From contig JACPIQ010000025.1 in assembly GCA_016188005.1 (NCBI GenBank), forward strand, positions 1 through 64,000: 64,000 nt of DNA, written 5' to 3'. Within the stretch, counting starts at the first letter, position 1; each line of letters starts with the position of its first letter. The notes under the pieces were generated by a model. That model did not search any database. It worked only from the letters and a program-made list of their open reading frames with translations, and had not been told where the DNA came from. This document shows, piece by piece, positions 1 through 64,000 of the stretch. Origin of the DNA: Candidatus Rokuibacteriota bacterium (GTDB taxonomy: Bacteria > Methylomirabilota > Methylomirabilia > Rokubacteriales > CSP1-6). Made by a program: the position numbers and the translations under genes.

Positions 1-516
1 GGGCTGGGGGCGCTTCAGCCGGAACACCACGCTGTGAGGATCCGGCGCCTCCACACCCTCCACATTGGCGTACCAGTCCTTGCGCGGGTTGATCCGCAGC
101 TTGGCCTGGGCCTCCGGCGCCTCGCGAAGCATGTCGAAGGTGAACTTGACGTCCTTGGAGGTGAAAGGCTTGCCGTCGTGCCACTTGACGTTCTTGCGGA
201 GGAAGAAGACGAGGTTCCGGTAGTTGTCCTGCCAGGACCACCGCTCGGCCAGCTCCCCGATGATCGTGTCCACGCTCTCGACCGACTTGAGCGGGTCGAA
301 GAAGACCAGGTTGTTGAAGCACGGGCTCGCCGGGAACACCACGGAGATCGTGGCGGTCTCGTGGATGGCGAAGCCCTGGGACAGATCCTCGCGAAGCATG
401 ATGTTGATCGCGCCGCCCGATTTCGGCGCCTGAGCCGCAGCCGGGGTGAGCGTGAGTGCCACCAGCCCCGCCGCGGCGAGGCCTCCGACGATGAATGCAC
501 GCCGCCAGTTCCTCAT
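1..516 (-). CDS. ABC transporter substrate-binding protein, family 5 (peptide/nickel DppA/OppA-like). N-terminal part only; the gene runs off the 5' edge of the window.
   Basis: My own reverse-strand translation from the ATG at 516 gives MRNWRRAFIVGGLAAAGLVALTLTPAAAQA (a signal peptide). It is followed by family-5 SBP motifs (ERWSWQDNYRNLVFFLRKNVKWHDGKPFTSKDVKFTFDML). There is no stop before position 1. It is not in the ORF track because it is truncated at the edge. Confidence 0.7.
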   Translation of the reverse strand, partial: MRNWRRAFIVGGLAAAGLVALTLTPAAAQAPKSGGAINIMLREDLSQGFAIHETATISVVFPASPCFNNLVFFDPLKSVESVDTIIGELAERWSWQDNYRNLVFFLRKNVKWHDGKPFTSKDVKFTFDMLREAPEAQAKLRINPRKDWYANVEGVEAPDPHSVVFRLKRPQP

Positions 517-640
517 GCGCCGTTCTCCTCTCTGCGGGAGAAAGCTGCCGATTGTTCCGGGGATCCGTGATCGGCCCGACTATACGCGAACCCATCCCCA
601 CCGACAACCTCCCCCGGGGGGCCGGACCTCGCGCGCCGCG

Positions 641-2359
641 TCAGGGAGCGGGGCGGAGTGGCCGGCTGGGGCGCAGGAGCTGGTCGCGCTTGACGTCCCA
701 GACACCGCGGGAGGACAGCCGCACCGCCGGCAGGAAGTCGGCCACCATGAAGTAGAGCGTGAAGATGGGGTCGTGGAAGGGATAGCCGCGCGAGATCAGG
801 AGGCCCTTCAGCTCGCGCTCCTTCGCGGCCAGCTCGGGCAAGGGCCGCGTGGACATGAGCCCGGCCACCGGCAGCCCGAGCTCGAAGGCGACGCGCTCGC
901 CCTGCACCAGGACGACGCCGCCCCGCAGGGCCAGGAGGCGGTTCACCGCCCGCGCCATGGCCTCCGGGCTCCGCCCCACGGCGATGATCTGGTAGTCGGT
1001 GGACAGCGTGGCCGCGAGCCCATCGAGATCGGCGGCGAAGCCGGCCAGCGCCGTGGTCGTGACCCACCGTCCCAGCCTGTCCAGCAGCGCGACGTGGAGG
1101 TCGCCCGCCGCCGCTGGCCGCTCCTCGAGCGCCGTGATGACGGTGCTCACGAGCCGGATCACGGGCAGCGGGCCCGCGGGAAGCGCGAGGTCGGCCGGGG
1201 CGATCCGCCAGCGCCGCCCGAGCCTCGCGGCCCCCGAGGTGAAGACACGGTCCCAGGCGGGCTCGGCGAGGCGCGCCAGCAGCCGCCCGTCCCGGGCTGC
1301 GAGCCGTCCGCGGGCGATCACGGCGCTGGGACGGGGCTCGGTGAGATCGGCCAGCAGCAGGATGTCGGCGAAGCGGCCGGGCGCGATCCCGCCGAGATCG
1401 GCGTCCTTGCCGTAGTAGCTGGCCGGATTGAGCGTGACCATCCGGTAGGCCTCGACAGCCGGCACGCCCTCCTCCATGGCGAGGCGCACGAGGCCATCCA
1501 CGTGGCCGTGCTCCATGGTGAAGGCGGGGGTGCTGCCGTCCGTCGTCAGCATGAGCCGACCCAGAGAGCCCGACTTGACGAAGGGCTCGAGCAGGCCGCG
1601 GAGATCGGGGCGGAGCGAGGAGTGGCGCAGCATCAGGGCGATCCCCTGGCGGGCCCGGTCCAGCGCCTCCTGCCCCGTGATGGGCTCGTGGTCGGAGCTG
1701 AGCCCCGCGGCGGCCAGCGCGGCGATGCGCTCGGCATTGGCGCCGGCCGTGTGCCCCTCGATGCGCTTGCCGCGCGCCGGGCCCAGCGCCAGGCGCTCGA
1801 AGAGCCCCGGCCTGCCGGCCAGGAGGTCCATCCAGCGCGTCACCTCGCCGACCGCCGCGACCCGCGGGTTGTCGAGCATGCGCGCCAGTGCCCTCATGGG
1901 AAAGCGCGCCTCCTCCCCCGCCGTGCGCGACTGGGCGTGGGGACGGGCCATCCAGTAGAAGCGCAGCGGCCCGCGGGAGAGCGCCGCCACCGTCCGCTCG
2001 AAGCCCCGGAGGCCGGCAAGCCAGTAGAGGAGGAGGTTGTCGGCGAAGATCGTGGTGGTGCCCAGCGGCAGGATGTGGCGGGCCAGCCCCGCGGGCGTGC
2101 AGAGGTTCCAGGGATGCGTGTGGGGCTCGATGTAGCCCGGGACCAGCGTGCGGCCCGCGGCGTCGATGACCTCCGTGCGCGGCCCCACCATGGTCTCCCT
2201 GAGGCCCACATAGGCGATGCGCTCGCCCTTGATCGCGACGTTGGCCGGGTAGATCTCACCCGTGTACACGTTGAGGAGGAGGCCGCCCCGCACGTACCGG
2301 TCGGCCGGCGCCCGCCCCTGCGCCACGGCCACCAGCGCCCTGCGCTCCTTCGCCCACAT
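641..2359 (-). CDS. ade: Adenine deaminase (amidohydrolase superfamily).
   Basis: Track ORF 641..2437 - has the typical Ade N-terminus (LLLNVYTGEIY), the HxH metal motif (GYIEPHTHPW) and ~570 aa length. I chose the internal ATG (MWAKERRAL...) at 2359, because the upstream ATG at 2437 would run into the palindromic repeat at 2377..2448. Confidence 0.75.
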   Translation of the reverse strand: MWAKERRALVAVAQGRAPADRYVRGGLLLNVYTGEIYPANVAIKGERIAYVGLRETMVGPRTEVIDAAGRTLVPGYIEPHTHPWNLCTPAGLARHILPLGTTTIFADNLLLYWLAGLRGFERTVAALSRGPLRFYWMARPHAQSRTAGEEARFPMRALARMLDNPRVAAVGEVTRWMDLLAGRPGLFERLALGPARGKRIEGHTAGANAERIAALAAAGLSSDHEPITGQEALDRARQGIALMLRHSSLRPDLRGLLEPFVKSGSLGRLMLTTDGSTPAFTMEHGHVDGLVRLAMEEGVPAVEAYRMVTLNPASYYGKDADLGGIAPGRFADILLLADLTEPRPSAVIARGRLAARDGRLLARLAEPAWDRVFTSGAARLGRRWRIAPADLALPAGPLPVIRLVSTVITALEERPAAAGDLHVALLDRLGRWVTTTALAGFAADLDGLAATLSTDYQIIAVGRSPEAMARAVNRLLALRGGVVLVQGERVAFELGLPVAGLMSTRPLPELAAKERELKGLLISRGYPFHDPIFTLYFMVADFLPAVRLSSRGVWDVKRDQLLRPSRPLRPAP

Positions 2360-2376
2360 GGACGCGATTATCCCAC

Positions 2377-2448
2377 GGGGGTCAGGTCTTGCAATCCGAC
2401 ACGCAGCCCAACCGATGGCCCCGATGTCGTAATGCAAGACCTGACCCC
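2377..2448. repeat. Palindromic REP/MITE-like element, copy 1 (GGGGTCAGGTCTTGCAA ... TTGCAAGACCTGACCCC with a variable loop).
   Basis: It has a perfect 16-17 bp terminal inverted repeat. A second copy with identical arms and a different loop lies at 23557..23620. Copy 1 sits between the cyclase stop (2456) and the ade start (2359). Confidence 0.75.
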
Positions 2449-2455
2449 TGCTTGA

Positions 2456-3547
2456 CTACTTGAGGGCAAGGACGTTGAAGGCGGGGACGGGCCGCGAGAA
2501 GCCCCTGAGGGCGAGATCGCCGGCGGGCTCGGCCTCGACCAGCGAGTCCACGCCCGCCAGCACCCGGCGCGGGACGAGGATCTGGCCCGGCCGAGCCTCT
2601 CCGCAGAGACGGGCGGCGAGATTGGTGACCGTGCCGATGGCACCGTAGTCCCAGCGCCCCTCGAAGCCGATGGCGCCAATCGTGGCATAGCCCTGGGCGA
2701 TGCCGATGCCGAAGTCGAGCTCGTACCCCTGGCGGCGCCACGTGACGATCAGCTCGGCGACACGCTCGCGCATGGCCACTGCCATGCGTACGGCCCGCGC
2801 CGCGGGATCGGGTACGGGCACCGGGTCGTTGAAGAAGATCATCATGCCGTCGCCGGTGAAGCGCTCGAGCGTCCCCTCGTGGGCCAGGATCAGCCGCCCC
2901 ATCTCGGCGTGGTACTCGCGCAGCACCCCCATCACCTCCTCGGGCTCGGCCGTCTCGGCGAAGGCCGTGAAGCCGCGGAGGTCCAGGAAGACCACGGTGA
3001 CCTCCCTCCGGTGGCTCTGGAGCGGATCGGCGGCATCCCCCGCCACGATGAGCTCGGCCAGCTGGGGGGAGAAGAAGCGCTTGAGCCGGCCGAGGCGCTC
3101 GAGCTGGGCCACCTGCTGGCGCACGCGCTCCTCCAGCGTCCGGTTCGACTCGGCGAGCTGGTCGTGGAGCGCCTTGATGCGCAGGAGCGAGCGCACCCGC
3201 GCCAGCAGCTCGGCGTGATTCACCGGCTTCGTGAGGAAGTCGTCGGCTCCGGCATCGAGGCCCTTGATCCGCTCCTGCGCCGGGTCCAGCGCCGTGACCA
3301 TCACCACGGGGAGCATGGCCGTCGCGGGATCCTCGCGGATCGCGCGGCAGACCTCGTAGCCACTCATCTCCGGCATCATGACGTCCAGCAGCACGAGATC
3401 GGGACGGTCGGCCGTGACCCTGTCGAGGGCCTCGCGCCCGGAGGCCGCCGTCGCCACCGCGTAGCCCTTCACCGCCAGCAGGTCGGCCAGGAGCTTCACG
3501 TTGTGCGGCGTGTCGTCCACCACCAGGATGCGGGCGGGGTGAGTCAC
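2456..3547 (-). CDS. Response-regulator receiver domain fused to a class III adenylate/guanylate cyclase (REC-CHD).
   Basis: It has an N-terminal REC domain (ILVVDDTPHNVKLLADLL...DLVLLDVMMPEMSGYEV with a phospho-acceptor Asp context). The C-terminus has cyclase-homology-domain hallmarks (VTVVFLDLRGFTAFAE, FTGDGMMIFFN, GTVTNLAARL). It overlaps the upstream RR gene by 4 nt. Confidence 0.85.
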   Translation of the reverse strand: MTHPARILVVDDTPHNVKLLADLLAVKGYAVATAASGREALDRVTADRPDLVLLDVMMPEMSGYEVCRAIREDPATAMLPVVMVTALDPAQERIKGLDAGADDFLTKPVNHAELLARVRSLLRIKALHDQLAESNRTLEERVRQQVAQLERLGRLKRFFSPQLAELIVAGDAADPLQSHRREVTVVFLDLRGFTAFAETAEPEEVMGVLREYHAEMGRLILAHEGTLERFTGDGMMIFFNDPVPVPDPAARAVRMAVAMRERVAELIVTWRRQGYELDFGIGIAQGYATIGAIGFEGRWDYGAIGTVTNLAARLCGEARPGQILVPRRVLAGVDSLVEAEPAGDLALRGFSRPVPAFNVLALK

Positions 3548-3939
3548 GCCCCGCCTCCGGCGCCGCGGCTCCGGTCCAGCAGATCGCGCACGGCCTGGAG
3601 GAACTCCTTCACGTTGATGGGCTTGGACTGATAACCGTCGAACCCCGCGGCCATGATCTTCTGCCGGTCGTGCGTCATGGCCGAGGCCGTCACTGCCATG
3701 ACAGGGATCGCGCCCGTCCGCGGATCGGCCCGGAGCCGCCCCAGCGCCTCGATGCCGCTCATCCCCGGCAGCTGGATGTCCATGAGGATCAGCGCCGGCT
3801 GCTCCGCCTGCGCCAGCCGGAGACCCTCCTCCGCGGTGTCGCTCTCGATGGTGCGGTAGCCCTTGAACTGCAGGACGTCGCGGGCGAGCCTGCGGTTCCT
3901 CTCGTTGTCCTCGACGATCAGGATCAGCTCACTGGCCAT
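3544..3939 (-). CDS. Single-domain response regulator (CheY-like receiver).
   Basis: 131 aa. It carries LILIVEDNERNRRLARDVL...LILMDIQLPGMSGIEAL...KP receiver motifs. It is translationally coupled between the kinase and the REC-cyclase. Confidence 0.85.
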   Translation of the reverse strand: MASELILIVEDNERNRRLARDVLQFKGYRTIESDTAEEGLRLAQAEQPALILMDIQLPGMSGIEALGRLRADPRTGAIPVMAVTASAMTHDRQKIMAAGFDGYQSKPINVKEFLQAVRDLLDRSRGAGGGA

Positions 3940-6832
3940 GGCGCTCCACCGGAAGCGTGAAGGTGAACGTGGACCCCTGACCGACGGCGCTCTGGACCCG
4001 GATCGTGCCGCCGTGCAACTCCACGAGCCTGCGCGCCAGCGTGAGACCGAGACCGGTCCCCTCGCGCTTGCGTGCGTAGTCGGTGCCCACCTGGCGGAAC
4101 TCCTCGAAGATCGCCCCCTGGTCCTCCGGGGCGATGCCGATGCCGGTGTCAGACACCGACACCTCCACCGCCCCGCCGGCCGGCACGGCCCGGACGGTGA
4201 TCCGCCCGCCCTCGGGCGTGAACTTCACGGCGTTCGAGAGCAGGTTCAGGAGCACCTGCTTGACCTTGCGCTCGTCGCCGACGATCGGGCCCACCCGGTC
4301 GTCCACGGCGAGCCGGACCGTGATCCCGTGCCGCATCGCCCGCTCCCGCACCAGCGTGAGGGCATTGTCGAGCGCGACGGGCAGGTCGAATGTCGTCAGC
4401 TCGAGCTCCATCCTGCCCGCCTCGATCTTGGAGAGATCCAGGATGTCGTTGATGAGCGAGAGCAGGTGCCGGCCCGAGGAGAGAATGTCCTGGAGGTACT
4501 CGTCCTGCTTCGGATTCAGCTCGCCGAACATCCGCTCCAGCAGCACCTCCGAGAAGCCGATCACCGCGTTGAGCGGCGTCCTGAGCTCGTGGGACATGTT
4601 GGCCAGGAACTCCGACTTGTGCCGGTTGGCCACCTCGAGCTGGGCGCTCTTGTCCTCGATCTCGCGGAAGAGCCGCGCGTTCTGGATGGCCAGCGCCGAC
4701 TGGGTGGCGAAGGTGTTGAGGAGGGCGATGGCCTCGGGCGGGAACTCGCCGGGGCTCTTCCGGGTCACCACGAGCCCGCCGATCAGATGGTCCTCCCTGA
4801 GCAGCGGCACGGCCAGGAGCGCGCGGTAGCCCTGGCCCAGGAGAACGTCCCGCAGCCGGCTCTGGTACGCGTCCTCCCGGGCGATGTCCGGGATCTGGAC
4901 GGGCGCGCGCGTCTCGGCCAGCCGCCCCGTGGCGCCCTCCCCCTTCCGGAGCCCGATGGGGCGGGCGACCTCGAGGAACTCCTCGGGCAGGTTGCGGGTG
5001 GCGCGCAGGTGGAACTCCCCCGTATGCTCGTCGTACTCGTAGATGGCCCCGGCGTCGGTGCCGGACAGCGCGTTGGCCTGGGAGACGATGGTCGTCAGCA
5101 CGGTCTCGAGGTCCAGCGTCGAGGACACGGCCCGGCCCACCTCGCCCAGCGCCGTGAGCTGCTCCACCGACCGGGTCAGCTCCCCGGTCCGTGCCTGGAG
5201 CTCGCTGAACAGGCGCACGTTCTCGATGGCGATCACCGCCTGGTCGGCGAAGGTCGTGACCAGCTCGACCTGCTTGTCGGTGAAGGCCTTGGGGTCATCC
5301 CGCCAGAGGGCGAAGACCCCGATGGGAACACCTTCCCTCAGCATGGGGACTCCCAGGATCGCCCGGAAACCGCCCAGGCGCTGGGATTCGGCCCACTGGT
5401 ACTCGGGGTCGGCCAGGACATCGGGGATGTGGACCGCCCGTCGCTCGAGGGCGCTCCGTCCCACGAGGGTCCCTCGTCCGAGACGGATCGGGTTCCTGTC
5501 GAGGAACTCCAGCCACGCCGGGGAAGGAGCTCCGTAATGCACGGCCACCCGATACGCCTCATCGTCGAGCCGGAAGATGAGTCCTCGCTCCGCGCCGCAG
5601 AGCTTCGTCGCGTTCTCCACCAGCGTCTCGAGGACGGGCTGGAGATCGAAGGTCGAGCGGCTGATCACCTTGAGGACCTCGCTGGTCGCGGTCTGCTGCT
5701 CGAGGGACTCGCTGAGCTCGCGGGTGCGCTCCTCGACCTTCTGCTCGAGGGTGGCGTAGGACTCCTCGAGCTGGGCGGCGGCGGTGTTGAACTGGTCGGC
5801 CAGGGCCTCCAGCTCGTCGCCGGTGCGCACCTCGATGCGGTGGCCCAGCTCGCCCGCGCCGATGCGCGCCGCCCCGGCCTGGAGGGCCTGGATGGGCGTC
5901 ACCATGCGCCGGGCGAGGACCAGGCTGGCCAGCAGCGAAAGCACCAAGCCCACGGCGAGGAGCACCACCGTGCGGATGCTGGAGGCGTACAGCGGCGCGA
6001 AGGCCTCGCCGAGCGGCAGCTCCACGAACACCACCCAGCCGAGCGGCGCCACGGCAGCGTGGGCCGTGAGGACCTGCTTGCCGCGCGGGTCGGCGGCGAT
6101 GATCACCTCTTCCTTCGCCTCGCCGGGCCCCGGCGGCCCGGAGAGCGCCGATCTCACCTGGGCCAGCGCGGAGAGGTCGGTCTTCCGGAGGACGAGGCTG
6201 ATATCCGGGTGCGCCACGAGCTGGCCGCGCGAGTCCACCACGTAGGCCTGACCGGCCTTGCCGACCTTGATGCGGGAGACCACGTCCCAGATGAACTTGA
6301 GGTTCACCTCGGCCGCCGTCACGCCCCCGCCTCCGCGCTGCGGCACGGCGATGGTCATGTAGGGCTCGGATTCCTTCCGGAAGTACACGGGGCCGAAGTG
6401 CACCTTGCCGGCCCTGGGCTCCAGGAACCTGGGCTCCCCCGAGAAGTCGGCCTGGCTGCCTGCCACGTCCATGGCGAGCTGCGAGACGCGGAGCTGCTCC
6501 CGCCCGGAGGCGTCGAGATGGCTCACCTCGGTGATGGCGCGGACCTGGCTGATCAGCCGGATGAAGTCGAAGCGGCGCTGCGTGAGGGCATCGCCGCGCG
6601 CGGCCAGCAGCGGCTGGGTGGTCCAGCCGATCTGGCGCTCCACCTCGCGGACGAACTGCTCGATGCGCGCGGCCGCCCCCGCGGCCTTCTCGCGCTGCAC
6701 GGCCACCAGCGCGGCCCTGTTCTCCTGGTAGGAGAAGTAGATCTCCACGAGGCCGCTGGCGAGGAGGGCGCCGCTGACCAGGGTGGCGAACAGCGCGACG
6801 TACTTGAGGAAGAGGCCGCCGCGGCGTCTCAC
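3929..6832 (-). CDS. Sensor histidine kinase with TM-flanked extracytoplasmic sensor region, HAMP, tandem GAF domains, HisKA and HATPase_c (no receiver).
   Basis: Track ORF 3929..7231 - shows HisKA (ANRHKSEFLANMSHELRTPLNAVIGFSEVL), HATPase motifs (DTGIGI, GTGLGL), GAF-like blocks, a HAMP segment and two TM helices (LFLKYVALFATLVSGALLASGLVEI and VVLLAVGLVLSLLASLVLA). The first 130 residues of the track ORF are low-complexity. I placed the start at the in-frame GTG at 6832 (VRRRGGLFLKYVALF); the exact start is uncertain. Confidence 0.8.
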   Translation of the reverse strand: MRRRGGLFLKYVALFATLVSGALLASGLVEIYFSYQENRAALVAVQREKAAGAAARIEQFVREVERQIGWTTQPLLAARGDALTQRRFDFIRLISQVRAITEVSHLDASGREQLRVSQLAMDVAGSQADFSGEPRFLEPRAGKVHFGPVYFRKESEPYMTIAVPQRGGGGVTAAEVNLKFIWDVVSRIKVGKAGQAYVVDSRGQLVAHPDISLVLRKTDLSALAQVRSALSGPPGPGEAKEEVIIAADPRGKQVLTAHAAVAPLGWVVFVELPLGEAFAPLYASSIRTVVLLAVGLVLSLLASLVLARRMVTPIQALQAGAARIGAGELGHRIEVRTGDELEALADQFNTAAAQLEESYATLEQKVEERTRELSESLEQQTATSEVLKVISRSTFDLQPVLETLVENATKLCGAERGLIFRLDDEAYRVAVHYGAPSPAWLEFLDRNPIRLGRGTLVGRSALERRAVHIPDVLADPEYQWAESQRLGGFRAILGVPMLREGVPIGVFALWRDDPKAFTDKQVELVTTFADQAVIAIENVRLFSELQARTGELTRSVEQLTALGEVGRAVSSTLDLETVLTTIVSQANALSGTDAGAIYEYDEHTGEFHLRATRNLPEEFLEVARPIGLRKGEGATGRLAETRAPVQIPDIAREDAYQSRLRDVLLGQGYRALLAVPLLREDHLIGGLVVTRKSPGEFPPEAIALLNTFATQSALAIQNARLFREIEDKSAQLEVANRHKSEFLANMSHELRTPLNAVIGFSEVLLERMFGELNPKQDEYLQDILSSGRHLLSLINDILDLSKIEAGRMELELTTFDLPVALDNALTLVRERAMRHGITVRLAVDDRVGPIVGDERKVKQVLLNLLSNAVKFTPEGGRITVRAVPAGGAVEVSVSDTGIGIAPEDQGAIFEEFRQVGTDYARKREGTGLGLTLARRLVELHGGTIRVQSAVGQGSTFTFTLPVERHGQ

Positions 6833-6997
6833 GGGGTCACCCGGCTGGCCCGGGCACAGGGTCGCTCGACGGGCTGATGGTGGCTCACTCCAGCCAGGAG
6901 GATGACACCCCGGGCCCCACGGCGTCAATCGAGCCGTCGGGAGAAAAACCTCGCTGCCCCGCGCCGGGCGCGGTATGGGAGGGGGAGGAGGGACGCC

Positions 6998-7596
6998 ATG
7001 GGCAAGCTGGTCTTCGCCGCCGCGGTGCTCGTCGTGGGGCTCGCGTTCTACTACGCCCTCAAGCGCCAGGCCGATCTGTTCCGCGGCGGCACCCTCGCCC
7101 TCGTGCCCAGGATCGTGCTCACCCTCGCCGTGGGCATCCAAGCGCCCGCTCATCAAGGCCGACGTCCAGAAGGAGCTCACCACGTGGCTGGCGAAGTACG
7201 GGGTCGATCTCAAGGAGGCGGCGCTCGCCAATATCCGCTTCGATCCGAACTACGAGAAGGCCATCGAGGCCAAGCAGATCGAGGAGCAGAAGGCCGAGCA
7301 GAAGCGCTACGAGCTGATCCAGGCCCAGCGGCAGGCCGAGATCGTGGCCGCCCAGGCCAAGGGCAAGGGCGACGCCGCGCTGGCCGAGGCCAAGGGGGTG
7401 GCCGACGCCCTCCGCGTCAAGGGCGAGGCCGAGGCCACCTAAAATGCCCGCGTGGCCGCCTCGCTGACTCCCGTGCTCATCCAGCAGCAAGACCTGGCGA
7501 GATGGGACGGGCGGCTGCCGCAGTACATGCTCGGCGGCAACGCCTCGCCCCTGATCCAGATCCCGGGCCAGACCGGCGAGTCGCCCCGGCGCTGAC
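6998..7596 (+). pseudogene. Decayed SPFH/band-7 (prohibitin/HflC-like) gene. The N-terminal TM segment and C-terminal region lie in different frames, and an in-frame TAA precedes the conserved WDGKLPQYMLGG tail.
   Basis: Frame A (from the ATG at 6998) encodes MGKLVFAAAVLVVGLAFYYALKRQ... (membrane anchor). Frame B (ORF 6975..7442) encodes ...LIKADVQKELTTWLAKYGVDLKEAALANIRFDPNYEKAIEAKQIEEQKAEQKRYELIQAQRQAEIVAAQAKGKGDAALAEAKG (SPFH C-terminal coiled-coil region). A TAA at 7440..7442 is followed in-frame by NARVAASLTPVLIQQQDLARWDGRLPQYMLGGNASPLIQIP. The central ~100 aa SPFH core is missing. Confidence 0.65.
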
Positions 7597-7619
7597 CCGC
7601 GCGGCGCGCGGCCGAGCGG

Positions 7620-8150
7620 CTACCTCGTGATCACCCCGCAGGCGATGCGCGCCCCGCTATTGCCCGCGGGATCGGTTTTCCCGTCGTCGGCCTCTCTGTG
7701 GATGACGAGGGCGGTGCCCCGGCCGCCGAGGAGCGAGGTGGGGCCCGGTGAGAGCGTCACCGCCCTGGTGGTCACGTCGATGCCACCCTCGCCGAACGCG
7801 GCGACCTTCATGTTGGGCAGGTCGCCGGCATGCGGGCCGGCCGGGTTCTGCAGCCCATGCTGCTTGCCCGCGGGGTTGAAGTGGCCGCCCGCCGAGTCGA
7901 AGGTCGGGGGCTGGCACTGCCCCACCGCGTGGATGTGGATCCCCCGCTCGCCGGGCGGCAGGCGGCGGCCCGTCACCGCGATCCGCACCCCCGCGGCCGT
8001 CTCGATCAGCGTGGCCGACCCGACCGGCTTGCCGTCCTTGTCCCTCAGCGTGGCTTCCGCCGACGGAAGCATCGGAGGCTCCTGCTCTGCCATCATGCCC
8101 GCGCAGCCGCTCAGCACCATCCCCGCGCATGCCACCAGGAGCCGTCTCAC
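7620..8150 (-). CDS. sodC: Periplasmic Cu,Zn superoxide dismutase lipoprotein.
   Basis: The C-terminal end of track ORF 7620..10844 - reads ...GIHIHAVGQC...FDSAGGHFNP...GPHAGDLPNM...LVIHREADDGKTDPAGNSGARIACGVI, which are SodC signature blocks. The N-terminus VRRLLVACAGMVLSGCAG carries a lipobox. I placed the start at an in-frame GTG at 8150, with a GAGGG sequence 10 nt upstream. Confidence 0.8.
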   Translation of the reverse strand: MRRLLVACAGMVLSGCAGMMAEQEPPMLPSAEATLRDKDGKPVGSATLIETAAGVRIAVTGRRLPPGERGIHIHAVGQCQPPTFDSAGGHFNPAGKQHGLQNPAGPHAGDLPNMKVAAFGEGGIDVTTRAVTLSPGPTSLLGGRGTALVIHREADDGKTDPAGNSGARIACGVITR

Positions 8151-8167
8151 GGTTCTGTCGCCCTCCG

Positions 8168-11100
8168 TCAGTCGAGTCTCGCCATGAGCTGCCGTGCCGC
8201 GTCCCGGAACCGCCCCACGCTCTCGAGCTTGATGCCCTCGTAGCCCCGGATCCCGTCGGGGAGCTCCCCGATGGCCACGGCGGTATCGTGGTTCGCCGGG
8301 CCGAGCCTGGTCAAGACGGTCTCGATCATGCTCCGGTACTCGCCCGGCAGTGCCCGCTCCACCCGGCGCACCCGGGCCCGGCCGAAGGGGTCCAGCGCCG
8401 TCCCGCGCAGCCCCTTCATGGCCCGCAGGAGCCGGAGGCCCGGCGCGAACCAGCCGCCGAGACGGAGTTTCCGCTTGAGCCCCAGCGCCCTGAGCAGCGG
8501 CGGCTGGAGATGCCAGTGATAGGTGATGGCCTGGCCGAAGCGCGCCCGCAGCGCGGCCCCGAGCGCGGGATCCAGGTGCAGCCGCGCCACCTCGTACTCG
8601 TCCTTGTAGGCCATCAGCTTGAAGAGATAGCGCGCCACGGCCTCCGTGAGTCCCGTGCGCCCCGGCACACGCTCGGCCTCGGCGCGGGCGACTCGCGCCA
8701 CGAACTCGACGTACTGCCGGGCATAGTCGGGGCTCTGGTACGCGATCAGCTCGGGCACCCGCGCCTCCAGCAGCCGCCGGGCCTCCCCCTCGAGGCCGGC
8801 CGCGTCCACCAGTCGCTGAGTCTCGGGCGACAGCGCCCGCGCCTCGGCCTCGCGCCCCGTGGCCTTGCGGACGGCGGCCTCCACGCGCTTGCCATCCACC
8901 ACGGCCATGCGCCCCCACCGGAAGGCCAGGAGGTTCATCTCCACCGACACGCCGTTCAGCTCGATCGCCCGTTCGATGGAGGCGGCCGAGAGGGGCAGGG
9001 CCCCGGCCTGGTACGCCGCGCCCAGCATGAGGAGGTTGGTCGCCATGTGGTCCCCGAAGAGCCCCTCGGCGATTGCCCCGGCGTCGAGATAGACGTTGTC
9101 GTCCTTCCGAGAGGCGCGGTCGATGCTCATGAGCGTGCCGGCGAGCTCGGGGAAGTGCACGGCGGTGTCCACGATCATCTGGCCGGTGGGGATCTGGCTC
9201 GTGGAGATCACGGCGACGGTACGTCCGGGCTCGGCCCTGTCGAGATTGCCCGGGTCGGCGGCGACGAGGAGATCGAAGCCGAGGTACAGGTCGGCGCCAC
9301 CCGCCGAGACCTTGTTGGCCTCCTGGAGGGGGCGCCAGCCGATCTTCAGGTCCGAGACGACAGGCCCCCACTTCTGACTGAGCCCGGTCTGGTCGAGGCC
9401 GCGGACGTGTCGGCCGTCCAGGAGCGCGGCCGTGCCCAGGATCTGGTTGACGGTGACGACGCCCGTGCCGCCGATGCCCATCATGTGCACCGCGAAGCCG
9501 TCGGCGGGCACCTTGAGCGCGGGCTCGGGCAGCTCGGCCTCGAGCGGGGGCAGTCGCCGGTCGTTCTTCTGCGGAGGGCCCACCGGCTCCACCGTGAGGA
9601 ATGAGGGGCAGTCGCCGAGGAGGCAGGAATAGTCCTTGTTGCAGGAGGACTGGTGGATCTGCGTCTTCCGGCCGAACTCGGTCTCCACCGGCTGGACGGA
9701 GAGGCAGTTGGACTTCTTCCCGCAGTCGCCGCACCCCTCGCACACGCGCTCGTTGATGACGACGCGCCGCGCGGGATCGGCGAGCTTTCCGCGCTTGCGC
9801 AGGCGCCGCTTCTCGGCGGCGCATTGCTGGTCGTGGATGAGCACCGTGACACCCGGGATCGAGGCCAGCAGGGCCTGCGCCTCCAGCAGCCGGTCGCGGT
9901 GCCACACCTCGGCGATGCCCGCCAGCGCCACGCCCCGGTACGTCCCGGGGGCATCCGTGGTGATGACGATGCGCTTGACGCCCTCGGCCTCGAGCTTGCG
10001 CGTGAGCGCCGGGATCGCCAGGGCCCCGGCGGCGGCCTGGCCGCCGGTCATGGCCACCGCCCCGTTGTAGAGGATCTTGTAGGTGATGTTGGCCGCGGAG
10101 GCGATGGCGTAGCTGATCGCCAGCGTGCCCGAGTGGAAGAGCGTGCCGTCGCCCAGGTTCTGGAAGAGATGCGGCGTCTCGGTGAAGGGGGCGATGCCCA
10201 CCCACTGCGCCCCCTCGCCCCCCATGTGGGTGATGCCGATGAGGCCGCGGCCCATGCCGAGCGCCATGCCGTGGCAGCCGATGCCGGCCGCCGCCACGCT
10301 GCCCTCGGGGATGACCGTCGAGCGATTGTGCGGGCAGCCGGAGCAGAAGTAGGCCGACCGCGCCAGCGCCAGCGTCCGCGGCCGCCCCTTGACCTCGTCC
10401 AGGTGCCGGATCCGCGCCTCGGCCGACTCGACGCGCACCTTCCGCGCCAGCCGCCGGGCGACGGCGCGAGCGATCAGGTCGGAGTCCAGCTCGCCGGTGA
10501 CGGGCAAGAGCGGCCGCTCCTCCTCGTCCTGCTTGCCGACGATCCGGGGCCGCTCGGGCGCGCCGTAGAGGAGCTCCTTGGCGAACATCTCGAGGAAGGA
10601 ACGCTTCTCCTCGACCACGAGGATCTCCTCGAGCCCTCGCGCGAACTCGCGGAGGATGCGCGGTTCCATGGGGAAGAGCATCCCCATCTGCAGGAGACGG
10701 ATCCCGTGGCGCCGCAGGCCGGCGTCGTCGAGCCCCAGCTCCGAGAGCGCCTGCCGCACGTCGTAGTAGGTCTTGCCCGCCGCGAGGATCCCGAGCCATG
10801 CCCCCGGCGTGGGCACCGTGATGCGGTTGAGGTGATTCGCCCACGCGTAGCGGCGCGCCAGCTCGAGCCGCGCGTCATGGATGGTGCGCTCCATGTCGAG
10901 CCCGAAGGGCGGGATGAGCATCACGTTGATCTGGTGCCGGAAGGGGCGGCCGTCCAGCTCCACCGTGGGGATGACGGGGGCGATGCGCTCGGCGGCCACC
11001 TCGGCGGTGCCCGTCTCGTCGGCCACGTTCGTGACGATCTTGAACCCGACCCAGAGCCCCGAGGTGCGCGACAGCATGAAGCCGTGCTGCCCGAGGTCCA

Positions 11101-11644
11101 GGACCTCCTGGACATTGCCGGGGAAGAGCGTCGGCATGAAGGCGTCGTAGAAGGCCACCTCGGAGTGGCTCGGCAGCGTCGAGGACTTGGAGATGGGATC
11201 GTCGCCGGCCAGCGCCAGCACGCCGCCGTTGTCCCCGACGCCGGCGTAGTTCGCGTGCTTGAAGACGTCTCCCGTGCGGTCCACGCCGGGCGCCTTGCCA
11301 TACCACATGCCGAGGACGCCGTCGTACTTCGGCTTCGGGAAGAGGCCGGCCATCTGGCTGCCGAACACGGCCGTCGCGCCGAGGTCCTCGTTGAGGCCGG
11401 AGGAGAACACCACCTCGTGCCGGGCCAGGAGCGGCCTGAGCCGCTCCAGCGTGAGGTCGAGCCCGCCCAGCGGAGAGCCCCGGTAGCCCGAGATGAAGGT
11501 GGCCGTCCTGAGCCCCCGGCGGCGGTCGGCACGGTGCTGGTCGAGCGGGACCCGGACCAGCGCCTGGATGCCGCTCAGGTAGATGCGCCCCTGCTCCTGG
11601 GTGTACTTGCTCTCCAGCGAGAACTCCGCCGCCGTGCTCGTCAT
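8168..11644 (-). CDS. Indolepyruvate/2-oxoacid:ferredoxin oxidoreductase, fused alpha-beta type (IorA/IorB family).
   Basis: 1158 aa. It has a TPP-binding region (GDGTLFHSG, ITYKILYNGAVAMTGGQ), 4Fe-4S cysteine clusters (CEGCGDCGKKSNC, CNKDYSC...GDC) and C-terminal gamma/beta-like blocks. I chose the ATG at 11644 (MTSTAAEF...) over the upstream ATG at 11686. Confidence 0.85.
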   Translation of the reverse strand: MTSTAAEFSLESKYTQEQGRIYLSGIQALVRVPLDQHRADRRRGLRTATFISGYRGSPLGGLDLTLERLRPLLARHEVVFSSGLNEDLGATAVFGSQMAGLFPKPKYDGVLGMWYGKAPGVDRTGDVFKHANYAGVGDNGGVLALAGDDPISKSSTLPSHSEVAFYDAFMPTLFPGNVQEVLDLGQHGFMLSRTSGLWVGFKIVTNVADETGTAEVAAERIAPVIPTVELDGRPFRHQINVMLIPPFGLDMERTIHDARLELARRYAWANHLNRITVPTPGAWLGILAAGKTYYDVRQALSELGLDDAGLRRHGIRLLQMGMLFPMEPRILREFARGLEEILVVEEKRSFLEMFAKELLYGAPERPRIVGKQDEEERPLLPVTGELDSDLIARAVARRLARKVRVESAEARIRHLDEVKGRPRTLALARSAYFCSGCPHNRSTVIPEGSVAAAGIGCHGMALGMGRGLIGITHMGGEGAQWVGIAPFTETPHLFQNLGDGTLFHSGTLAISYAIASAANITYKILYNGAVAMTGGQAAAGALAIPALTRKLEAEGVKRIVITTDAPGTYRGVALAGIAEVWHRDRLLEAQALLASIPGVTVLIHDQQCAAEKRRLRKRGKLADPARRVVINERVCEGCGDCGKKSNCLSVQPVETEFGRKTQIHQSSCNKDYSCLLGDCPSFLTVEPVGPPQKNDRRLPPLEAELPEPALKVPADGFAVHMMGIGGTGVVTVNQILGTAALLDGRHVRGLDQTGLSQKWGPVVSDLKIGWRPLQEANKVSAGGADLYLGFDLLVAADPGNLDRAEPGRTVAVISTSQIPTGQMIVDTAVHFPELAGTLMSIDRASRKDDNVYLDAGAIAEGLFGDHMATNLLMLGAAYQAGALPLSAASIERAIELNGVSVEMNLLAFRWGRMAVVDGKRVEAAVRKATGREAEARALSPETQRLVDAAGLEGEARRLLEARVPELIAYQSPDYARQYVEFVARVARAEAERVPGRTGLTEAVARYLFKLMAYKDEYEVARLHLDPALGAALRARFGQAITYHWHLQPPLLRALGLKRKLRLGGWFAPGLRLLRAMKGLRGTALDPFGRARVRRVERALPGEYRSMIETVLTRLGPANHDTAVAIGELPDGIRGYEGIKLESVGRFRDAARQLMARLD

Positions 11645-11752
11645 GTGCCCTCGCGTCTCATCGCTGTCTCGGGGGATTGGGGACATCGCCGGCCTCGCGC
11701 ACCCATGGTAGGCCCGAACGGCGCATGAAGCAACTGACCCAGGGCAATTTAC

Positions 11753-12394
11753 TCAGGGGCTGAGCAGCGGGAGGAGGTGGGGCCAGAGGCGCTCGGCGAT
11801 CAGGCGATGGCCCTCGGCGGTGGGGTGGATGCCGTCGGGCTGGTTGAGGCGTGGGTTGCCGCCCACTCCGTCGAGGAGGAAGGGCATGAGGGGCACCCGG
11901 TGCTGGCGCGCGACGGCCTCGTACATCCGCCGGAACTCCTCGGCGTAGGGCCGGCCGTAGTTCGGGGGCAGCCGCATGCCCGCCAGCAGCACGCGGGCGC
12001 CGGCCCGCTGGAAGCGCCCGACCAGGGCATCGAGGTTCTCCCTCGCCCCGCGCAGGTCCTGGCCCCGGAGCCCGTCGTTGGCACCGAGCGCCAGGATCAC
12101 GATGGCGGGCTCGAGCCTGAGCGCCCAGTCCAGGCGGCGGAGCCCGCCCGCCGTCGTGTCGCCCGAGACGCCGGCATTGACGACGCGGTAGCGGTACCCT
12201 TCGGCCAGCAGCCGCGCGGCGAGCCGGGCCGGGTACGCCTCCGCGGGCGTCACGCCGAGCCCGGCCGTGAGGCTGTCGCCGAAGCAGAGGATGACGCGCT
12301 CGCCGGCGGCGGGCGCGGCGGTGCGGGCCAGCGCCATGCAGAGTGTCAGGGCGACGACGCCCGAGAGCGGAGCCAGGCGGCGGAAGGGGCTCAT
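11753..12394 (-). CDS. SGNH/GDSL hydrolase (TesA-like arylesterase/lysophospholipase) with signal peptide.
   Basis: MSPFRRLAPLSGVVALTLCMALA signal, then ILCFGDSLTAGLGV (GDSL block) and a C-terminal DGIHPTAEGHRLIA (catalytic DxxH). The start is the internal ATG of track ORF 11753..12673 -. It is divergent from, and 25 bp away from, the ABC ATPase gene. Confidence 0.8.
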   Translation of the reverse strand: MSPFRRLAPLSGVVALTLCMALARTAAPAAGERVILCFGDSLTAGLGVTPAEAYPARLAARLLAEGYRYRVVNAGVSGDTTAGGLRRLDWALRLEPAIVILALGANDGLRGQDLRGARENLDALVGRFQRAGARVLLAGMRLPPNYGRPYAEEFRRMYEAVARQHRVPLMPFLLDGVGGNPRLNQPDGIHPTAEGHRLIAERLWPHLLPLLSP

Positions 12395-12419
12395 GACCGT
12401 AGTGTAGTATGGGCGCATC

Positions 12420-13106
12420 ATGATCGAGATCGCGGGCCTCTTCATGCGGCTGTCGAGCGGCGGCAGGCCGCTGGAGGTGCTGAGCGATATCTCTCTCGAG
12501 GTGCCGGCCCGCCAGTTCGTGGCCATCGCGGGGCCTTCGGGCAGCGGGAAGTCCACCCTCCTCGGCCTCATCGCCGGGCTCGACCGGCCGAGCGCCGGCC
12601 GCATCACGGTCGGCGGTGTGGAGGTCACGCGGCTCGACCAGGACGCGCTGGCCCGCTTCAGGCGCGACACCATCGGTTACATCTTCCAGTCCTTCCATCT
12701 GATCCCGACACTCACGGCGCTGGAGAACGTGGCGGTGCCGCTCGAGCTGGGCGGCGACCGCGACGCGCTCGACCGGGCGCGCGCCCTCCTCGCCGAGGTG
12801 GGGCTCGCGGAGCGCGCCCACCATTACCCCGTGCAGCTCTCCGGCGGCGAGCAGCAACGCGTGGCCGTGGCGCGCGCCATCGCACGCCGGCCGCCGTTGC
12901 TCCTGGCCGACGAGCCCACGGGCAACCTCGACTCCGCCACGGGCAAGCAGATCATCGACCTCCTGCTGGCGCTGAACCGGACCCTGGGGAGCACGCTGGT
13001 GCTGGTGACCCACGACTCGGCGCTGGCCGCGCATGCCGACAGGCTGGTGCTGCTCCGCGACGGACGCATCGTGGGCGACGAGCCGATGAACGGGGCCATC
13101 GCGTGA
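12420..13106 (+). CDS. ABC transporter ATP-binding protein (YbbA/LolD/MacB-type).
   Basis: Walker A (GPSGSGKSTLLGL), Q-loop, ABC signature (LSGGEQQRVAVARA), Walker B (LLLADEPTGNLD) and H-loop (VTHD). Confidence 0.9.
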   Translation: MIEIAGLFMRLSSGGRPLEVLSDISLEVPARQFVAIAGPSGSGKSTLLGLIAGLDRPSAGRITVGGVEVTRLDQDALARFRRDTIGYIFQSFHLIPTLTALENVAVPLELGGDRDALDRARALLAEVGLAERAHHYPVQLSGGEQQRVAVARAIARRPPLLLADEPTGNLDSATGKQIIDLLLALNRTLGSTLVLVTHDSALAAHADRLVLLRDGRIVGDEPMNGAIA

Positions 13107-13111
13107 TCGGG

Positions 13112-15595
13112 ATGGCCGCGCGCGAGCTGCGCGGAGCCTGGCGGCACTGGGGCTATGCGCTGGCCTGTGTCACGCTGGGAGTGGGCGCGGTGGTCGCCGT
13201 GGGGAGCTTCGCCGATGCGCTGGAGCGGACGGTCGGCCGCTCGGCCCGGGCGCTCATGGGCGCCGATGTGGAGATCCGCTCGACGCGGCCCCTGTCCGGC
13301 GAGGCGGACCGCGCGCTCGACGCCCTGGCGCCCGAGGGGATCGAGCGCCTGCACGTGGCGGAGCTGGCGGCCATGGCGCGCGCCGGAGACGCGAGCGCGC
13401 TCGTCGAGCTCAAGGCAGTCCCGGCGGGCTACCCGTTCTATGGCCGGCTCACGACGGACCCGGACCGCCCGCTCCCGGCGCTGATCGGCGGCAGGCGTGC
13501 CCTCGTCCAGGACGCGTTGCTGGCGCGGCTGGGCCTTGCTCCGGGCGATCGCGTGTGGATCGGCGAGGCGGAGTTCACCATCGCCGGACGCATCACCGGA
13601 GAGCCTGACCGCTCGGCAGGCGTCTTCTCGCTCGGGCCGCGCGTCCTCATCGCCGACGGCGATCTCCCCGCCACCGGCCTCATCCAGCCGGGCAGCCGCG
13701 TCCGCCACCGCACCCTGCTGCGCCTTCCGGCGGGCGAGGAGGCGGACGGGCTCCGCGAGCGCGTGGCACAGCTCCTGCCCGACCCCGGGCTCCGCATCAC
13801 GACCTTCAGGCAGGCACAACCCGGGCTGCGTCGCTTCTGGGATCAGCTCACGCTCTATCTGGGGCTCACGGGACTCGTGGCACTCCTGGTGGGCGGCATC
13901 GGCGTGGGATCGAGCGTCAGCGCCTTCATCCGCGAGCGGCTCCGGACCATCGCCATTCTCAAGTGTCTGGGCGCCGGCTGGCGTCAGGTGCTCGCGATCT
14001 ACCTCGCGCAGACGGTGACGCTGGGGCTGGCCGGCGGCATGCTCGGGGCGGCCATGGGCACAGCGCTCCAGCCGCTGCTGATCCCGTTCCTCTCGACCCT
14101 CCTGCCCTTCGAGGTGGAGCCGGTGTTCTCCCCGGGGGCGATCCTCCGCGGGATCGCGCTCGGGCTGGGCGTCACGCTCCTCTGCTCGCTCTGGCCGCTG
14201 CTCGAGATCCGGCGCGTGCCCCCGGCGCTGATCCTGAGGCGCGAGATCGAAGGCGCCCTGCCCGGCCGGCGTCCCTGGGGCGCCGCGCTCCCCATCGCGG
14301 CGGGGCTGGCGGCGCTGGCGCTCTGGCAGGCGGGGTCCTGGAAGGTCGGCGGTCTCTTCGTCGGCGGGGTTGCCGCGGGGCTCGGCCTCCTCCTCCTGGC
14401 CGGGCGGGTCGCCATCGTGGTGTCCCGGCGGCTGCCGCGCCGCGGACCGCTGGTCTGGCGCCAGGGTGTGGCGGCGCTCCATCGCCCGGGCGGCCACACG
14501 CCAGCCGTCCTCGTCACGCTGGGGCTGGCCGTGATGCTCATCGTCTCGGTGGTGCTCCTCGAGCGGAGCCTTCGCAGCGAGATCGCGGGGCGCAGCCCCG
14601 AGCGAGCGCCGGCCTTCTTCTTCGTGGACGTGCAGCCCGATCAGGCTGAGCGCTTCGCGCGCCTCGTCGCCGAGACCAGTGGCGAGGCGCCTCCCGAGCT
14701 GATCCCGGTGGTGCGCTCGCGACTGGCGGCGATCAAGGGAGTGCCCGTGGCGCCCGAGGCGGGGCGGCGAGAGGAACAGTGGTACCTCACCCGCGAGTAC
14801 GTGCTGACCTGGGCGGCGGCGGCGCCGGGGCGCGACACCGTCGTGACCGGGCGCTGGTGGACGCCCGAGGAGGCGGCCCGCGAGCCGCTCTGCTCGGTCG
14901 AGGAGGAGATCGCGCGCACGCTGGGCGTCGCCCTCGGCGACACGCTGGCCTTCGACATCCAGGGCGTGACCGTGTCGGCCCGCGTCGCAAGCCTCAGGAA
15001 GGTCGACTGGCGGAGCCTCGGCGCCAACTTCTTCGTGATCTTCTCCCAGGGAGCGCTCGACGGCGCGCCCAGCATCTACCTCGCCACGGCGCGTGTGCGC
15101 CCCGAGCGGGAGGCGGCCGTGCAGTCAGCCGTGGTCACCGCCTTCCCCAACGTCACCGCCATCCCGGTCCGCGAGGTCCTCGAGCGCGTGGCGGCGATTC
15201 TCGAGCAGATCACGCTGGCCATCCGCCTGGTGGCGGCCTTCACCGTCGTGGCGGGGCTGGTGGTGCTGGCGGGAGCGCTGGCCATGACACGCCACCAGCG
15301 GCTCTACGAGTCGGTGATCTTCAAGGCCGTGGGCGCCACGCGAGGCCTCCTGGCCCGGGCCTTCGCCGTGGAGTACGCGCTCCTGGGCGGGGCGGCGGGG
15401 CTCGCCGGGACAGGGCTGGCCAGCGTGCTGGCGTGGGTCGTCGAGCGTTTCTTCCTCGAGGTGCCGTGGCGATGGCAGCCCGCGACGCTCCTGCTGGGAG
15501 TGGCGGGCCCCGCTGTCCTCGCCCTCGCTGTGGGCTTCCTCGCCAGCTTCCGCCTCCTCGGTCATCCGCCCCTCGGCGTCCTCCGCCAGGAGTGA
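13112..15595 (+). CDS. FtsX-like ABC transporter permease, two-FtsX-domain type (YbbP-like).
   Basis: The in-frame continuation of track ORF 11777..15595 + from MAARELRGAWRHWGYALACVTLGVGAVVAVGSF is ~828 aa. It has two repeated TM/FtsX halves (LVALLVGGIGVGSSV...; LVAAFTVVAGLVVLAGALAMT...). The start ATG is 6 nt after the ATPase stop; an alternative GTG at 13103 overlaps that stop. Confidence 0.8.
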   Translation: MAARELRGAWRHWGYALACVTLGVGAVVAVGSFADALERTVGRSARALMGADVEIRSTRPLSGEADRALDALAPEGIERLHVAELAAMARAGDASALVELKAVPAGYPFYGRLTTDPDRPLPALIGGRRALVQDALLARLGLAPGDRVWIGEAEFTIAGRITGEPDRSAGVFSLGPRVLIADGDLPATGLIQPGSRVRHRTLLRLPAGEEADGLRERVAQLLPDPGLRITTFRQAQPGLRRFWDQLTLYLGLTGLVALLVGGIGVGSSVSAFIRERLRTIAILKCLGAGWRQVLAIYLAQTVTLGLAGGMLGAAMGTALQPLLIPFLSTLLPFEVEPVFSPGAILRGIALGLGVTLLCSLWPLLEIRRVPPALILRREIEGALPGRRPWGAALPIAAGLAALALWQAGSWKVGGLFVGGVAAGLGLLLLAGRVAIVVSRRLPRRGPLVWRQGVAALHRPGGHTPAVLVTLGLAVMLIVSVVLLERSLRSEIAGRSPERAPAFFFVDVQPDQAERFARLVAETSGEAPPELIPVVRSRLAAIKGVPVAPEAGRREEQWYLTREYVLTWAAAAPGRDTVVTGRWWTPEEAAREPLCSVEEEIARTLGVALGDTLAFDIQGVTVSARVASLRKVDWRSLGANFFVIFSQGALDGAPSIYLATARVRPEREAAVQSAVVTAFPNVTAIPVREVLERVAAILEQITLAIRLVAAFTVVAGLVVLAGALAMTRHQRLYESVIFKAVGATRGLLARAFAVEYALLGGAAGLAGTGLASVLAWVVERFFLEVPWRWQPATLLLGVAGPAVLALAVGFLASFRLLGHPPLGVLRQE

Positions 15596-15598
15596 CGA

Positions 15599-16447
15599 GT
15601 GATGCCCGCCGACGGGTCCACGCTGCTGGACAGGCTCCGCGCACTCTTCCCCGAGGCCTCGACGACCAGTCTGCACCAGTGGCTCCGCGACGGGCGCGTG
15701 CGCGTCAACGGGGCCGTGAAGCGCGACGGGCGCGCGGCGGTGGGCGCTCGGGACAGGGTCGGCCTCGGCGCGACGGCCTCCCGCATGCCCTTCCCCGCCG
15801 CGCTCCGCCTCGTGCACGAGGACGCCGATCTCCTCGTGATCGACAAGCCGCCGGGCCTCCTCACGATCGCCACCGATCGGGAGCGGGAGCGCACGGCCTA
15901 CCGGATGCTCTGGAGCTATCTCGGCGCCGGGCGCCCGCCGCAGCGCCCCTTCATCGTCCATCGCCTCGACCGCGAGACCTCGGGGCTCCTGGTCGTGGCC
16001 AAGACCCCGGCCGCCAAGCGCATCCTGCAGGAGCAGTTCGAGGCCCGCTCGGTGGAGCGCGTCTACGTCGCCCTCGTGGAGGGCCGGGTGCGCGAGGATC
16101 ACGGGACGCTCGTCGCGCAACTTGCCCAGGACCGCGGGCTGCGCGTGCGCGCCGCCCGCGACGGCAAGGAGGCCATCACCCATTACCGCGTGCTGGAGCG
16201 GGACGCGGCCGTGACGCTGCTCGAGCTGACCCTGGGCACCGGGCGGCGGCAGCAGATCCGGGTCCAGCTCGCCGGCCTGGGCCACCCCATCGTGGGGGAT
16301 GCGCGTCACGGCAGCGCGCGGAGCCCCATCGGCAGGCTCTGCCTTCACGCCACGCGGCTCGGCTTCGTCCACCCGCGGAGCGGCGCCGCCATGCGCTTCG
16401 AGAGCCCCGCGCCGGCCGCCTTCTCCCGCGTCGGCCGCGCGCTATAA
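15599..16447 (+). CDS. RluA-family 23S rRNA pseudouridine synthase with N-terminal S4-like domain.
   Basis: An S4-like segment (LHQWLRDGRVRVNGAVKRDG) and the catalytic HRLDRETSGLLVVAKT motif, plus QQIRVQLAGLGHPIVGD. It starts 4 nt after the permease stop. Confidence 0.85.
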   Translation: MMPADGSTLLDRLRALFPEASTTSLHQWLRDGRVRVNGAVKRDGRAAVGARDRVGLGATASRMPFPAALRLVHEDADLLVIDKPPGLLTIATDRERERTAYRMLWSYLGAGRPPQRPFIVHRLDRETSGLLVVAKTPAAKRILQEQFEARSVERVYVALVEGRVREDHGTLVAQLAQDRGLRVRAARDGKEAITHYRVLERDAAVTLLELTLGTGRRQQIRVQLAGLGHPIVGDARHGSARSPIGRLCLHATRLGFVHPRSGAAMRFESPAPAAFSRVGRAL

Positions 16448-16766
16448 TCGCCGGGCGCGGGCGGGCGATAGCCCGGGTGCCCGCCAGGGGAAAACGGGAC
16501 TCCCGCAGCGCGATCGAGCAGCCACACGCCGTGTTCCGGCGGGCGCGGGCGGGCGATAGCCCGGGTGCCCGCCAGGGGAAAACGGGACTCCCGCAGCGCG
16601 ATCGAGCAGCCACACGCAGTGTTCCGGCGGGCGCGGGCGGGCGATAGCCCGGGTGCCCGCCAGGGGAAAACGGCAGGGGAAAACGGGACTCCCGCAGCGC
16701 GATCGAGCAGCCACACGCAGTGTTCCGGCGGGCGCGGGCGGGCGATAGCCCGGGTGCCCGCGCCTG
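16448..16766. repeat. Tandem array of ~88-bp units (3 full copies plus a truncated fourth; copy 3 carries an internal 14-bp duplication) filling the whole rluA-SDR intergenic region.
   Basis: Seen directly: CGGCGGGCGCGGGCGGGCGATAGCCCGGGTGCCCGCCAGGGGAAAACGGGACTCCCGCAGCGCGATCGAGCAGCCACACGC(A/C)GTGTTC repeated head-to-tail. The last partial copy runs into CCTGGTGAAGGAGG and then the ATG of the SDR gene. Each unit contains a GC-rich hairpin (GCGGGC GGGC GAUA GCCC GGGU GCCCGC). Confidence 0.85.
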
Positions 16767-16781
16767 GTGAAGGAGGCTTCC

Positions 16782-17573
16782 ATGGCCGCATCGCCGTTCT
16801 CGCTGGAAGGCAGGATCGCCATCGTCACCGGGGGGGGCCTGGGCATCGGCCGCTCGATCTCCCTGGAGTTCGCCCGCGCCGGCGCCGACGTCGTCGTGGC
16901 GAGCCGCAAGCTCGAACACCTGGAAGCCGTGGTCGCCGAGATCAAGGCGCTGGGCCGCCGCTCCTTCGCCATGGCGGTGGACGTGCGCCAGGAGGACGGC
17001 GTGAAAGCGCTCGTGGAGCGCACGGCCCGGGAGCTCGGGCGGCTGGATGTCATGGTGAACAACGCCGGCGCCTCCTTCCGCGCCAAGCCCGAGGAGATCT
17101 CGCCCAATGGCTGGAACGCCGTGATCGGGATCAATCTCAACGGCGTCTTCTTCGGCTGCAAGTGGGCGGGGCGGCAGATGATGAGCCAGGGCCGCGGCGT
17201 CATCATCAACATCGCCTCAATCGCCGGCGTCTACGGCTCGACGATGATGCCGCATTACGGCGCCGCCAAGGCCGCCGTCATCAACTTCACCCGCAGCCTC
17301 GGCATGGCCTGGGGACGCCAGGGCATCCGCGTCAACTCCGTCGCCCCCGGCCCCGTCGAGACCGAGGGCTACCTCGACGTCCTCCACAAGACCAACCCGG
17401 ACGCGAAGAGGACCTACGACGCCGTGGCCAACCGCGTGGGCATGGGCCGCTGGGGGCGCGTGGAGGAGATCGCCTACCCGTGCATCTTCCTCGCCTCCGA
17501 CGCCTCCTCGTTCATGACAGGGGAGACCATCATCGTGGATGGCGGCCCGGCCCCGCACCTCGGCGAGGGGTAG
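16782..17573 (+). CDS. SDR-family oxidoreductase (3-oxoacyl-ACP-reductase-like).
   Basis: It has a TGGGLGIG Rossmann motif, NNAG, a catalytic YGAAKAA (YxxxK) motif and PG. The ATG at 16782 sits 6 nt after GAAGGAGG. Confidence 0.85.
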   Translation: MAASPFSLEGRIAIVTGGGLGIGRSISLEFARAGADVVVASRKLEHLEAVVAEIKALGRRSFAMAVDVRQEDGVKALVERTARELGRLDVMVNNAGASFRAKPEEISPNGWNAVIGINLNGVFFGCKWAGRQMMSQGRGVIINIASIAGVYGSTMMPHYGAAKAAVINFTRSLGMAWGRQGIRVNSVAPGPVETEGYLDVLHKTNPDAKRTYDAVANRVGMGRWGRVEEIAYPCIFLASDASSFMTGETIIVDGGPAPHLGEG

Positions 17574-17676
17574 AGCGCCGGCCGGGACGGCAGTCGACAC
17601 GCGGCGCCCGGGGGGGGGCAGGGGGCCGGCCCCGCGGAACCGTGGCCCGTCCGGAGACGCTGCCGTGGGTGGCGAC

Positions 17677-18441
17677 TCAGCGTGTTCCGCGGGGAGGGGC
17701 CCCTACCCCGGCCGGCGCCGGCTGCTGTCTGACAAACTCGGGGTAGATGGCCGCCAGCTGCTCGCGCACGGGGCCGCGCAGGAGCGCGAGCTGGTGCGGG
17801 GTCGGCGGCGGGGTGACCGGCGTCGGCCGCGGCGGGTGGAGCGGGAAGCCCGTGCGGGCCTCGACGTCCTCGAGCGTCGCGCCCGGGTGCACGCTCGTCA
17901 GCTCGAGCCGCTTCCGCTCCGGGTGGAAGGTCAGCACGGCGAGATCGCTCACCACCTCGCTCACCCCGCCGCGGCGATAGACACTCGGCGGCGAGGAGCC
18001 CGGCGCCGTCACGAAGTCCACCCGCGGCACGAAGACGCGGCGGCTGTGGTCGGTGCGGAAGAGGATGGTGCGGGGGATGACGAAGGGGAGCACGCCCTGG
18101 GCCCGCCCGCCGGGAAGCCGCACCGTGGGCCGGGCCGGATCGCCGATCAGGCAGAGGTTGAAGGCCCCAGTCCCGTCGATCTGGGCGCCGCTGCCGAAGA
18201 AGACGTCGATGCACCCCCGCATGGCGAAGTTGTAGAACTCCTGCATCCCGCCGTTGAACGGGAAATGCTCCGGGCTGCCGAGCAGGATGAGGCGGGCCCG
18301 CGGGGCATGGGTCGCCTTTGCGAGAAGAGAGGCGCTGGCGGGGATCGGGGACACCGAGCCCACGGCGATGGTCTCCCCGTCGCGGAGGAGGCGGGCGATG
18401 GCGGCGGCCATCAGCTCGGCCGGGGTGTAGTCGGCCACCAC
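17677..18441 (-). CDS. CoA-transferase subunit B (glutaconate/3-oxoacid CoA-transferase family).
   Basis: 254 aa with ...LIGDPARPTVRLPGG...; it has subunit B architecture and length. It lies 3 nt downstream of the subunit A ORF. Confidence 0.65.
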   Translation of the reverse strand: MVADYTPAELMAAAIARLLRDGETIAVGSVSPIPASASLLAKATHAPRARLILLGSPEHFPFNGGMQEFYNFAMRGCIDVFFGSGAQIDGTGAFNLCLIGDPARPTVRLPGGRAQGVLPFVIPRTILFRTDHSRRVFVPRVDFVTAPGSSPPSVYRRGGVSEVVSDLAVLTFHPERKRLELTSVHPGATLEDVEARTGFPLHPPRPTPVTPPPTPHQLALLRGPVREQLAAIYPEFVRQQPAPAGVGAPPRGTR

Positions 18442-18444
18442 GGC

Positions 18445-19311
18445 TCAGCTCCGCGCCGCGCCGGCCGGCACGGCCGCGACGCGCTCGAGGTATTCCGCGT
18501 GGCTCCGAGTCCCGAGGACGTAGCGGGCCAGGTAGGCGCGCATCCCCTCGGCGCTTCCCGCCGCATGCAGGTACTCGGCGATATGGGCGCGGTCGTCGCC
18601 GTAATGTCCGACGCAACCGGTGGGGTGGGCGCCACGCGGGGCGTGGACCAGGGCTGTGACGTGGATGCCGGGGATCAGCACCCCCGTGTGCGGTTCCGCC
18701 GCCAGGTCCCCCTCCGACACCTCCTCCACGGTGGCGATGACGAGGCGGGCGGCCTGGGCGATCAGCTTGGCGTCCAGCCTCCCCCAGGTGATGACATTGC
18801 CTGCGCGGTCGCCGCGGAAGCCGTGGAACACGGCCACGTCCGGAGCGATGGCCGGCACCACGGCGATCTCCTCGCGGGGATCGTAGGGGTTCGCCATCGC
18901 GACGAAGTCGGGGCGGACCTTCATGTAGTCGGTCCCGAGGAGCCCCCGCACGGGGAGGAAGGGGACGTTCATCACTCCAGCCTGGAGCGCGGCGATGAGG
19001 GCAGGTCAGGTGTGCTCCCGGCACACGAGCGTGCCGGCCTCGGCGTGGCGGCGGAAATTGGTGGCGAAGCCGTACTCGAGGAAGGAGAGGCTCGAGAGCT
19101 CCACCTCGGCGAGCGCGCCTGCGCCGATCATCAGGTCGGCCACGAAGCCCGAGCTGGGCGCGAGGACCAGGCGGAGACGGCGCCGCTCCTGACGGAGGAG
19201 CTCGTGGAAGAAGGCCACGGGCTCCATCTTCATGTAGCCCACGTAGACCACCTGGTCGCCGTCACGCACCAGGCCGGCGGCCTCCCGCATGCTCATCGGG
19301 GCACTGTCCAT
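18445..19311 (-). pseudogene. CoA-transferase subunit A (GctA-like) interrupted by an in-frame TGA at 19006..19008.
   Basis: Track ORFs 19006..19311 - (N-terminal part ...FATNFRRHAEAGTLVCREHT*) and 18445..18975 - (...MNVPFLPVRGLL...) are in the same frame, separated only by one TGA. The read-through sequence FRRHAEAGTLVCREHT*PALIAALQAGVMNVPFLPV aligns residue-for-residue with the Acidaminococcus GctA segment FRKWFEAGKLTMEDYSQDVIYMMWHAAALGLPFLPV (recalled from memory). Confidence 0.6.
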
Positions 19312-19371
19312 CGCGGGCTCCCTCCTCGTGCCGGCATGGTATCACCGGAACCGGCCGCCCGGCCCCCGGCG

Positions 19372-19785
19372 CTATTGCCAGGCGAGGGCGGTGGCCCTGA
19401 ACCGCGCCAGGTCGCCCAGGCGCCCCGCGAGGATCCCGACGACGATCTCCGCGTCCACGCGTGCATACTCGTGGACGAGGACGTTGCGGAACCCGGCCAT
19501 GCGAACCATCTGCGCTGTCAGTGCGGCATCGAGCAGACCGGCCTCGCCCAGGATCTCGAAGGCTTCGGCGTAGGTGGCCGGAACGCGGAGACCGCGGTCG
19601 GCGATGATGTGACTCGCCACGTCCACGCACACCTCGATGGCCATCTGGAGGGTGCGCTCGACGATGCGCTGGATCTTCCAGTCCCGGCGGTACTCCTCGA
19701 CGGTGATCCCCCGGTACTCCGAGACCTGCACCAGGTACTGATCGAGGTCGGCGAGCTTGCGGAGGATCAGATCCGGGTCAACCAC
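19372..19785 (-). CDS. hepT: HepT-like (DUF86/HEPN) toxin of a nucleotidyltransferase-type toxin-antitoxin pair.
   Basis: 137 aa from an in-frame GTG at 19785. It has the HEPN Rx4HxY motif (RNVLVHEYARVD). It overlaps the 3' end of the upstream MNT gene by 8 nt. Confidence 0.7.
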   Translation of the reverse strand: MVDPDLILRKLADLDQYLVQVSEYRGITVEEYRRDWKIQRIVERTLQMAIEVCVDVASHIIADRGLRVPATYAEAFEILGEAGLLDAALTAQMVRMAGFRNVLVHEYARVDAEIVVGILAGRLGDLARFRATALAWQ

Positions 19786-20200
19786 GAGCGAACCGCCGCG
19801 ACAGGAGCCGGTGCTCCAGGACCCTGAAGTCCATGAACTGCCGGAGTACTTGCGACTCGAAGCGGTGACGGCGGAAGGGGTCCCGATCCAGGATGACCCG
19901 ACGCGTGCCGAGGATCCGCCCTGCCAGGGCCGTGGGCGCCATGTCGAGGACCACCAGGTCCACCTCGTCGGTGCCGAGGTGCCTGGTGAGCAGCTGGAGG
20001 ATCTCCAGCCGGGCGTCCGCCGGATCCGCTGACTCATCGACATAGACGGCCACGTCCACGTCGCTGAGGGGGCGGAGCGTGCGTGTCGCGGCGCTCCCGA
20101 AGAGGTACGCAAAGACGACGGCCGGGCAGGCCTCCAGCGTCCGACCCAGTGTGTGGAGCCGCGACTGGATGTCCGCCGGGAGGGGCTTCGCGCGAATCAT
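19778..20200 (-). CDS. mntA: MNT-type nucleotidyltransferase antitoxin.
   Basis: A GSAATRTLRPLSDVDVAV motif (GSx10-13SDxD). The start is the ATG at 20200 (MIRAKPLP...); an alternative ATG lies at 20230. Confidence 0.7.
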   Translation of the reverse strand: MIRAKPLPADIQSRLHTLGRTLEACPAVVFAYLFGSAATRTLRPLSDVDVAVYVDESADPADARLEILQLLTRHLGTDEVDLVVLDMAPTALAGRILGTRRVILDRDPFRRHRFESQVLRQFMDFRVLEHRLLSRRFARG

Positions 20201-20281
20201 GCGGGCATTATAGCGGTGGGCGGCGAGCACTGGCTCCGGTTTCCCTGGCGCCCCTGCCGGGCCCGCTGGCGATGGGGCCGG

Positions 20282-21583
20282 CTAGCGGATGACGAAGCGG
20301 AGGCAGGCGTGGGCCTGGCGGAGCGCGGCCTCGGCCTCGGCCGGCGTGTCGGCGCGGGAGAAGATGAAGCCGAGATAGCGGTGCCCCTCGGGGAGCGGCA
20401 CAAGCTCCTGCCCCGCATGCGCGCTGATCGTCACGTCCTCCACCAGCGGCACGGCGCGGGCGGCGTCGACCCCTTCCACAGCCTCGAGGATGCCGGCCCT
20501 CGGGATGGGAATCATCATCACCGCCGCCGCGCGGCCCTCGCGCTCGAGCGTCTCGATGGGCAGCCCCAGCGCATGCCGCAGGATGATCTCCTCGAGGCTC
20601 CACCCCGTGCCGAAGCGTAGCGTGCGCGAGCAGAGCCCGCCGATGGAGCGGGCGGCGATCTCGAGCATCCACGGCCCCTCGGTGTTCAGGCGCAGCTCGG
20701 CGTGCACGGGGCCATCCTGGAGCCCCAGCGCCGTTGCGGCGCGGGCGGCGCAGACCTGGATGGCCCGCTGCGTCGCAGCCGGGAGCCGGGAGGGTGTCAC
20801 GTAGATGGTCTCCTCGAAGAACGGGCCGTCCAGCGGGTCCGGCTTGTCGAAGAGCGCCAGCGTGTTGAGCTCGCCGTGATTGAGGAGCCCCTCCAGCGCC
20901 ACCTCGACGCCCGGGATGAAGCGCTCCACCAGGATGCGGTCGGCGCCCTCGCCGAGGGCCTGCACCTCCGGGTCCGCCAGGATGGCCGCGATGCGCCGGA
21001 AGGCCCGAACGAACTCCGCCTCGTCGTCGGCGCGGATCACCCCCCGGCTCGCCGACAACATGAGCGGTTTGAGCACGCAGGGGTACGGCACGCGCCGCGC
21101 GGCGGCCGCCGGGTCCTCGGTCGCCGCGAAGGCGATGTGGTCCGGTCCCGGCACCCCGGCCCGCGCCAGCATCGCGCGCATGCGGAGCTTGTTCCGCGTC
21201 GCGCTGACGGCCGCCACGGGATTCGCCGCAGGGAGACCCAGTCGCTCGGCGATGACCGCGCCTACCACCGTCGTGACGTCGTCCACGGGCACCACGGCAT
21301 GAATCGGGCGCTCGCGGGCCAGCGCCTCGACCTGCCGGGCGGCGGCCTCGGGGTCGTGGAAGGGAAGCGTGAGCAGGTGGTCCGGGAACTCGCCCGACAT
21401 GACGCTGGGCCGCTCCGAGGCGATGACGAGATCCACCCCGAGCTGGCTGGCCGCCGCGACGAAGTCCTCGGTGCGGTAGGTGCTGGTGGGGATCAGCAGG
21501 AGGAGGCGCTTGCGCCCGTCGCCGGGCCGTGGGCGGCGGCGGCTACGCGCGGGACGAGAGGTGCGGGCTGGCTCCGGGATCAT
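20282..21583 (-). CDS. ATP-grasp domain protein (carboxylate-amine/L-amino-acid-ligase-like) with an Arg-rich N-terminal extension.
   Basis: An ATP-grasp pre-domain and core (VLKPLMLSASRGVIRADDEAEFVRAF...LVERFIPGVEVALEGLLNHGELNTLALFDK...HAELRLNTEGPWMLEIAARSIGG). I chose the internal ATG at 21583 (MIPEPARTSRPARSRRRPRPGDGRKRLLLLIPTSTY); the track ORF start at 21799 would overlap the tandem repeat. Confidence 0.7.
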   Translation of the reverse strand: MIPEPARTSRPARSRRRPRPGDGRKRLLLLIPTSTYRTEDFVAAASQLGVDLVIASERPSVMSGEFPDHLLTLPFHDPEAAARQVEALARERPIHAVVPVDDVTTVVGAVIAERLGLPAANPVAAVSATRNKLRMRAMLARAGVPGPDHIAFAATEDPAAAARRVPYPCVLKPLMLSASRGVIRADDEAEFVRAFRRIAAILADPEVQALGEGADRILVERFIPGVEVALEGLLNHGELNTLALFDKPDPLDGPFFEETIYVTPSRLPAATQRAIQVCAARAATALGLQDGPVHAELRLNTEGPWMLEIAARSIGGLCSRTLRFGTGWSLEEIILRHALGLPIETLEREGRAAAVMMIPIPRAGILEAVEGVDAARAVPLVEDVTISAHAGQELVPLPEGHRYLGFIFSRADTPAEAEAALRQAHACLRFVIR

Positions 21584-21652
21584 GATGGGCAGAGTCGAAC
21601 GTGTCGCTCGCAGTGAAGTGAGTTTATCATGACGCAACCGAGGCGGTCGAAA

Positions 21653-21841
21653 CGGGGGTGACGGCGCCTGAGATCGCGCGAGGAGACCCGCCCAGCGCAA
21701 CCATCCGGCGGGGGCGGGCGTGGCGACAGCCCGGGTGCCCGCCCCTGTGGGGGTGACAGCACCTGAGATCGCGCGAGGAGACCCGCCCAGCGCAACCATC
21801 CGGCGGGGGCGGGCGTGGCGACAGCCCGGGTGCCCGCCCCT
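21653..21841. repeat. Tandem array of two ~96-bp units immediately upstream of the LLM oxidoreductase gene. The 3' module is homologous to the 16448..16766 repeat units.
   Basis: GGGGGTGAC(G/A)GC(G/A)CCTGAGATCGCGCGAGGAGACCCGCCCAGCGCAACCATCCGGCGGGGGCGGGCGTGGCGACAGCCCGGGTGCCCGCCCCTG occurs twice, followed by GTGAAGGAGCCATCGCATG. Each unit contains a 9-bp GC stem (GGGGCGGGC ... GCCCGCCCC). Confidence 0.85.
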
Positions 21842-21858
21842 GGTGAAGGAGCCATCGC

Positions 21859-22800
21859 ATGCGCATCGGCATCATGATCGAGGGACAGGAGGGGCTCACC
21901 TGGGAGCGCTGGTTCAGGCTCGCGCAGGCCGCCGAGGATCTCGGCTACGAGTCCCTGTGCCGCTCCGACCACCTGACGGGGCTCGCCGGCCAGTCGCGGC
22001 GGCCGTCACTCGAGACGTGGACCTCGATCGCGGCGCTGGCGACCCGCACGCGGCGCATCCGCTTCGGCCCCCTCGTCTCCCCCCTCACCTTCTACCATCC
22101 GGCGCTGCTCGCCAAGATGGCGGCGTCCGTGGACGCGCTGTCGGGCGGCCGGGTCGACCTCGGCATCGGCGCCGGCTGGAACGCGTACGAGCACGCGATG
22201 TTCGGGCTGCCGTTCCCCCCTCTCAAGGAGCGCCTCGATCGCCTCGAGTGCGGCGCCCGGCTCATCCGGGCTCTCGGCGTGGGCCAGCCCGTCACGCTCG
22301 AGCAGCCCTATTTCCCGCTCCTCAGGGCCGAGAGCCACCCCCTGCCGCGCCACGGTCGGCTACGGCTGGTGATCGGCGGGCGGGGCGAGCGCCGAACCCT
22401 GCGGATCGTGGCGGAGTTCGCCGACGAGTGGAATGTGACGCGCGTGGACGTGGGGGGCTTCCGCCAGAAGCGCCAGGTGCTGGCCGAGCACTGCCGGGCC
22501 GTCGGCCGCGATCCCGAGACCATCACTCGCTCGCTGATGGTCCCCCTGGCCCTCGGCGCCGACCCGGCCGACGTGGCGCAGCGGATCGGCGCCGCCCGGG
22601 CCATCTTCCCCGTCCTGCCCGAGGACGAGGAGGGCTGGCGCGCGGCGGGCTTCCTGGCCGGCTCCCCGGAGGCCGTCGCGCAGGATCTCCGGTGGTGGGC
22701 CGAGGCCGGAATGGAGCGGGTCCTCCTCCAGCTCCTGGATCAGGAGGACATCGCGGCGCTGGAGCTCTTCGCGCGGGCCGTGATGCCCGCCCTCGCCTGA
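21859..22800 (+). CDS. LLM-class (luciferase-like) flavin/F420-dependent oxidoreductase.
   Basis: MRIGIMIEGQEGLTWERW...SLCRSDHL...GRVDLGIGAGW is the typical LLM N-terminus and TIM-barrel block organisation. It is 313 aa. Confidence 0.8.
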   Translation: MRIGIMIEGQEGLTWERWFRLAQAAEDLGYESLCRSDHLTGLAGQSRRPSLETWTSIAALATRTRRIRFGPLVSPLTFYHPALLAKMAASVDALSGGRVDLGIGAGWNAYEHAMFGLPFPPLKERLDRLECGARLIRALGVGQPVTLEQPYFPLLRAESHPLPRHGRLRLVIGGRGERRTLRIVAEFADEWNVTRVDVGGFRQKRQVLAEHCRAVGRDPETITRSLMVPLALGADPADVAQRIGAARAIFPVLPEDEEGWRAAGFLAGSPEAVAQDLRWWAEAGMERVLLQLLDQEDIAALELFARAVMPALA

Positions 22801-22819
22801 GCCGCGGAACCCGGGGAGG

Positions 22820-23557
22820 ATGGCTGCCATGCCTGCAGGGGATGCGATCGTCGCGCTGGTCACCCTCACCGCCATGGAGATCGTGCTCGGCATCGACAAC
22901 GTCGTCTTCATCGCCATCCTGACGGGACGGCTGCCGACGGGCCAGCAGGCCCTGGCCCGTCGGCTCGGCCTCGCGCTGGCGCTGGTGATCCGGATCGGTC
23001 TCCTCTTCGCCATCTCGTGGATGATGGGCCTGACGGCCCCCTTCGTCTCCGTCCTCGGCCATCCCGTATCGGGGCGCGACCTGATCCTCCTGGGGGGCGG
23101 CCTCTTCCTGATCGGGAAGGCCACCTGGGAGGTCTACGACAAGCTGGAGGCCGAGCACGTCGAGACCGCGTCGGCCGGGCAGCGGACAGCCTTGCTGTGG
23201 GTCCTCGCGCAGATCCTCCTCCTCGACATCGTCTTCTCGCTCGATTCGGTGATCACGGCGGTGGGCATGGCCAGCCAGGTCTCCATCATGGTGGTCGCCA
23301 TGGTCCTCGCCATGCTGGTGATGCTCGTCTCCGCCGGCCCCATCGGCGGCTTCGTCGAGCGCCACCCGAGCGTGAAGATCCTGGCGCTGGCCTTCCTCCT
23401 GCTCATCGGCGTGATGCTGGTGGCCGAGGGGATGGGTACCCACGTGGAGAAGGGCTACCTCTACTTCGCCATGGCCTTCTCGCTCTTCGTGGAGCTGCTG
23501 AACCTGCGCTACCGCGCCAAGCGCCGGCCGCTGCCCCTCCACCACCGCTTCGAGTAG
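22820..23557 (+). CDS. TerC-family integral membrane protein.
   Basis: EIVLGIDNVVFIAIL... and LLLDIVFSLDSVITAVGM are duplicated TerC motifs. It is polytopic. Confidence 0.8.
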   Translation: MAAMPAGDAIVALVTLTAMEIVLGIDNVVFIAILTGRLPTGQQALARRLGLALALVIRIGLLFAISWMMGLTAPFVSVLGHPVSGRDLILLGGGLFLIGKATWEVYDKLEAEHVETASAGQRTALLWVLAQILLLDIVFSLDSVITAVGMASQVSIMVVAMVLAMLVMLVSAGPIGGFVERHPSVKILALAFLLLIGVMLVAEGMGTHVEKGYLYFAMAFSLFVELLNLRYRAKRRPLPLHHRFE

Positions 23558-23620
23558 GGGGTCAGGTCTTGCAAACCGACACGTCACCCTGACCGATGTC
23601 GTAATGCAAGACCTGACCCC
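23557..23620. repeat. Palindromic REP/MITE-like element, copy 2.
   Basis: GGGGTCAGGTCTTGCAAACCGACACG...CCGATGTCGTAATGCAAGACCTGACCCC. The arms are identical to copy 1 at 2377..2448 and the loop differs. It lies exactly between the convergent terC and HAD gene ends. Confidence 0.75.
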
Positions 23621-24402
23621 TACGAGAGGAGGCGGCGGAGCTGGGCCATGGACTTCACGACGAAGTGCGCGACGCCGTCGAGACCGCCGTCGGGGGCGAA
23701 GAGGATGGCCGTCATCCCCACGCGGCGGGCGCCGCGGATGTCGGAGTCCACGCTGTCCCCCACCATGGCGGCCTCCTCGGCGCGCACCCTCATACGCTGA
23801 AGCGCCAGCTCGAAGAGCGGCGGCTCGGGCTTGCCGATCACGACGGGGCGGGCGCCCGCCGCCGCCGCCACCGATTCCGCCACCGCCCCGCAGCCGGGGA
23901 GGAAGTCGCCGCCCTCGAGCGGCAGCCGCGGGTCGAGGTTCGCCGTGACGAAGGCCGCGCCGCCCGCGATCGCGCGAGCGGCGGCCGTCAGCCGCTCGAA
24001 GCTGAACGCGAAGTCGTTGCCCACCACGACCACCGTGGCCTCGCCGTAGCGGTCCATGGGCACCAGCGTGTGGCCGCCGTCCCGCACCGCCGCCTCGAGC
24101 TCGGGGCCCCCGATGGCGAGCACCCGCGACGCCCCCCAGCGCGCGGCGATCACCTGGCCGAGGATCTCGAGCGGCGTGAGGACGTCTTCCACCGCGGCCT
24201 CGACGCCCAGGCGCGCGAGCTTGGCGTGCATGGTGGCTGACCGCGCCCGCGAGTTGTTGGTGAGGAAGGACACCGCCCGCCCCTGCGCTCTCAGGAGGGC
24301 CAGCACCTCGGCCGCTCCCGGCACGAGGATGTCGCCCGTCCACACACAGCCGTCCAGATCGAAGACGAAGCCGCGCAGCGCGCGCAGCTCCCGGCGCGAC
24401 AT
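23620..24402 (-). CDS. HAD-IIA family hydrolase (NagD/pNPPase-like sugar-phosphate phosphatase).
   Basis: Motif I FVFDLDGCVW, motif II SFLTNNS, and C-terminal KPEPPLF...MVGDSVDSDIRGARRVG (motifs III/IV). It is the C-terminal 260 aa of track ORF 23620..25107 -. Confidence 0.8.
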   Translation of the reverse strand: MSRRELRALRGFVFDLDGCVWTGDILVPGAAEVLALLRAQGRAVSFLTNNSRARSATMHAKLARLGVEAAVEDVLTPLEILGQVIAARWGASRVLAIGGPELEAAVRDGGHTLVPMDRYGEATVVVVGNDFAFSFERLTAAARAIAGGAAFVTANLDPRLPLEGGDFLPGCGAVAESVAAAAGARPVVIGKPEPPLFELALQRMRVRAEEAAMVGDSVDSDIRGARRVGMTAILFAPDGGLDGVAHFVVKSMAQLRRLLS

Positions 24403-24404
24403 GG

Positions 24405-25211
24405 TCACGTCAGCCGCCTCCGGACGGCGGCGGAGCCCACCTCCGACAGCGCCACCACGCCGAGGATCACGAGCAGGATGAGCCCCACGCGCGCCCACTC
24501 GAGCCCGAGGATCGCGGTGTTCAGCACGAAGCCGATGCCGCCCGCGCCCACGATGCCGAGCACCGTGGACTCCCTGATGTTGATGTCCCAGCGGAAGACG
24601 CAGACCCCGGCGAACACGGGGCGGATCTGCGGCACGATCCCGAAGAAGAGCACGTGCAGGCGGCCCGCGCCGGTGGCGGTCACCGCCTCCACCTGCCCGC
24701 GGTCGATCTCCTCGATCCCCTCGGCGAAGAGCTTGGAGACGAAGCCGAGGGATCGGACCGCCACCGCCAGCGCTCCCGCCAGCGAGCCGGGCCCGACGAT
24801 GATGATGAAGATGAGGGCCCAGACCAGCGAGTCCACGGAGCGGCTCACCACGATCAGCAGCCGGGCGGCGAGATAGACGGGACGGTTGAGCGTGGTGTTG
24901 CGCGCCGCCAGGAAGGCGACGGGGCAGGCCAGGAGCACCGCCAGCGCCGTGCCCAGGGTGGCGATGTTCACGGTCTGCAACAACGGCTCCAGGAGCGCCC
25001 CCGCGAAGGCCCAGTCGGGCGGCAGCATGCGCCCGAAGAGGTCGGCCAGCTGGGTGGGTGAGTCCGCCACCCACTCCCAGCGGACGCCCATGCCCCGCGC
25101 CGCCCACACGATGGCCGCCACGATGGACACCCGCAGCAGGAGCCGGCCGGCCGCCTGGGCGGGCGTGTACCGCACCCAGACCTGCGGTCCCGCCTCCGGC
25201 CCGGCGATCAC
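24405..25211 (-). CDS. phnE: Phosphonate ABC transporter permease PhnE (copy 1).
   Basis: ...[50 protein letters not shown]... is the PhnE signature region. The GTG start overlaps the stop of the upstream phnE copy (GTGA). Confidence 0.75.
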   Translation of the reverse strand: MIAGPEAGPQVWVRYTPAQAAGRLLLRVSIVAAIVWAARGMGVRWEWVADSPTQLADLFGRMLPPDWAFAGALLEPLLQTVNIATLGTALAVLLACPVAFLAARNTTLNRPVYLAARLLIVVSRSVDSLVWALIFIIIVGPGSLAGALAVAVRSLGFVSKLFAEGIEEIDRGQVEAVTATGAGRLHVLFFGIVPQIRPVFAGVCVFRWDINIRESTVLGIVGAGGIGFVLNTAILGLEWARVGLILLVILGVVALSEVGSAAVRRRLT

Positions 25212-25999
25212 TGGATGCGCCGGCGCGCCCACGCGCTCAGCCACTCGCCGAGGCTCACGATGGCCACGATGACGAGCAGGATGGCCAGCGTGAAGTCGTA
25301 GTCGTAGCGGGAGAAGGAGTTGTACAGCGTGGTCCCGATGCCACCCGCCCCCACGATGCCGATGATGGTCGACTGGCGCAGGTGGATGTCCCACTGGTAC
25401 ACCGTGAGCCCCACGATGCGCGGCAGCACCTGGGGGAGCACCCCGTAGAGGAGCACCGCGCCGCGCCCGGCCCCGGTGGCGCGCACCGCCTCCACCTGGC
25501 CGCGGTCGATCTGCTCGATCTGCTCCGCCAGCAGCTTGCTGAAGAACCCCAGCGAGTTCACCGTCAGCGTGAGCATCCCCGCCAGTGGGCCGAAGCCCAC
25601 CGCCTTGACCAGGATGATGGCGACGATGATCTCGTGGAAGGTTCGCCCCACCGTGACGATGCCGCGCCCCGCGGCGTACACGGGCAGCGGCCCCACGTTG
25701 CGGGCGGCCATCACGGCCACGGGGATGCCGAGCACAGTGCCGAGGGCGGTGGAGAGCGTGGCCATCTGCAGGCTCTCCACGATCCCCTCCCGCAGGAGCT
25801 CCCACCGCTGGAAGTCCGGCGGGAAGGCCCGGCCGAAGACGGTGCCGGCCCGCGCGAGGCCGCGCGCGAGACGGGCCGCGTCCACCTCGAGGTTCCACAC
25901 GTTCCAGGCGAGGAAGGCTGCCAGGCCGAGCCAGGCGGCCGGGCCCATCCAGCGCGCGGGCCATGCGGAGGGCGGGCGCCAGACGGCGGCGTGGCTCAT
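25208..25999 (-). CDS. phnE: Phosphonate ABC transporter permease PhnE (copy 2).
   Basis: [10 protein letters not shown]...[50 protein letters not shown]; it is a paralogue of the downstream copy. Its ATG overlaps the phnC stop (ATGA). Confidence 0.75.
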
Positions 26000-26718
26000 G
26001 CCAGGGCCGCCTCCAGCTCCTCGCCGGCGCCGCCGTAGATCAGGCCGAGGGCGGCGCGGTCCAGGGCCGCGGGGGGGCCCTCGAAGACCACGCGGCCCGC
26101 GCTGAGCCCGATGATCCGCTGGGCGAAGCGGCGGGCCAGGCGCACGTCGTGGATGTTGATCAGGGCCGGGATGCGCTCCTCGACGGCGAGCTCGGTGATG
26201 AGCGCCATCACCGCCTCGGAGGTCTTCGGATCGAGGCTCGAGGTGGGTTCGTCCACGAGGAGGATCTTCGGGCGCTGCACCAGGGCGCGCGCGATGCCCA
26301 CCCGCTGGCGCTGCCCCCCGGAGAGCGCATCCGCCCGCTTGTTCTCCATCCCCTCGAGCCCCACGCGCCGGAGCGTGGCAAAGGCCATCGCCACGTCCGC
26401 GGGCGGGAAGCGACGGCGCCACGCCTTCCAGAGCCCCACGTAGCCCAGCCGGCCCGACAGCACGTTCTCCATCACGGTGAGGCGCTCCACGAGATTGAAC
26501 TCCTGGAAGATCATCCCCATCTGGCGGCGGGCGCGGCGCAGCTCGGCAGGGGGGAGCGTCCTCAGCTCGAGCCCGTCCAGCCGGACGGAGCCCGCGTCGG
26601 GCTCGACGAGCCGATTGATGCAGCGGATCACCTCGTCGTCGGCCACGGTGAGGGAGACCCCCCGCAGGGCGAGGTCACCCGTGGGGTAGCGCTTCGCGAG
26701 CGCCGAGACCTCGAGCAC
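25996..26718 (-). CDS. phnC: Phosphonate ABC transporter ATP-binding protein PhnC homologue lacking the Walker-A/P-loop segment (probably non-functional).
   Basis: [31 protein letters not shown]|[18 protein letters not shown]...[20 protein letters not shown]...[15 protein letters not shown]...[12 protein letters not shown]. The sequence is contiguous in the DNA, with about 14 aa missing at the '|' (near 26625) where GEfVAlIGPSGAGKSTLL is expected. All other ABC motifs are present. Confidence 0.6.
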
Positions 26719-26734
26719 CGCCGGGCTTTCGCGC

Positions 26735-27760
26735 CTACTCGCCGCCCTTGCGGGCCGGCCTGGAGAACTTCTGGTACTCGGGGGAGTCGCGGGTGAACCG
26801 GGCGCCGTTGGCCTCGAGGATGCCCACGACGGCCCCCCAGTCCTTCCGGTAGTCGATGGGCACGAAGCCCACCGAGTCCCTGAACTCCTTGCCCAGGCTC
26901 GACCCCTGGATCTTGAAGGTGTAGAAGGCCTCCTTGATCTTCTCCGCGAGCCGGGGCTCGAGCGCGTGGTAGTAGGCGAAACCCGCCGTGGGGAACACGG
27001 GCGAGGTGTAGACGACCTTGTAGTCGGTGGCCTTGACCACACCGCGGTTGACCATGCGCTCGAGCACGGAGTCGGCCACCGCCGCGGCGTCGTAGTCGCC
27101 ATTGACCACGCCGAGCACGGAGTTGTCGTGCTTGCCCGAGAACGCGATCTGGTAGTCCTTGCCCGGCACCACGCCGAGCTTCGAGAAGAAATACACCGGC
27201 GCCTGATGCCCCGAGTTGGAGGTCTGCGAGACGTGGGCCACGCGCTTCCCCTTGAGGTCGGCCACCGAGTTGATCCGGGCGTTCGCGGCCTGGACGATGA
27301 CGATCAGGTGATAGCCGCGCGCCCCCTTCGGCGTGGCCATCTGGGCGAAGGGCACGGCCCCCGAGAGGTTCACGCCGTAGGGCAGGCTCCCCGTGGAGTA
27401 CCCGGTGATGTGCAGCCGCCCCGAGCGCATGGCCTCCAGCTGGGCAGCGTAGTTCTGCGGTCCGAAGAACTGCGTCTTCTTCCCCGTCACCTTCTCGACG
27501 TGGCGGAGCAGGTCGGCGAACACCGAGCCGTACACGGCCGGGTCCTCCACCGGCACGTAGGCGAAGACCAGCGTGTCGGGGTTGAGGATCCTGGCGGGGT
27601 CCTTCGGGACATCGGGGATGCCGTCACCGTTCTCGTCGCAGTAGAGGACGTCGAGCGTGCCGCGCGCCTTGCAGGCCTCGGCGGCCCCGGCCGTCCCCGC
27701 GAGCACGAGGCCGGCGGCCACGAGGATGAGCAGCGGGGTCAGGACCCTGGGCGTTCGCAT
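26735..27760 (-). CDS. phnD: Phosphonate/phosphite ABC transporter substrate-binding protein (PhnD/PtxB family).
   Basis: A signal peptide ([26 protein letters not shown]) and the PhnD family block [17 protein letters not shown]. It is 341 aa. Confidence 0.75.
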
Positions 27761-27880
27761 GGTCTCCTCCCGGCCCGCTCAGTCCGCGAGCCGCTGACGG
27801 ATACTAACACGGGGCGCGCGGGGCCGAGGCGGCGGGGGAAAAGCCTGCCGGGGGCGGGCCATTCGCGCTAGAGTCCTCGT

Positions 27881-28477
27881 ATGGACCCGGCCCAGCCCAA
27901 GCCGCGGACCTACACTCTCCAGCGGGCCGGAGCGATCGTCTTCGCGCTCGCCGCCATCCTCCCGCTGCTCCTCCTCTCCTACACGCTCTACGACCTGGGC
28001 GTCCTCGGCAAGCCCCGGGCGCAGGTGGGCCTCGCTCTGGCGCTGGGTGGCGTGCTCATCGGCGCCTACATCTTCTGGGGCATGATGGCCCGCCTGGCGG
28101 AGGTTCTCCGCGCCTCGGTCAAGCTCCCGGAGGCCTCCCCGGGCCCGGAAGCTCCCGCAGCGCCGCCGGCCGAGTTCGACCTGCCCGGACTGGGGACGAT
28201 CCGGGAGGCCGAGCCCATCCGCGAGAGCGACATGCTTCCGGGCACCATCGACGAGCTCCGCGCCATGTGGCAGGCCGAGGCCGAGCCGCTGGTCGGCCGG
28301 CGGGTCTCCGTCTCCGTGCGCAATGCGCCCGAGCCCCTCATGGGCGCGCTCAGCCAGATCACCGGCGACGGCCTGCTCCTGCTGGACGACGACGGCAAGA
28401 AGCTGGGGGTCAGCTACCGCCGCATCTCGGCCATCGAGGCCCAGCGCGCCTCCTCCCCCCGCGCCGCCCCGCACTGA
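27881..28477 (+). CDS. Hypothetical membrane protein (two predicted TM helices, Pro/Ala-rich linker, conserved-looking C-terminal domain).
   Basis: Track ORF, 198 aa. It has the hydrophobic segments AIVFALAAILPLLLLSYTLY and GLALALGGVLIGAYIFWGMM. I recognise no family. Confidence 0.45.
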   Translation: MDPAQPKPRTYTLQRAGAIVFALAAILPLLLLSYTLYDLGVLGKPRAQVGLALALGGVLIGAYIFWGMMARLAEVLRASVKLPEASPGPEAPAAPPAEFDLPGLGTIREAEPIRESDMLPGTIDELRAMWQAEAEPLVGRRVSVSVRNAPEPLMGALSQITGDGLLLLDDDGKKLGVSYRRISAIEAQRASSPRAAPH

Positions 28478-28483
28478 CGCCGG

Positions 28484-29412
28484 CTACTTGCCGAGCCGGC
28501 GGCGCAGTCCCTCGCAGGGATCCGGCCGCACGGCCGGAGGCGTGAGCCAGACGATGTCGCCCGTTGCCTCCCGCACCACCTCGCCCGGATCGTCCCCCGG
28601 ACGCGCCTCGAGCAGCTCGACCACGAGCTGACGCGTCCCGGGCCGCAGCGCCTCGAGCTGGGCAGGCAGGCCGCCGGGCGCCTGATGGCCGCGCCCGGCG
28701 ATCACCACCACCTGCGGCGCCTGCCCGAGCGCCTCGGCGAGCCGCCGGGCCCCTCGGCGAGCCGCCGGGCCATGGCCACGTTGCGCGCATGCCAGCTCTC
28801 CACCATGGTGGGGATCGCCCGCTCGGGCAGCAGATCGCAGTGCCCCTCCTGGATGCTCCGGGCGATGGCCGCCTCCCGCCTGGGATCGGGAGGGAGCAGG
28901 GAGGCGAGACGCGCCCCGTCCGCCGACACCGCCAGCCCCTCCCGCGCGATCCGCCGCACGAGGGCGGGCTCCAGATCCGTCGCGAGGACGCGCAGCCTGT
29001 GCTGCCGCGCCACCTCGAAGAGCGGCCAGTACATGGCGAAGTCCGGCCAGCCCGCCCGGCTCCAGCCGAGCGCGGCATCGAGCTCGGCCGGCCCGCCGGA
29101 GGCGCCGAGCGCCTGATCCACGGTGCTCTGCCGCTCCGCGGGCAGCATCTCGAAGGCCACGACCGGGCGGGCGCCCTCTGCCAGCAGGGCCTCGAGCACC
29201 CGGCGCTGCTGGGCGTGATGGTGGGGGTTGTCGTGCACCTCGCCGAGGTAGAGCACCTCGACGCCGCGGGCGCTCTGCGCGACCAGGCCCGCCTGGCGCC
29301 CGGAGTCGCCAGACAGGGCGAGCACGAGGGAGGCCGGGCCGATGCCGGCGGGGGCGGCGCAGGCGGAGAGCAACAGGGCCGTCGCGGCCAGGAGTCGTAT
29401 TTCGATTATCAT
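28484..29412 (-). pseudogene. ChaN-like (Tiki/TraB/GumN superfamily, PF04187-like) lipoprotein gene disrupted by a ~20-bp tandem duplication.
   Basis: The N-terminal frame reads MIIEIRLLAATALLLSAC (lipobox)...VLYLGEVHDNPHHHAQQRR...ARNVAMARRLAE and then frameshifts. The duplicated CCTCGGCGAGCCGCCGGGC sits at 28731..28770. Removing one copy restores the frame into ...ALGQAPQVVVIAGRGHQAPGGLPAQLEAL...CEGLRRRLGK, which is track ORF 28484..28711 -. Confidence 0.65.
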
Positions 29413-29421
29413 GGCCCCATT

Positions 29422-31302
29422 ATGAGCCTTCCCGGGTGGTGGCGGGAACGCCGGGCGCGTGTCCTGCAGCTCTGGGGGGTGGGCATGGCCGCCAGCTTGC
29501 TCGTCACCGCGGCCTCCTCCCTGGGCTATCTCGAAGCCCTCCAGGCCCGGAGCGCCGACATCCTGATACACCTCCAGGGGCAGCGATTCGCCCCCGAGGT
29601 GGTGGTGGTCGCCATCGACGAGGAGGCCTTCGAGTCGCTCGGCCGACGCCAGCCCCTGCCCCGTGACTACCTCGCCAGGCTGCTGCGCGGGCTCCAGCGC
29701 GCCGGCGCCGCGGTGGTGGGAGTCGATATGGCGTTCAGCACCCCCACCACCGAGGCCGACGACGGGGCGCTGGCCCGGGCGATCACGGACTTCTCCGATG
29801 GGGGCGTGAGCCGCGTGGTCCTGGTGGAGGCGCCGCCTCCCAGGACCGGGCCCCTGGCCGACCCCGCCTTTCTGGGCTCGGTGCTCCGCGGAGCGGCCGA
29901 CGTCCCCCTGGACCGGGACGGGGTGATCCGTCGCGTCGCTCTCCTCTTGCCGCGGGGCTCGGAGCCGCCGCTGCCCGCCCTCTCGCTGGCCGTCGTGGCG
30001 CGCCTGGCGGGGCTGACCCGGGGCATGCTCGAGATCTCCCTCCGGGAGCGCGGCGGCATCTCGCCGCCCGCCTGGCGCGTCGGCGGAGGCTGGAGCCTCG
30101 TCGGGACGCCAGCGCTGGCGCTCCGGTCCAACGAGCTGTGGCGCATCAATTACGTGGGGCCCGCGGGCTCCTTCCTCGCGATCCCGAGCGGCGCCGTGGT
30201 GGCGCTGGCGGAGGACACGGCCGAGCTGGCCGCCGACAACCCGCTGCGCGGGCGGATCGTGCTGGTCGGGGGCACCTACGGCGAGAGCCGGGACTTCTAC
30301 CCGACGCCCCACGGCAGCATCGCCGGCGTCGAGGTGCACGCCAACGTGATCCACATGCTCGTGACCGGCTCCCACATCCGGCCCTCCGGCTGGGTCAGGA
30401 GCCTCGCCTTCCAGATCGCCATCGTCATGCTGGCCGGCGTCGTGATGGCCATCCTCCGTCCGCTGGCTGGCACCCTCGTCTGCCTCACGGCGGCCGTGCT
30501 GCTGGGGGTGCCCGCCTCGTACCTCGCCTTCCAGCGCAGCGGCTACTGGGTGGACTTCCTCCTGCCCGTCATCGTCACCTCGCTCCTCGGCCTCGTGGCG
30601 GAGGGGTTGGCCCGCCGGCGCTTCCGCGACTCCTTCGGTCGCTACGTGAGCCGGGAGATCGCCGCACAGGTGCTGGCCGAGGCCCCGAGCCTCCGCGGCG
30701 AGCGCCGCGCGGTTTCCATCCTCTTCTCCGACCTGCGCGGCTTCACCACGCTGTCCGAGACCATGCCCGCCGAGCAGGTGGCCGCGCGCCTCACCGAGTA
30801 CTTCGAGGCGATGACCGCCGCGATCTTCGCCCACCGCGGCATGATCAACGACTTCGTGGGCGACGGGATCGTCGCCATCTTCGGGGCGCCGCTGGCAGAC
30901 GCCGAGCACGCCTGGCACGCCGTGCTGAGCGCGGAGGCCATGCAGCGGGCACTGGACGGGCTCAACCGGCGCTGGAGCGCCGCGGGGCTCCCGACGCTCC
31001 GCATGGGCATCGGCGTCCACACCGGGCAGGTCTTCGTCGGCAACGTCGGGGGCGCCGCGCGGGTCAAGTACACGGTGGTCGGCGATCCCGTGAACCTGGC
31101 CTCCCGCGTGGAGGGCTTGAACAAGGAGCTCGGAACGACGATCCTGATCACCGAGGAGACGCGAGCGCTGGCCGGGGAGCGGGTGGAGGCCAAGGACCGG
31201 GGCCTCATGGCCGTCAAGGGCCGGAGCCAGCCGGTGCATGTCCACGAGCTGTTGGCGGTGCATGCCGAGCGCTGCCCGCCGCCGGGGGGAGGCGCGACAT
31301 GA
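29422..31302 (+). CDS. CHASE2 extracytoplasmic sensor domain fused to a class III adenylate/guanylate cyclase.
   Basis: From the ATG at 29422: MSLPGWWRERRARVLQLWGVGMAASLLVTAASSLGYLEALQARSADILIHL... It has a CHASE2-type periplasmic region, then TM helices, then CHD blocks (AVSILFSDLRGFTTLSE...FVGDGIVAIFGAP...GIGVHTGQVFVGNVG...YTVVGDPVNLASRVE). Confidence 0.8.
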   Translation: MSLPGWWRERRARVLQLWGVGMAASLLVTAASSLGYLEALQARSADILIHLQGQRFAPEVVVVAIDEEAFESLGRRQPLPRDYLARLLRGLQRAGAAVVGVDMAFSTPTTEADDGALARAITDFSDGGVSRVVLVEAPPPRTGPLADPAFLGSVLRGAADVPLDRDGVIRRVALLLPRGSEPPLPALSLAVVARLAGLTRGMLEISLRERGGISPPAWRVGGGWSLVGTPALALRSNELWRINYVGPAGSFLAIPSGAVVALAEDTAELAADNPLRGRIVLVGGTYGESRDFYPTPHGSIAGVEVHANVIHMLVTGSHIRPSGWVRSLAFQIAIVMLAGVVMAILRPLAGTLVCLTAAVLLGVPASYLAFQRSGYWVDFLLPVIVTSLLGLVAEGLARRRFRDSFGRYVSREIAAQVLAEAPSLRGERRAVSILFSDLRGFTTLSETMPAEQVAARLTEYFEAMTAAIFAHRGMINDFVGDGIVAIFGAPLADAEHAWHAVLSAEAMQRALDGLNRRWSAAGLPTLRMGIGVHTGQVFVGNVGGAARVKYTVVGDPVNLASRVEGLNKELGTTILITEETRALAGERVEAKDRGLMAVKGRSQPVHVHELLAVHAERCPPPGGGAT

Positions 31303-32276
31303 GGATGCGACTCGGGCACCCGACAACACTGGCGATCGGGCTCCTGGTCGGCCTGTCCGTACCCGCCGCCGTCCGGGCGGCGGAGCCCGTGGCGGTCCTC
31401 ACCGAGATCCGGCCGGGCCAGGGCGAGGTGCGGGTCAAGCTCGCCGGAGAGGCGCAGTGGAAGGCTCCCCAACCGCTCCTCTCGCTCCGCCCGGGAGATC
31501 AGGTCCGCGCATCGGCCGACGCCCGCGCGGTCCTCGTGTTCACAGGAGGCCGCGCACCCGAGTCGGTGACCGCCGCCAACTCGCCGTTCGCCGTGGCCGC
31601 TCCCAGCGGAGCGGCGGGCGGCCAGCGGGTCCAGGCCCTCGTCGACAGCGTCACCCAGTTCCTGGTGGGCAAGCAGGACAAGCCGGCCTACGTCTCCCTC
31701 TACGTCCCGCTCTCGACCCGCAGCGTGCGGCTGCCCCCGCCGACCCTCCTCGCCCCACGAGAGACGCGACTGCTGTTCGGCCCCGTCACCTTCGAGTGGT
31801 CCGGCTCGGACCGCCTCCGCTACATGATCCGCCTCTTCGGGCCCGACGGGCTCGTGTGGGAGGAAGGGGGCCTGGTGCGCCAGCCCGTCCTGTACCCGGC
31901 CACAGCCCCCGCGCTGCGCCCCGGCCTGCGCTACGCCTGGGAGCTACACACGGAGCGCCAGCCCGTCCAGCGCGCCGAGTTCGAGATCCTCCCGCCGGCC
32001 GACGCCCGGCGCGTCCAGCAGGCGCTCGCGCTCCTCGTGCCGTCGGCCCTGCCGGGCCAGTCGGGCTCGACCCTCGCGCTCCTCCGCGCGGGCTTCCTCT
32101 CCCAGGAAGGACTCTACCAGGAGGCCCGCAAGGAGCTGCTCGCCGCCATCGCAGCGGACGCCACGGAGCCCTCACTGCATCAGCTGCTCGGCCACGTCTA
32201 CGATCGGATGGGGATGAAGGATCTCGCCACCGATGCCTTCGACGAGGCGCGTTTCCTCGCGACGCCACGGCCCTGA
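31299..32276 (+). CDS. Secreted FecR-domain protein with a C-terminal helical (TPR-like) region.
   Basis: Its ATG overlaps the cyclase stop (ATGA). It has a signal peptide (MRMRLGHPTTLAIGLLVGLSVPAAVRAAEP) and a FecR-like block (LTEIRPGQGEVRVKLAGEAQWKAPQPLLSLRPGDQVRASADARAVLVFTGG). Confidence 0.6.
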   Translation: MRMRLGHPTTLAIGLLVGLSVPAAVRAAEPVAVLTEIRPGQGEVRVKLAGEAQWKAPQPLLSLRPGDQVRASADARAVLVFTGGRAPESVTAANSPFAVAAPSGAAGGQRVQALVDSVTQFLVGKQDKPAYVSLYVPLSTRSVRLPPPTLLAPRETRLLFGPVTFEWSGSDRLRYMIRLFGPDGLVWEEGGLVRQPVLYPATAPALRPGLRYAWELHTERQPVQRAEFEILPPADARRVQQALALLVPSALPGQSGSTLALLRAGFLSQEGLYQEARKELLAAIAADATEPSLHQLLGHVYDRMGMKDLATDAFDEARFLATPRP

Positions 32277-32302
32277 CGGCCGCGCGATCCGGGCAGCCGG
32301 TG

Positions 32303-32749
32303 TCAGCCGGGGCCCCTGCCCCCCCCGGATACCGGGAGGACCAGCGAGATCCGGTTGCGCTCGCCGTCGCGGACATAGCACAGCTCGCTCGCCAGGCTCT
32401 GGACGAGCCGCAGGCCGAGCCCGCCGACCGGCCGCTCCTCCGCCCCGCCCACCGGCTCCGCCGGACATGCCGCCGTGCGGGGGTCGTGGGGCGGGGCCGT
32501 GTCCTCGTAGGTGAGCGCGATCCGCCCCGGGGTGATCGCGAACCCGAGACGCACCGGCGCCTCGCTGTCCCCCCCATGGCCATGCGTCACCGTGTTGGCG
32601 AAGAGCTCCTCCACCAGCAGGGTGAGCCGGAGGGTGTCCTCGCGGCCGAGACCGGCGGCGCCGCAGATCTCGGCGACGAAGGCGACGGCCGCGGGCAGGG
32701 CATCCATGCGGGCGGGGAAGATTCCGGCCTGGTCGGGAGAGGTCGTCAC
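32303..32749 (-). CDS. Anti-sigma regulatory factor / serine protein kinase (RsbW/SpoIIAB-like, HATPase_c_2).
   Basis: 148 aa. It has the blocks LLVEELFANTVTHGHGG and GGLGLRLVQSLASEL, typical of partner-switching kinases. Confidence 0.7.
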   Translation of the reverse strand: MTTSPDQAGIFPARMDALPAAVAFVAEICGAAGLGREDTLRLTLLVEELFANTVTHGHGGDSEAPVRLGFAITPGRIALTYEDTAPPHDPRTAACPAEPVGGAEERPVGGLGLRLVQSLASELCYVRDGERNRISLVLPVSGGGRGPG

Positions 32750-32811
32750 AGGGTTGCTCGCCGGCTTATTATAGAGGCTGCATCCGGTCGCACCGAGGAA
32801 AGGAGTGCCCC

Positions 32812-33258
32812 ATGACGCGCTGGCCGATCCCCTTCGCGCTGCTCCTCCTCCTGGCCGCCACGCCCGCGCGGGCCGCCGACGTCGGACAGATCAAGGTCTC
32901 GCAGGGCGCCGTCCTCATCGAGCGGGCGGGCCAGAGACTGCCGGCCCCGGTCGGCGCGGGGGTCCAGGAGTCCGACGTGGTCGTGACGGGCGCCGACGGC
33001 TCCGTCGGCATCACCTTCGCGGACGCGAGCCTCCTCTCGGCCGGGCCCCACAGCGTGCTGGCCATCCAGCGCTTCGCCTTCGACCCCACCACGCACGACG
33101 GCGTGTTCGAGACACGCCTCCAGAAGGGAACGCTGGCTGCCGTGTCCGGCAAGATCGCGAAACGATCTCCGGACGCGATGCGGGTCAGGACCCCCGCCGC
33201 CCTGCTGGGCGTGCGCGGCACCGAGCTCGTCGTCCGCGTCACCGAGACCGCGCAGTGA
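32812..33258 (+). CDS. Secreted FecR-domain protein.
   Basis: A signal peptide (MTRWPIPFALLLLLAATPARA) and a FecR-like pattern (VKVSQGAVLIERAGQRLPAPVGAGVQESDVVVTGADGSVGITFADASLLSAGPHSVLAI...LGVRGTELVVRV). Confidence 0.65.
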   Translation: MTRWPIPFALLLLLAATPARAADVGQIKVSQGAVLIERAGQRLPAPVGAGVQESDVVVTGADGSVGITFADASLLSAGPHSVLAIQRFAFDPTTHDGVFETRLQKGTLAAVSGKIAKRSPDAMRVRTPAALLGVRGTELVVRVTETAQ

Positions 33259-33274
33259 GTGTGCCGGCGCCGCG

Positions 33275-33889
33275 GTGAGGCGCAAAGCGGGCGAGACGGC
33301 TCTCGGCCTGCTCGTCCTCTCCTTCGCCCTCTGGGCCGGCTGCGCCCGGGCCACCCGCGACGACCTCTACGTCCTGCTCCCCTCGCAGGACGGAACGCAC
33401 GCGGCCGTGGCGGTGACCCATGGCGCCCAGCAGCAGGTGCTCGAGCAGCCGTTTGACGCCGCGCGGATCCGGGTCGAGGGCCAGCTCGAGAAGGGGCGCG
33501 CCACGGAGCAGGAGATCCGCGAGGTCTTCGGAGCCGCCCTCGCCGCCCAGCCCGCCCGCCCGGTCTCGTTCACGCTCTACTTCCTCCACGGCAAGGACGA
33601 CCTCACGCCCGAATCCGAGCAGGTGGTCGGCCAGATCTTCTCCGAGATCGCCCGCCGGCCATCGCCGGAGGTGGTGGTGATCGGCCACGCCGACGCGGTG
33701 GGAAGCCACGAGTACAATGACAGGCTCTCGCTCCAGCGTGCCGGGCGGATGCGCGACGATCTGGTGAAGTGGGGCATCCCGGTCGAGCGCATCCGCGTGG
33801 AGGGGCGCGGCAAGCGCGAGCGGCGTGTGCCCACCGCGGAGGGCGTCCCCGAGCCCCTCAATCGGCGCGTCGAGATCAGCGTCCGCTGA
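33275..33889 (+). CDS. OmpA-family lipoprotein (C-terminal OmpA/MotB peptidoglycan-binding domain).
   Basis: A GTG start 16 nt after the FecR gene stop. It has a lipobox (LWAGCA) and an OmpA C-domain (VVVIGHADAVGSHEYNDRLSLQRAGRMRDDLVKWGIPVERIRVEGRG). Confidence 0.75.
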   Translation: MRRKAGETALGLLVLSFALWAGCARATRDDLYVLLPSQDGTHAAVAVTHGAQQQVLEQPFDAARIRVEGQLEKGRATEQEIREVFGAALAAQPARPVSFTLYFLHGKDDLTPESEQVVGQIFSEIARRPSPEVVVIGHADAVGSHEYNDRLSLQRAGRMRDDLVKWGIPVERIRVEGRGKRERRVPTAEGVPEPLNRRVEISVR

Positions 33890-35951
33890 CCGCGGCGCCT
33901 GGCCCGGCGGCGGCCGGCGCGCCCGGGGCCCCTCCCGGGCCATTCCAGCGCAGGACCATGATGGTGACATCGTCGGCCGGCTCCACTCCCTCGGTGAAGC
34001 CCGCCACGTCGGTGCGGATCGCGTGGCCCACGGTCTCCGGGCCTGCGCCCGTGCCGAGGCCGGCGAGCAGCGCCTCGAGCCGTTTGCGCCCGTAGAGCTC
34101 GCCCGACTTGCCCCGTGCCTCGGTGACGCCGTCGGTGACGAGGCAGAGCGTCTCGCCCGGCTCCATCTGGCGGGTCGCCGCCAGATAGGGAAATTCCTCC
34201 AGGACGCACAGGGGGGGGCCGCCGCCGCCCGAGAGCCTCTCGAGTCCGCGCTCGCCGTGGGGCAGGAGCCAGGGATCGTCGTGGCCGGCATTGCAGTACT
34301 CGAGCACGCCCATCCTCGCATCCAGGATGCCCGCGAAGAGGGTGACGAACAGCAGCTCCGTGTTGTCGCGTGAGATCTCGACATTCGCCTCGCGCATCAT
34401 GGCCGCGACCTGCCCACGGCGGCGGAGCGCGGTGCTCTTGTAGAGCGACTTGCTGACCGCCATGAAGAGGCTCCCGGGCAGGCCCTTGCCCGAGACGTCC
34501 CCGACGAGGAAGACGAGCCGGTCCTCGTCGAGGCGAAAGAAATCGTAGAGGTCCCCGCCCACTTCCTGCGCGGGCTCGAGAAAGGTGTACAGGCTGAAGC
34601 GCCGTTCCCCGGGGAACGCGCTGGCCGGACTCGGCAGGCTGCCCATCTGGATGCGACGGGCCGCCTCGAGCTCGCCCGCAACGCGGGCAGCCGCCTCGCG
34701 CTGCCGCTCCACCTGGCGGCGCAGGCTGGAGCGCTGACTGTCGGCCTCGGCCAGGGTGAGCCCGAGCATCGCGGTGAAGAGCCCCGCGAGGCCCATCGCC
34801 GGCGCCACCGCGTCCACGAGGATGCCCGCGCCCACGAAGAGCGCGATGCCCACGCCGAGGACCGCCGCAACCGCTCCCAGCCCCACCAGCACCGAGCGCC
34901 CCACGGGAAGCCCTGGCACCAGCAAGACGAGTCCGAGCCCACCGGCCAGGAGCAGGCCCGACTCGAGCCAGCGCGTCCAGGCCGGGCGCGACAGCAGGGT
35001 GCCGTCGACCAGCCCTTCCAGGAGCTGCGCGTGGATCTCCACGCCGGACATCCGGTCGCCCAGCGGCGTCGCCTGATAGTCCGAGAGTCCGAGCGCCGTG
35101 ACGCCGACGAGGACGAGCTTGCCGCGGAGCCGCGCCGGCTCGATCGCGCCGGCCAGCAGGTCGACGGCGGAGACGAATCGCGCCGGATCATGCGGCGAGA
35201 AGTGAAGCCACGCGCTGCCGTCGGGCTCGCTGCGCGCCGTCACGTCGCCGATGCCCACCGCCTCCAGCCCGCCCCTCCCCACTCGAAGGGTCAGCGCCGG
35301 CGTCCGGGTCGCCACCCGGAGCATCTCGACGCCGAGACCCGGCACGGGGGTTCGCCCCACCGCAGCCAGCAGCGGCAGCCGCCGGACCACGCCCGCTTCC
35401 GTATCCGCCGAGAGGAGACCATGCGCCCGGGCCGCGGCGTGGATCTCGTCGACGCTGCGGATGACTGACCCGTAGCGTCGAAGAAAAGGGATGGGATCGC
35501 CCCCGACCAGCCGCAGCGTCGGCTCGCGGAGCGCCGGGCGGGCGGCCGGAGACTCCGCGGTGTCGAGCCCGCCCACGCCCAGCACCGCCGGCAGGGCCCG
35601 GAGGGTCTCAGCCAGCGTCCCGTCGTTGGTGGGCATGCGCGCGAGGCGCTCCACCACCTCGCGCTCCATCCCCTGCACGAGGTCCGGGAGCCGGTCGGGC
35701 GAGAGCCGGTCCGGCTCCGGCATCAAGATGTCCAGCCCGATGGCGGCCGGGTCCGCCTCGCCGATCCTGGAGAGCAGCCGCGCGAGGAGTGTCCGCGGCC
35801 AGGGCCACTGGCCGTGACGGTCGAGACTCGCCTCATCCACGGCCACGATCAGCACGGGGGCGGTCGCGCGCTGACGCGGCGCCAGCATCTGGTAGGCATC
35901 GAAGCCGGCGAGGCGCAGCCAGCGAAGCCCGGACGGCCCGAGCGCGAGCAC
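33876..35951 (-). CDS. CHASE2 sensor domain fused to a PP2C/SpoIIE-type serine phosphatase (RsbU-like). The N-terminus is probably longer than annotated.
   Basis: A CHASE2 region (PVLIVAVDEASLDRHGQWPWPR...), C-terminal TM helices and a PP2C domain (FVGDVSGKGLPGSLFMAVSKSLY...GILDARMGVLEYCNAGHDDPWLL...VTDGVTEA). The open frame continues upstream of the first canonical start (35951). It encodes ...RPWLRALRGRRGRPAGLALLAVLLAGVLALGPSG (a TM helix) with no ATG/GTG/TTG up to the MBL gene stop. Confidence 0.7.
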   Translation of the reverse strand: MLALGPSGLRWLRLAGFDAYQMLAPRQRATAPVLIVAVDEASLDRHGQWPWPRTLLARLLSRIGEADPAAIGLDILMPEPDRLSPDRLPDLVQGMEREVVERLARMPTNDGTLAETLRALPAVLGVGGLDTAESPAARPALREPTLRLVGGDPIPFLRRYGSVIRSVDEIHAAARAHGLLSADTEAGVVRRLPLLAAVGRTPVPGLGVEMLRVATRTPALTLRVGRGGLEAVGIGDVTARSEPDGSAWLHFSPHDPARFVSAVDLLAGAIEPARLRGKLVLVGVTALGLSDYQATPLGDRMSGVEIHAQLLEGLVDGTLLSRPAWTRWLESGLLLAGGLGLVLLVPGLPVGRSVLVGLGAVAAVLGVGIALFVGAGILVDAVAPAMGLAGLFTAMLGLTLAEADSQRSSLRRQVERQREAAARVAGELEAARRIQMGSLPSPASAFPGERRFSLYTFLEPAQEVGGDLYDFFRLDEDRLVFLVGDVSGKGLPGSLFMAVSKSLYKSTALRRRGQVAAMMREANVEISRDNTELLFVTLFAGILDARMGVLEYCNAGHDDPWLLPHGERGLERLSGGGGPPLCVLEEFPYLAATRQMEPGETLCLVTDGVTEARGKSGELYGRKRLEALLAGLGTGAGPETVGHAIRTDVAGFTEGVEPADDVTIMVLRWNGPGGAPGAPAAAGPGAAVSGR

Positions 35952-36058
35952 CCCGGCGAGCAGGACGGCCAGCAGGGCCAGCCCGGCGGGCCGGCCGCGC
36001 CGGCCACGCAGGGCGCGCAGCCACGGCCGGTCGGCCCAGTGCCGATGGTCCGACCCGG

Positions 36059-37018
36059 TCAGACGGCGATCTCCATCCCGTCGTAGGCGGCCGAGATCTC
36101 GAGCCGCCGGCCGCTCCGCGTGAGCTCCTCGAGCCGGCGGGTCTCGCGCAGGATCCCGGCGATCTTCGCGTCGTCGTGGAGGGGCTCGTGATGGTACAGG
36201 CAGAGGTGCTTGACGGCCGCCAACTGGCAGAGCTCCACGCCCACGATATTGCTCGAGTGCCCCCAGTCCTCCTTGACCGAGATGGCATCGGCCAGCGAGT
36301 ACATGGCGTCGAAGATCACCAGGTCGGCGTCGCGAAAGAACTCGACGAAGGCCGCGGTCTCGCCGGGATCGTCACGCTTGTGTTCGGAGTCCGTCGAGTA
36401 CACCACCGCCTTGCCCTCTCTCTCGAAGCGATACCCGTAGGAGTCGCCCGAGTGCACCTGCCTGTGGGGCCGCACTTTCAGCCCCGCCATCGCGTAGTCG
36501 CGGCCGGCCTCCAGGCGGACGAACTCGATGGTGGCGCTGAGCTGCGAGAACTCCACCGGGAACGAGGGCGCCCCGTGCTGCCGGCGGAAGGCCTCCTCCA
36601 GGGCCGCGTGGCAGCCGTAGATGCGAATCCGGTTCCCGGGGAGATAGGCGGGGACGAAGAACGGAAAACCCATGATGTGGTCCCAGTGCGGGTGCGACAT
36701 GAAGACGTGGTACGTCTGGCCCCGGGCCGGGCCGTGCCGGGCGAGCGCGTGGTGGCCAAAGACCTGGGCCCCGGACCCGAGGTCACAGAGCACGTACTCG
36801 CCGCTCCCCGTCTCGATCTCCACGCACGAGGAGTTCCCGCCGAAGCTGTGCGCGGTCGCGAACTCCAGCTCGCGCTCCACGAAGGCTCGTGCCTTCGCCG
36901 GTGTGTCGAGCCCGCGTCCCGCTCCACGTACCAGCGCCGTCACGATCTTCTCCGTGACGGCGGCGGCAGACAGCGATACCGGGATGGAGCCGCGCGTGCC
37001 CCAGAAGCGGACGAGCAT
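36059..37018 (-). CDS. MBL-fold metallo-hydrolase.
   Basis: MLVRFWGTRGSIPVS... with the HxHxDH motif (SHPHWDHIMGFPFF). It is 319 aa. Its start ATG shares one nt with the STAS gene stop, and its stop abuts the upstream-extended CHASE2-PP2C frame. Confidence 0.7.
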   Translation of the reverse strand: MLVRFWGTRGSIPVSLSAAAVTEKIVTALVRGAGRGLDTPAKARAFVERELEFATAHSFGGNSSCVEIETGSGEYVLCDLGSGAQVFGHHALARHGPARGQTYHVFMSHPHWDHIMGFPFFVPAYLPGNRIRIYGCHAALEEAFRRQHGAPSFPVEFSQLSATIEFVRLEAGRDYAMAGLKVRPHRQVHSGDSYGYRFEREGKAVVYSTDSEHKRDDPGETAAFVEFFRDADLVIFDAMYSLADAISVKEDWGHSSNIVGVELCQLAAVKHLCLYHHEPLHDDAKIAGILRETRRLEELTRSGRRLEISAAYDGMEIAV

Positions 37019-37404
37019 CAGCCCACGCCGGTCTGCGAGAAGGCCGCGAGCGCCGCCGGCGAGACGGCGGCCAGCGCGTCGCGCGTGGTCGGGTACACGT
37101 CCAGGACCAGGTGGAAGCGGCTGATCTCGAAGATCTCGCGCACGATCGGCCCCAGCGCCGCGACGACCATCGTGCCCCCCTGCGCCTTGACCTGCTTGGC
37201 GGCCAGCATGAGCACGCGGAGACCCGCGCTGCTGATGTACTCCACGCCGGAGAGATCGAGGACCACACGGTCCCGCTCCGCCCCGCACCGGTCGAGGTGC
37301 GGCGCCAGCGCGGCCTTGAAATCGGGCGACACGGTGTGGTCGATGCGGCCGGCGGGACAGAGGATCACGGCGTCAGCGCAGCGGCGCGGTGCCAGCTCCA
37401 TGGT
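37018..37404 (-). CDS. STAS-domain anti-sigma-factor antagonist (SpoIIAA/RsbV-like).
   Basis: ...RDRVVLDLSGVEYISSAGLRVLMLAAKQVKAQGGTMVVAAL... with the conserved phosphorylatable Ser context (DLSGVEYISSAGL). The start is the ATG at 37404 (MELAPRR...). Confidence 0.7.
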   Translation of the reverse strand, partial: TMELAPRRCADAVILCPAGRIDHTVSPDFKAALAPHLDRCGAERDRVVLDLSGVEYISSAGLRVLMLAAKQVKAQGGTMVVAALGPIVREIFEISRFHLVLDVYPTTRDALAAVSPAALAAFSQTGVG

Positions 37405-37557
37405 CGGCTCGAATCTTACCACGCGAGGTCCTCCGGCGGGGGAGCCGGCGGGCATCCTGCGGCGGGACGAGATCAGATCAGCGTGCGACGTGTGCCCTGG
37501 GCCCGCGCCCGTGGAGTCACTCGGCGACGGGTCCGCGCGCGGCGGCGGGTCGTGGGC

Positions 37558-39558
37558 TCAGCGACGGCGGAGGCGCCGCCGCGCCGCCTCGAGCGCGTGA
37601 CGGAACCGGGAATCATCGGGGCGCAGCCGCAGCGCCTCCGCGTAGGCGGCAGCGGCCTCGTCGAGCCGCCTGAGCCGGACGAGCACCGCACCCAGGCGGG
37701 CGTGGGCCTCGGCGTGATCGGGCTTGACGCGGATCGCCTCGCGATAGGCCACCTCGCACTCGGCGTGCTTGCCTTGCCGCTCGAGCACCGTCCACAGGTT
37801 GAAATGATTCTGCGCCTCGGCCGGGCGCAGGCGGAGCGCCTCGCGATAGGCGGCCTCGGCCTCGGCATGGAGCCCCTGGGCCAGGAGCACGCCGCCGAGA
37901 CCGCGGTACGCCGACGGGCTGTCGGGCTTGGCGGCGATGGCGGCGCGGAAGGCCTCCGCCGCTTCCGCGGGCCGCCCCTGCTCGCTCAGGAGCTCGCCAA
38001 GATAGCTGTGGGTGCGCGCGAAGCCGGGCTTGAGGTGGGCCGCCTCGCGCAGCGCCGCCTCCGCCGCCGCGTACTTGCCCTGGAAGTACAGGACCACGCC
38101 GAGCCCCCGATGCAGCGCGGCGCCCCCGGGCTTGACGCGCAGGGCCTCGCGGTACACCGCCTCGGACTGCGCGTAGCGCCCCTGGCGGCCGAGGCCGACG
38201 GCGAGATTGCCGAGGGCGACCACATTCGTCGGGGCGAGCCGGACGGCCTCGCGCAGCGCCGCCTCCGCCTCGGCATGCTTGCCCTGCCGCCCGAGCGCGA
38301 TGCCCAGCTCCACGTGGTGATCGGCATCGCCCGGCGCCAGGGCCACCGCGGCGCGGAAGGCCGCTTCCGCCTCGGCGTCGAGCCCCTGGGCCGACAGCGC
38401 GAGCCCCAGATCGTAATGCAGCTCCGGATCGTCAGGACACAGGCGCAGCGCCCGGCGGTAGGTGTCGGCCTCCTCGGCCCAGCGGCTCTCCCGCCGGAGC
38501 ACCGCGGCCAGTCCCAGGTGGGTCGCGAGGTCCTCGGGGTGCAGACGGATCGCCTCCCGGAACGCCAGCGCGGCGGCGGCGAAATGCCCCTGGTGCTCGA
38601 GGACGCGGCCCAGGCGACCGTGCCACGCCGCGTTGCCAGGCTCGAGCCGGATCGCTTCCCGCAAGGCGGCCGCGGCCTCGCCGTGACGGCGCAGACGCCA
38701 GAGGACGACGCCCAGGCGGCCGTGGAGCGCGGCGACCGAGCCGCGGAGGCGGATGGCCTCGCGATAGGCGGCGGCGGCCGCACGCCAACGGCGCTGACGG
38801 CGCAGCACGCCGGCCAGGTGCGCGCGCGCCCTGGCAGAGGTGGGCGCGAGCCTGACGGCCTCGGCGAGCGCCACCGCCGCCTCGGCGTGCTTTCCCTGGG
38901 CGGCCAGGACCATCCCGAGCCCGTCGTGGACGTGGGGGTTCCGCGGCGCGAGCCTCGCCGCTTCCCTGAAGGCCGTCTCGGCCTCGAGGCGCAGGCCGCG
39001 GCGCGCAAGCGCGATGCCGAGGTTCTGTTGCGCCTCGGCGTGGCCAGGCGCCAGCCGCACGGCGTCGCGCAGCGCCTGCTCCTCGTCGGCGTACCTGCCC
39101 TGCCGCCGGCACATGAGGCCCAGCCGGAGAGGCACGAGAGGATGATCGGGCCTGAGCACCGCGGCCGCATGGTACGCCGCCTCGGCCTCGGCCCAGCGCC
39201 GCTGCCGCTCCAGCGCCAGCCCGAGCTTGAAGTGCCCCCTGAAGGCCTGCGGCGCCTGCGCCACCGCCTCGCGGTACTCGGCTTCCGCCTCGACCGGGCG
39301 CCCCTGCTCCAGGAGCGCATCGCCCAGGTCCACGCGCGCCGCGGCGGCCCGCGGCGAGAGGCGCACGGCCTCCCGGAAGGCGGCTTCCGCCTCTCGCGTG
39401 CGCCGCTGGCGGGTGAGGGCGGCGCCGAGCCGGGAATAGGCTTCCGCGCGCCGGGGGTCGCCCTCGATCGCGTGACGGCACTGGCGCTCGGCCTCGGCGT
39501 CGCGCCCCTCGCGAAGCGATGCCGCCGCGCGCTGCAGCCAGAGGGTGGTCTCGTCCAC
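37558..39558 (-). CDS. Tetratricopeptide-repeat protein (~19 consecutive 34-aa TPR units).
   Basis: 666 aa made of AEAxxREAxRLxP... units repeated throughout. There is no other domain. Confidence 0.8.
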   Translation of the reverse strand: MDETTLWLQRAAASLREGRDAEAERQCRHAIEGDPRRAEAYSRLGAALTRQRRTREAEAAFREAVRLSPRAAAARVDLGDALLEQGRPVEAEAEYREAVAQAPQAFRGHFKLGLALERQRRWAEAEAAYHAAAVLRPDHPLVPLRLGLMCRRQGRYADEEQALRDAVRLAPGHAEAQQNLGIALARRGLRLEAETAFREAARLAPRNPHVHDGLGMVLAAQGKHAEAAVALAEAVRLAPTSARARAHLAGVLRRQRRWRAAAAAYREAIRLRGSVAALHGRLGVVLWRLRRHGEAAAALREAIRLEPGNAAWHGRLGRVLEHQGHFAAAALAFREAIRLHPEDLATHLGLAAVLRRESRWAEEADTYRRALRLCPDDPELHYDLGLALSAQGLDAEAEAAFRAAVALAPGDADHHVELGIALGRQGKHAEAEAALREAVRLAPTNVVALGNLAVGLGRQGRYAQSEAVYREALRVKPGGAALHRGLGVVLYFQGKYAAAEAALREAAHLKPGFARTHSYLGELLSEQGRPAEAAEAFRAAIAAKPDSPSAYRGLGGVLLAQGLHAEAEAAYREALRLRPAEAQNHFNLWTVLERQGKHAECEVAYREAIRVKPDHAEAHARLGAVLVRLRRLDEAAAAYAEALRLRPDDSRFRHALEAARRRLRRR

Positions 39559-39603
39559 GCCCTCAAGGTAGGGAGGCGCGGAGAGCCTGTCAAGAACGCG
39601 GCG

Positions 39604-40194
39604 CTAGCTGCGGCCCTCGGCGCGATCGCGGACCGCCTTGATGGTGTCCACGAGGCCCTCGCGCTCGGCCCCGCGAGTGAGGAAGGCGGGCAACACGGTG
39701 CGGGCCGCGATCGAGTAGGTGAGCATGGTGGCCGCGCCATGGGGCTCGACGTGCCAGTAGCCCCAGTTCGCGCGGAACAGCCCATTGGAGCGCCCGGCCG
39801 CCAGCTGCCATGCCAGGCGCCGGCGTCCCGCGTCGGGGTAGTTGTCCACGTGGAAGCGAAACGAGAACAGCCCCACTCCCACCACGTACCGGACCAGGGC
39901 ATGATCGTCGCCGACCTCGAGGACCTCGGCCATCGTCACCTTCGGGTAAAGCCCAACGTGGCGGGGATAGTCGATGACGAGCTGCCACACTGCCTCCGGG
40001 GGGGCGTTGACGAGGCTGAATGCCGTTCCCCCCTGGGCCGCCGCGGCCTGGTGGCCGGGCGGGAGGATGTCGAGGACGACGACGTCGCCGCCCTCCAGGC
40101 GCCGGCGCTGCTCCTCCGACATGGCAAGGGTGCTTGCGGCGGGCGTCCAGGCCAGAAGGACGAGCACGGCGGCGATCGGCAACGAGCGCTTCAT
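39604..40194 (-). CDS. SRPBCC-superfamily (START/polyketide-cyclase-like) protein with signal peptide.
   Basis: The internal ATG gives MKRSLPIAAVLVLLAWTPAASTLA. It is a ~170-aa SRPBCC-like domain (WQLVIDYPRHVGLYPKV...WQLAAGRSNGLFRANWGYWHVEP). Confidence 0.55.
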   Translation of the reverse strand: MKRSLPIAAVLVLLAWTPAASTLAMSEEQRRRLEGGDVVVLDILPPGHQAAAAQGGTAFSLVNAPPEAVWQLVIDYPRHVGLYPKVTMAEVLEVGDDHALVRYVVGVGLFSFRFHVDNYPDAGRRRLAWQLAAGRSNGLFRANWGYWHVEPHGAATMLTYSIAARTVLPAFLTRGAEREGLVDTIKAVRDRAEGRS

Positions 40195-40274
40195 GAACAC
40201 TCCCTTGTCGTGGCAAGATGGATTTGCCCGGGCGGCGGTTGGCTGCCGCGGACCATTGCATCCTCCAGTGTCCC

Positions 40275-41018
40275 ATGGCGGAGAGGATCGTGCCAAGCGT
40301 TACGCGGTGGCTGGCAGCTTCCCTCCTCGCCCTCGTGGCCGCAGGCCTGGCCGTCGGCGAGGCCACCCTGCCCTGGCCGCCGTTCCTGCCGGGGCGCGTG
40401 ACCTTCCCGACCGAGATCGCGGCGGGCGTCGAGCGCACCTGGGGCCACCGTACCTGGAGCCGCACGGTGCGCGGGCGCCCGGCGCGCGCCCCCTTCGATC
40501 TCTACACCGCGCTCGTGGACGCGCCCGACATCACCGCCGCGGCGGCGCGCTTCCGCGATCTGGCGCGCCACGAGGTGCGAGCGCTCGGGGAGGACTGGTA
40601 CGAGGCCGACGACGGCGACGGCTCGCGCGGGCAGTACCGCATCCTCGTGCGCGCGGCGCGGCGCCGCGTTATGCTCTCCTGGGGCGAGCACTCGAGCGGC
40701 CTCATCGGGACCATCCGGGGCAGCGCGCTGACGGAGCTCTCGCTGGAGCCGCGCGGGGAGGACGTGGCCCAGGAGCTGACGGCGCATGTCCTCATCGAGA
40801 GCCGGGTGGCCGCGGCGCTGGCCCGGATGCTCCTCGTGCTCTTCGGCGGCATCGCCGACCGGCGGCTGCGCGAGGCCTTCGCCAGCGCCGGCCAGGTCGC
40901 CGAGTGGGCGACCGCTCAGCCAGCGGAGTTCTGCCAGTGGCTGGGGCGTGCGCCGATGCCGCCGGAGCGCCGCGCGCGCGTGGCAGGCCTCGTGCGCGGC
41001 TGCGGGGAGCCGTCGTGA
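40275..41018 (+). CDS. Hypothetical protein (N-terminal TM/signal-anchor; no recognised family).
   Basis: Track ORF 40218..41018. I prefer the ATG at 40275 (MAERIVPSVTRWLAASLLALVAAGLAV). Its stop overlaps the downstream gene start (GTGA). Confidence 0.45.
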   Translation: MAERIVPSVTRWLAASLLALVAAGLAVGEATLPWPPFLPGRVTFPTEIAAGVERTWGHRTWSRTVRGRPARAPFDLYTALVDAPDITAAAARFRDLARHEVRALGEDWYEADDGDGSRGQYRILVRAARRRVMLSWGEHSSGLIGTIRGSALTELSLEPRGEDVAQELTAHVLIESRVAAALARMLLVLFGGIADRRLREAFASAGQVAEWATAQPAEFCQWLGRAPMPPERRARVAGLVRGCGEPS

Positions 41019-41611
41019 CGCGCGGGGGGTGGATCCGCTGGATCGTCGTGGGGCTCGACCGGGGCTACCGGACACTCCACGCCCTCGATGCTCCGGCCGC
41101 CCAGGTGGGGCCCGCGCTCTGCCTCGAGGTGCGCCGGAGCCGCCGGACGTTCTCGCTGGCCGACGGCACGGCCGTGCGCCGCGGCGATCCCGTCGCCCTC
41201 CTGCATCTCAACAATCGCCGGATCGTGGCACTCCACCACGAGGAAGGCCGCCAGCACCCCGTGGGCCTCGTGTTCCGCCGCCGCTTCGTGACCTCGCTGG
41301 AGGCGCTGGCCACGCGCGCGGCGGACGGCGGCGACCTCGCGCACCTGCGCGCCTTCGCGGCCATGACCGTCTTCTTCGGCGGGCTTCAGCGGCTCGGCTT
41401 CGCCGAGGCGGCCGGGGACCGGCTGTTCTGGGCGCGCTGCGTCGCGGCGTATCAGCGCGTGCTCCTGGCGGCGTTCCACCCGGCGGGTGCCGCGCGTCGG
41501 CGGGCCGGGACCCGCACGCGCGCCCACCGGCTCTGGATCTCGCGCGAGCGCCTGCTGGCCCTGCACGGCCCCGCGCGGGCCCGGCGAGCGCGTCGCGCGC
41601 TCACCGGGTAG
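41015..41611 (+). CDS. Hypothetical protein, translationally coupled to 40275..41018.
   Basis: An in-frame GTG at 41015 (VTRGGWIRWIVVGLDRGYRTL...) within track ORF 39974..41611 +. It is 198 aa with no recognised family. Confidence 0.45.
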   Translation: MTRGGWIRWIVVGLDRGYRTLHALDAPAAQVGPALCLEVRRSRRTFSLADGTAVRRGDPVALLHLNNRRIVALHHEEGRQHPVGLVFRRRFVTSLEALATRAADGGDLAHLRAFAAMTVFFGGLQRLGFAEAAGDRLFWARCVAAYQRVLLAAFHPAGAARRRAGTRTRAHRLWISRERLLALHGPARARRARRALTG

Positions 41612-41616
41612 GCGCC

Positions 41617-42570
41617 CTACTCGCCCTTGAGTGTCGGATCGAGGAGGTCCCGGAGCCAGTCGCCGGTGCGGCTCACGACGATGGAGGTCGCCATGAGGAC
41701 GAGCCCCGGGCACGTCGAGATCCACCACGCCGAGTCCAGGTACTCCCGCCCCTCGTGGACCATGCCGCCCCAGGACGGGGTCGGCGGCTGGATGCCGAGG
41801 CCGAGGAAGGACAGGGTCGCCTCCAGCACGATGGCGCGCGCCAGCTCGAGAGTGGCGATCACCACCAGCGAGGAGAGCACGTTGGGCAGCACGTGCCGGA
41901 GCACGATGCGCGGAACCGAGCCCCCGAGGGCGTGGACCGCGTCCACGAACTCCCGCGAGCGAAGCGACAGCACCTGGGAGCGCAGGACGCGCGCGTAGGA
42001 GACCCACCCGGACAGCCCGATCACCACCACGAGCGTCGGGAACGACGGCCCCAGCACCGCGATGATCCCGATGGCGAGCAGGATGAAGGGGAAGGCGAGC
42101 TGGGCATCGGCGAGCGACAGCGCTTGCTTAACCAACGGGTTGTTGAGCGGGGGGACCTTGCTGTTCACGCCGATGCAGTACAGGCCGGCGTAGAGCGCTC
42201 CGACCACGCGGGGCGACGGATTGACGTTGACCCGCTCCCCGTGATCGGGCGGGAGCTGGGTGATGATATCCACCTCGCCCTTGAGCAGGCTCGCGATCCG
42301 CGGCGCCATCTCGGGGATGGCACGCACGACGAGGGTCGCCGCGTCGGGCGTCTCGATCCTGTCGATGGTGGTGAACACCGTGGAGACGCGGGCCTTGACC
42401 TTCGGGTCCAGCGTGCGCTGGAGACTCCACTTGGCGTCTGCCGACGAGAAGGGGTCCCCGTTGTGCCACTTCACCCCCTGGCGGATCTTGAAGACCCAGG
42501 TGGTCTGGCCCTGGATCTTCCACTCCGTGGCCAGGGCCGCGTGCAGCTTGCCGTCCGGGTGCCGGCTCAC
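41617..42570 (-). pseudogene. Gene remnant: an internal fragment of a family-5 peptide SBP fused in-frame to the C-terminal half of a DppC/OppC-type ABC permease.
   Basis: N-part ...HPDGKLHAALATEWKIQGQTTWVFKIRQGVKWHNGDPFSSADAKWSLQRT... (SBP_bac_5 core with no signal peptide; a stop lies 30 codons upstream). C-part ...FPFILLAIGIIAVLGPSFPTLVVVIGLSGWVSYARVLRSQVLSLRSREFVDAVHALG...LVVIATLELARAIVLEATLSFLGLGIQPP (BPD_transp_1 EAA-loop region). Confidence 0.6.
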
Positions 42571-42721
42571 GAGGTTGTCGAAGAGGTTGAGCTCGACAGT
42601 GCACGACTGAAGCGGGCCTGCGACGCCTGAGGACGCTCAGCCGGAACAGCGACTGGACACGTCGTGTTCTTTCCAGGCGGCAGGTCCGGGGCATCCGCGG
42701 GCCGGGTGAACGGGGCGAACC

Positions 42722-44335
42722 TCAGTGGCCCGCGGTACCCGAGCGGTAGGTCGGCGCCGCCACGCCGTCGATCAGGACATTGATGCAGGCCGGGGCGCCG
42801 GACCCGATGGCGCGGGCGAGGGCCGGCTCGAGATCGGCGGGGTCGTCCACGAGTGCGCCGTATCCCCCGAGCGCCGCGGCCACCTGGTCATAGCGCGACG
42901 GGCACAGCTCGCAGCCGACGGCGCGGTCAGCGCCGTAGCGCTGGAGCTGGAGCTGATGCTCGGCGTTCCAGCGGGCGTCGTTGCCGACCACGGCGACCAG
43001 TGGCAGTCCCACGCGCAGGGCCGTGTCGAGCTCGAAGGCGTGGAAGCCGAAGGTGCCGTCGCCCAGCACGGCCAGGACCTGGCACTCGGGATGCGCGAGC
43101 TTCGCCCCGAGCGCCATCGGGATGGCGCTGCCGATGGAGCCCGACGGCCCGTTGATGAGGCGCCTCTCCGCCTCGAGACCGGCCTGGGCCCACTGGCCGA
43201 ACTCCCCTCCATCCACGACGAGCACGGCCCCCCTGTCCAGCAGGGGCTGTAGCGCCGCGCAGACGCGGAGCGGGTGCATGGGGCGGCTCGACGATCGCCG
43301 AAGGGACTCCCACTCCAGGGGGACCCTCTTCCGGGCCGACGCAACCTCATCGCCCCAGGCGCGATGCGTCCAGGTCCACGCGCTCGCCGCGGCGGCCATC
43401 CGGGCCAGCACGCCGGCCGGCTCGCCGGTGATCGCCATGGCCACGCGCCCGTCTGGCTGGGGCTGGGCCTCGGCGTCGATCTGGACGAAGCGGCACCCCG
43501 GCGCGAAGGCGGGAGGCTCGCCGAAGCGCAGGGCGAAGTCGAGCCGCTTGCCCGCGAGCAGCACGACATCGGCCTGGTCGAGGCAGCTGGCCGCCGTGTG
43601 GAGCCACGGGTCATTGATGCCGCGCGGGCTCTCCACCGGCAGCGCGGGGACACCTGTCAGCGTGGCGAGGCGCTCCACCGCGGCCCGGCGCCACCCCCGC
43701 GCCATGGCGGGGCCGGCGAGGAGGAGCGGTCGCTTCGCGCCGGCCACGAGCGCGAGCGCCGTCTCGATGGGGCCATCGAGATCGTCGGGCGCGGGCGCGG
43801 TGGGACGACGCGCCGCGGCCGGAGGGGCGCCGACGCGCGCCTCCAGCAGGTCGCCAGGCAGGCTCACGTGCACCGGCCCCGGGCGGCCGCTTCGCGCGAT
43901 CTCGAGCGCCGTCGCCACCTCCTCGCCGAGCCGCTCGGCGTCCTGAGCGAGCCAGGCCGCCTTGGTCACGGGGCGTGCGGCGCCCACCTGGTCCATCTCC
44001 TGGAAGGCGCCGCGGCCCGCCTGGGAGAGCGGCGCATGCCCGCTGAGCAGGACCACGGGCGACTCGGCCATGCGGGCGCCGTAGAGGGCGGACAGCGCGT
44101 TCAGGTGGCCGGGGCCGGCGGTGACGAGGGCGACACCCGGCTCGTCGGTGAGCCGCCCCCAGGCATCGGCCATGTGGACGGCGGCGGCCTCGTGCCGCGT
44201 GTGGATGATGGACAGCGGCCGCCCGATGGTCGCGTCGTAGACGGACAGGATCTGGTTGCCGGAGAGCGAGAAGACGTGGCGGATGCCCGCCGCCAGCAAG
44301 GCCTCGACGACCAGGTGGGCTCCGGTTCGCGTCAT
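42722..44335 (-). CDS. Thiamine-pyrophosphate-dependent enzyme (acetolactate-synthase/benzoylformate-decarboxylase-like).
   Basis: An N-terminal TPP_enzyme_N domain (GAHLVVEALLAAGIRHVFSLSGNQ...GVALVTAGPG) and a C-terminal TPP-binding GDG motif (VLAVLGDGTFGFHAFELDTA...VVGNDARWN). The start is the ATG at 44335. Confidence 0.75.
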   Translation of the reverse strand: MTRTGAHLVVEALLAAGIRHVFSLSGNQILSVYDATIGRPLSIIHTRHEAAAVHMADAWGRLTDEPGVALVTAGPGHLNALSALYGARMAESPVVLLSGHAPLSQAGRGAFQEMDQVGAARPVTKAAWLAQDAERLGEEVATALEIARSGRPGPVHVSLPGDLLEARVGAPPAAARRPTAPAPDDLDGPIETALALVAGAKRPLLLAGPAMARGWRRAAVERLATLTGVPALPVESPRGINDPWLHTAASCLDQADVVLLAGKRLDFALRFGEPPAFAPGCRFVQIDAEAQPQPDGRVAMAITGEPAGVLARMAAAASAWTWTHRAWGDEVASARKRVPLEWESLRRSSSRPMHPLRVCAALQPLLDRGAVLVVDGGEFGQWAQAGLEAERRLINGPSGSIGSAIPMALGAKLAHPECQVLAVLGDGTFGFHAFELDTALRVGLPLVAVVGNDARWNAEHQLQLQRYGADRAVGCELCPSRYDQVAAALGGYGALVDDPADLEPALARAIGSGAPACINVLIDGVAAPTYRSGTAGH

Positions 44336-44559
44336 GTCAGCGGCGTCTCCCGGCGGCCGCGGATCAGGTCGAGGGCAGGAGCGTGCAGCCGGCCGTTGGT
44401 CGCCAGCCCCGTGCCCGAGTAGATGGTGGGCGTCCCCGTCAGGTCGGTGAAGCGCCCGCCCGCCTCCTCGACGAGGATCTTGAGCGCCGCCAGGTCCCAG
44501 GGCTTCTGCCTGATCGGCGCCCACAGCGTCACGGGGCGGGTGGCGGAGGTGCTGACCAT
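44332..44559 (-). pseudogene. C-terminal fragment of an inositol-monophosphatase-family gene.
   Basis: 75-aa ORF ...KPWDLAALKILVEEAGGRFTDLTGTP...LATNGRLH is the IMPase C-terminal signature (WDxAAG...EAGG). The N-terminal ~190 aa of the family are absent. Confidence 0.5.
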
Positions 44560-44806
44560 GGTCTGCTTCGGCGTCGGAGGCTACCTGCTGCGCAAGCTCG
44601 GCTTCGAGGCCGCCCCGCTCGTCCTGGCCCTGATCCTCGGCCGGCCCCTGGAGGAGGCGCTGCGCCAGGCGCTGGCGCTGTCCCAGGGCAGCTTCCTGCC
44701 CTTCGTCACGCGCCCCATCTCGCTCGTGCTGCTCCTGGCCACCGCCGCCTCGCTCGCCGCGCCGCTCGTCATCCGGCGGCGACCGCCCGCGCCGGCTGCC
44801 GCCTGA
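44558..44806 (+). pseudogene. C-terminal fragment of a TctA-family (DUF112) tripartite tricarboxylate transporter membrane protein.
   Basis: MVCFGVGGYLLRKLGFEAAPLVLALILGRPLEEALRQALALSQGSFLPFVTRPISLVLLL matches the extreme C-terminus of TctA proteins. There is no upstream remainder. Confidence 0.5.
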
Positions 44807-46082
44807 GCACGGGCACGACCGACCCGCCGTGGGGCATGACGTAGGTCGTGGGCGTCCGGCCCAGCTGCGCGTGGGCGGCCCGGAGCCCCTCGCCCGCTGA
44901 CCCCACCGGCTCCAGGCCCAGCTGCCGGCAGTGGCGCTGCTCGAGCGCGGTGACGATCAGCACGCGGCACCGGCTGGCGTGCTTCTGGATCACGTAGGTG
45001 ACCAGGGCGCCGATCGTGAACTTGCGCCGCATGAGCTCCTCGGTCTGCTGCTTGTCGCCGCCCTCCTCGAGGGCCGTGGCGAACTCCTCGGCGCCGAGGC
45101 CATCGCGGCAGCAGGTCAGCCAGAGCATCACGCCGCCCGGGGCGACGGCCCGCGCGGCGTTGTCTATCGTCTTGCTGGACTGCCACATGTTGATGTCCTT
45201 GGGGTAGCCGCCGTTCGAGACGATGACGAGGTCGGCCAGGTGGGGAATCCCGCAGCACACCGTCTCTCGCACGATGTCGCAGGCTGCGCGGTGGGAGGCC
45301 TCCCAGTGGCCGCCGATGATCCGCGCGATCTGCATGTCCTCGTTGACGATCACGTTCAGTCCGAAGCAGGGCTTGAGCATGCCCGCGGCCTCGGCCATGT
45401 CCTCGGACACGGCGTTCCCGTCGGCGAGGAGCGAATCCACGGTCGGCAGGACGCCCTCGCCCCGGGTGAGGCTGAGCGACAGCTTGTGGTTCGTCTGGAT
45501 CGTCTCGTAGGCGGCGACGCCCGGCACGATCGCCTTGCGCCCGCCCCCGTAGCCGGCCAGGAAGTGCTGCGTCACGGCGCCGGAGAGAATGAGCTGCTCG
45601 GCCCCGGCCACCACACGGTTCACCCTGACCGGCGTGCCGCGGCTGGTCGTCCCCACGTGCACCATCGCCGCCTGATCCCGGCTGTCGTGCTCCACGAACC
45701 GCACGCGCGGCAGCACGGCGGGGCCGACGAGGGCGCGGCGCTCCTCCGGCGTCTGCGGGCGGTGCGTGCCCGTGGCGGAGATGACGGTGATCGCGGCATC
45801 AGGCACCCCGAAGCGGTTCAGCTCGTCGAGCAGCGGCGGCAGGTAGAGGTCGGGGCGGGACCAGCTCCGTGTCGTGTCCCCGATCACGACCGTGACCGGC
45901 CGGCCCGGCCGGATCACGCCGGCCAGGGGCGGAGAACCGATCGGGCGCTGAAGGGCCTCGCGCACGACCGTGGCCACGTCCCTCGCCGCGGACAGGTGCC
46001 GGGCGGAGAGGGTGCCAAGGAAGCCCTCGTCCGGGAGATCGACAGTCTGGACCGTCTCGTCATAGGCTAGATCGATTCGCAT
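44769..46082 (-). CDS. larA: LarA-like nickel-dependent lactate racemase family protein (DUF2088).
   Basis: From the ATG at 46082: MRIDLAYDETVQTVDLPDEG..., with the LarA blocks ISATGTHRP and FLAGYGGGRKAIVPGVAAYETIQTNH. It is 437 aa. Confidence 0.7.
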   Translation of the reverse strand: MRIDLAYDETVQTVDLPDEGFLGTLSARHLSAARDVATVVREALQRPIGSPPLAGVIRPGRPVTVVIGDTTRSWSRPDLYLPPLLDELNRFGVPDAAITVISATGTHRPQTPEERRALVGPAVLPRVRFVEHDSRDQAAMVHVGTTSRGTPVRVNRVVAGAEQLILSGAVTQHFLAGYGGGRKAIVPGVAAYETIQTNHKLSLSLTRGEGVLPTVDSLLADGNAVSEDMAEAAGMLKPCFGLNVIVNEDMQIARIIGGHWEASHRAACDIVRETVCCGIPHLADLVIVSNGGYPKDINMWQSSKTIDNAARAVAPGGVMLWLTCCRDGLGAEEFATALEEGGDKQQTEELMRRKFTIGALVTYVIQKHASRCRVLIVTALEQRHCRQLGLEPVGSAGEGLRAAHAQLGRTPTTYVMPHGGSVVPVLRRQPARAVAAG

Positions 46083-46243
46083 GGGTTGGCCCCCCTCGTT
46101 GCGGACGATTATAGTCCGGCCGCCCCCGCGGCGTGGCCGGACATCCGGCAGGCCCGGTGTCCGCCCTTGCCGGGGCGGCGCCTGCTTGCTAGGCTGTCCC
46201 CGGCGCGCGCGCCGACCGGAGCTCACGACAGGCGGGAGGAGCC

Positions 46244-47200
46244 ATGGCAAAGCTCACGAGGGAAGACGTCCTGAAGAAGGCCGAAGCGCTCAAGAACTGG
46301 GGCAAGTGGGGGCCGGACGACCAGCTCGGCGTGCTCAACTACATCACGCCCGAGGACATCGTCAAGGCGGCCAGGCTGGTGAAGAAGGGCAAGGTGTTCC
46401 GGCTCGGCCTCAATCTCGACGAGAACGGGCCCCAGCGCGGCATGTTCGGCGGCCGCTGGAACCCCATCCACCAGATGCTCGCCACGGGCACCGACGCCGT
46501 CGCCGGCAAGCACGACGTCACGCCGGGCCTCCGCTACGCGGATGACGCCATCAACCTGCCCACCCAGGCCGCCACGCAGTGGGATGCGCTCTCGCATGTC
46601 TTCCTCGGCGAGCAGATGTGGAACGGCTACCCGGCCACGCTCGTGGACTGCCGCGGCGCGCACCGGAACGGCATCGAGCAGTTCGCCAGCAAGATGGTGG
46701 GCCGGGGCGTTCTGCTCGATGTGGCGCGCCACAAGGGGGTCGAGTTCCTCCGGGACGGATACCCCATCACCATCCGCGACCTCGACGAGACGGCGAAGGC
46801 GGAGCGGGTGGAGGTGGGGCGGGCCGACTTCGTGATCATCCGCACCGGGCAGATGGAAGACCGGCTGAAGCGGGACGACTGGGGCGGCTACGCGGGGGGC
46901 GACGCGCCGGGGCTGGCCTTCGAGACCCTGGACTGGATCCACGCCAAGCAGGTCGCGGCCATGTGCAGCGACACCTGGGGGATCGAGGTGCGGCCGAACG
47001 ACTCGGGACCGGATGTCTTCCAGCCCTGGCACTGGGTCACGATCCCGGCCATCGGGATCGTCCACGGCGAGATCTTCTACCTCAAGGAGCTCGCCGAGGA
47101 CTGCGCGGCCGACCGCGTGTACGAGTTCTTCTTCTGCGCGCCGCCGCTGGTGATCACCGGCGGCACTGGCTCCCCCATCAACCCGCAGGCGATCAAGTAG
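46244..47200 (+). CDS. Cyclase-family protein (kynurenine-formamidase-like, PF04199).
   Basis: 318 aa with typical metal-binding His/Asp blocks (...HVFLGEQMWNGYP...GVLLDVARHKG...FVIIRTGQMEDR...). Confidence 0.65.
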   Translation: MAKLTREDVLKKAEALKNWGKWGPDDQLGVLNYITPEDIVKAARLVKKGKVFRLGLNLDENGPQRGMFGGRWNPIHQMLATGTDAVAGKHDVTPGLRYADDAINLPTQAATQWDALSHVFLGEQMWNGYPATLVDCRGAHRNGIEQFASKMVGRGVLLDVARHKGVEFLRDGYPITIRDLDETAKAERVEVGRADFVIIRTGQMEDRLKRDDWGGYAGGDAPGLAFETLDWIHAKQVAAMCSDTWGIEVRPNDSGPDVFQPWHWVTIPAIGIVHGEIFYLKELAEDCAADRVYEFFFCAPPLVITGGTGSPINPQAIK

Positions 47201-47220
47201 CCGGCCGGCGGGAGGGAGCC

Positions 47221-48036
47221 ATGAGCGACCGCGGGACGAGCGGCGGAGAGAACCTGGGCGGACGGGTGGTCCTCATCACGGGGGCGGCCGGCGGCATCGG
47301 CGCGGCCTGCGCGCGCCGGCTCCACGCCCAGGGGGCGCGTCTGGTGCTGGCCGACGTGGACGGCCCCGCGGTGGAGCGGCTCGCCGCCGCGCTCGGCCAG
47401 GCGGCGGTCCAGGTCGATGTGACGCGAGGGGCCGACATCGCGCGCATGGTGGAGGAGCCCTATCGCCGCTTCGGCCGCCTCGACGTCCTCTTCAACAACG
47501 CGGGCGTGATCAGGGCCCAGCCCCTGCTCGAGGTCAGCGAGGCCGAGTGGGACCGCGTCGTGGCGGTCAACCTGAAAGCGGCGTTCTTCGTGCTCCAGGC
47601 ATCCGCGCGGCGCATGGTCGCGCAGGACCCGATCCCGGGCTCCGAGCTCCGCGGCAAGCTCATCCAGACAGCCTCCATCGCCGCGTACCGCGGCGGCAAC
47701 CCGCTGCTCGCCCCCTACGCGGCGACCAAGGCGGGCCTCATCAGCCTCACCCGCTCGGGAGCCCAGGCCCTGGCCCGCCACCGGATCACCTCCAACTGCG
47801 TCTGCCCGGGCGCGGTGGACACCCCCATGTGGGAGCAGATCGACCGCGAGTGGGGCGCGCTCGAGGGGTGGCCCGTCGGCGAGGCGTGGAAGCGGCGCAC
47901 GGCGGATATCCCGCTGGGCCGGCCGGAGCGCGCCGAGGACGTGGCCGGCGTGGTGGCCTTCCTCGCCGGCCCCGACTCCGACTACATGACCGGGCAGGCC
48001 ATCAAGGTGGACGGGGGCCTGGTCATGGGCGACTGA
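47221..48036 (+). CDS. SDR-family oxidoreductase.
   Basis: The ATG at 47221 follows GGGAGGGAG. It has the motifs ITGAAGGIGAA, NNAG, YAATKAG (YxxxK) and PG. Confidence 0.85.
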   Translation: MSDRGTSGGENLGGRVVLITGAAGGIGAACARRLHAQGARLVLADVDGPAVERLAAALGQAAVQVDVTRGADIARMVEEPYRRFGRLDVLFNNAGVIRAQPLLEVSEAEWDRVVAVNLKAAFFVLQASARRMVAQDPIPGSELRGKLIQTASIAAYRGGNPLLAPYAATKAGLISLTRSGAQALARHRITSNCVCPGAVDTPMWEQIDREWGALEGWPVGEAWKRRTADIPLGRPERAEDVAGVVAFLAGPDSDYMTGQAIKVDGGLVMGD

Positions 48037-48073
48037 GGCGCGCCCCGCCCGGCGCCCCGATGAGGAGCACGAC

Positions 48074-49456
48074 ATGCTCGATCTGGTGATTCGCGGCGGA
48101 CAGGTCGTCACCCCGCAGGGCGTGGGGGCCTGGGACATCGGCGTCCAGGGCGAGCGGATCGCCATGGTGGGGCTGCTCGGCGAGCTCCGGGACGTCGGGC
48201 GCGTGGTCGACGCCACGGGGAAGATCGTCGTCCCGGGCGGCGTGGAGCCCCACACGCATCTCGCCCACTGGATCTCCATGCAGCCGGAGGAGCCGCTCTT
48301 CACGCTGGGCCCCGAGGAGGACACCCGCGGGATGGCCTTCGGCGGCACCACGACGCACGTGGACTTCTGCTTCGTGCGACCCGGCAAGGACCTGGCCGAG
48401 GTGATCGAGCCCCGCGTGGCGCTGCTGGGCGTCCAGCCGCTGCGGATCTTCGACCAGATCCCCGAGGCGATACAGCAGGGGTTCCCGTCCATCAAGGTCT
48501 TCACCGCCGACATCCTGCCCCCGCATGCGAAGCGGCCCCCCTCGCGGCTCGACTTCGGCCGGATCCAGGCCGCCATGGAGCAGGTGGCCCGCCACGGCGG
48601 GATCATGGCCGTGCACGGCGAGGACCACGACATCGTCCAGTTCAACTACGAGCGGTTCCGGGCAGACGGCCGGCTCGAGGGCGCCAACCTGCACCTCATC
48701 CACAACACGCTCTCGGAGGCGCTGTCCTTCCGCCGGACGATCGCGCTCGCCCGGGCGACGGGCGCCGCCGTCTACTTCGTCCACACCTCCGCGCAGGCCG
48801 GCGTCGAGGCCGTCGCCGAGGCGCGCGCGGCGGGGCAGCCCGTGTACGCGGAGACGCTCCACCATTACACGTGCTTCACCGCCGACGACTACCGGACCCC
48901 GCGCGGCTTCTGCTACCACACCTACCCCTCCCTCAAGGGTCCGGAGGATCAGCGCGCGCTCTGGGATGGCCTGCTGGGCAGCGGGGTGTCCACGGTCGGC
49001 ACCGACGAGTTCCCCACCTCGCTCGAGCTCAAGCTCAGGGGCAAGAGCGTGGAGGATGTCACGGGCGGCAACCTCGGCGCCGAGGCCCGGATGGGCATCG
49101 TGTTCACCGAGGGCGTGGTCGGGCACGGCATGTCGCTCCAGCGCTTCGCCGAGGTCACGGCGACGAACGCGGCCCGCCTGCTCGGGCTCTACCCCCGAAA
49201 AGGGGTGATCGCGCCCGGGAGCGACGCCGATCTCGTCCTCATCGACCCCGCCATCAGGAAGCGGCTCACCCGCGAGGACTTCCACGTGAGCGACTACAGC
49301 CCCTGGGAGGGGTGGGAGGCGCGCGGCTGGCCCGTGACGACCATCTTGCGTGGCAAGGTCATCGTGGAGGGCGGCCGGCTGCTGGGCGGCACGGACGACG
49401 GCCGCCTCGTCCCCCGGAAGATCGACCCCGCCGTGCTCGCGCGCCCGGCCTGCTGA
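48074..49456 (+). CDS. Cyclic amidohydrolase (dihydropyrimidinase/D-hydantoinase family).
   Basis: 460 aa. It has the metal ligands GGVEPHTHL (HxH), the carbamylated-Lys context PSIKVF and the MAVHGED...HLIH blocks. Confidence 0.8.
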   Translation: MLDLVIRGGQVVTPQGVGAWDIGVQGERIAMVGLLGELRDVGRVVDATGKIVVPGGVEPHTHLAHWISMQPEEPLFTLGPEEDTRGMAFGGTTTHVDFCFVRPGKDLAEVIEPRVALLGVQPLRIFDQIPEAIQQGFPSIKVFTADILPPHAKRPPSRLDFGRIQAAMEQVARHGGIMAVHGEDHDIVQFNYERFRADGRLEGANLHLIHNTLSEALSFRRTIALARATGAAVYFVHTSAQAGVEAVAEARAAGQPVYAETLHHYTCFTADDYRTPRGFCYHTYPSLKGPEDQRALWDGLLGSGVSTVGTDEFPTSLELKLRGKSVEDVTGGNLGAEARMGIVFTEGVVGHGMSLQRFAEVTATNAARLLGLYPRKGVIAPGSDADLVLIDPAIRKRLTREDFHVSDYSPWEGWEARGWPVTTILRGKVIVEGGRLLGGTDDGRLVPRKIDPAVLARPAC

Positions 49457-49523
49457 CCCCGCGGCTGTGCCCTGAAGGGAGCGGCCCGACGCCGGGGAGC
49501 GGCTCCTCCTCGGACGTTCGCGC

Positions 49524-50180
49524 TCACGCTGACGCGGCGATGCCGACCGGGCACCCGACGCCGGTGCCGCCGAGCCCGCAGTACCCGGACGGATCTTTCG
49601 CGAGGTACTGCTGGTGGTACTCCTCCGCGTAGTAGAACTCCGGCGCCTCGACGATCTCGGTGGTGATGGGCCCGTACCCTGCCTGGCGGAGCGCCCGCTG
49701 GTAGGCGTCGCGTGAGGCCTCGGCGAGTCGGCGCTGCTCGGGCGTGTGGATGTAGATTCCCGAGCGGTACTGCGTGCCGACGTCGTTGCCCTGGCGCATG
49801 CCCTGCGTGGGATCGTGGCTCTCCCAGAAGCGGCGGAGCAGCGCCTCGTAGCTGGCCGCCTGCGGATCGAACACCACCCGCACCACCTCATTGTGGCCGG
49901 TGAGGCCCGAGCACACCTCCTCGTACGTCGGGTTGGGCGTCACGCCTCCCGCGTAGCCGACGGCGGTCGTCCACACCCCGGGGATCTGCCAGAAGACGCG
50001 TTCGGCGCCCCAGAAGCACCCGAGTCCGAACAGGGCCGACTCGAGGCCCTCGGGGAACGGCGGCCGGAGCCTCCGGCCATGGACGAAGTGCCGGTCGGAC
50101 AGGGGCATCGGCTCCGCGCGCCCGGCCAGCGCCTGCTCTCGCGTCGGCATCACGATCGTCTTCTTCCACGCTCCCAGCAT
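49524..50180 (-). CDS. msrA: Peptide methionine sulfoxide reductase MsrA.
   Basis: [43 protein letters not shown]...[13 protein letters not shown]...[18 protein letters not shown] is collinear with E. coli MsrA, including the catalytic GCFWG. It is the C-terminal 218 aa of track ORF 49524..51890 -. The start is +/-1 nt. Confidence 0.85.
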
Positions 50181-50279
50181 GGTGCCCCCCTCCTCCCCGG
50201 GTAGACACAGCGTACCCCCCAGGGCAAGCGCGGCCGACTGGAGGCGTCTTCGGGTACCATGGATGGCGGAGGTGACGTC

Positions 50280-52199
50280 ATGAGGATCTGGCTGGCCGCC
50301 CTCCTGCTCGCGGGCTGCGCCATGGCGCCGGCGGGTCCGACGCCCGCACCCTCCCGCCCGCCCGAGCTGATCGCGCTTCGCCACTTCTTCGCGAGCCGCG
50401 AGGTCAACTGGGGCTATCGCGTGTCCCCTGACGGGACGCGTCTCGGCTGGCTCGCCTCCCACGGGGGCCGCAGCACCGTGCACTTCCGCACGATCGGGGC
50501 GGACGACGCTCGCCCGATCGACACGCACTCGCGGCGCACCGTCTTCTCCTTCACGTGGGCGGCCGACAGCCGCCGCATCCTGTACCTGCACGACCAGGGC
50601 GGGGACGAGAACACCCACGTCTACCTGGCGTCCATCGATCGCCCGGATGACCCGCCCGTCGATCTCACGCCAGCGCCGGGCAGCCGGGCCTGGGTTCACC
50701 GCGTGAGCCGGAGGGATCCGGCCCACGTCGTCATCGCCTGGAACAGGCGGGACCGGGCGGTCTTCGACCTGTACCGGGTGCACCTCGACACGCGCCAGCC
50801 GGCGCTGATCGCCGAGAACCCCGGCGACGTCCTCGACTGGCTCACCGACGCGGACAGCCGCCCTCGCGCGCGGGTCCGCCGGATCGGCGCCGAGGCGCGC
50901 GCGCTCGAGGTCCTGCGCGAGGGCGGCTGGGTCGAGCTCCAGCGCCTGGACCTCGAGGAGTTCAACCTCCGGATGCTCGACGTCACGCCGGACGACCGCG
51001 GGCTCTGGCTCCTGTCCAGCCGTGGGCGCGACCGCCTCTCGCTCGTCCGCGTCGATCTCACGACCGGGGCGGAGTCGCTCGTCCACGAAGACCCCCGGCT
51101 CGACCTCGAGTGGGCGATCATGAGCGCGCGGACGCGGACCCCCCTCGCCGTCGTGACGTACCCGGGCCGCCAGGCGATCCACTTCTTCGACCCGTCGTTG
51201 CAGGCGGATCTCGAGCCCCTCCGGCGCGGGATCCCGACGGGCTTCCACATGCTCAGCTTCGATGATGCCGAGCGCTTCGTGACCGTCGAGGTCTTCACCG
51301 AGAAAGGCTTCGAGAACTATCTCGTGGACCGGCAGACGAAGGCGCGCACCCTTCTCGGCCGCTCGCAGATGGTCCAGTTCGCGGAGGCCCTCGCCACGAC
51401 CGAGCCGATCGGGCTCCCCACCCGCGACGGCCTGTCCCTGCACGGCTACCTCACGCGCCCCCCCGGCTTCGCGGGCCCGGGCCCGGTGGTGCTGCTCGTC
51501 CACGGCGGCCACTGGGCCCGCGATTACTGGGGCTACAGCAGCCTCGTCCAGTTCCTCGCCAACCGCGGCTACGCGGTGCTCCAGGTGAACTACCGGGGCT
51601 CGACCGGGTACGGCCGGGCGTTCCGCGAGCTCGCGGTCGGCGAGTACGCCGGCAAGATGCACGATGACCTGATCGACGCGGTGCGGTGGGCGGTCGGCAC
51701 GGGCGTCGCCGACCCCGCGCGGGTGGCGATTTACGGCGGCAGCTACGGCGGCTACGCGAGCCTCGTGGGCATGACCTTCACGCCGCAGCAGTTCGCCTGC
51801 GGCGTCGCGATCGTGGGCATCTCGAATCTGGTGACCTTCTACGAGACGGTGCCGCCGTACTGGCAACTCGGGGTCATGCCGCTCTTTCACAAGTACGTGG
51901 GCGATCCCGGCCGTCCCGAGGACCGGCGACGCCTGGAGGCGAAGTCACCGCTCTTCAGGGCGCACCAGGCCGAGCGGCCCCTGCTCATCATCCACGGCGC
52001 CCGGGACGTCCGCGTCAACGTCCGCGAGTCCGAGCAGATGGTCGCCGCGCTCCAGCAGGCCGGCAAGGAGGTGCGCTTCGTCGTCTTCCCCGACGAAGGC
52101 CACAGCCGCAGCTACGGCAACTGGCGGAACGCGATCCGGCACTACACGGAGGTCGAGGACTTCCTCGCCCGCTGCCTCGGCGGGCGGAGAACGCCGTGA
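50280..52199 (+). CDS. S9-family serine peptidase (prolyl-oligopeptidase/acylaminoacyl-peptidase-like) lipoprotein.
   Basis: [14 protein letters not shown] lipobox, an N-terminal beta-propeller-like region and a C-terminal alpha/beta hydrolase domain with a GGSYGG nucleophile motif and a catalytic D...H (FPDEGHS). Confidence 0.8.
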
Positions 52200-52273
52200 G
52201 GGTCGCACTCGGACACTCTCGCCTTCCCTGGGCTCTTGCCGCGCAGCCGGAACGGCGGCATGCTACCGGGGGC

Positions 52274-52765
52274 ATGGCCGACCCCGGGGCGAGAACGCCG
52301 GTCACGGACAGGCTCGAGCGGTGGCTGCGCGAGTCCGGGGTGGACTTCGCCATCTTCGAGCACGCGCCGGTGCACACCAGCGAGGAGGCCTCCCGCGCCC
52401 GGGGCACGCCGCTCGAGGAGGGCGCCAAGGCGCTCGTGGTGCGCGCGGACGATCGCTACGTGCAGGTCGTCCTGCCCGCGCACCTCAAGGCCGACAATGC
52501 GCAGCTCCGCATCATCCTCGGCACCCGAAAGCTCCGCTTCGCGACGCCGGAGGAGCTCTCCGCCCTGACCGGCTGCGCCCCCGGCGCGGTGCCGCCCTTC
52601 GGCAACCTGTTCGGCCTGCCCGTGCTCGTCGACGAGGCGCTCTGCCGGAACGAGCGGGTGGCGTTCAACGCGGGAAGCAACTCCGTCTCGATCACCATGC
52701 GCCGTGAGGACCTCGTGCGGATCTCCGGCGCCACCGTGTGCCGGTTCGCGCGACCCAGCACCTAG
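52274..52765 (+). CDS. YbaK/ProX-type aminoacyl-tRNA deacylase domain protein.
   Basis: ...GAKALVVRADDRYVQVVLPA...LTGCAPGAVPPFGNLFGLPVLVDE is the YbaK/ProRS-associated editing domain signature. It is 163 aa from the ATG at 52274. Confidence 0.7.
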   Translation: MADPGARTPVTDRLERWLRESGVDFAIFEHAPVHTSEEASRARGTPLEEGAKALVVRADDRYVQVVLPAHLKADNAQLRIILGTRKLRFATPEELSALTGCAPGAVPPFGNLFGLPVLVDEALCRNERVAFNAGSNSVSITMRREDLVRISGATVCRFARPST

Positions 52766-52945
52766 GCAGGCTGCTGAAAGAGGCCCATCTGCGGAGGTAC
52801 GGCGCCCTCGGCCGCACGCTCAACGTACAGCGAGTACGCCTCGCGTGCGACCGTCGGGCGCCGCCTCGCATCTGAACCTCTTTGAGCCGCCTGCAGGGTT
52901 TTCCCGCAATAGCGAAGCGGCCATGACCGGGAAGGAGACGGGGCC

Positions 52946-53953
52946 ATGAAGGTGGCGACCTGGCGGGGCGGCGACCGCTTCACGATCGACGGGGTGCCCG
53001 ATCCCGCGCCGGGGGCGAGGCAGGTGGTCGTCGATGTCGAGGCCGCCGGCATCTGCGGCACCGACGTCCATACCGTCCAGGGCCTCTTCGCTCGCCCGGC
53101 GCCCTTCGTCCTCGGCCACGAGTACAGCGGCGTGGTACGAGAGACGGGCCGGGGCGTGAACCCCCGCCTCGTCGGGCGCCGGGTGGCCTGCGAGCCCTCG
53201 TACGGGTGCGGCCGGTGCGATCCGTGCCGCCTCGGGCGCATCAGCCAGTGCGCACAGTGCGTCCGTGTCGGCGGCTTCGCCGAGCGCGCCCTGCTGCCCG
53301 CCGGCTGCGTCCACCCGCTGCCCCGAGGGCTCGACCCCGTCACTGCCGCAATGGCCGAGCCGGCCGCCTGCTGTCTGGCCGGCCTCGAGGCGTTCCGCAT
53401 GCCGCCCGAGGCCACCGTGCTCGTCATCGGAGGAGGCCTCATGGGGCTCCTCACCATGGTGCTGGCCCGACGGCGCGGGGCGCGGCGCCTCGTCCTCTCC
53501 GACCCCGTCGAGGAGCGCCGCCGGGTGGCCCGGCGGCTCGGGGCTCACGCCGTCGTGGACCCCGCGAGGGAGGACCTGCGCGACCGGCTGATGGCACTGA
53601 CGCGCGGGCGCGGCGCGGACGTCGTCTGCGAGGCCGTCGGCAGGCCGGAGCTCGTGGCCCAATCGGTGGCCCTGACCAGATTCGCCGGCATCGTGAACCT
53701 GGTGGGCGTGAGCCCCCGGGAAAGTCGCCTCCCGCTGGATCTCTTCGACGCCCAGTACCGTGAGATCAGGATCGGCGGCGTGTTCGGCCGCGGCACCGCC
53801 TTCCGTCGCGCCCTCGCGCTCTTGCCGTCACTGGGCGTCGAGCGGCTCGTGACCGCGCGCTTCCCGCTCGACTGCATCGCCGAGGCCTTCGCCCACGCCG
53901 CGGCCGGGAAGGGCATCAAGACCGTCATCACGCCAGCCGGCTCACGCCCCTGA
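52946..53953 (+). CDS. Zinc-dependent medium-chain dehydrogenase/reductase (threonine/sorbitol-dehydrogenase-like).
   Basis: Catalytic Zn motif GICGTDVHTVQG...GHEYSG, structural Zn cysteines (CGRCDPCRLG) and a Rossmann LVIGGGLMG. Confidence 0.85.
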   Translation: MKVATWRGGDRFTIDGVPDPAPGARQVVVDVEAAGICGTDVHTVQGLFARPAPFVLGHEYSGVVRETGRGVNPRLVGRRVACEPSYGCGRCDPCRLGRISQCAQCVRVGGFAERALLPAGCVHPLPRGLDPVTAAMAEPAACCLAGLEAFRMPPEATVLVIGGGLMGLLTMVLARRRGARRLVLSDPVEERRRVARRLGAHAVVDPAREDLRDRLMALTRGRGADVVCEAVGRPELVAQSVALTRFAGIVNLVGVSPRESRLPLDLFDAQYREIRIGGVFGRGTAFRRALALLPSLGVERLVTARFPLDCIAEAFAHAAAGKGIKTVITPAGSRP

Positions 53954-54958
53954 CCGCCGAAGTACCGGCCGGGCGCAGGCCGCCTCGACGATCGCCACGT
54001 TGGCCGCGGCCTCGTCGCCCGTCGCGCCCACCCCCCGCTGCCCGCGCACCGCGCGCACGAAGTCCGCGACCAGGGCCGCGTACGGCGCCAGCGCTGCCGG
54101 TGCCGCGAAAGTCCCTCCCCCGGCGGCGGAGGTCTGGAGCGTGGCCGCCCCGGTGAACGTGTCATCGGCGCGAATCCAGCCGGCGCTGCCGTAGATCTCG
54201 ACGCGGCTTCCGGGGCTGGCGCTGGCCGCGCTGGTCTCGACGATGCCGATGCCCTGGCCCCCCAGGGCGAGGAGCAGCGCGGCCGTGTCCTCGGTCTCCA
54301 CCGCGAAGCGCTGCGCGGCGAGCGCGGCGCCGACCAGGCTGGCCTCGGGCCCGCCCAGCCACAGCATGAGATCGATCAGATGAGAGCCGAGATCGTTGAT
54401 GACCCAGCCCCCGCTCTCCACCGCCGACCGCCGCCACGACGGCGGGCCGGAGGCGTCCTGGTCGCCATAGTAGGGATAGCGCCAGAAGCGGTGGATGCGA
54501 AAGAGGCCGATGTCGCCGACGGCGCCCGCCCCCAGCAGGTCCCGCAGCCGGAGATGCGCGGGACGGAAGCGATGCTGGTACCCCACCCTCAGCGTCACGC
54601 GGGCCTCGTGCGCGGCGCCGATGGCGACCGCGGCGTCCCGGTCGGTCGTGGCCAGCGGCTTCTCGGCGAGGATGTGCTTGCCGGCCGCCGCGCAGCGGGC
54701 GATGTGGGTGGCGTGCAGGAAGTTGGGCGAGCAGATCCAGACGGCGTCGACCTCCGGGTCGCCGAGCATGTCATCCAGGGAGCCGTACACGCGGGGCAGC
54801 TCGTGGCGGGCCGCGAACTCGGCGCTGCGCTCCGGACGGCTCCCCACCGCACCGAGCACGACCGTGTCCGGGCTCTGCCGGAGAGCCGGCGCCGCGACGC
54901 GGCTGGCGTGGCCGGACGTTCCGACGAGCCCGAAGCGCAACTCTTTCTCTCCCCTCAT
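53942..54958 (-). CDS. Gfo/Idh/MocA-family NAD(P)-dependent oxidoreductase.
   Basis: An N-terminal Rossmann fold (LRFGLVGTSGHASRV...AVWICSPNFLHATH...AEKPLATT). It is 338 aa from the ATG at 54958. It overlaps the ADH gene 3' end by 12 nt (convergent). Confidence 0.8.
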   Translation of the reverse strand: MRGEKELRFGLVGTSGHASRVAAPALRQSPDTVVLGAVGSRPERSAEFAARHELPRVYGSLDDMLGDPEVDAVWICSPNFLHATHIARCAAAGKHILAEKPLATTDRDAAVAIGAAHEARVTLRVGYQHRFRPAHLRLRDLLGAGAVGDIGLFRIHRFWRYPYYGDQDASGPPSWRRSAVESGGWVINDLGSHLIDLMLWLGGPEASLVGAALAAQRFAVETEDTAALLLALGGQGIGIVETSAASASPGSRVEIYGSAGWIRADDTFTGAATLQTSAAGGGTFAAPAALAPYAALVADFVRAVRGQRGVGATGDEAAANVAIVEAACARPVLRRSGA

Positions 54959-55195
54959 GCCCACCTCGAGCCAGCCACCGTCGAATCGGGCGCAGGCCGG
55001 ATATCCTCGGCGACTGCCCGCGTGATGCGCGGCATCCCGCCTGCCGCGGGGCCGATCACACCGCACTTGCCGGGCGCCATACTGCGCGGGCGGCCGGGGG
55101 CTGTCAAGAGAGGTGGACGGAAGAGGTCGCCGCGGTCTTCGGGGGCAACGTCCGCCGCGTGTTCCAGGCAAGCGTGGGCTGAGGCTGCGGGGCGC

Positions 55196-55831
55196 TCAGT
55201 ACAGCCCGGTGCGGTAGCCGTCCTGGAGGCGCCGATCGAGGGCTTCGACCGTCGTGTCCGCAGGCTGCGCGTGATCCATGAACACCTGGGCGGCCGAGGG
55301 CAGGTCGGAGCGATCCGGCCAGCGCCCGGGCTCCCAGAGGCCGGAGCGCTTGAAGGCCTTGGCGCAGTGGAGGAAGCACTCCTCGACCTCGACGACGACG
55401 GCGAGCCGCGGCGGCTTGCCCTGCACCGAGAGGCGCTCCAGGAGCTCGGCGTCGCGCACGATCGCGGCGCGGCCGTTCACGCGCAGCGTCTCCTCCATCC
55501 CGGGCACGAGGAAGATGAGCCCCACGCGCGGGTTCTGGACGAGGTTGCGCATGCCGTCGAGCCGCTTGTTCCCCGGCCGGTCGGGGATCGCCAGGTGCGT
55601 GTCGTCCAGAACGAGGACGAAGCCCGGCGCATCGCCTTTGGGCGACACGTCGCAGCGCCCCTGGGCATCCGCCGTGGCCATCAGCAGGAACGGCGAGTGC
55701 GCGATCAAGGCGCGGCAGTGGGTGTCCAGCCGCCCGATCTGCTTCCGGAGCGCCATCTCGCTCGGCGCCCCGATCAGCGCGCGCAGCTCGCCCTCTGACG
55801 TCACCACATGCCGGAACGTGCCGTTCGTCAC
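55196..55831 (-). CDS. Pyridoxamine-5'-phosphate-oxidase-like FMN-binding flavoprotein (MSMEG_1061-type).
   Basis: 211 aa. It has a split-barrel FMN-binding pattern (...LLMATADAQGRCDVSPKGDAPGFVLVLDDTHLAIPDRPGNKRLDGMRNLVQNPRVGLIFLVPG...). Confidence 0.7.
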   Translation of the reverse strand: MTNGTFRHVVTSEGELRALIGAPSEMALRKQIGRLDTHCRALIAHSPFLLMATADAQGRCDVSPKGDAPGFVLVLDDTHLAIPDRPGNKRLDGMRNLVQNPRVGLIFLVPGMEETLRVNGRAAIVRDAELLERLSVQGKPPRLAVVVEVEECFLHCAKAFKRSGLWEPGRWPDRSDLPSAAQVFMDHAQPADTTVEALDRRLQDGYRTGLY

Positions 55832-56130
55832 GGTGTCATCCCTCCCGCGTCAGGCCCCTCGGCGAACGCGCCACCGGGGCGCTGCCACTGGCTCCCCTCC
55901 CAGCTGCCATGCTCCTTCCCGCTCGGGTCTTGCGCCTGCATCTTACCTCGTGCAGCGGGAGGTCGATCAGCCCTTCACGGCCGATGGCCATGCCCACGTG
56001 GGGATTCGGGCCGGACGGGGAGGCGACTCGTCAGTGAGCGGCGACTGCGTGGTCGAGGATGAGGGGCACCGGGAGCCGGCAGGACGAGGAGCGGGGCGCC
56101 CGGCGGGTCCGAGCGTCCGCCCTGGACAGC

Positions 56131-56550
56131 TCAGCGCAGGTATACGGCCTTGAGCAGCTTGCTCGTGCCGTCGAAGCGGAGCACGGAGACCCGATCCAGG
56201 GTCACCGTCCCGGTCGCGCTGCGCTCGAGGTCGGTTTCCGCGCGCGTGAGACGCTTGACATTGGCCTCGTCTGCCGCGGCCCGGACCTGGTAGACCCAGA
56301 ACTGGTCGCCCCCCACAGAGAATGTCCGCAGCGGCAGGCCAACGACTCGCGTGATGCCGAAGGCCGTGTCGAGGCCCACGGTGACCGGCGGGTTGTCGGC
56401 CTCGGCGACGCGTGCCCCCGGCAGCATGAGACCGCCTGAGAGCCCGAAGCCGGCCGGGGCCAGAATGAAGAAGGCCGCCAGGGCCAGCGGGCTCAAGAAG
56501 ACGACCCCGCGCAGCCAGGTCACGAGGCTGAACGCTCCATCCCGTGTCAT
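56131..56550 (-). CDS. Hypothetical membrane-anchored protein.
   Basis: The internal ATG of track ORF 56131..56730 gives MTRDGAFSLVTWLRGVVFLSPLALAAFFILAPAGFG (TM) followed by a ~100-aa soluble domain. I recognise no family. Confidence 0.4.
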   Translation of the reverse strand: MTRDGAFSLVTWLRGVVFLSPLALAAFFILAPAGFGLSGGLMLPGARVAEADNPPVTVGLDTAFGITRVVGLPLRTFSVGGDQFWVYQVRAAADEANVKRLTRAETDLERSATGTVTLDRVSVLRFDGTSKLLKAVYLR

Positions 56551-56848
56551 GTGCCTGCCCCCCTTCCCGCACAGGTGAGGAGCAAGCCTCGTGCCGGCCT
56601 TGAGACGCTGGCCCGTAGAGACATAAGGGGGGGTTAGCCGCCGCCCCTGCGGACAACTCTGGCGCCGACGCCAGGGGTCTGGCGCTGACGCAAGGGGGCG
56701 GCTGCCAGCCAAGATGCCGTATCGCCGCATCCCGGGGCGGGGGTGCCCGGGGGCATCGGGCCTTCGCCCCGGAGGTCGTGCGCACCGGCCGGTTCAGATC
56801 CACCGCCAGCACGCCGAGAAAGCGCCGGGCGGGGCTCGGGCCGCTCCG

Positions 56849-58345
56849 CTACTTGAGCGTGGCCGGGTGGAAAAGAAGCCACTGGTCGGCGCGGGGCGTC
56901 CAGGCGAGCCGGTCGCGCGTGGCGTAGATGTCCACCTGCTGCATGAGGAACACCCACGTGGCATCCTCGACCATCGCCCTGGCCAGGTCGCCGTAGATCT
57001 TCTTCCGCCGGGCGGCGTCGGTGGTGCTGCGCCCGAGGTCGAAGAGCTCGTCCACGCGCTCGTTCTTGTAGTAGAGCCCGCGCCCCTTGGAGGAGACCAG
57101 GTTGTAGAGCTCGTCGCCGTCCTGCATCGGGCCGCCGAGCCCCAGGAGATAGGCGTCCTGCATCTGCTTGCCGAGGTAGCGCTTGAAGTAGGCGCCCCAC
57201 TCGGCCACCTGCACCCTGGGCTTGAAGCCGGCCTTCTGCCACTGCCCGCCCAGCGCCTCGGCGATCTCCTTGTCCCCCTGGTAGCGCCCCGCCGGCGACT
57301 CGAGGGTGATCTCGAGCCCGTCGGGGTAGCCCGCCTCGGCCAGCAATCGTTTCGCCTTCGCCGGGTCGTGGGCATAGCCCTTCACGGAGGCGTCGTAGCC
57401 GAACATGTTGGGCGTGAAGGGCCCCTGCTGGCGGCGCCCGTTGCCGTCCATCACGCTCTTGATGATGGCCTCCACGTCGGTGGCGTGGTTGAGCGCCTGC
57501 CTCACGCGGACGTCGGACAGAGGCTTCTTGAAGGCGTTGAGACCGAGATAGATGATCCACGTGCTGGGCACCCGGTGGACCTTGATACCCGCCACCCTGT
57601 CCAGCTCGCGCCCAAGGTTGGGCGGCACCGTGGTGATGAGGTCCACCTCGCCGTTGCGGAGCGCCGCCGCCCGCGTGAAGGGCTCCGGGATCGGCTTGTA
57701 GACGATGCGGCGGATCTTCGGCGCCCCGCGCCAGTGCCGGTCGAAAGCCTCCACGACCATGTGGTCGTCCTTGACGAGCTCGACGAACCGGAACGGGCCG
57801 GTGCCCACCGGGCGCAGCGCGAGCCCCGGGTTGCCCTTCTCGGCGGTGTACTTCGGCGGGACGATGGCGAAGTCGATGAGCCGGTTGATGAGCGGGGCGT
57901 AGGGATTCCTCGTGACCAGGTTCACCGTGTAGTCGTCGAGGACGTCGATCCGGACGACCTCGGAGACGGTGGCGCGGTTCGGCGACTTCTGCTCGGGGGC
58001 GAGCACCCGCTGGAAGGTGAACCGCACGGCCTCGGCGTTGAACGGCTCGCCGTTGTGGAAGACCACGCCTCGGCGCAGCTTGAACTGCCAGGTGCGATCG
58101 TCCAGGAGGCGCCAGGACTCGGCCAGCTCCGGCACGATGCGGTTGTCGGCGTCCCGCCCCACCAGCGAGTCGAACAGGCTCACACCCACCTGGGCCCGGA
58201 TCGAGGACAGGTTCATGGTGGGGTCCAGGTTCTCTGGCGTCCACGGGATGGCGACGCGCAGCTCACCCTGGGCGGCGGCTGGATTCACGGGCAGGAAGGC
58301 GGAGAGCAGCAGAGCGGCGAGGCCGACGAGAAAACGGATCTTCAT
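56849..58345 (-). CDS. ABC transporter substrate-binding protein, family 5 (peptide/nickel).
   Basis: From the ATG at 58345: MKIRFLVGLAALLLSAFLPVNPAAAQGELRVA... (signal peptide). It has SBP_bac_5 blocks (AESWRLLDDRTWQFKLRRGVVFHNGEPFNAEAVRFTFQR). Confidence 0.85.
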   Translation of the reverse strand: MKIRFLVGLAALLLSAFLPVNPAAAQGELRVAIPWTPENLDPTMNLSSIRAQVGVSLFDSLVGRDADNRIVPELAESWRLLDDRTWQFKLRRGVVFHNGEPFNAEAVRFTFQRVLAPEQKSPNRATVSEVVRIDVLDDYTVNLVTRNPYAPLINRLIDFAIVPPKYTAEKGNPGLALRPVGTGPFRFVELVKDDHMVVEAFDRHWRGAPKIRRIVYKPIPEPFTRAAALRNGEVDLITTVPPNLGRELDRVAGIKVHRVPSTWIIYLGLNAFKKPLSDVRVRQALNHATDVEAIIKSVMDGNGRRQQGPFTPNMFGYDASVKGYAHDPAKAKRLLAEAGYPDGLEITLESPAGRYQGDKEIAEALGGQWQKAGFKPRVQVAEWGAYFKRYLGKQMQDAYLLGLGGPMQDGDELYNLVSSKGRGLYYKNERVDELFDLGRSTTDAARRKKIYGDLARAMVEDATWVFLMQQVDIYATRDRLAWTPRADQWLLFHPATLK

Positions 58346-59325
58346 GACGGGCTCCTCACGGTTCTGACGACGGCGTCGAGATGCGCCTCCGGGGTGTCCA
58401 GCGGCAAGACGCATCCCGGCGCGACGATGAGGCCCAGGCCCCCGGTCTGGCGGACGGCATCCCGGACCTCGGCGGCGATGGCCGCCGCCGGCCCCTGCCT
58501 GAGCGTGGTCCACTCGGCCAGCCCGCCGACCGCCGCGCCCTTGAAACGCCGCTGCGCCTCGGCGAGGGAGGGCGCGGTCAGCCGGTCGTGCCAGTTGATG
58601 GCATGCGCGGGGAGGGCGGCGACCTCGTCGAAGAGGATGTCCTGGCCGTGGACGTGGAGCAGCGTGAAGGGCGACGCCCCCTCGATGGCCTCGAGGACGC
58701 GGCGCGTGTACGGGGCCGAGAAGCGCCGGTACTGCTCGACGGTGAGGACCTCGCGGCTCGCGGTCTGGCTGGCGAAGAAGATCCCGTCGGCTCCTGCCTC
58801 GAGCGCGGTGAGCGTGTAGCGGATCACCGTCTCGGTGATGGCATCCAGCGCGCGAAAGACTGCGTCAGGATCGGCGAGCAGATCCTCGGTGAGCCTGTCG
58901 CCCGCGAGCTTCCGCGCGATCGTGAGCGGCGAGAAGATGGTGTGTAGCACCGGGGTATCGTCCCCGCGGCCTCGCGCGATGAGTCGGAGCGCCTCCAGCT
59001 CGCGCCCCAGCGCTCCCGCGCCGGGGTCCAGGGGCTTGATCCGCGCCCAGTCGTCAAGCGAGCGGACGGCGTGCTCGGTACACTGCTTGGCGCCGCCGGG
59101 GGAGCCGGTGTAGGCGACCCGACATCCCCAGTCTTCCACGCAGTACACGCCGCTCGACATGATCTTGATGAGGTCGAGATCCCAGCGCCGGTGAAAGGCC
59201 AGCATGGCCTCGGCGAGGCCGGCCGCCGTGTGGTCCACGTCGGGCGCATGCCGCCAGAAGGCCACGGGCGGGTGATCCACGGGCTTCCGGGAGAGTGCCG
59301 CCTCGACCCGCTGGCGCTTGGTCAT
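58342..59325 (-). CDS. Uroporphyrinogen-decarboxylase (URO-D) family protein (MtaA/CmuA-like methyltransferase or decarboxylase homologue).
   Basis: 327 aa (MTKRQRVEAALSRKPVDHPPVAFW...) with URO-D-fold organisation. Its stop overlaps the SBP start (ATGA). Confidence 0.6.
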   Translation of the reverse strand: MTKRQRVEAALSRKPVDHPPVAFWRHAPDVDHTAAGLAEAMLAFHRRWDLDLIKIMSSGVYCVEDWGCRVAYTGSPGGAKQCTEHAVRSLDDWARIKPLDPGAGALGRELEALRLIARGRGDDTPVLHTIFSPLTIARKLAGDRLTEDLLADPDAVFRALDAITETVIRYTLTALEAGADGIFFASQTASREVLTVEQYRRFSAPYTRRVLEAIEGASPFTLLHVHGQDILFDEVAALPAHAINWHDRLTAPSLAEAQRRFKGAAVGGLAEWTTLRQGPAAAIAAEVRDAVRQTGGLGLIVAPGCVLPLDTPEAHLDAVVRTVRSPS

Positions 59326-59399
59326 CGCGGTCACGCCGCCGAGTGTACCACCAGGGCGCCGCGCTCTCGGAGCCCGGCGCCGACGGCCCCGGCCACAGG

Positions 59400-61736
59400 T
59401 CACAGGACCCGGTAGAGGCGGACGGGGGCGTCCACGTTCTTGAGCGCCCGCGCCCCCAGGTCCTCCACCGGCACCTCCTGGCCCAGCCGCGCCCGCGTCG
59501 TCTCGCTGATGACGATCTCGCCGCCCTGCGCCACGGCCGCCAGGCGCGCGGCGAGATTGGTCGTGAGGCCGGAGGCGGTGTAGGTCCACCGCGTCCCGGC
59601 CCGCCCCTCGATCTTCGTGGCGCCGAGCAGCGCCGGGCCCGTGTTGATCCCGATGTGCATCGCCAGCGGCCCCGCCTGCCCCTCGAGCGCGGCGCCGAGC
59701 TCGCGCGCCCGGCGGTGGATCCCCCGGGCGGCGGCCACCGCGGCCCGGCCGTGGTCGCCCTCGTGGAAGATCACCATCAGGCCGTCGCCCGCCGTCTCGT
59801 TCACGTCCCCGCCGTGTCTCACGATCTCGTCGAGGAAGGCGCCGAAGTAGCGCTCCACGAGTGCGTCCAGCGCCTCGGGAGCCAGCGTGGAGGACAGCCG
59901 CGTGTAGCCGGTGATGTCGGCGAAGAGCACCGTGACGTCGGCCTCCCGCTTCTCGAGGGACGGCGCCTCGGGCGACTCCTCGATCAGCTCGCGCACCCGC
60001 TGCGGGACGAACTTCGCCAGGTTGGTGCGGATCAGCAGGCTCCGCTCGAGCTCGCGCGCGTAGTCGAGCACGCGGCGGTGGGCCTCCGCGTTGGCCACGG
60101 CCACCGCCGCCTGATCGGCGACGGCCTCGAGCAGCGCCAGGTCCTCGGCGGTGTAGGGCGCCTCCGAGCGCTTGGGCCCGAGGAGCAGCAGGCCGCGCAC
60201 CTCGTCCTGGAAGCGGAGGGGCACCACCACCTCGGCCCCGAGGGCGGCGTAGGCGGTGGCCGCGCCCGCGCCCGCGCCGGCCACGCGCGGGTCGGCCGCC
60301 ACCTGGTAGCGCGACAGCGCGCCCGGCACGGCCTCGAACACGGGGGCGAGCGCGGGCTCGATCGGCCCCACGAGAAGCCGCGCGGCGCGCGCGTGCATGG
60401 AGGTCTCGAGGGTCGTCGTCAGCCGGCGGGTGATCTCCTCCAGGTCCAGGAGGCTGCGCATGGAGCGCGCGAGCCCCTGGAGCGTCCGCACGTAGTCCAG
60501 CCGCTCGCGGAAGAAGGTTCGGTCCACGGCGCGCCTCACACGCTCCCGCAGCGGATTGAACAGGAGCACGACGACGAACATGAAGCCGGCCGAGAACCAC
60601 GGCGAGCGCACGAGATCGGACTGGGCGAGCAGCGCGTTCGCCCCGGCGAGCAGGAGCGCGTACGCGCCCGTGATGAGGCCGGCCAGCGCCGTGTAGACCA
60701 CCGATCGGCGGATCACGACCGTGGCGTCGAAGAGACGGTAGCGCACGGTGGCATAGGCGATGGCCGCGGGGTAGAGGAGGACCAGGGCCGAGCCGAGCTG
60801 CGGGTCCACCGGCCCCGCGTAGAGGTGGGTCAGCGGCCCGAGCATCAGCGTGTTCCAGAGGCCGAGCCCCAGCCCGATGCCCAGCAGCAGCACGGTGGTC
60901 TGCTGGTTGACGAGCGGAGAGGCTGCCCGGCGCCGCGTGTCGAGGAGGGCGGCGATCTTGATGGGGAACGAGATGACGGCGAGGCTCACCTGGAAGCCGA
61001 GCGAGACCCGGTAGAGCGTGCCCTCGGCGAGCCACTCCGGCGCCGCCAGGTACGCGACGCCGAAGACGGAGGTCGAGAGGATGCCCAGGGCGATGGCGGC
61101 GGCGTAGAGGCGTGGCGCCACACGGTGGCGGGCGAGCCAGGCCTCGCGCGGCGGGTTCGCGGGATAGGTGAGAAAGAAGACCCAGCCGTGGACCGGCAGC
61201 AGGACGCCGACCAGGCCCACGAGCGAGGCCCCCCACTTGGCGGGGCCGAGGACGGCCTCCGGCACGGCCGTGTTGGACACGGCCCAGAGGCACATGTACA
61301 CGAGGAAGTACCGGTTGGGCCGGGCCGCGGGGTTCTGCCAGAAGACGAACACGCCGGTCGCGAGCATGACGGCGGAGACGAGGAAGTAGACGGCGAAGCG
61401 GTCCACGACGCGCTCCCAGGCGAGCGGGCGCGGGCCGATCTCGACAGTGAGCCGGCGGCCCGCTCGCTCGACGTCATATCGGATGGGGCGCGAGGGGTCG
61501 CGCACGCGCGCCATCAGCGTCACCGGCGAGCGGCCGTCCACGGCCACGAGGCGGTCGCCGAAGGCCAGGCCGGCCGCGCGCGCTGCCGGCTCGACGGGAA
61601 AGACGCGATAGTCCACCGCGAAGAAGAAGCCGGGGTACGGGCGGCCGACCTCCGCCGCCAGCCCGAGGCCCAGCGCGAGAAGGGCCGCGGCGCTCGCGGC
61701 CACGAGGACGGTGAAGCGCAGGTCTTGCCGCATCAT
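59400..61736 (-). CDS. Membrane-bound class III adenylate/guanylate cyclase with N-terminal periplasmic region, multi-TM module and GAF-like domain.
   Basis: The C-terminal CHD (ADVTVLFADITGYTRLSS...GDGLMVIFHEGDH...GINTGPALLG...NLAARL), ~7 predicted TM helices in the middle, and a GAF-like block (VVVPLRFQDEVRGLLLLGPKRSEAPYTAEDLALLEAVADQAAVAV). The start is the ATG at 61736 (MMRQDLRFTVLVAASAAALLALG). Confidence 0.8.
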   Translation of the reverse strand: MMRQDLRFTVLVAASAAALLALGLGLAAEVGRPYPGFFFAVDYRVFPVEPAARAAGLAFGDRLVAVDGRSPVTLMARVRDPSRPIRYDVERAGRRLTVEIGPRPLAWERVVDRFAVYFLVSAVMLATGVFVFWQNPAARPNRYFLVYMCLWAVSNTAVPEAVLGPAKWGASLVGLVGVLLPVHGWVFFLTYPANPPREAWLARHRVAPRLYAAAIALGILSTSVFGVAYLAAPEWLAEGTLYRVSLGFQVSLAVISFPIKIAALLDTRRRAASPLVNQQTTVLLLGIGLGLGLWNTLMLGPLTHLYAGPVDPQLGSALVLLYPAAIAYATVRYRLFDATVVIRRSVVYTALAGLITGAYALLLAGANALLAQSDLVRSPWFSAGFMFVVVLLFNPLRERVRRAVDRTFFRERLDYVRTLQGLARSMRSLLDLEEITRRLTTTLETSMHARAARLLVGPIEPALAPVFEAVPGALSRYQVAADPRVAGAGAGAATAYAALGAEVVVPLRFQDEVRGLLLLGPKRSEAPYTAEDLALLEAVADQAAVAVANAEAHRRVLDYARELERSLLIRTNLAKFVPQRVRELIEESPEAPSLEKREADVTVLFADITGYTRLSSTLAPEALDALVERYFGAFLDEIVRHGGDVNETAGDGLMVIFHEGDHGRAAVAAARGIHRRARELGAALEGQAGPLAMHIGINTGPALLGATKIEGRAGTRWTYTASGLTTNLAARLAAVAQGGEIVISETTRARLGQEVPVEDLGARALKNVDAPVRLYRVL

Positions 61737-61779
61737 CGAGCTCAGGGGATCATACCCCGCTGCGCTATACTCCTCCACC

Positions 61780-63924
61780 GTGACCACCGCGCCACGCTCC
61801 GTCACCGATCCGTGGTTCGAGGCCCTGATCGCCCCGCGGGCCATCGCCGTCCTCGGGGCCTCCGATGACCCCGTCAAGATCGGCGGCCGACCGCTCGCCT
61901 TCCTGCTCCGTCACGGCTACCGCGGCGGGCTCTTCCCGGTGAACCCCACGCGCGCCACGGTGCAGGGCCTGCCCGCCTTCCCGAGCCTCGACGCCCTCCC
62001 GTCAGCCGTGGACCTCGCCATCGTCGTCGTGCCGGCCGAGCGCGTGCTGGAGACACTCGGGGCGGCGGCCGCCGGGGGCGTGCGGGTCGCCATCGTGTTC
62101 AGCAGCGGCTTCGCCGAGGGGGGCGAGGCCGGCCGCCGCGAGCAGGCGCGCATCGGCGAGCTGGCGCGGCGCACGGGCCTGCGCGTGCTCGGACCCAACT
62201 GCCAGGGCTTCGCCCATCTGCCCTCGCGTCTGCTTGCCACCTTCGCCTCCTCCTTCCTCGACGAGACGCTCCACGTGGGCCCCGTCGCCATGGTCAGCCA
62301 GTCGGGCGCCATGGCGGGCATGCTCTACGAGATGGCGCGCGACACGAGCCTCGGCTTCAACTACTGGGTCAGCACCGGCAACGAGGCCGACCTCCAGGCA
62401 GCCGAGATCCTCGCCGAGGTGGTGGAGGACCCGGAAACACGCGTGGCCCTCTGCTACCTCGAGGATGTGAAGGATGCCGCGCGGTTCCGGGAGGCGCTCG
62501 GCCGGGCGCATCGCCGAAACGTCCCCGTCTTCGTCCTCAAGACCGGCCGCACCGCCGAGGGCCGCCGGGCCGCCCGCTCTCACACCGGCGCGCTGGCGGG
62601 AGAGGATGCCGTGTACGACGCCGTCTTCAGGGAGTGGGGCGCGATCCGCGCCGCCGACCCCGCGGATCTCCTCCACCTGCCCCAGGCCTTCCTGCGCTAT
62701 CGCCAGGCGGGGCCCCGCGTCGCCATCCTTTCCAACTCCGGCGGGCTCGGCGTGCTCTCGGTGGATCTCTGCGCCGATCTCGGCCTCGTGCCCGCGGTGT
62801 TCACCGTGGAGACGACGGCGGGGCTGCGGGCCGCGCTCCCGATCTTCGCCGCGCCCCAGAACCCCGTGGACCTCACGGCCCAGCTCCTGTCCGACCCGGG
62901 CATGCTCATGCGCGTGCTGCCACTCCTCGAGGGCGATCCCGGCGTGGACATGATCGTCTTCCAGGTCGCGCTCTTCGGCGCGGCCAGCGACGTGGCCCGC
63001 TTCGTCGGCGACGTGGCGGCCGTGGCGCAGCGCACGAGCAAGGTCGTGGCGGTGTCCTGCCCCCAGCGTCACATCGTGGAGCGCTTCCGTCAGGCTAGCG
63101 TGCTCGCCTTCGACGATTCGACCGTCGCGCTCCGGTCCCTGGCCTGTCTGGCTCACGCCACGCGGCAGCGCTCACGCTGCCTGGCGCGCACGACCGCCAT
63201 CGTCGGGCCGCCGCCGCCCGCGCCGCCCATCCCGCGCGCGCGGGCCTCGGCCCATGGCTTCCTCAGCGAGTGGGAGAGCCGCCGCCTGCTCGAGCCCTTC
63301 GGGCTGCCGCTGGTCCAGAGCGCCCTCTGCGCCGATCCGGACGAGGCCGCCCGCGTCGCGGAGAGGCTCGGCTACCCGGTCGTCGTCAAGATCTGCTCGC
63401 GCGATCTTCCCCACAAGTCCGAGGCGGGCGGCGTGGCGCTCGGACTGACGGACGCGCGGGCGGTCGCCGAGGCCTGTCGCCGCATCCGGGCCTGCGTCGC
63501 CGAGCGCGCACCGGGCGCGGCCGTGGAGGGGTTCCTCGTGCAGCGGCATGCGGCCGGGTCGCTCGAGCTGGCCTTGGGGGTCAAGACCGACCCGGTCTTC
63601 GGCCCCGTGGTGCTGGTCGCCGCGGGCGGGATCCTCGTGGAGGCGCTCCGTGACTTCCGGCTGCTGCTGCCGCCCATCGACCGGGCGGCGGCCGAAGAGG
63701 CACTGCGCGGGCTGCGCGTGGGCCCACTCTGGGACGGGGCGCGCGGGAGCGCGCCGCTCGATCTGCCGGCGGCGGCCGATCTCCTGGTGAGGCTGGGCGT
63801 GGCCACGCAGGCTCTCGGCGGAGCGGTCGCCGAGATCGACCTGAATCCGGTGCTCGTGGGCCCCCGGGACGCGGGGGCCACGGTACTCGACGCCCTCGTC
63901 CGCCTCACGGTCGCGCCGCGCTGA
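61780..63924 (+). CDS. ADP-forming acyl-CoA synthetase (NDP-forming acetate--CoA ligase family; CoA-binding + succinyl-CoA-synthetase-like flavodoxin + ATP-grasp domains).
   Basis: RAIAVLGASDDPVKIGGRPL (CoA_binding), LGPNCQG, the phospho-His region SHTGALAG, and a C-terminal ATP-grasp_5 (LGYPVVVKICSRDLPHKSEAGGVALGL). I placed the start at an in-frame GTG at 61780; the track ORF start at 61711 would overlap the divergent cyclase gene. Confidence 0.75.
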   Translation: MTTAPRSVTDPWFEALIAPRAIAVLGASDDPVKIGGRPLAFLLRHGYRGGLFPVNPTRATVQGLPAFPSLDALPSAVDLAIVVVPAERVLETLGAAAAGGVRVAIVFSSGFAEGGEAGRREQARIGELARRTGLRVLGPNCQGFAHLPSRLLATFASSFLDETLHVGPVAMVSQSGAMAGMLYEMARDTSLGFNYWVSTGNEADLQAAEILAEVVEDPETRVALCYLEDVKDAARFREALGRAHRRNVPVFVLKTGRTAEGRRAARSHTGALAGEDAVYDAVFREWGAIRAADPADLLHLPQAFLRYRQAGPRVAILSNSGGLGVLSVDLCADLGLVPAVFTVETTAGLRAALPIFAAPQNPVDLTAQLLSDPGMLMRVLPLLEGDPGVDMIVFQVALFGAASDVARFVGDVAAVAQRTSKVVAVSCPQRHIVERFRQASVLAFDDSTVALRSLACLAHATRQRSRCLARTTAIVGPPPPAPPIPRARASAHGFLSEWESRRLLEPFGLPLVQSALCADPDEAARVAERLGYPVVVKICSRDLPHKSEAGGVALGLTDARAVAEACRRIRACVAERAPGAAVEGFLVQRHAAGSLELALGVKTDPVFGPVVLVAAGGILVEALRDFRLLLPPIDRAAAEEALRGLRVGPLWDGARGSAPLDLPAAADLLVRLGVATQALGGAVAEIDLNPVLVGPRDAGATVLDALVRLTVAPR

Positions 63925-64000
63925 GGGCGCGCGCCATGACAACCCCGCTCACTGATTGCTTGACAGGAGATGCGCGAGAGGACTGTACTGGTGATGCGAC

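Follow-up and report, generated by a model that had tools for sequence, protein, structure and literature searches.

Two gene-end palindromes in a Rokubacterial contig are transposase-less arm dimers of the TIRtron class

Two palindromes of similar sequence lie at the ends of genes in a 64,000-nt stretch of DNA from a Candidatus Rokuibacteriota bacterium (contig JACPIQ010000025.1, positions 1 to 64,000; this stretch, GC ~72%, is referred to as the window). What kind of element are they, and how did they come to sit there? The original prediction described them as palindromes with a perfect 16-bp terminal inverted repeat, present twice, and this is borne out. The 16-mer GGGGTCAGGTCTTGCA has four exact sites in the window, at 2378-2393 (+), 2433-2448 (-), 23558-23573 (+) and 23605-23620 (-); these are two inverted pairs that give each element its perfect 16-bp terminal inverted repeat. 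In the shuffled window 0.57 sites are expected, and four or more sites occurred in 0 of 100 shuffles. No further degenerate arms were found in the 64-kb window beyond these four, even with up to 6 mismatches allowed.

Several details of that description need adjustment. The right ends of the elements were correctly placed, while the left ends (2377 and 23557) were one base too far out; the left coordinates shift one base inward because a fifth G precedes each element. The loops do differ between the copies, as proposed, with interiors of 17 and 9 nt instead of 20 and 11 nt. Arms said to be identical are so on the right (28 nt, CCGATGTCGTAATGCAAGACCTGACCCC), while the 26-nt left arms have a sole difference at position 18 (T vs A). 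All four arms in the window open with GGGGTCAG. The coordinates of the elements and of the features around them are collected in Table 1.

Table 1. The two elements and neighbouring features in the window.
Feature	Position	Strand	Description
Copy 1	2378..2448		71-nt arm dimer (hairpin), internally deleted derivative of the Rokubacterial long form
Copy 1 arm, adenine deaminase side	2378..2403	+	GGGGTCAGGTCTTGCAATCCGACACG; starts GGGGTCAG
Copy 1 interior (hairpin 'loop')	2404..2420		17 nt, remnant of the long-form interior (alignments A1, A2)
Copy 1 arm, cyclase side	2421..2448	-	minus strand reads GGGGTCAGGTCTTGCATTACGACATCGG
TCAAGCA	2449..2455	-	most of the 8-nt flank duplication (TCAAGTAG / TCAAGCAG) between cyclase stop and arm; missing in L204
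Cyclase stop codon TAG	2456..2458	-	response-regulator/nucleotide cyclase gene
TTGCAA	2389..2394	-	-35-like hexamer in the arm, outward to the adenine deaminase gene; candidate promoter function
GATAAT	2367..2372	-	flanking -10-like hexamer, 7 nt ahead of the ATG of adenine deaminase; candidate promoter function
Copy 2	23558..23620		63-nt arm dimer (hairpin) filling the gap between the stop codons of the convergent TerC and HAD genes
Copy 2 arm, TerC side	23558..23583	+	GGGGTCAGGTCTTGCAAACCGACACG
Copy 2 interior	23584..23592		9 nt, left by ~80-nt deletion relative to L121
Copy 2 arm, HAD side	23593..23620	-	identical to the matching arm of copy 1
TerC stop TAG	23555..23557	+	abuts the copy 2 arm without a gap
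HAD hydrolase stop TAG	23620..23622	-	one-base overlap with the last base of copy 2

Folded as RNA, both copies form extended hairpins whichever strand is taken, with energies of -41 to -52 kcal/mol (z -8.5 to -10). The single-stranded DNA folds as well, at -26.1 kcal/mol for copy 1 and -25.3 kcal/mol for copy 2 (z -8.5 and -9.0). Dimers fold at z ~-9; a single arm has no self-complementarity and folds at 0 to -1.8 kcal/mol (z ~0), the same as its shuffles. Both copies occupy gene-end junctions, as had been noted at the outset. With neighbouring genes identified by Pfam matches and open reading frames, copy 1 lies 7 nt past the TAG of a response-regulator/nucleotide cyclase gene, and its other end is 18 nt ahead of the adenine deaminase ATG (2359). 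This adenine deaminase has 100% identity to a protein from a Candidatus Rokubacteria metagenome-assembled genome. Copy 2 takes up the entire gap between the TerC TAG and the convergent HAD TAG.

The arm is found well beyond this contig. A search with the query GGGGTCAGGTCTTGCANNNCGACA against 185,579 species genomes recovered at least 120 loci in many phyla. By record titles, Rokubacteria hold at least 26 loci in at least 10 genome bins and Methylomirabilota at least 13; Thermoleophilia, Gaiellales, Solirubrobacterales and other Actinomycetota together hold at least 27. The arm is also present in Nitrospirota, in many Proteobacteria (Magnetococcales, Gallionellales, Rhodocyclales, Zetaproteobacteria and others), and in Elusimicrobia, Chloroflexota, Gemmatimonadota, Planctomycetota, Bacillota, Caldisericota and other groups. 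Isolates among the matches listed are Lamprocystis purpurea DSM 4197 and Methylophilus medardicus MMS-M-51. Some genome bins, e.g., MGBV01 and JACPCX01, have several arm-bearing contigs. What turns up at all these loci turns out to be a ~24-base transposon end that is identical in bacteria of many phyla. Contig GC at the arm loci ranges from 0.40 to 0.74 among the matches listed, and the element therefore does not track host composition. Contigs labelled 'Nitrosotalea' that carry the arm have 71% GC and are probably mis-binned; archaeal labels were given no weight. The arm had no match in IMG/VR viral contigs.

This distribution bears on the account of the two copies as a chance pair from a local segmental duplication, an origin that the original prediction had itself named as the case that would speak against it. 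Only two copies exist in the window, as such an event would leave. However, the sequences on either side of the two copies are unrelated, the arm is present in at least 120 loci elsewhere, and each copy has its own ortholog with a longer form of the element; local duplication can be set aside with near certainty.

The orthologous loci record how each copy came to its present state. Relatives have the same genes around copy 1 in the same order (histidine kinase, response regulator, cyclase, adenine deaminase), and the junction is seen in three states among the close ones: empty, long and short. In L201 (92% nucleotide identity in the adenine deaminase gene) there is no element and the genes overlap, CTCAAG-G-CCGTGGCATGATCG. 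In L204 (90%) the junction is occupied by the long form, 166 nt in length: CTCAAGTA[GGGG...CCCC]CGTGGCATAATCG. The short form is that of the window, where the right junction is identical to that of L204 and 79 nt are missing that lie in L204 between direct repeats of GGGCTGCG; on the cyclase side the window has gained the 8-nt flank duplication. The branching of the three lineages is close to a trichotomy (informative sites 11/11/5). A more distant, element-free relative, L205, has a cyclase gene that already ends CTCAAGTAG, shared with the window, and the cyclase TAG is therefore older than the insertion. The idea that copy 1 brought the TAG with it was rejected for this reason. The insertion reconstructs as TAG^CC, with no duplication when the empty and filled sites are compared. 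The window and L204 differ at 0 of 52 arm positions, at 3 of 19 in the shared interior and at ~10% in the flanking gene.

Copy 2 has a parallel history. A metagenome contig, L121, in which TerC is 94% identical, holds a long form of ~142 nt between its TerC and HAD genes, at the orthologous site, laid out as arm, ~60 nt, degenerate arm, arm. Its right junction, CCCC|TACGAGAGG, is that of the window, and copy 2 corresponds to the long form minus ~80 internal nt. The same long form is also found in the Rokubacteria genome bins L005, L043, L057 and L064 (alignment A1). For the empty-site comparison only L121 is informative, TerC relatives below 82% identity having other neighbours; the reconstructed insertion point, GAGTAG^CTACGAG, falls precisely where two stop codons meet. 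AGTAG^C is common to the reconstructed sites of both window copies. The L121 arms have ~6 changes vs 0 of 52 in L204, and how well the arms are conserved at a given site therefore depends on the lineage.

The presence of long forms at both orthologous sites means that the differing loops are remnants of independent internal deletions. The window copies are shown to be members of a Rokubacterial sub-family with a long form of ~140-166 nt, and the dimers to be discrete units, present or absent at orthologous sites. Both copies were inherited in place from an ancestor shared with the ~90%-identical relatives and are old, not fresh insertions. They are decayed, vertically inherited, internally deleted transposon relics.

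The nature of the transposon is given by genomes in which the same arms bound a gene. In L018, a Nitrospira metagenome-assembled genome, positions 2604-3505 comprise a left arm, a 278-aa open reading frame and a right arm overlapping the stop codon. The Methylophilus medardicus isolate (L105) has a complete unit with arms ~890-910 bp apart, and a Solirubrobacterales locus (L050) has both arms at the same distance around a frameshifted reading frame. In four other loci (L020, L077, L095 and L108) the arm lies ~48 nt upstream of the ATG. Reading frames downstream of the arm begin MARPLRIEY.GAVYHVTSRGN. The unit protein matches Pfam Y1_Tnp (1.6e-13) and the NCBIfam model REP_Tyr_transpos (REP-associated tyrosine transposase; 89.6 bits, cut-off 80). 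The HUH motif and the catalytic tyrosine are visible as HYH and WSSY in these proteins, which come from genomes other than that of the window. Residues 236-275 match HTH_23, Sigma70_r4_2 and HTH_38 with E values of 4e-5 to 7e-5, just below the Pfam gathering scores. Over 8000 proteins are related to the unit protein at E <= 1e-10, and many of them are annotated as 'REP element-mobilizing transposase RayT'. The arm is shown by these loci to be the terminal repeat of Y1-transposase units in other genomes. The whole L018 unit had no match among PLSDB plasmids.

Units of this kind have been named before. RAYT-like genes flanked by long terminal inverted repeats, and not by REPs, were described by Di Nocera, De Gregorio and Rocco (2013, PMC3733652), who named the units 'TIRtrons' and their enzymes 'TIRYTs'. 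They report that the terminal repeats share the motif GGGGWSAS and that TIRYT-associated repeat families are dispersed, with members that stand singly, in dimers or in groups. Of 26 TIRYTs, 20 were placed by Quentin et al. (2018, PMC6006769) in TnpA_REP subclass 2.1, with HTH or DnaA_C-like C-terminal domains; that paper reports no REP-like repeats around subclass 2.1 genes and expresses doubt that the HTH domain recognizes the terminal repeats. GGGGTCAG fits GGGGWSAS, and the window elements are therefore arm dimers of the TIRtron/TIRYT class: transposase-less representatives of a known, little-studied group of transposons. In the literature searched, the names TIRYT and TIRtron occur only in those two papers. 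The arm itself, ~24-27 nt, is absent from the text of the papers searched and from the Di Nocera supplements, and a full-text search for its sequence found no paper.

The search for a RAYT gene that was originally proposed has a divided outcome. Y1 units with the same arms exist in other genomes; in the window, six-frame motif search and tblastn found no TIRYT gene, and the same methods found none in ~39 Rokubacteria/Methylomirabilota loci among 200 loci. Where TIRYTs do stand beside identical arms, the proteins are only 38-63% identical to each other, and the arm is therefore under far stronger constraint than the protein. To our knowledge there is no biochemical study of any TIRYT.

The same observations weigh on the view that these hairpins evolved in the host, as bidirectional terminators, mRNA 3' stabilisers or structured RNAs, and are not mobile DNA at all. 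The stems are very stable on both strands, they lie right after stop codons, and the arms have been conserved better than the interior since the separation from L204, all of which speaks for such a role. It does not sit well with identical arms beside unrelated genes in many phyla, or with arms that flank a transposase gene. Neither strand has a T-tract terminator-like site near copy 1 or copy 2, and no Rfam family matched at gathering score in the whole window or in five related loci. The interiors are variable and the stems are invariant, not covarying. A purely host origin is very unlikely, although the hairpins may have a secondary host role.

Across the family the arm has the consensus GGGGTCAGGTCTTGCA-TT(A/C/G)-CGACA-TTT. 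Conservation stops sharply at the outer G; position -1 is a pyrimidine in ~76% of arms, and no conserved tag, GTAG or other, exists at -4 to -1 across 178 arms. Single arms, dimers and clusters are all seen. An inverted partner lies within 170 nt in 68% of 139 arms, and in 81 of 95 partner arms the 16-mer is exact or has a single mismatch. Non-redundant dimers in which both 16-mers are exact number 40, with lengths of 47-148 nt. In 16 of these the two arms carry an identical variable triplet at positions 17-19, vs 6.7 expected, and dimers therefore derive from matched ends.

These regularities can be set against the two classes to which the elements were first assigned, REP/BIME-type repeats or non-autonomous MITEs serving as RAYT substrates. 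A canonical REP/BIME or REPIN would be a doublet of GTAG-tagged palindromic REPs processed by a classical RAYT. The elements are indeed hairpin-forming doublets located at the ends of genes, the partner protein scores above the cut-off of NCBIfam REP_Tyr_transpos, and copy 2 happens to have GTAG on both sides. That GTAG, however, belongs to the two stop codons. Arms taken singly are not self-complementary, positions -4 to -1 lack conservation, and the arm opens with the TIRYT motif; the partner also appears to have the C-terminal HTH-like extension of subclass 2.1, for which Quentin et al. (PMC6006769) report no REPs. Membership in the canonical REPs is thus very unlikely.

A classical MITE derived from a DDE insertion sequence, e.g., of the IS630/Tc1-like kind with TA duplication, would likewise be short and non-coding with perfect terminal inverted repeats, and TA does stand at both ends of copy 2. 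Such elements would be expected to show a target-site duplication. Direct flank identity in the 40 dimers is at chance level (7, 4, 1 and 0 for k = 1-4, with about 12, 3.6, 1.1 and 0.3 expected), and the insertion at TAG^CC shows no duplication. Every autonomous unit found encodes a Y1/HUH protein, and no arm-bounded DDE gene is present among the matches listed. A DDE origin is highly improbable. The first assignment is right in its essentials: units with the same arms encode a REP-type Y1 transposase. It needs refining in that the elements are neither DDE MITEs nor canonical GTAG REPs, as they lack a target-site duplication and a lone arm does not fold.

The reading that is preferred, and is held to be quite probable, is that each element is a transposase-less terminal-inverted-repeat dimer of a TIRtron, a hairpin mobilised in trans by a TIRYT. 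The autonomous TIRtron would be a ~900-bp unit made up of an arm, a Y1/HUH tyrosine transposase with a C-terminal HTH-like region (the TIRYT, of TnpA_REP subclass 2.1) and an inverted arm. By analogy with IS608 TnpA and E. coli TnpA_REP, the two arms would pair in single-stranded DNA, for example in the lagging-strand template, into a stem of 16 bp or more. A putative TIRYT encoded elsewhere in the genome would recognize this hairpin and nick and rejoin the DNA at the outer GGGGTCA(G), so that the hairpin would move and the target would stay unduplicated. Binding of the duplex stem may fall to the HTH-like domain.

Some clues to the predicted reaction come from the surroundings of the arms. 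A partial GGGGTCA within 45 nt upstream of the arm, here called a stutter, is present for 12 of 180 arms (~1% expected). In 7 of the 12 the preceding 8 nt are duplicated too, e.g., gaggccgcGGGGTCAgaggccgcGGGGTCAGG, giving a tandem of [8-nt flank + GGGGTCA]. This pattern points to a break or joint directly after the conserved GGGGTCA as the candidate site of cleavage.

The target may also be specific. In high-GC lineages a long open reading frame ends between -40 and +60 nt of 63 of 117 arms, mostly at 0-15 nt. The stop codons of these frames are TAG in 35 cases, TGA in 22 and TAA in 6, an excess of TAG over the 27% background (binomial p = 2e-6; p = 0.005 when the counts are halved for orthologous duplicates). 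Only ~15% of arms stand next to a TAG; in low-GC lineages this adjacency is missing and the flank resembles AAT. We infer that insertion in high-GC lineages prefers the spot just 3' of TAG. Such a preference would put copies right after stop codons and would account for the location at gene ends as well as for the surplus of TAG in GC-rich genomes.

Insertion at such sites can have local consequences. In copy 1 the arm contains TTGCAA, reading outward to the adenine deaminase gene, and the flank contains a -10-like hexamer, the two being 16 nt apart in the window and in L204. The -10-like hexamer is present in 5 of 5 orthologous loci, as GATAAT in three, CATAAT in L204 and CATGAT in L201; its position 7 nt before the ATG in all five suggests that the adenine deaminase mRNA is leaderless. 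In the element-free loci L205 and L206, TTGCAG and TTGCGC occupy the same position at 17 nt. From these alignments the arm of copy 1 appears to have replaced the -35 element of the candidate adenine deaminase promoter. TTGCAA is also located 16-17 nt before -10-like sequences upstream of TIRYT genes. Across the family, TAnnnT shows no enrichment at the right spacing for outward hybrid promoters; the arm TTGCAA as a family-wide outward promoter part was therefore rejected, and the promoter idea is limited to the locus of copy 1. Copy 2, for its part, would place a hairpin of -41 to -44 kcal/mol at the 3' ends of both convergent mRNAs.

How do these elements compare with better known systems? 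With the TIRtrons described earlier (PMC3733652, PMC6006769) they share arm ends that fit GGGGWSAS and are inverted around a RAYT-like Y1 transposase with a putative C-terminal HTH-type extension, a downstream arm that overlaps the end of the gene, and dispersal as singles, dimers and groups. The association with gene ends and TAG is not described in the available text of either paper. The arm found here is one of Rokubacteria, Methylomirabilota, Thermoleophilia, Nitrospirota, many Proteobacteria and other groups.

REPINs and their RAYTs (Bertels and Rainey 2011; PMC3337134, PMC5581495) offer a close architectural parallel: two inverted units with a variable spacer that form a hairpin, non-autonomous and presumed to be mobilised in trans by a usually single-copy Y1 transposase (PMC3337134, PMC5581495), with copies that persist vertically at orthologous sites. 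However, the units in the window are not palindromic REPs and have no GTAG tag, so that REPIN membership holds by analogy only, though the architecture matches. REPIN populations are lineage-specific and vertically inherited (PMC3337134, PMC5581495), whereas the arm in the window is common to many phyla.

The IS200/IS605 elements (IS608, ISDra2) and their miniature derivatives have the same Y1/HUH fold (Pfam Y1_Tnp) and lack a target-site duplication; a single-stranded DNA hairpin as substrate would be expected here by analogy with them. Their ends are different subterminal hairpins without terminal inverted repeats, in contrast to the perfect inverted repeats of TIRtron ends, and the unit protein scores 18.7 bits against NCBIfam transpos_IS200, where the cut-off is 55. 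Bacterial MITEs such as Nezha, RUP and NEMIS/Correia are similarly short and non-coding, have terminal inverted repeats, lie beside genes, and can supply promoter-like hexamers and RNA hairpins. They have a DDE partner, unlike the window elements, which show no target-site duplication and whose arms, in other genomes, bound an autonomous unit with a HUH tyrosine transposase.

A bolder proposal is that all these arms belong to one ancient, phylum-crossing TIRtron lineage, its ~24-nt end held invariant by the TIRYT while the protein diverged to about 40-60% identity, with hairpin derivatives that in high-GC bacteria insert site-specifically 3' of TAG, would thereby mark TAG stop codons by preference, and are retained as gene-end and promoter modules. 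This is possible, yet on balance it is regarded as doubtful.

For the window itself the result is an ordinary one: two old relics, one of them apparently in the -35 position of a neighbour's promoter. The interest lies in the ~24-nt end that is exact across phyla, the association with TAG stop codons and the candidate nick site. For annotation, the family explains a recurrent, high-scoring gene-end palindrome in Rokubacteria, Methylomirabilota, Thermoleophilia, Nitrospirota and other groups that annotators might otherwise take for a terminator or a novel RNA. TIRYTs, or subclass 2.1 tyrosine transposases, are very numerous (the 8000 and more relatives noted above). The family offers a compact natural hairpin, a sharply conserved end, a candidate break after GGGGTCA and a candidate target 3' of TAG; together with the empty, long and short orthologous states, these make the TIRYT mechanism directly testable. 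If the phylum-crossing lineage were true, it would define a natural substrate for the TIRYTs and predict both their nick site, after GGGGTCA, and their target.

Tandem "stutters" are found upstream of the arm (the terminal inverted repeat of these elements) in six of the arm-carrying loci, L009, L075, L092, L095, L098 and L038. In each, the duplicated segment consists of 8-9 nt of flank and the arm's opening 7 nt (GGGGTCA), which suggests that breaks or joints arise repeatedly on the 3' side of this motif. The window has changes of its own beside the arms. Its TerC C-terminus reads RFE* (23540-23557), four codons shorter than in the orthologous TerC/HAD locus L121 (2830-2866) and other relatives, where endings such as RFEDERR* and RFEDEGG* are observed, and the 9-nt spacer between TerC and the arm is absent. 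These differences indicate that, in both window copies, the junctions next to the arms have undergone small indels.

In the Nitrospira bin locus L018, the intact TIRtron is followed, directly after its right arm, by a fragment of a second copy of the TIRYT gene, which encodes the REP-type tyrosine transposase; the arrangement resembles a nested insertion or a tandem one. About 50 nt beyond the solo arms of L035 and L120 there is a common GC-rich stretch, GGCACCGGGGTGGCCCCTGCCGGGCGGCCGGAGCGG. Comparison of this stretch with Rfam gave no match; it may belong to a further repeat family or mark a sequence context favoured for insertion.

Elements of the Rokubacteria type are also present in three loci (L030, L071, L082) labelled Nitrosotalea sp. 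SMAG_U15217, an archaeal genus. The contigs have a GC content of 71%. They have probably been mis-binned, so the elements' seeming occurrence in archaea is untrustworthy.

Feature coordinates of the transposase gene fragment and the window tandem arrays
Feature	Location	Structure	Identity
Second TIRYT gene fragment	L018 3539-3794	5'-truncated, frameshifted	~80% to intact copy
Tandem array	window 16452-16761	88/101-nt units x ~3.5	99-100%
Tandem array	window 21654-21842	95-nt units x 2	97%

Each window array lies directly upstream of a different gene (starts near 16767 and 21859), and both are closed, right before the start codon, by a common GC-rich module, GGCGGGCG..CGA.AGCCCGGGTGCCCGC.CCTGGTGAAGGA. 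The arrays had no match in Rfam; a possible reading is a 5'-UTR or operator module that has been duplicated. A long series of 102-nt (34-codon) repeats at 37621-39430 is within a coding region, has a period matching TPR-type repeats, and is unrelated to the arm-dimer elements.

Upstream of adenine deaminase, a -10-like hexamer occurs 7 nt from the ATG in the window (2357-2372, minus strand) and in the orthologous loci L201, L204, L205 and L206. The hexamer is GATAAT, with variants CATAAT (L204) and CATGAT (L201); L201 differs in that the cyclase and adenine deaminase genes overlap (ATGA). This arrangement, present in five orthologous loci, suggests that the adenine deaminase mRNA is leaderless.

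Follow-up and report, generated by a model that had tools for sequence, protein, structure and literature searches.

The 334-nt spacer between an rluA gene, encoding a PseudoU_synth_2 protein (15599-16447), and an SDR gene (16782-17573) of a Rokubacteria genome is most probably a local head-to-tail amplification of a lineage-specific interspersed repeat family of Rokubacteria (phylum Methylomirabilota/Rokuibacteriota). The repeat is a REP/MIRU-like genomic element that has not been described previously, and not a riboswitch for the SDR gene. Both genes lie in a stretch of 64,000 nucleotides, hereafter the window. Rokubacteria are abundant uncultured bacteria of soil and groundwater. Their genomes are unusually large and 8-17% non-coding (PMC5712423). 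Rough extrapolation gives on the order of 150 repeat clusters per genome, and the family may make up a visible part of this non-coding fraction.

Arrays in the window

Array A (16452..16761, plus strand) consists of four identical GC hairpins and three linkers of 60-73 nt with an 88-nt period and 99-100% identity, as determined by TRF, exact pattern matches, unit alignment and a covariance model. TRF reported a period of 88 with 2.5 copies and 99% matches at 16452-16673, and a period of 101 with 1.9 copies and 100% matches at 16573-16761. The 28-nt hairpin GCGGGCGGGCGATAGCCCGGGTGCCCGC occurs exactly four times (16457, 16545, 16633 and 16734), against zero expected in shuffles. Hairpin 1 (16457..16484), which folds as GCGGGC-GGGC-GAUA-GCCC-GGGU-GCCCGC, begins about 9 nt past a TATAAT box; hairpins 2 (16545..16572), 3 (16633..16660) and 4 (16734..16761), all on the plus strand, were each identified by exact match, fold and covariance model. 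Covariance-model scores range from 53.6 to 70 bits, the latter for the terminal copy, hairpin 4. Each 57-nt segment has a predicted stability of -25 to -40 kcal/mol, and the full leader reaches a folding z-score of only -2.4.

The original prediction, that units of ~88 nt fill the spacer in tandem, is thus borne out by the TRF period and the four exact hairpins, as is the near-identity of the copies by the unit alignment, in which copies 1 and 2 differ by a single C/A. It also proposed a 14-bp internal duplication in copy 3. The duplication exists and measures 13 nt: CAGGGGAAAACGG is present twice in the third linker (16661..16686, plus strand; TRF period 13, 2.0 copies, 100%), a slippage signature. 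Together with the near-identical units, it points to replication slippage or unequal recombination. A second small stem, GGGACUCCC, has 3 bp, is peculiar to the array A subfamily and is unconserved in the family alignment. Since the genome is metagenome-assembled and the tandem repeat near-perfect, the exact copy number of the array may be mis-assembled.

The last hairpin continues into GCCTGGTGAAGGAGGCTTCC-ATG, so that the array indeed lies in the SDR leader and leads into its ribosome-binding site, as predicted. The element tail GCCTGGTGAAGGAGG (16762..16781, plus strand) contains the Shine-Dalgarno (SD) sequence AAGGAGG (16770-16776), followed by a 5-nt spacer and the SDR ATG at 16782. At the other end, TATAAT (16443..16448, plus strand), a candidate -10 box of the SDR promoter, overlaps the rluA stop TAA (16445-16447). 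TATAATC is perfect in five of five orthologous loci (window, L080, L081, L083, L084) and the flanks diverge; its promoter role is putative, because a simple promoter scan gave no matching -35 partner. No terminator-like site was found in the spacer. A search of the whole window against Rfam at the gathering threshold gave zero matches, and on both arrays at E<=10 only noise, the sole CRISPR-DR match having E = 8.9; no named class was therefore recovered by the cmscan that had been proposed as a check.

A second array of the same family, absent from the original prediction, was found upstream of a luciferase-like monooxygenase (LLM) gene. Array B (21654..21842, plus strand) has two units of 95 nt (TRF period 95, 2.0 copies, 97%) with hairpins at 21711-21745 and 21806-21840, which score 65.9 and 74.4 bits. 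Its unit aligns to that of array A with ~65% identity. The array is set in a divergent promoter region: TATCAT (21625..21630, plus strand), a -10-like box with a presumed promoter role judged from sequence, lies 5' of it, with cagtcTATCATG kept in L085, L087, L088, L089 and L090. The tail CCTGGTGAAGGAG (21839..21858, plus strand) contains an SD and is followed by the LLM ATG at 21859.

Anatomy of the repeat unit

The full unit is ~88-95 nt long, and shorter and longer subfamilies exist. It comprises a 5' block ggnTGAcGGCgnCTGAGATCG with two TGA triplets in different reading frames, a variable A-rich linker, gCGCGAgnTTCCGGCGGG with the hairpin of ~45 nt, and a tail that is, or overlaps, the SD of the next gene. 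The tail consensus CCnnGGTGAAGGAG is common to most terminal copies; an SD is present in 44% of terminal copies versus 18% of internal copies (p = 0.013). Tandem periods in the family include 65, 87-95 and 128 nt.

The family hairpin has a 28-nt invariant top and a covarying lower stem of 3-5 bp. Hardly any variation is seen in its GAYA loop or its 3' CGGGU bulge, and compensatory changes keep the stem paired. Stem pair 13-43, for instance, is GC in 36 copies, CG in 23 and UA in 9, and diverged copies have stems ACGGGC/GCCCGU and CUGGGC/GCCCAG with loop and bulge unaltered. The covariation score of the stem was reached by 0/500 shuffles. The nested hairpin seen earlier in each unit is thus genuine, and absence of covariation, named in the original prediction as grounds for its rejection, is not what was found. 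Stem mismatches G.U (18) and A.C (21) are equally rare, hence there is no signature of selection at the RNA over the DNA level. These results were obtained with an explicit structure and covariance model (CM)-based alignment, which replaced MAFFT/RNAalifold: applied to 49 full units aligned with MAFFT, RNAalifold recovered only invariant pairs, as the search pattern fixed the core and gaps broke the register.

Several further candidates were rejected. A long-range helix of CUGAGAUC with GAnUUCCGG, suggested by single-sequence folds, is 60.7% paired; shuffles reach 58.6%, and shifted registers give similar scores. A sigma-70 promoter within the unit (TTGACG ... GAGAAT) has spacing and -10 that by eye are inconsistent across copies, and a scan of the window found none. 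The tail stop codon GGTGAAGG is not a conserved signal, about one fifth of the tails reading GGTCAAGG. Neither a start codon nor a reading frame is conserved across the element. In about half of the copies the frame is changed by an optional T within the hairpin, unit lengths are not multiples of three, and ATGA overlaps (13/40) are at about chance level. The array is not a coding region, as originally stated.

Distribution and gene context

The shared 21-nt core is matched exactly at 79 loci in the genome collection, nearly all of them in metagenome-assembled genomes (MAGs) of Rokubacteria/Methylomirabilota, several of which carry at least 10 such loci. Covariance model R1 identified 111 hairpins in 619 kb, and clusters occur roughly once per 30-40 kb. 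All sequences are MAG or metagenome assemblies, for which repeat copy numbers may be imprecise. Exact 21-mers in Alcanivorax, Porticoccaceae, Streptomyces and Actinomycetota were considered non-members: their flanks differ, the CM does not recover them, and by eye they lie inside coding sequence. Nothing similar to the Rokubacteria hairpin repeat was found in Rfam or the literature.

A same-strand ORF start lies within 70 nt in 55 of 68 clusters, versus 11 on the other side. A random-position control was too permissive (35%), as internal in-frame codons were counted; the positional claim is based instead on strand asymmetry and a context census, which counted 35 clusters as sense intercistronic, 6 as divergent-to-start, 2 as antisense and ~6 as convergent. 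The most frequent distance from hairpin to ATG is 19-23 nt and that from stop to hairpin varies from ~0 to >200 nt, so position tracks the downstream start and not the upstream stop. Element-borne stop codons serve the upstream gene in ~10/35 co-directional clusters and are also present where there is no upstream gene. Copies occur inside the nuo operon (nuoC-nuoD) and a ribosomal-protein operon (rpmC-rpsQ); in L029, L060 and L066 the hairpin directly follows the nuoC stop.

The 54 downstream proteins contain 96 Pfam families, none in more than two of them. Genes 3' of copies include rpsQ, nuoD, a glnB-like PII gene, fabD, ilvD and transporters. Whether the unit always precedes oxidoreductase genes had been named as a point to check. 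It does so at the two window loci but, since other copies precede genes such as those listed, the oxidoreductase link is a coincidence of these two. Of the three explanations offered originally, a satellite came closest: as the prediction's own refuting case would have it, the unit is scattered genome-wide; the scatter is however not random, copies lying 5' of genes.

Orthologous sites in relatives

At rluA-SDR orthologous sites there are 4 hairpins in the window, 0 in L080 (protein 95% identical), 1 in L081, L082 and L085 (92%) and 0 in L083 and L084. At the LLM sites there are 2 in the window and 0 in L085, L088, L089 and L090, while L087 has a hairpin-less remnant that retains the 5' block only. 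Close relatives thus differ in presence and copy number at orthologous sites, for which reason the two window arrays are taken to be recent, dispensable expansions. Recombination gain, or differential loss of ancient copies, would give an identical occupancy picture. A tentative model in which the element enters the SD itself (GAG|GAG) and duplicates 3 nt fits L081 and array B and is contradicted by the left flank of L087; no insertion boundaries or target duplications could be defined from the orthologous sites compared. As neither boundaries nor, in the sequence covered, a mobilising gene were found, the term mobile refers here to distribution and occupancy polymorphism only.

Comparison with known repeat families

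MIRUs insert where the downstream gene begins, which is believed to keep any effect on its expression minimal, and carry a small ORF coupled to that gene with a -4 overlap (PMC12548453). Like them, the Rokubacteria element has units of roughly 50-100 bp in head-to-tail arrays of variable number at many interspersed loci, in sense between operon genes, with copy numbers that differ between close relatives. Sense-oriented (35 vs 2) and variable tandem arrays (0/1/4 and 0/partial/2 copies at orthologous loci) were indeed found. Unlike MIRUs, the element is built around a strong hairpin and lacks a conserved through-ORF, the downstream gene being served by the SD in the tail. To our knowledge, repeat consensus and host phylum are unrelated to the mycobacterial MIRU classes.

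REP, BIME and REPIN sequences form GTAG and CGTC super-families of extragenic palindromes mobilised by RAYTs (PMC3733652, PMC3116915). REP families have an unpaired GTAG or CGTC tag at one end, and inverted dimers predominate among them, head-to-tail dimers being absent or under-represented (PMC3733652). Both REPs and the present element are short GC-rich extragenic palindromes, often clustered, in tens to hundreds of copies whose abundance varies between related genomes; the stem is conserved by pairing and the loop is conserved, and for both, transcription and action as an RNA hairpin are plausible. The 111 copies in 619 kb agree with the description of REPs as short imperfect palindromes (20-40 bp) in many extragenic copies. 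The tags do not: GTAG and CGTC were each found in the flanks of 1/111 copies, the flanks being TTCCGGCGG and CCnnGGTGAAGG. Furthermore, adjacent hairpin pairs are head-to-tail in 30 cases versus 1 inverted, and the unit also includes an SD and ~55 nt of conserved sequence that is not palindromic. Rokubacteria copies lie 5' of start codons, whereas REPs lie mostly 3' of coding regions, where neighbouring ORFs are unidirectional or convergent; 35 clusters are between unidirectional pairs but only ~6 are at a convergent gene end. In a weak test for a RAYT (IS200/IS605-type Y1 transposase) gene, tblastn with approximate RAYT and IS608 TnpA queries gave no match in the 681 kb of sequence covered. 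The region of L066 that is bracketed by inverted copies contains the housekeeping genes lipA and nuoABC.

BOX of Streptococcus pneumoniae is an intergenic repeat, boxA-boxB(n)-boxC, in which one module is reiterated variably; BOX elements have a predicted stable RNA structure, are often close to gene starts and have been reported to affect the expression of neighbours. The present repeat resembles BOX in being modular and intergenic, with variable tandem reiteration and stable predicted RNA, and differs in sequence and modules; BOX has no fixed relation to SD or start and an AT-rich host. Correia elements (NEMIS) of Neisseria are abundant miniature elements that are co-transcribed with neighbours, often in the 5'UTR, where the mRNA hairpin can alter stability or processing. 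They measure 100-155 bp, have 26-bp terminal inverted repeats and a TA target duplication, and occur in both orientations. The Rokubacteria element is likewise abundant and hairpin-forming, and probably often located in 5'UTRs; in contrast it is a local hairpin without terminal inverted repeats, strictly sense-oriented and arranged in tandem arrays.

Alternative explanations

The original prediction dismissed a CRISPR array, correctly, since the sequences between the hairpins are the same throughout an array, where CRISPR would have unique spacers. It favoured a riboswitch or attenuator in amplified form, by which the leader of oxidoreductase genes would respond to a metabolite or redox signal. 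The element is in the leader and abuts the SD, and both window arrays precede oxidoreductases (SDR, LLM), which would suit such a sensor. Multi-helix covariation, a coherent gene set, orthologous conservation and an Rfam match were all lacking: structural support extends to one simple hairpin, the long-range helix failed against shuffles, the genes that follow share no common function, the element is missing from the SDR and LLM orthologues of relatives, and no Rfam match exists even at E<=10. This explanation is effectively refuted, and we give it next to no weight. Its second proposal, operator sites for a redox regulator, fares little better. A double-stranded DNA palindrome bound by a transcription-factor dimer, with additional copies for tighter repression, would agree with a near-palindrome that follows a -10-like box and precedes the start codon, the position expected for a roadblock repressor, and with the symmetry of G.U and A.C mismatches. 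However, compensatory substitutions in the half-sites keep pairing and not sequence, the conserved loop and bulge are asymmetric, a symmetric operator has no need of the strong strand orientation versus genes, and many copies separate genes of one operon and have no promoter close by; operators are thus very unlikely. The same can be said of 'I-shaped' terminators without U-tract, or insulators, for the upstream gene. The hairpins are very stable and at some loci follow directly upon stop codons (array A; nuoC), but the T-tract is absent, in accordance with the earlier statement that there is no obvious terminator, position follows the downstream start, and copies lie within the nuo and ribosomal-protein operons as well as in divergent promoter regions (array B).

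More serious, if still improbable, is a global post-transcriptional regulon in which GAYA loop and CGGGU bulge bind one RNA-binding protein or sRNA that tunes more than 100 mRNAs; the factor would act at a fixed distance 5' of the SD on translation or stability, and arrays would provide cooperative binding. Invariance of loop and bulge while the stem covaries, the fixed distance from hairpin to ATG, the 35:2 ratio of sense to antisense and retention of the SD in terminal rather than internal copies all favour it, and conservation of loop and bulge with a fixed SD distance would fit a true regulatory regulon too. Against it stand orthologous genes of close relatives entirely without element, the 0 to 4 copies at one locus, internal array copies without a gene to regulate, and targets that are single genes inside essential operons (nuoC-nuoD, rpmC-rpsQ) besides 96 unrelated families. 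By analogy with REPs, which have likewise been co-opted, such a regulon would be compatible with an interspersed repeat family.

Proposed mechanism and implications

The interspersed element is inserted in sense, either in the gap separating co-directional genes or in that separating a -10-like box from the SD. We propose that the arrays are probably transcribed within 5'UTRs (SDR, LLM) and intercistronic regions, with each unit predicted to fold into a highly stable stem-loop and the SD left unpaired. The element brings along its own stop codons and SD, and could therefore reside in operons while expression continues, as has been suggested for MIRUs. Similar to REP/BIME or BOX stem-loops it may be tolerated, and may stabilise mRNA or buffer decay or processing. 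That the loop and bulge do not vary implies that a single trans-acting protein recognises them, putatively a hairpin-specific mobilising enzyme or an RNA-binding protein.

A more speculative and rather doubtful proposal is that the repeat is a self-contained mobile 'stop codon - hairpin - Shine-Dalgarno' cassette, which may home to translation-initiation regions driven by a hairpin-recognising enzyme. If so, sense orientation and fixed start distance would come from the insertion mechanism and not from selection only, and the invariant loop and bulge might also be a platform for a global RNA-binding factor. Such a platform would mean genome-wide, copy-number-tunable post-transcriptional control in Rokubacteria.

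The repeat represents a third design of operon-compatible intergenic repeat: REPs are a 3' hairpin, MIRUs a coupled mini-ORF and the Rokubacteria element a hairpin with its own stop codons and ribosome-binding site. This raises the question of how a non-coding element reaches such a precise position before start codons. The family explains assembly breaks and mis-called ORFs, can serve directly in metagenomes as a marker at phylum level and possibly for VNTR-style strain typing, and cautions against taking a leader of tandem hairpins for a riboswitch. Spurious ORFs and extended gene starts that cross the GC hairpins are numerous.

Array structure and family membership

The rluA-SDR spacer holds one locally amplified copy of an interspersed hairpin repeat, and the dedicated cis-regulatory SDR leader considered in the original prediction was not borne out. 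Between the RluA-type pseudouridine synthase gene (PseudoU_synth_2, 15599-16447) and the SDR gene (16782-17573, ATG at 16782; both by Pfam), a 28-nt hairpin, GCGGGCGGGCGATAGCCCGGGTGCCCGC, occurs in four exact copies, at 16457, 16545, 16633 and 16734 (array A, 16452-16761), where window shuffles give an expectation of zero. The linkers measure 60, 60 and 73 nt, TRF reports two periods, 88 (99% identity) and 101 (100%), and the fourth hairpin is followed by GCCTGGTGAAGGAGGCTTCC-ATG of the SDR. Exact matches, TRF and the Pfam flanks thus confirm tandem units of about 88 nt running into the SDR start; the internal duplication described earlier is present at 16661-16686, with a length of 13 nt rather than 14. 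A TATAAT at 16443-16448 overlaps the last rluA codon and stop, and is perfect in the window and in four orthologous records (L080, L081, L083, L084) amid diverging flanks. In a genome of 72% GC it looks like the -10 element of an internal SDR promoter within the rluA end; no -35 partner was detected for it.

A second array of two 95-nt units (array B, 21654-21842; TRF) lies upstream of genes for a luciferase-like monooxygenase (LLM) and TerC, divergent from an ATP-grasp ligase gene (Pfam). Its hairpin has the core GGCGAYAGCCCGGGTGCCCGC in common with array A and its terminus is the same CCTGGTGAAGGAG-N7-ATG; end to end, the two unit types align at about 65% identity. No further family copies were found in the window by nhmmer.

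Scanning one genome for each species located the shared 21-nt core at 79 loci, almost all in MAGs of Candidatus Rokubacteria, Rokuibacteriota or Methylomirabilota, several of which carry at least 10. A covariance model (CM) built on the explicit hairpin structure with covarying lower stem recovered 111 hairpins in 619 kb. True copies also occur in records L002, L063 and L046, from MAGs labelled Alphaproteobacteria, Thermodesulfobacteriota or 'uncultured bacterium', which may reflect mis-binning or a wider host range. Matches in Alcanivorax, Streptomyces and others were rejected as family members, as their flanks are unrelated and coding-like and the CM recovers none. The exact 21-mer in Alcanivorax, Porticoccaceae and other gammaproteobacterial records (L009, L024, L032, L038, L049, L059, L074) has mutually conserved, coding-like flanks unrelated to the repeat family, a caution against searching by pattern alone. 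Rfam 15 holds no family like this hairpin repeat, a literature search for the core sequence returned no paper containing it, and the Rokubacteria genome paper gives 8-17% non-coding DNA without mention of repeats (PMC5712423). The repeat is a real, previously undescribed interspersed family and belongs to a class already known, the intergenic hairpin repeats of bacteria.

Conservation of the hairpin

An alignment of 49-50 full units gave the consensus ggnTGAcGGCgnCTGAGATCGcGCGA, a variable A-rich segment, aGCGCGAgnTTCCGGCGGGG, GCGGGCG(t)GGCGAYAGCCCGGGTGCCCGC and CCnnGGTGAAGGAG. Structural support within the unit is limited to the hairpin: RNAalifold on this alignment added no structure outside it, and a long-range helix that appeared when sequences were folded singly was discarded, its pairing being no better than in shuffles. 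When 76 copies are aligned in the correct register, the pair directly under the invariant hairpin top is G-C in 36, C-G in 23 and U-A in 9; with slid registers, pairing falls to 30-51%. None of 500 shuffles reached the covariation score, so the conserved structure anticipated in the original prediction was found, whereas its small second stem (GGGACUCCC) is confined to unit A, the 88-nt unit of array A. Copies lacking the exact 21-mer also show compensatory upper-stem changes (ACGGGC/GCCCGU, CUGGGC/GCCCAG, GUGGGC/GCCCAC), with GGC-GA(Y)A-GCC-CGGG-N nearly constant. Conservation therefore concerns base-pairing in the stem and sequence in the loop and bulge, the mark of a hairpin that a specific factor recognises. 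Stem mismatches are equally rare as G.U (18) and A.C (21), and so are compatible with selection on pairing at the RNA or the DNA level alike.

Some variants depart from the consensus. Record L040 (~3050-3300) has a tandem run of three units, each about 87 nt, of which the final one alone is complete; the upstream copies have a truncated hairpin (gcgggcgtggcgacc-gcggagtcgcgac) with the 3' arm missing. In the subfamily of L007, L023, L042, L047 and L056 an AT-rich box 3' of the hairpin (cgcTTATATAGG, cgcTTATAAAGT, gcTATTTATAGT, gccTCATAAGA) replaces the Shine-Dalgarno (SD) tail. These boxes look like -10 elements, and the GACA loop, some 18 nt upstream, is possibly a -35 remnant.

Genomic context

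A same-strand high-GC3 ORF starts within 70 nt downstream of 55 of the 68 exact-core clusters, against 11 on the opposite side, the most frequent distance from core end to ATG being 19-23 nt. In a census of 81 CM-defined clusters, 35 lie in sense orientation in the gap of a co-directional gene pair and 2 lie antisense in such gaps, 6 separate a divergent gene from a start on their own strand, and about 6 point towards the end of a convergent gene; the 13 called 'inside ORF' are most likely due to a crude gene caller reading through the stop-free GC hairpin.

In about 10 of the 35 co-directional clusters the upstream gene ends at the element's own conserved TGA, in the contexts ggnTGAcGGCG (at least 8 loci) and gcTGAgatcg (2 groups). 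The same triplets are kept without an upstream co-directional gene in array B, L012, L031 and L060, and therefore belong to the element; being 11 nt apart, they close two reading frames. GGAG/GAGG is present in the tail of 44% of terminal copies versus 18% of internal array copies (p = 0.013), and the tails inside arrays grade through a series of intermediates (aGGTGAaGaaGG, GGTCAAGGACAG, GGTCGACGGCG, GGGTGACaGC) into the 5' block of the following unit. The repeated unit therefore includes the SD-like tail, which stays intact only in front of a gene.

Together, the 54 non-redundant proteins encoded downstream match 96 Pfam families, each found in at most two of them; examples are aldehyde and acyl-CoA dehydrogenases, periplasmic binding proteins, IlvD, NuoD, ThiF, UbiD, malonyl transferase and thiolase. 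Copies also lie inside essential operons, in the nuoC/nuoD gap (L029/L060/L066) and the rpmC/rpsQ gap (L017/L077). The former, of a short-linker subfamily (gGACGAGCGAAGCGAGCC) within the NADH dehydrogenase operon, comprise three hairpins at a 65-nt period (L066 1023-1209, minus strand), and the nuoD start appears to fall within the element tail (gccATGGTGAatggc). In the ribosomal-protein operon (L017 4795-4932, L077 889-1026) the L29 frame appears to enter the unit for about 45 nt, with a TAG stop just before TTCCGGCGGGG, so that the unit seems to add a C-terminal extension to L29.

Orthologous loci

The rluA-SDR pair is syntenic in relatives, and TATAATC over the rluA stop, the SD and the ATG are common to 5/5 genomes, while the content between differs. 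The spacer is 33 nt without an element in L080 (SDR identity 95%), 144 nt with one full unit in L081/L082/L085 (92%), 76 nt of unrelated sequence in L083 (86%), longer and also unrelated in L084 (84%), and 334 nt with four hairpins in the window. The L081/L082/L085 unit scores 62.9 bits with the CM, has the stem AUGGGC/GCCCAU and a linker alignable by eye with that of unit A. The ATP-grasp/LLM spacer has the same presence/absence pattern: two full units in the window, only the element 5' block (TGACGGCGGCgggTGAGATCG) without hairpin in L087 (LLM 91%), and empty spacers in L085/L088/L090 (85-86%; TATCATGgcgccAGGAGGccatcacATG, 66 nt) and L089 (82%; of the same type, 38 nt). In L087, the LLM orthologue closest to the window, the 5' block (TGACGGCGGCgggTGAGATCGatcc; 330-396) directly precedes aGGGGGa-N9-ATG, and this leader may be a deletion derivative of the element.

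Comparison of these spacers marks both window arrays as recent and dispensable, each having appeared or grown within the lineage of the window itself. Since each has a conserved -10-like box on its 5' side and the native SD on its 3' side, they are most likely inside the 5'UTR. The near-identical units and the 13-nt micro-duplication point to amplification by slippage or unequal recombination. Elsewhere, adjacent hairpins are head-to-tail in 30 cases versus 1 inverted, with favoured periods of about 65, 87-95 and 128 nt; the sole inverted pair seen (L069 5890-6036), 35 nt apart, is REPIN-like. Neighbours of the rluA-SDR pair vary among relatives (L080 5036-5598, L085 11383-12103, L083 4404-4912) and include toxin-antitoxin modules (PemK, PIN/PhdYeFM, ParE-like) and an Mrr restriction gene, which makes this neighbourhood a variable hotspot.

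Alternative explanations and proposed working

The repeat is not a riboswitch, operator array, terminator or CRISPR array. A riboswitch, as offered in the original prediction, finds unrelated genes downstream, no Rfam family for array A at the gathering threshold or at E<=10 (a search the prediction had proposed), and the hairpin as sole supported structure. The unrelated downstream families and the copies within essential operons exclude a ligand-specific regulon, and the 96 Pfam families also led us to reject operator sites for a redox regulator. The earlier exclusion of a CRISPR array is upheld by near-identical linkers within the array (TRF 99-100%), and that of an obvious terminator agrees with our search of the spacer, which detected no terminator-like site.

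Functionally the repeat resembles both MIRUs, said to insert at start codons with minimal disturbance of expression (PMC12548453), and REP/BIME elements (PMC3733652, PMC3116915), yet it fails the defining tests of both families. It lacks the coupled mini-ORF of MIRUs; a search for a conserved small ORF through the element found none, and MIRU-style -4 coupling is therefore no feature of it. Unlike REP/BIME elements it has no GTAG or CGTC tag, its dimers are head-to-tail, not inverted, and it lies upstream of starts, not downstream of genes.

The repeat is abundant and lineage-restricted and lies in sense orientation right against start codons. Its structure is maintained; occurrence and copy number are evolutionarily labile. 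It would be transcribed together with neighbouring genes, each unit folding as a stem-loop; 57-nt segments around hairpins have predicted folds of -19 to -40 kcal/mol, most minimum-energy folds leaving much of the SD unpaired. With stop codons and an SD of its own, the element could sit in leaders or between cistrons and still leave expression possible, which would explain why only sense copies persist. By analogy with REP/BIME or BOX hairpins, the stem-loop may alter mRNA half-life by hindering exonucleases or the entry of RNases, perhaps more strongly with more copies. The invariant loop and bulge would imply a dedicated protein partner; a tblastn search with RAYT and IS608 TnpA sequences, a weak test, found no Y1 or RAYT-like gene in 681 kb of sequence from partial genomes.

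Elsewhere in the window, a perfect 20-nt tandem duplication (CCTCGGCGAGCCGCCGGGCC, two copies, 28732-28771) lies within a long high-GC3 ORF (28546-31302, plus strand). As 20 is not divisible by 3, the duplication may either shift the reading frame or be an artefact of assembly.

Follow-up and report, generated by a model that had tools for sequence, protein, structure and literature searches.

The window, by which we mean the whole 64-kb stretch of DNA analysed here, carries two tandem arrays, each ending directly before a gene start (Table 1). Array 1 occupies the whole spacer from the stop codon of an RluA-type pseudouridine synthase gene (16445-16447) to the Shine-Dalgarno (SD) sequence of an SDR gene, and array 2 precedes the gene of a luciferase-like monooxygenase (LLM). 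TRF placed array 1 at 16452-16761 with a period of 88 (also 101) and 99-100% matches, the period of 101 corresponding to one unit with 13 extra nucleotides, CAGGGGAAAACGG. Array 2 was placed at 21654-21842 with a period of 95, 97% matches and 2.0 copies (array copy numbers from metagenome assemblies are uncertain, and the related array L006 has an assembly gap). Reading of the sequence gave a 2 x 95-nt array at 21654-21843; a sequence-only reading had counted the two tandem units before the LLM gene correctly and had taken their period as about 96 nt. Array 1 ends in ...GCCCGCGCCTGGTGAAGGAGGCTTCC-ATG, with the SDR start at 16782, and array 2 in ...GCCCGCCCCTGGTGAAGGAGCCATCGC-ATG, with the LLM start at 21859, which confirmed the common SD context proposed for both.

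Table 1. Features of the two arrays and their neighbouring genes in the 64-kb window
Feature	Position	Strand	Details
RluA-type pseudouridine synthase gene	15599..16447	+	stop codon 4 nt 5' of first array 1 stem
Array 1 (~3.5 x 88 nt)	16448..16766	+	four hairpin modules, three 88-nt-type 5' segments
Array 1 covariance model (CM) matches	16444-16496, 16532-16584, 16620-16672, 16721-16773	+	covariance model
Last hairpin of array 1	16729..16766	+	sequence, folding, inverted repeat
SDR SD GGTGAAGGAGG	16766..16776	+	5 nt 5' of start codon 16782
SDR gene, 3' of array 1	16782..17573	+	adh_short_C2, E 1e-61
ATP-grasp L-amino-acid-ligase-like gene, divergent	20282..21583	-	start region syntenic in element-free orthologues
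GTTTATCA box	21632-21639		near divergent ATP-grasp gene start; syntenic in orthologues without the element
Array 2 unit 1	21654..21748	+	full-length ~95-nt family element; TRF, sequence
Hairpin, array 2 unit 1	21709..21747	+	CM match 21701-21754, 62 bits; inverted repeat; predicted structure
Array 2 unit 2	21749..21843	+	97% identity to unit 1; 3' end continues into SD
Hairpin, array 2 unit 2	21804..21842	+	CM match 21796-21849, 70.5 bits
LLM SD GGTGAAGGAG	21842..21851	+	from element 3' end; 7 nt 5' of start codon 21859
LLM gene, 3' of array 2	21859..22800	+	Bac_luciferase, E 2e-42

We found that the two arrays have in common a hairpin module of about 43 nt, followed by GGTGAAGGAG and then ATG. 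Alignment of the six module copies gave the invariant core C.GGG.GCGGGCG(T)GGCGA(Y)AGCCCGGGTGCCCGC, and the 15-mer AGCCCGGGTGCCCGC occurred exactly six times in the 64 kb, each time within the arrays. The CM scored the six copies at 53-70 bits (E 1e-9 to 1e-12), with the next-best match in the window at 17.5 bits. The CM scores and the confinement of the 15-mer to the arrays indicate that the resemblance of the arrays is far above chance, and the suspected homology between the 3' module of the array 2 units and the hairpin module of array 1 was borne out. Units within one array were 97-100% identical, whereas the 5' halves differed between array 1 and array 2, in agreement with homologous leaders that were amplified independently. 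Unit 1 of array 2, which comprises a GGTGAC box, a CTGAGATCG box, a purine-rich box, AGCGCAA..TCCGG and the hairpin, could be aligned over its entire length with family members of other genomes.

The stem in the window consists of nine perfect pairs, or 11 when extended with G.U. In unit 1 of array 2, the arms (21709-21719 and 21737-21747) enclose an inner GGC/GCC mini-stem, a GACA loop and a GGGU bulge. In unit 2 (arms 21804-21814 and 21832-21842, G15/U16 bulge), the inner stem lies at 21817-19/21824-26, the GACA loop at 21820-23 and the GGGU bulge at 21828-31, and this hairpin folded alone at about -31 kcal/mol. The last hairpin of array 1 (arms 16729-16739 and 16756-16766, GGGU bulge 16752-55) has a GGGC/GCCC interior with a GATA loop; the outer stem is mismatched in the internal units of array 1 (GCGCGGGC...GCCCGCCA) and fully paired only in the last one. 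A GGUGA stretch immediately adjoins the stem, and the core SD (AAGGAG) starts about 4 nt past the 11-pair stem and about 6 nt past the perfect 9-bp stem; the stable 9-bp stem near the SD had been recognised correctly, and its spacing of 2-3 nt underestimated. The long GC-rich leaders folded no better than shuffled sequences (z -1.3 and -2.3), and whole-unit MFE structures sometimes broke the canonical hairpin. An RNA thermometer or RBS occluder, as had also been suggested, was rejected: the core SD lies outside the stem, 4-8 nt 3' of it, with a probability of being unpaired of about 0.30-0.61, the C-rich 3' arm is engaged by the 5' arm, and no dedicated anti-SD pairing was found.

A 21-nt core gave 79 matches in the searched genome contigs, 69 of which were true elements (69 loci), spread over 23 Rokubacteria/Methylomirabilota assemblies (MAGs). 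Up to 11-12 loci were present in a single draft MAG, and MFD00962.bin.2.205 had two matches on about 1.9 Mb of long contigs. The CM search that had been proposed for further instances returned 110 copies within the core-bearing loci, diverged ones included, with a covarying stem. The full element is about 90-95 nt long and has three parts. In the 5' segment, GG(T)TGAC and CTGAGATCG boxes are conserved, and their TGAs are often the stop codon of the upstream gene (L014, L078, L033, L015, L018, L025/62/75). This segment is followed by a very stable, irregular hairpin with a GC stem of 9-12 bp, a GGGU bulge, a GGC/GCC mini-stem and a loop of 3-4 nt, and the element ends in the SD GGTGAAGGAG, 5-9 nt 5' of the downstream start codon; this 3' flank was also present in most subfamily-A copies at other loci. 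The element occurred as solitary copies, as whole-unit tandems (units of 87-128 nt) and, frequently, as hairpin-only mini-tandems (33-43 nt), with further arrays at L053 (3x93), L015/L051 (87), L003/L057 (128) and L028 (3x40). Orthologous loci differed in copy number, with two super-units at L012 versus one at L064/L034.

The stem covaries across the family. One variable pair was GC in 33, CG in 25 and UA in nine cases, and 86.7% of cells were paired overall, versus 40-63% when the partners were slid. Diverged copies showed further compensatory pairs, GCACGGGC/GCCCGTGC and GCTGGGC/GCCCAGC, and RNAalifold recovered both stems, outer and inner, together with the bulge; because much of the covariation tracks subfamilies, the independent compensatory events are few. 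On the sense strand, 35 G.U pairs stood against 19 A.C pairs, a hint as to the strand. These results confirmed that the hairpin is real: it covaries and sits beside the RBS in leader position. The small inner hairpin and the GGGU bulge were conserved across the family, and the loop-bulge sequence GGCGAYAGCCCGGGU was strongly conserved also in CM-found copies outside the exact pattern. The unstructured flanks were conserved as well (85-98% identity). A selection test on orthologous pairs, most of whose genomes were too close, gave a signal only for L025 vs L062/L075: between L025 and L062 the element was identical at 98 of 100 positions, and CDS third positions were 88% identical. A central second hairpin in the 5' segment, hinted at by L073, L039 and L078, was rejected (50% paired in 25 units, and not in the RNAalifold consensus).

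As for gene context, a same-strand coding ORF began within 90 nt at 71 of the 81 clusters, mostly 5-22 nt past the stem. The upstream gene was co-directional at 52 of the 81, and its stop codon lay from 4 to over 300 nt before the element; in subfamily C it adjoins a conserved 17-nt flank. Most copies lie within short spacers between co-directional genes, and almost all are sense to the adjacent gene, also in divergent intergenic regions. The genes that follow are unrelated to one another, with 95 Pfam families among 56 proteins, and include POR, NuoD, CTP synthase, IlvD, acyl-CoA dehydrogenases and binding proteins. Several copies, of which three are antisense, lie right at the 3' end of a tRNA gene; these fit a terminator or insertion-target role better than a leader role. 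No conserved neighbouring gene or regulator was found near the elements, including a transcription factor gene, which had been suggested as something to look for beside the arrays.

The LLM locus was compared with its orthologues, counted as loci with at least 150 nt of upstream sequence. The element was present at only one of 74 loci (L080, the closest, with 92% amino acid identity), again with two hairpins, and absent from the other 73 despite conserved synteny. Native -10-like boxes of the orthologues (TGTAAGCT, GGTATACAT) are replaced by the array. Since it is missing from 73 of the 74 loci, the element behaves as a dispersed repeat family, and since it precedes dozens of unrelated Rokubacteria genes, it is a lineage-specific interspersed repeat rather than a switch of two oxidoreductases. 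The idea of a device common to the SDR and LLM genes was thus not upheld, as the module precedes at least 56 unrelated genes in 23 Rokubacteria-type assemblies. The counter-hypothesis to that idea, a repeat family unrelated to gene starts, was right about the dispersed family and wrong about the gene starts.

Other known element types were also considered. No Rfam family matched the 64 kb at the gathering score, and at E<=10 both arrays gave only noise (Pab160, CRISPR-DR29 and similar, 10-19 bits); this, the incoherent downstream genes and the element-free LLM orthologues all speak against a riboswitch or other curated cis-regulatory RNA. A CRISPR array was discarded, as the inter-hairpin segments are themselves repeated (97-100% identity) and are not unique spacers. 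For an intrinsic terminator, neither array region contained a terminator-like site, and the 3' flank, CCAGGUGAAGGAG, has no U-tract. An integron attC was rejected because the flanks are direct, unlike inverse core sites, and the neighbouring genes are housekeeping genes in conserved synteny. A coding role or leader peptide was dismissed because distances were out of phase and no consistent ORF was present. Carriage by phages was dropped, as none of the 38 viral contigs with the 15-mer core gave a CM match; these contigs double as a negative control for the CM. A literature search on Rokubacteria repeats gave nothing relevant.

We therefore assign the family to the small interspersed intergenic repeats of the MIRU/REP/BOX kind, as a new member restricted to this lineage, and regard the window arrays as recent expansions. 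The probable explanation of both arrays is a local, VNTR-type tandem expansion of one such repeat family with a cis role on the mRNA. The element forms or replaces the entire junction before a gene, at several loci supplying stop codon, hairpin and SD. It has spread to many unrelated genes, presumably by transposition or recombination, and readily gives rise to tandem duplications, either of the complete unit or of just the hairpin. We infer that it is co-transcribed and acts in cis: with an exposed strong SD immediately behind it, the stable stem-loop may insulate the initiation region, and may shield the cistron that follows (or precedes) it from processing or exonucleolytic decay. Extra tandem copies would be by-products and not a multi-domain sensor. 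Counting against this explanation, terminal inverted repeats and a clear TSD were not seen, and the seven window ORFs scanned included no associated transposase.

The strong conservation of GGCGAYAGCCCGGGU, far beyond the need of a mere hairpin, hints at a trans-acting factor, which the tandem-expansion model does not require. A dedicated regulatory RNA, a generalised form of the sequence-only reading in which the hairpin is the site of a trans-acting RNA-binding protein, an sRNA or a small ligand and serves a large post-transcriptional regulon, would account for this conservation, and the conserved loop and bulge leave room for a protein-binding hairpin. Strict sense orientation, fixed closeness to the start codon, conservation above the level of synonymous sites at a single orthologous locus, and the frequent hairpin-only tandems all agree with it; tandem hairpins would then allow a partner to bind cooperatively, or would contact each other loop to loop by their self-complementary CCCGGG. 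However, the target genes are functionally incoherent, the unstructured flanks are as similar as in young repeats and unlike old aptamers, and the Rfam result, the empty LLM orthologues and the missing conserved neighbour speak against it. There is also no obvious switch, because the SD is not sequestered. We consider this reading unlikely. A bolder form of it, to which we likewise give a low probability, would make the element a portable gene-junction or translation-initiation cassette that one lineage of Rokubacteria has placed before dozens of housekeeping genes, its invariant loop and bulge read by a dedicated trans-acting factor in a phylum-specific global post-transcriptional layer, with tandem hairpins tuning the dose or cooperating through CCCGGG contacts.

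A selfish or neutral DNA repeat of the REP/PATE kind would be recognised as an ssDNA hairpin by a transposase or recombinase preferring GGTGA-like targets, namely SD regions and tRNA CCA ends; the junction position would then reflect target choice and tolerance instead of host function, with an incidental terminator being possible. The patchy, lineage-restricted and uneven abundance, the filled and empty orthologous sites, the head-to-tail arrays and the GGTGA-like sequence that recurs at either end of the unit and where copies meet tRNA genes (TGGTG) are consistent with this view, and an ssDNA hairpin predicts covariation equally. Against it, nearly all copies are sense to the adjacent gene, even in divergent regions; inverted doublets (BIME/REPIN), a GTAG/CGTC tag and terminal inverted repeats (TIRs) were not found, nor was a U-tract for intrinsic termination. 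Because the flanking genes use its functional-looking SD and stop codons, the element is not neutral where it is placed, and we regard a purely selfish origin of the pattern as improbable. More doubtful still is a portable promoter, with a TTGAC-type -35 and a purine-rich -10-like box in each unit and the tandems acting as stacked promoters. The family falls within the operational definition of putative mobile promoters (PMPs), namely stretches of 50-100 nt that share >=80% identity and immediately precede genes without homology to one another (Matus-Garcia et al. 2012, PMC3488235), although this is a bioinformatic category and not a mechanism. Many units start with GGTTGAC, some carry TAGAAT, GAGAAT or GAAAAT 16-18 nt further on, and the replaced boxes at the LLM locus point the same way. 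However, a consensus scan found a sigma-70-like promoter in neither array, and the -10 position in the window reads AGGAGA, without the important A2/T6. Hairpin-only copies lack the 5' segment entirely, and for the majority of copies, which occupy short gaps between genes read in the same direction, a promoter is not required. What is conserved in the family is the hairpin and the SD, and promoter activity is not evident; by eye, the boxes also failed to fit a sigma-54 or ECF-like promoter.

Among known repeats, the mycobacterial MIRUs are the closest analogue. According to the summary in PMC3184786 (after Supply et al. 1997), MIRUs are units of 40-100 bp, often in tandem and variable in copy number, at tens of loci per genome, with GC-rich internal inverted repeats; they lie in spacers between genes of the same direction and are oriented with transcription, their ends overlap the flanking stop and start regions, orthologous sites in relatives are empty, and small in-phase ORFs serve translational coupling. 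Measured against that description, the Rokubacteria family is alike in unit size, tandem copy-number variation, dispersal over tens of intergenic loci, GC-rich internal inverted repeats, sense orientation between co-directional genes, ends that overlap the flanking genes and empty orthologous sites in relatives, but it has no in-phase ORFs: unit lengths of 88 and 95 are not divisible by 3, the hairpin-to-ATG distances in the family vary modulo 3, none of the ORFs in array 1 terminates at the SDR start, and subfamily B has stop codons just 5' of the ATG, yet no defined uORF start. It further differs by one dominant covarying hairpin, a conserved loop and an explicit SD, and belongs to another phylum with no sequence relationship.

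Like REP/BIME elements, the family consists of short, GC-rich, covarying extragenic palindromes that are intercistronic and clustered. REPs stabilise mRNA segments, occur in both orientations, typically as inverted doublets, and associate with RAYT genes. One end of their palindrome is tagged by a conserved tetranucleotide, GTAG or CGTC (PMC3733652). The consensus of the Rokubacteria family, CCGGCGGGGGCGGGCG(T)GGCGACAGCCCGGGTGCCCGCCCCAGGTGA, has no GTAG/CGTC at the stem foot, and in place of inverted doublets, every cluster with several copies has them head-to-tail on the same strand, the sole opposite-strand pair (L069) belonging to two different flanking genes. The family is thus direct-repeat only, oriented and anchored at start codons, with a non-palindromic 5' segment of 60 nt. 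BOX, ERIC and Correia-type elements are modular transcribed intergenic repeats that form stable RNA structures, differ in module copy number (boxB) and modulate the expression of neighbouring genes; they are MITE-like, with TIRs, and occur in either orientation. The Rokubacteria family resembles them in modularity, stable RNA structure and module copy-number variation, but none of them provides its stop/SD junction. Neither the TIRs nor the target-site duplications of MITEs (Correia/ERIC/RUP) were found: the inverted repeats of the family are only the hairpin arms and small internal palindromes, and the unit ends (GGTGAC... / ...GGTGAAGG) are direct.

Taken together, two striking tandem 'leaders' can be explained without a new riboswitch, and a repeat family of which we found no description is documented for an uncultivated, genome-rich phylum. 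The covariance model and the anatomy can be used to annotate such junctions in Rokubacteria MAGs, where the arrays break assemblies and mislead start-codon calling, and since copy number varies, the loci could serve as strain markers in the way MIRU-VNTRs do. If the cis role holds true, the element would be a natural, reusable intercistronic stop-hairpin-SD module that has rewired many initiation regions, and would be of interest for operon evolution and for synthetic-biology insulators.

The luciferase-like monooxygenase (LLM) gene (Bac_luciferase, E 2e-42) was found to be preceded by two head-to-tail units (array 2), as the sequence-only reading had stated, with a period of 95 nt (TRF: 2.0 copies, 97% matches) instead of the ~96 nt given there. 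The second unit continues into GGTGAAGGAG, and the LLM ATG lies 7 nt further on. Array 1, ~5 kb upstream, contains four hairpin modules with a period of 88 nt, occupies the entire spacer between the RluA-type pseudouridine synthase gene and the SDR gene, and ends in GGTGAAGGAGG, 5 nt 5' of the SDR ATG. Its third unit is extended from 88 to 101 nt by a perfect 13-nt duplication (CAGGGGAAAACGG twice), and its internal units have a mismatched outer stem. The proposed homology of the arrays was confirmed, because alignment of all six modules revealed an invariant core, the window holds exactly six copies of the 15-mer AGCCCGGGTGCCCGC, all within these arrays, and a covariance model scored the six copies at 53-70 bits versus at most 17.5 bits for everything else.

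The GATCG box in the 5' segment of both arrays sits in small DNA palindromes, which could be protein sites or methylation motifs. Two other tandem duplications in the window are probably inside coding sequence. Downstream of the SDR gene, Pfam at E<=1e-5 gave no match for an ORF of 762 aa, which may encode a novel protein or be one of the spurious long ORFs that high-GC DNA typically contains.

Coordinates and loci of the features (L-numbers are loci from other genomes or metagenomes, with locus-internal coordinates)
Feature	Location	Detail
Stop of RluA-type gene	window 16445-16447	
Array 1	window 16448-16766	SDR ATG at 16782
13-nt duplication	window 16661-16686	array 1
Palindrome GCAGCGCGATCGAGCAGC	window 16593-16610	array 1; 78% complementary
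762-aa ORF	window 17539-19827	
GTTTATCA box	window 21632-21639	syntenic in L080, L088, L101, L115, L156
Array 2	window 21654-21842	LLM ATG at 21859
Palindrome TCGCGCGA	window 21674-21681 and 21769-21776	array 2
Tandem duplication, 20 nt x 2	window 28732-28771	100% identity; unrelated to hairpin family
Tandem duplication, 20 nt x 2	window 56658-56697	90% identity; unrelated to hairpin family
Hairpin array with N run	L006:3381-3549	GWC2_70_16
GGCGGCGGCCCGGGGTGCCCGGCGAGGAGGAGCG-ATG	L081:~990-1028	LLM orthologue
SD-less subfamily-B starts	L037:5969-6030, L037:2380-2440, L048, L054, L055, L019	
Hairpin abutting tRNA-Leu(gag)	L060:5279-5440, L066:3581-3714	antisense
Hairpin abutting tRNA-Met	L069:5979-6103	antisense
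Hairpin abutting tRNA-Ser(gga)	L046:3081-3230	sense
Tandem array	L053	3 x 93 nt
Tandem array	L015, L051	period 87 nt
Tandem array	L003, L057	period 128 nt
Tandem array	L028	3 x 40 nt, hairpin only
Tandem array	L012	two super-units versus one in orthologues L064, L034

A search for the 21-nt core GGCGAYAGCCCGGGTGCCCGC across prokaryotes, with each species represented by a single genome, retrieved 79 loci, 69 of which are family elements. The other ten, from Alcanivorax and other gammaproteobacteria, one Streptomyces, an actinomycete MAG and one alphaproteobacterial MAG, lack the 5' arm and were rejected as coincidences in coding sequence. The family loci are spread over 23 assemblies, nearly all labelled Candidatus Rokubacteria, Rokuibacteriota or Methylomirabilota. 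Numbers per genome vary, from 11-12 loci in some draft MAGs (GWA2_70_23, GWC2_70_16, NC_groundwater_294) to just 2 over ~1.9 Mb in a long-read MAG. Membership of this family is also what suggests a rokubacterial origin for the window. The search for further instances that the sequence-only reading had called for was productive: R1, the covariance model of the hairpin family, recovered 110 copies in the family loci, including diverged ones missed by the exact pattern, and the stem covaries. R1 found no copies on 367 kb of viral contigs containing the 15-mer core. True family members, complete with 5' arm, hairpin and SD, also occur in three assemblies without a Rokubacteria label (L002, Alphaproteobacteria; L063, Thermodesulfobacteriota; L046, unclassified); mis-binning, differences in labelling or horizontal transfer could account for them. 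A scaffold gap lies within a four-copy hairpin array of GWC2_70_16; hairpin arrays break short-read assemblies, and copy numbers, including those in the window, may therefore be unreliable.

Full-length copies span ~90-95 nt and present the same features in the same order: a GG(T)TGAC box, a CTGAGATCG box, a purine-rich patch, AGCGCGAG-N-TCCGG, the hairpin, and CC(A/T)GGTGAAGGAG at the 3' end. Four subfamilies are set apart by their flanks: A (...CCCCAGGTGAAGGAG), B (...RCCCTGWTNAAT(GGAGG)), C (the 17-nt CGAGCGAAGCGAGCCGC on the 5' side and GCCATGGTGA on the 3' side) and D (...CGCTTATAAAG on the 3' side). Array 2 is a typical subfamily-A element, and the 5' segment of array 1 (GCAGCGCGATCGAGCAGCCACACGCAGTGTTCCGG) agrees with those of L014 and L017. 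The hairpin, which alone folds at about -31 to -33 kcal/mol, comprises an outer stem with 9-12 GC-rich pairs, a GGGU bulge on the 3' side, sometimes accompanied by a bulged U on the 5' side, an inner stem of 3-4 bp (GGC/GCC) and a small variable loop (GACA, GATA, GAGA, GCCA or GAA). Covariation supports the predicted outer stem: one variable pair is G-C in 33 copies, C-G in 25 and U-A in 9, 86.7% of cells are paired versus 40-63% with slid partners, and diverged copies contribute further compensatory changes, the number of independent events being modest because variants track subfamilies. No conserved structure was found in the 5' segment.

The element is strictly oriented and anchored to start codons. 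In 71 of 81 clusters, a same-strand coding-like ORF (GC3 >0.78) starts within 90 nt of the last hairpin, mostly 5-22 nt past the stem, with AGGAG or GGAGG before the start. The upstream side is looser, with a co-directional gene 4 to >300 nt away in 52 clusters; 13 clusters lie in divergent regions and very few, if any, between convergent genes. At several independent loci the upstream gene uses the conserved TGA of the element as its stop, in GGT[TGA]C or GC[TGA]GATCG, and in subfamily C the upstream stop adjoins the conserved flank; therefore, the element forms a whole gene junction of stop, hairpin and SD, supplying the SD, and often the preceding stop, of real genes. The element precedes unrelated genes, whose 56 non-redundant proteins contain 95 Pfam families; among them are pyruvate:ferredoxin oxidoreductase, NuoD, CTP synthase, IlvD, aldehyde and acyl-CoA dehydrogenases and solute-binding proteins. 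This argues against the suggested regulatory element shared by two oxidoreductase genes.

In subfamily B, several starts lie ~6 nt past the stem without an SD (...CCCGTATAAATG, ...CCCTGATAAATG), with TGA/TAA stops abutting or overlapping the ATG; one such gene encodes a clear heptosyltransferase N-terminus (MNIAIIKLSSIGDV). Exceptions to start anchoring are hairpins directly against tRNA 3' (CCA) ends, which may reflect an insertion-target preference or use as a terminator. The tRNA junction, ..GCC(A/T)TGGTGG.., resembles the GGTGA 3' of the hairpin at gene starts.

We compared 80 metagenomic loci carrying LLM relatives at 63-92% identity, most of which retain the divergent ATP-grasp gene and the GTTTATCA box. 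The element was present only in L080, the closest relative of the window contig (~92% nucleotide identity), whose LLM is also the nearest, at 92%. L080 again has two hairpins; both carry a loop specific to that lineage (CTGAGCGAAGCCCGGGT), and the first unit is truncated. It was absent from the 73 other loci with at least 150 nt upstream, whose leaders differ, are shorter and have their own SD and -10-like boxes. Array 2 is thus a recent acquisition that has taken the place of the native leader; its junction falls within the SD. The GTTTATCA / CTATCA box between the ATP-grasp and LLM genes is kept with or without the repeat; as TGATAAAC(T) on the minus strand, it resembles an extended -10 motif that would serve the ATP-grasp gene. 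Other -10-like boxes of repeat-free orthologues (TGTAAGCT, GGTATACAT) are replaced by the array in the window. One orthologue without a model hit carries GGCGGCGGCCCGGGGTGCCCGGCGAGGAGGAGCG immediately before its start, loosely like the element's loop and 3' arm (GGCGACAGCCCGGGTGCCCGC..AGGAG), which could be a decayed remnant or a GC-rich coincidence.

Tandem arrays and copy-number differences are common at other loci. Copies within a locus are more alike than orthologous counterparts, indicating concerted evolution or repeated re-duplication. At the one locus with useful divergence (L025 versus L062), the element is identical at 98 of 100 positions and third codon positions at 88%, which hints at constraint on the element.

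No Rfam family matched, and a literature search found no paper on Rokubacteria repeats. A terminator was rejected since the hairpin lacks a U-tract, and a CRISPR array since there are no unique spacers. The closest known counterpart is the mycobacterial MIRU: units of 40-100 bp, repeated in tandem at some tens of loci, lying between co-directional genes and transcribed with them, with GC-rich internal inverted repeats, ends overlapping flanking genes and orthologous sites empty in a relative (PMC3184786). However, the in-phase small ORFs of MIRUs were not found in the Rokubacteria element. Unlike REP/BIME, it has no GTAG/CGTC tag or inverted doublets and is strictly oriented, and unlike MITEs it showed no terminal inverted repeats when these were sought. 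By their operational definition (PMC3488235), it does count among the putative mobile promoters.

Stable 5' stem-loops and REP stabilisers insulate initiation regions and block exonucleolytic decay. We infer that the element would act in cis at the RNA level, as a very stable stem-loop just 5' of an exposed SD. The core SD begins ~4 nt past the extended 11-pair stem, or ~6 nt past the perfect 9-bp stem, rather than at the 2-3 nt first estimated. In computed folds the SD has a P(unpaired) of 0.3-0.6, and no anti-SD segment is present; therefore, the thermosensor-like occluder was rejected, and alternative pairing of the 3' arm with the RBS was not upheld; both had been raised by the sequence-only reading. 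The conservation of loop and bulge is compatible with a trans-acting factor that reads the hairpin. A TTGAC-like box likewise allows for promoter activity of the element, but no promoter emerged from consensus scans of both array regions, and the window has a poor -10 position. Copies adjoining tRNA genes, and GGTGA-like sequence at either end of the units, point to insertion by a target-specific mechanism.

Altogether, the feature is real and well defined, but it does not serve as a dedicated regulator of the two oxidoreductase genes. It belongs to a known class, the small interspersed intergenic repeats, as a lineage-specific member that had not been described before and whose stop-hairpin-SD architecture is unusually tidy. 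The arrays in the window are VNTR-type expansions of it. Its significance would be greater if the conserved hairpin were read by a dedicated factor.
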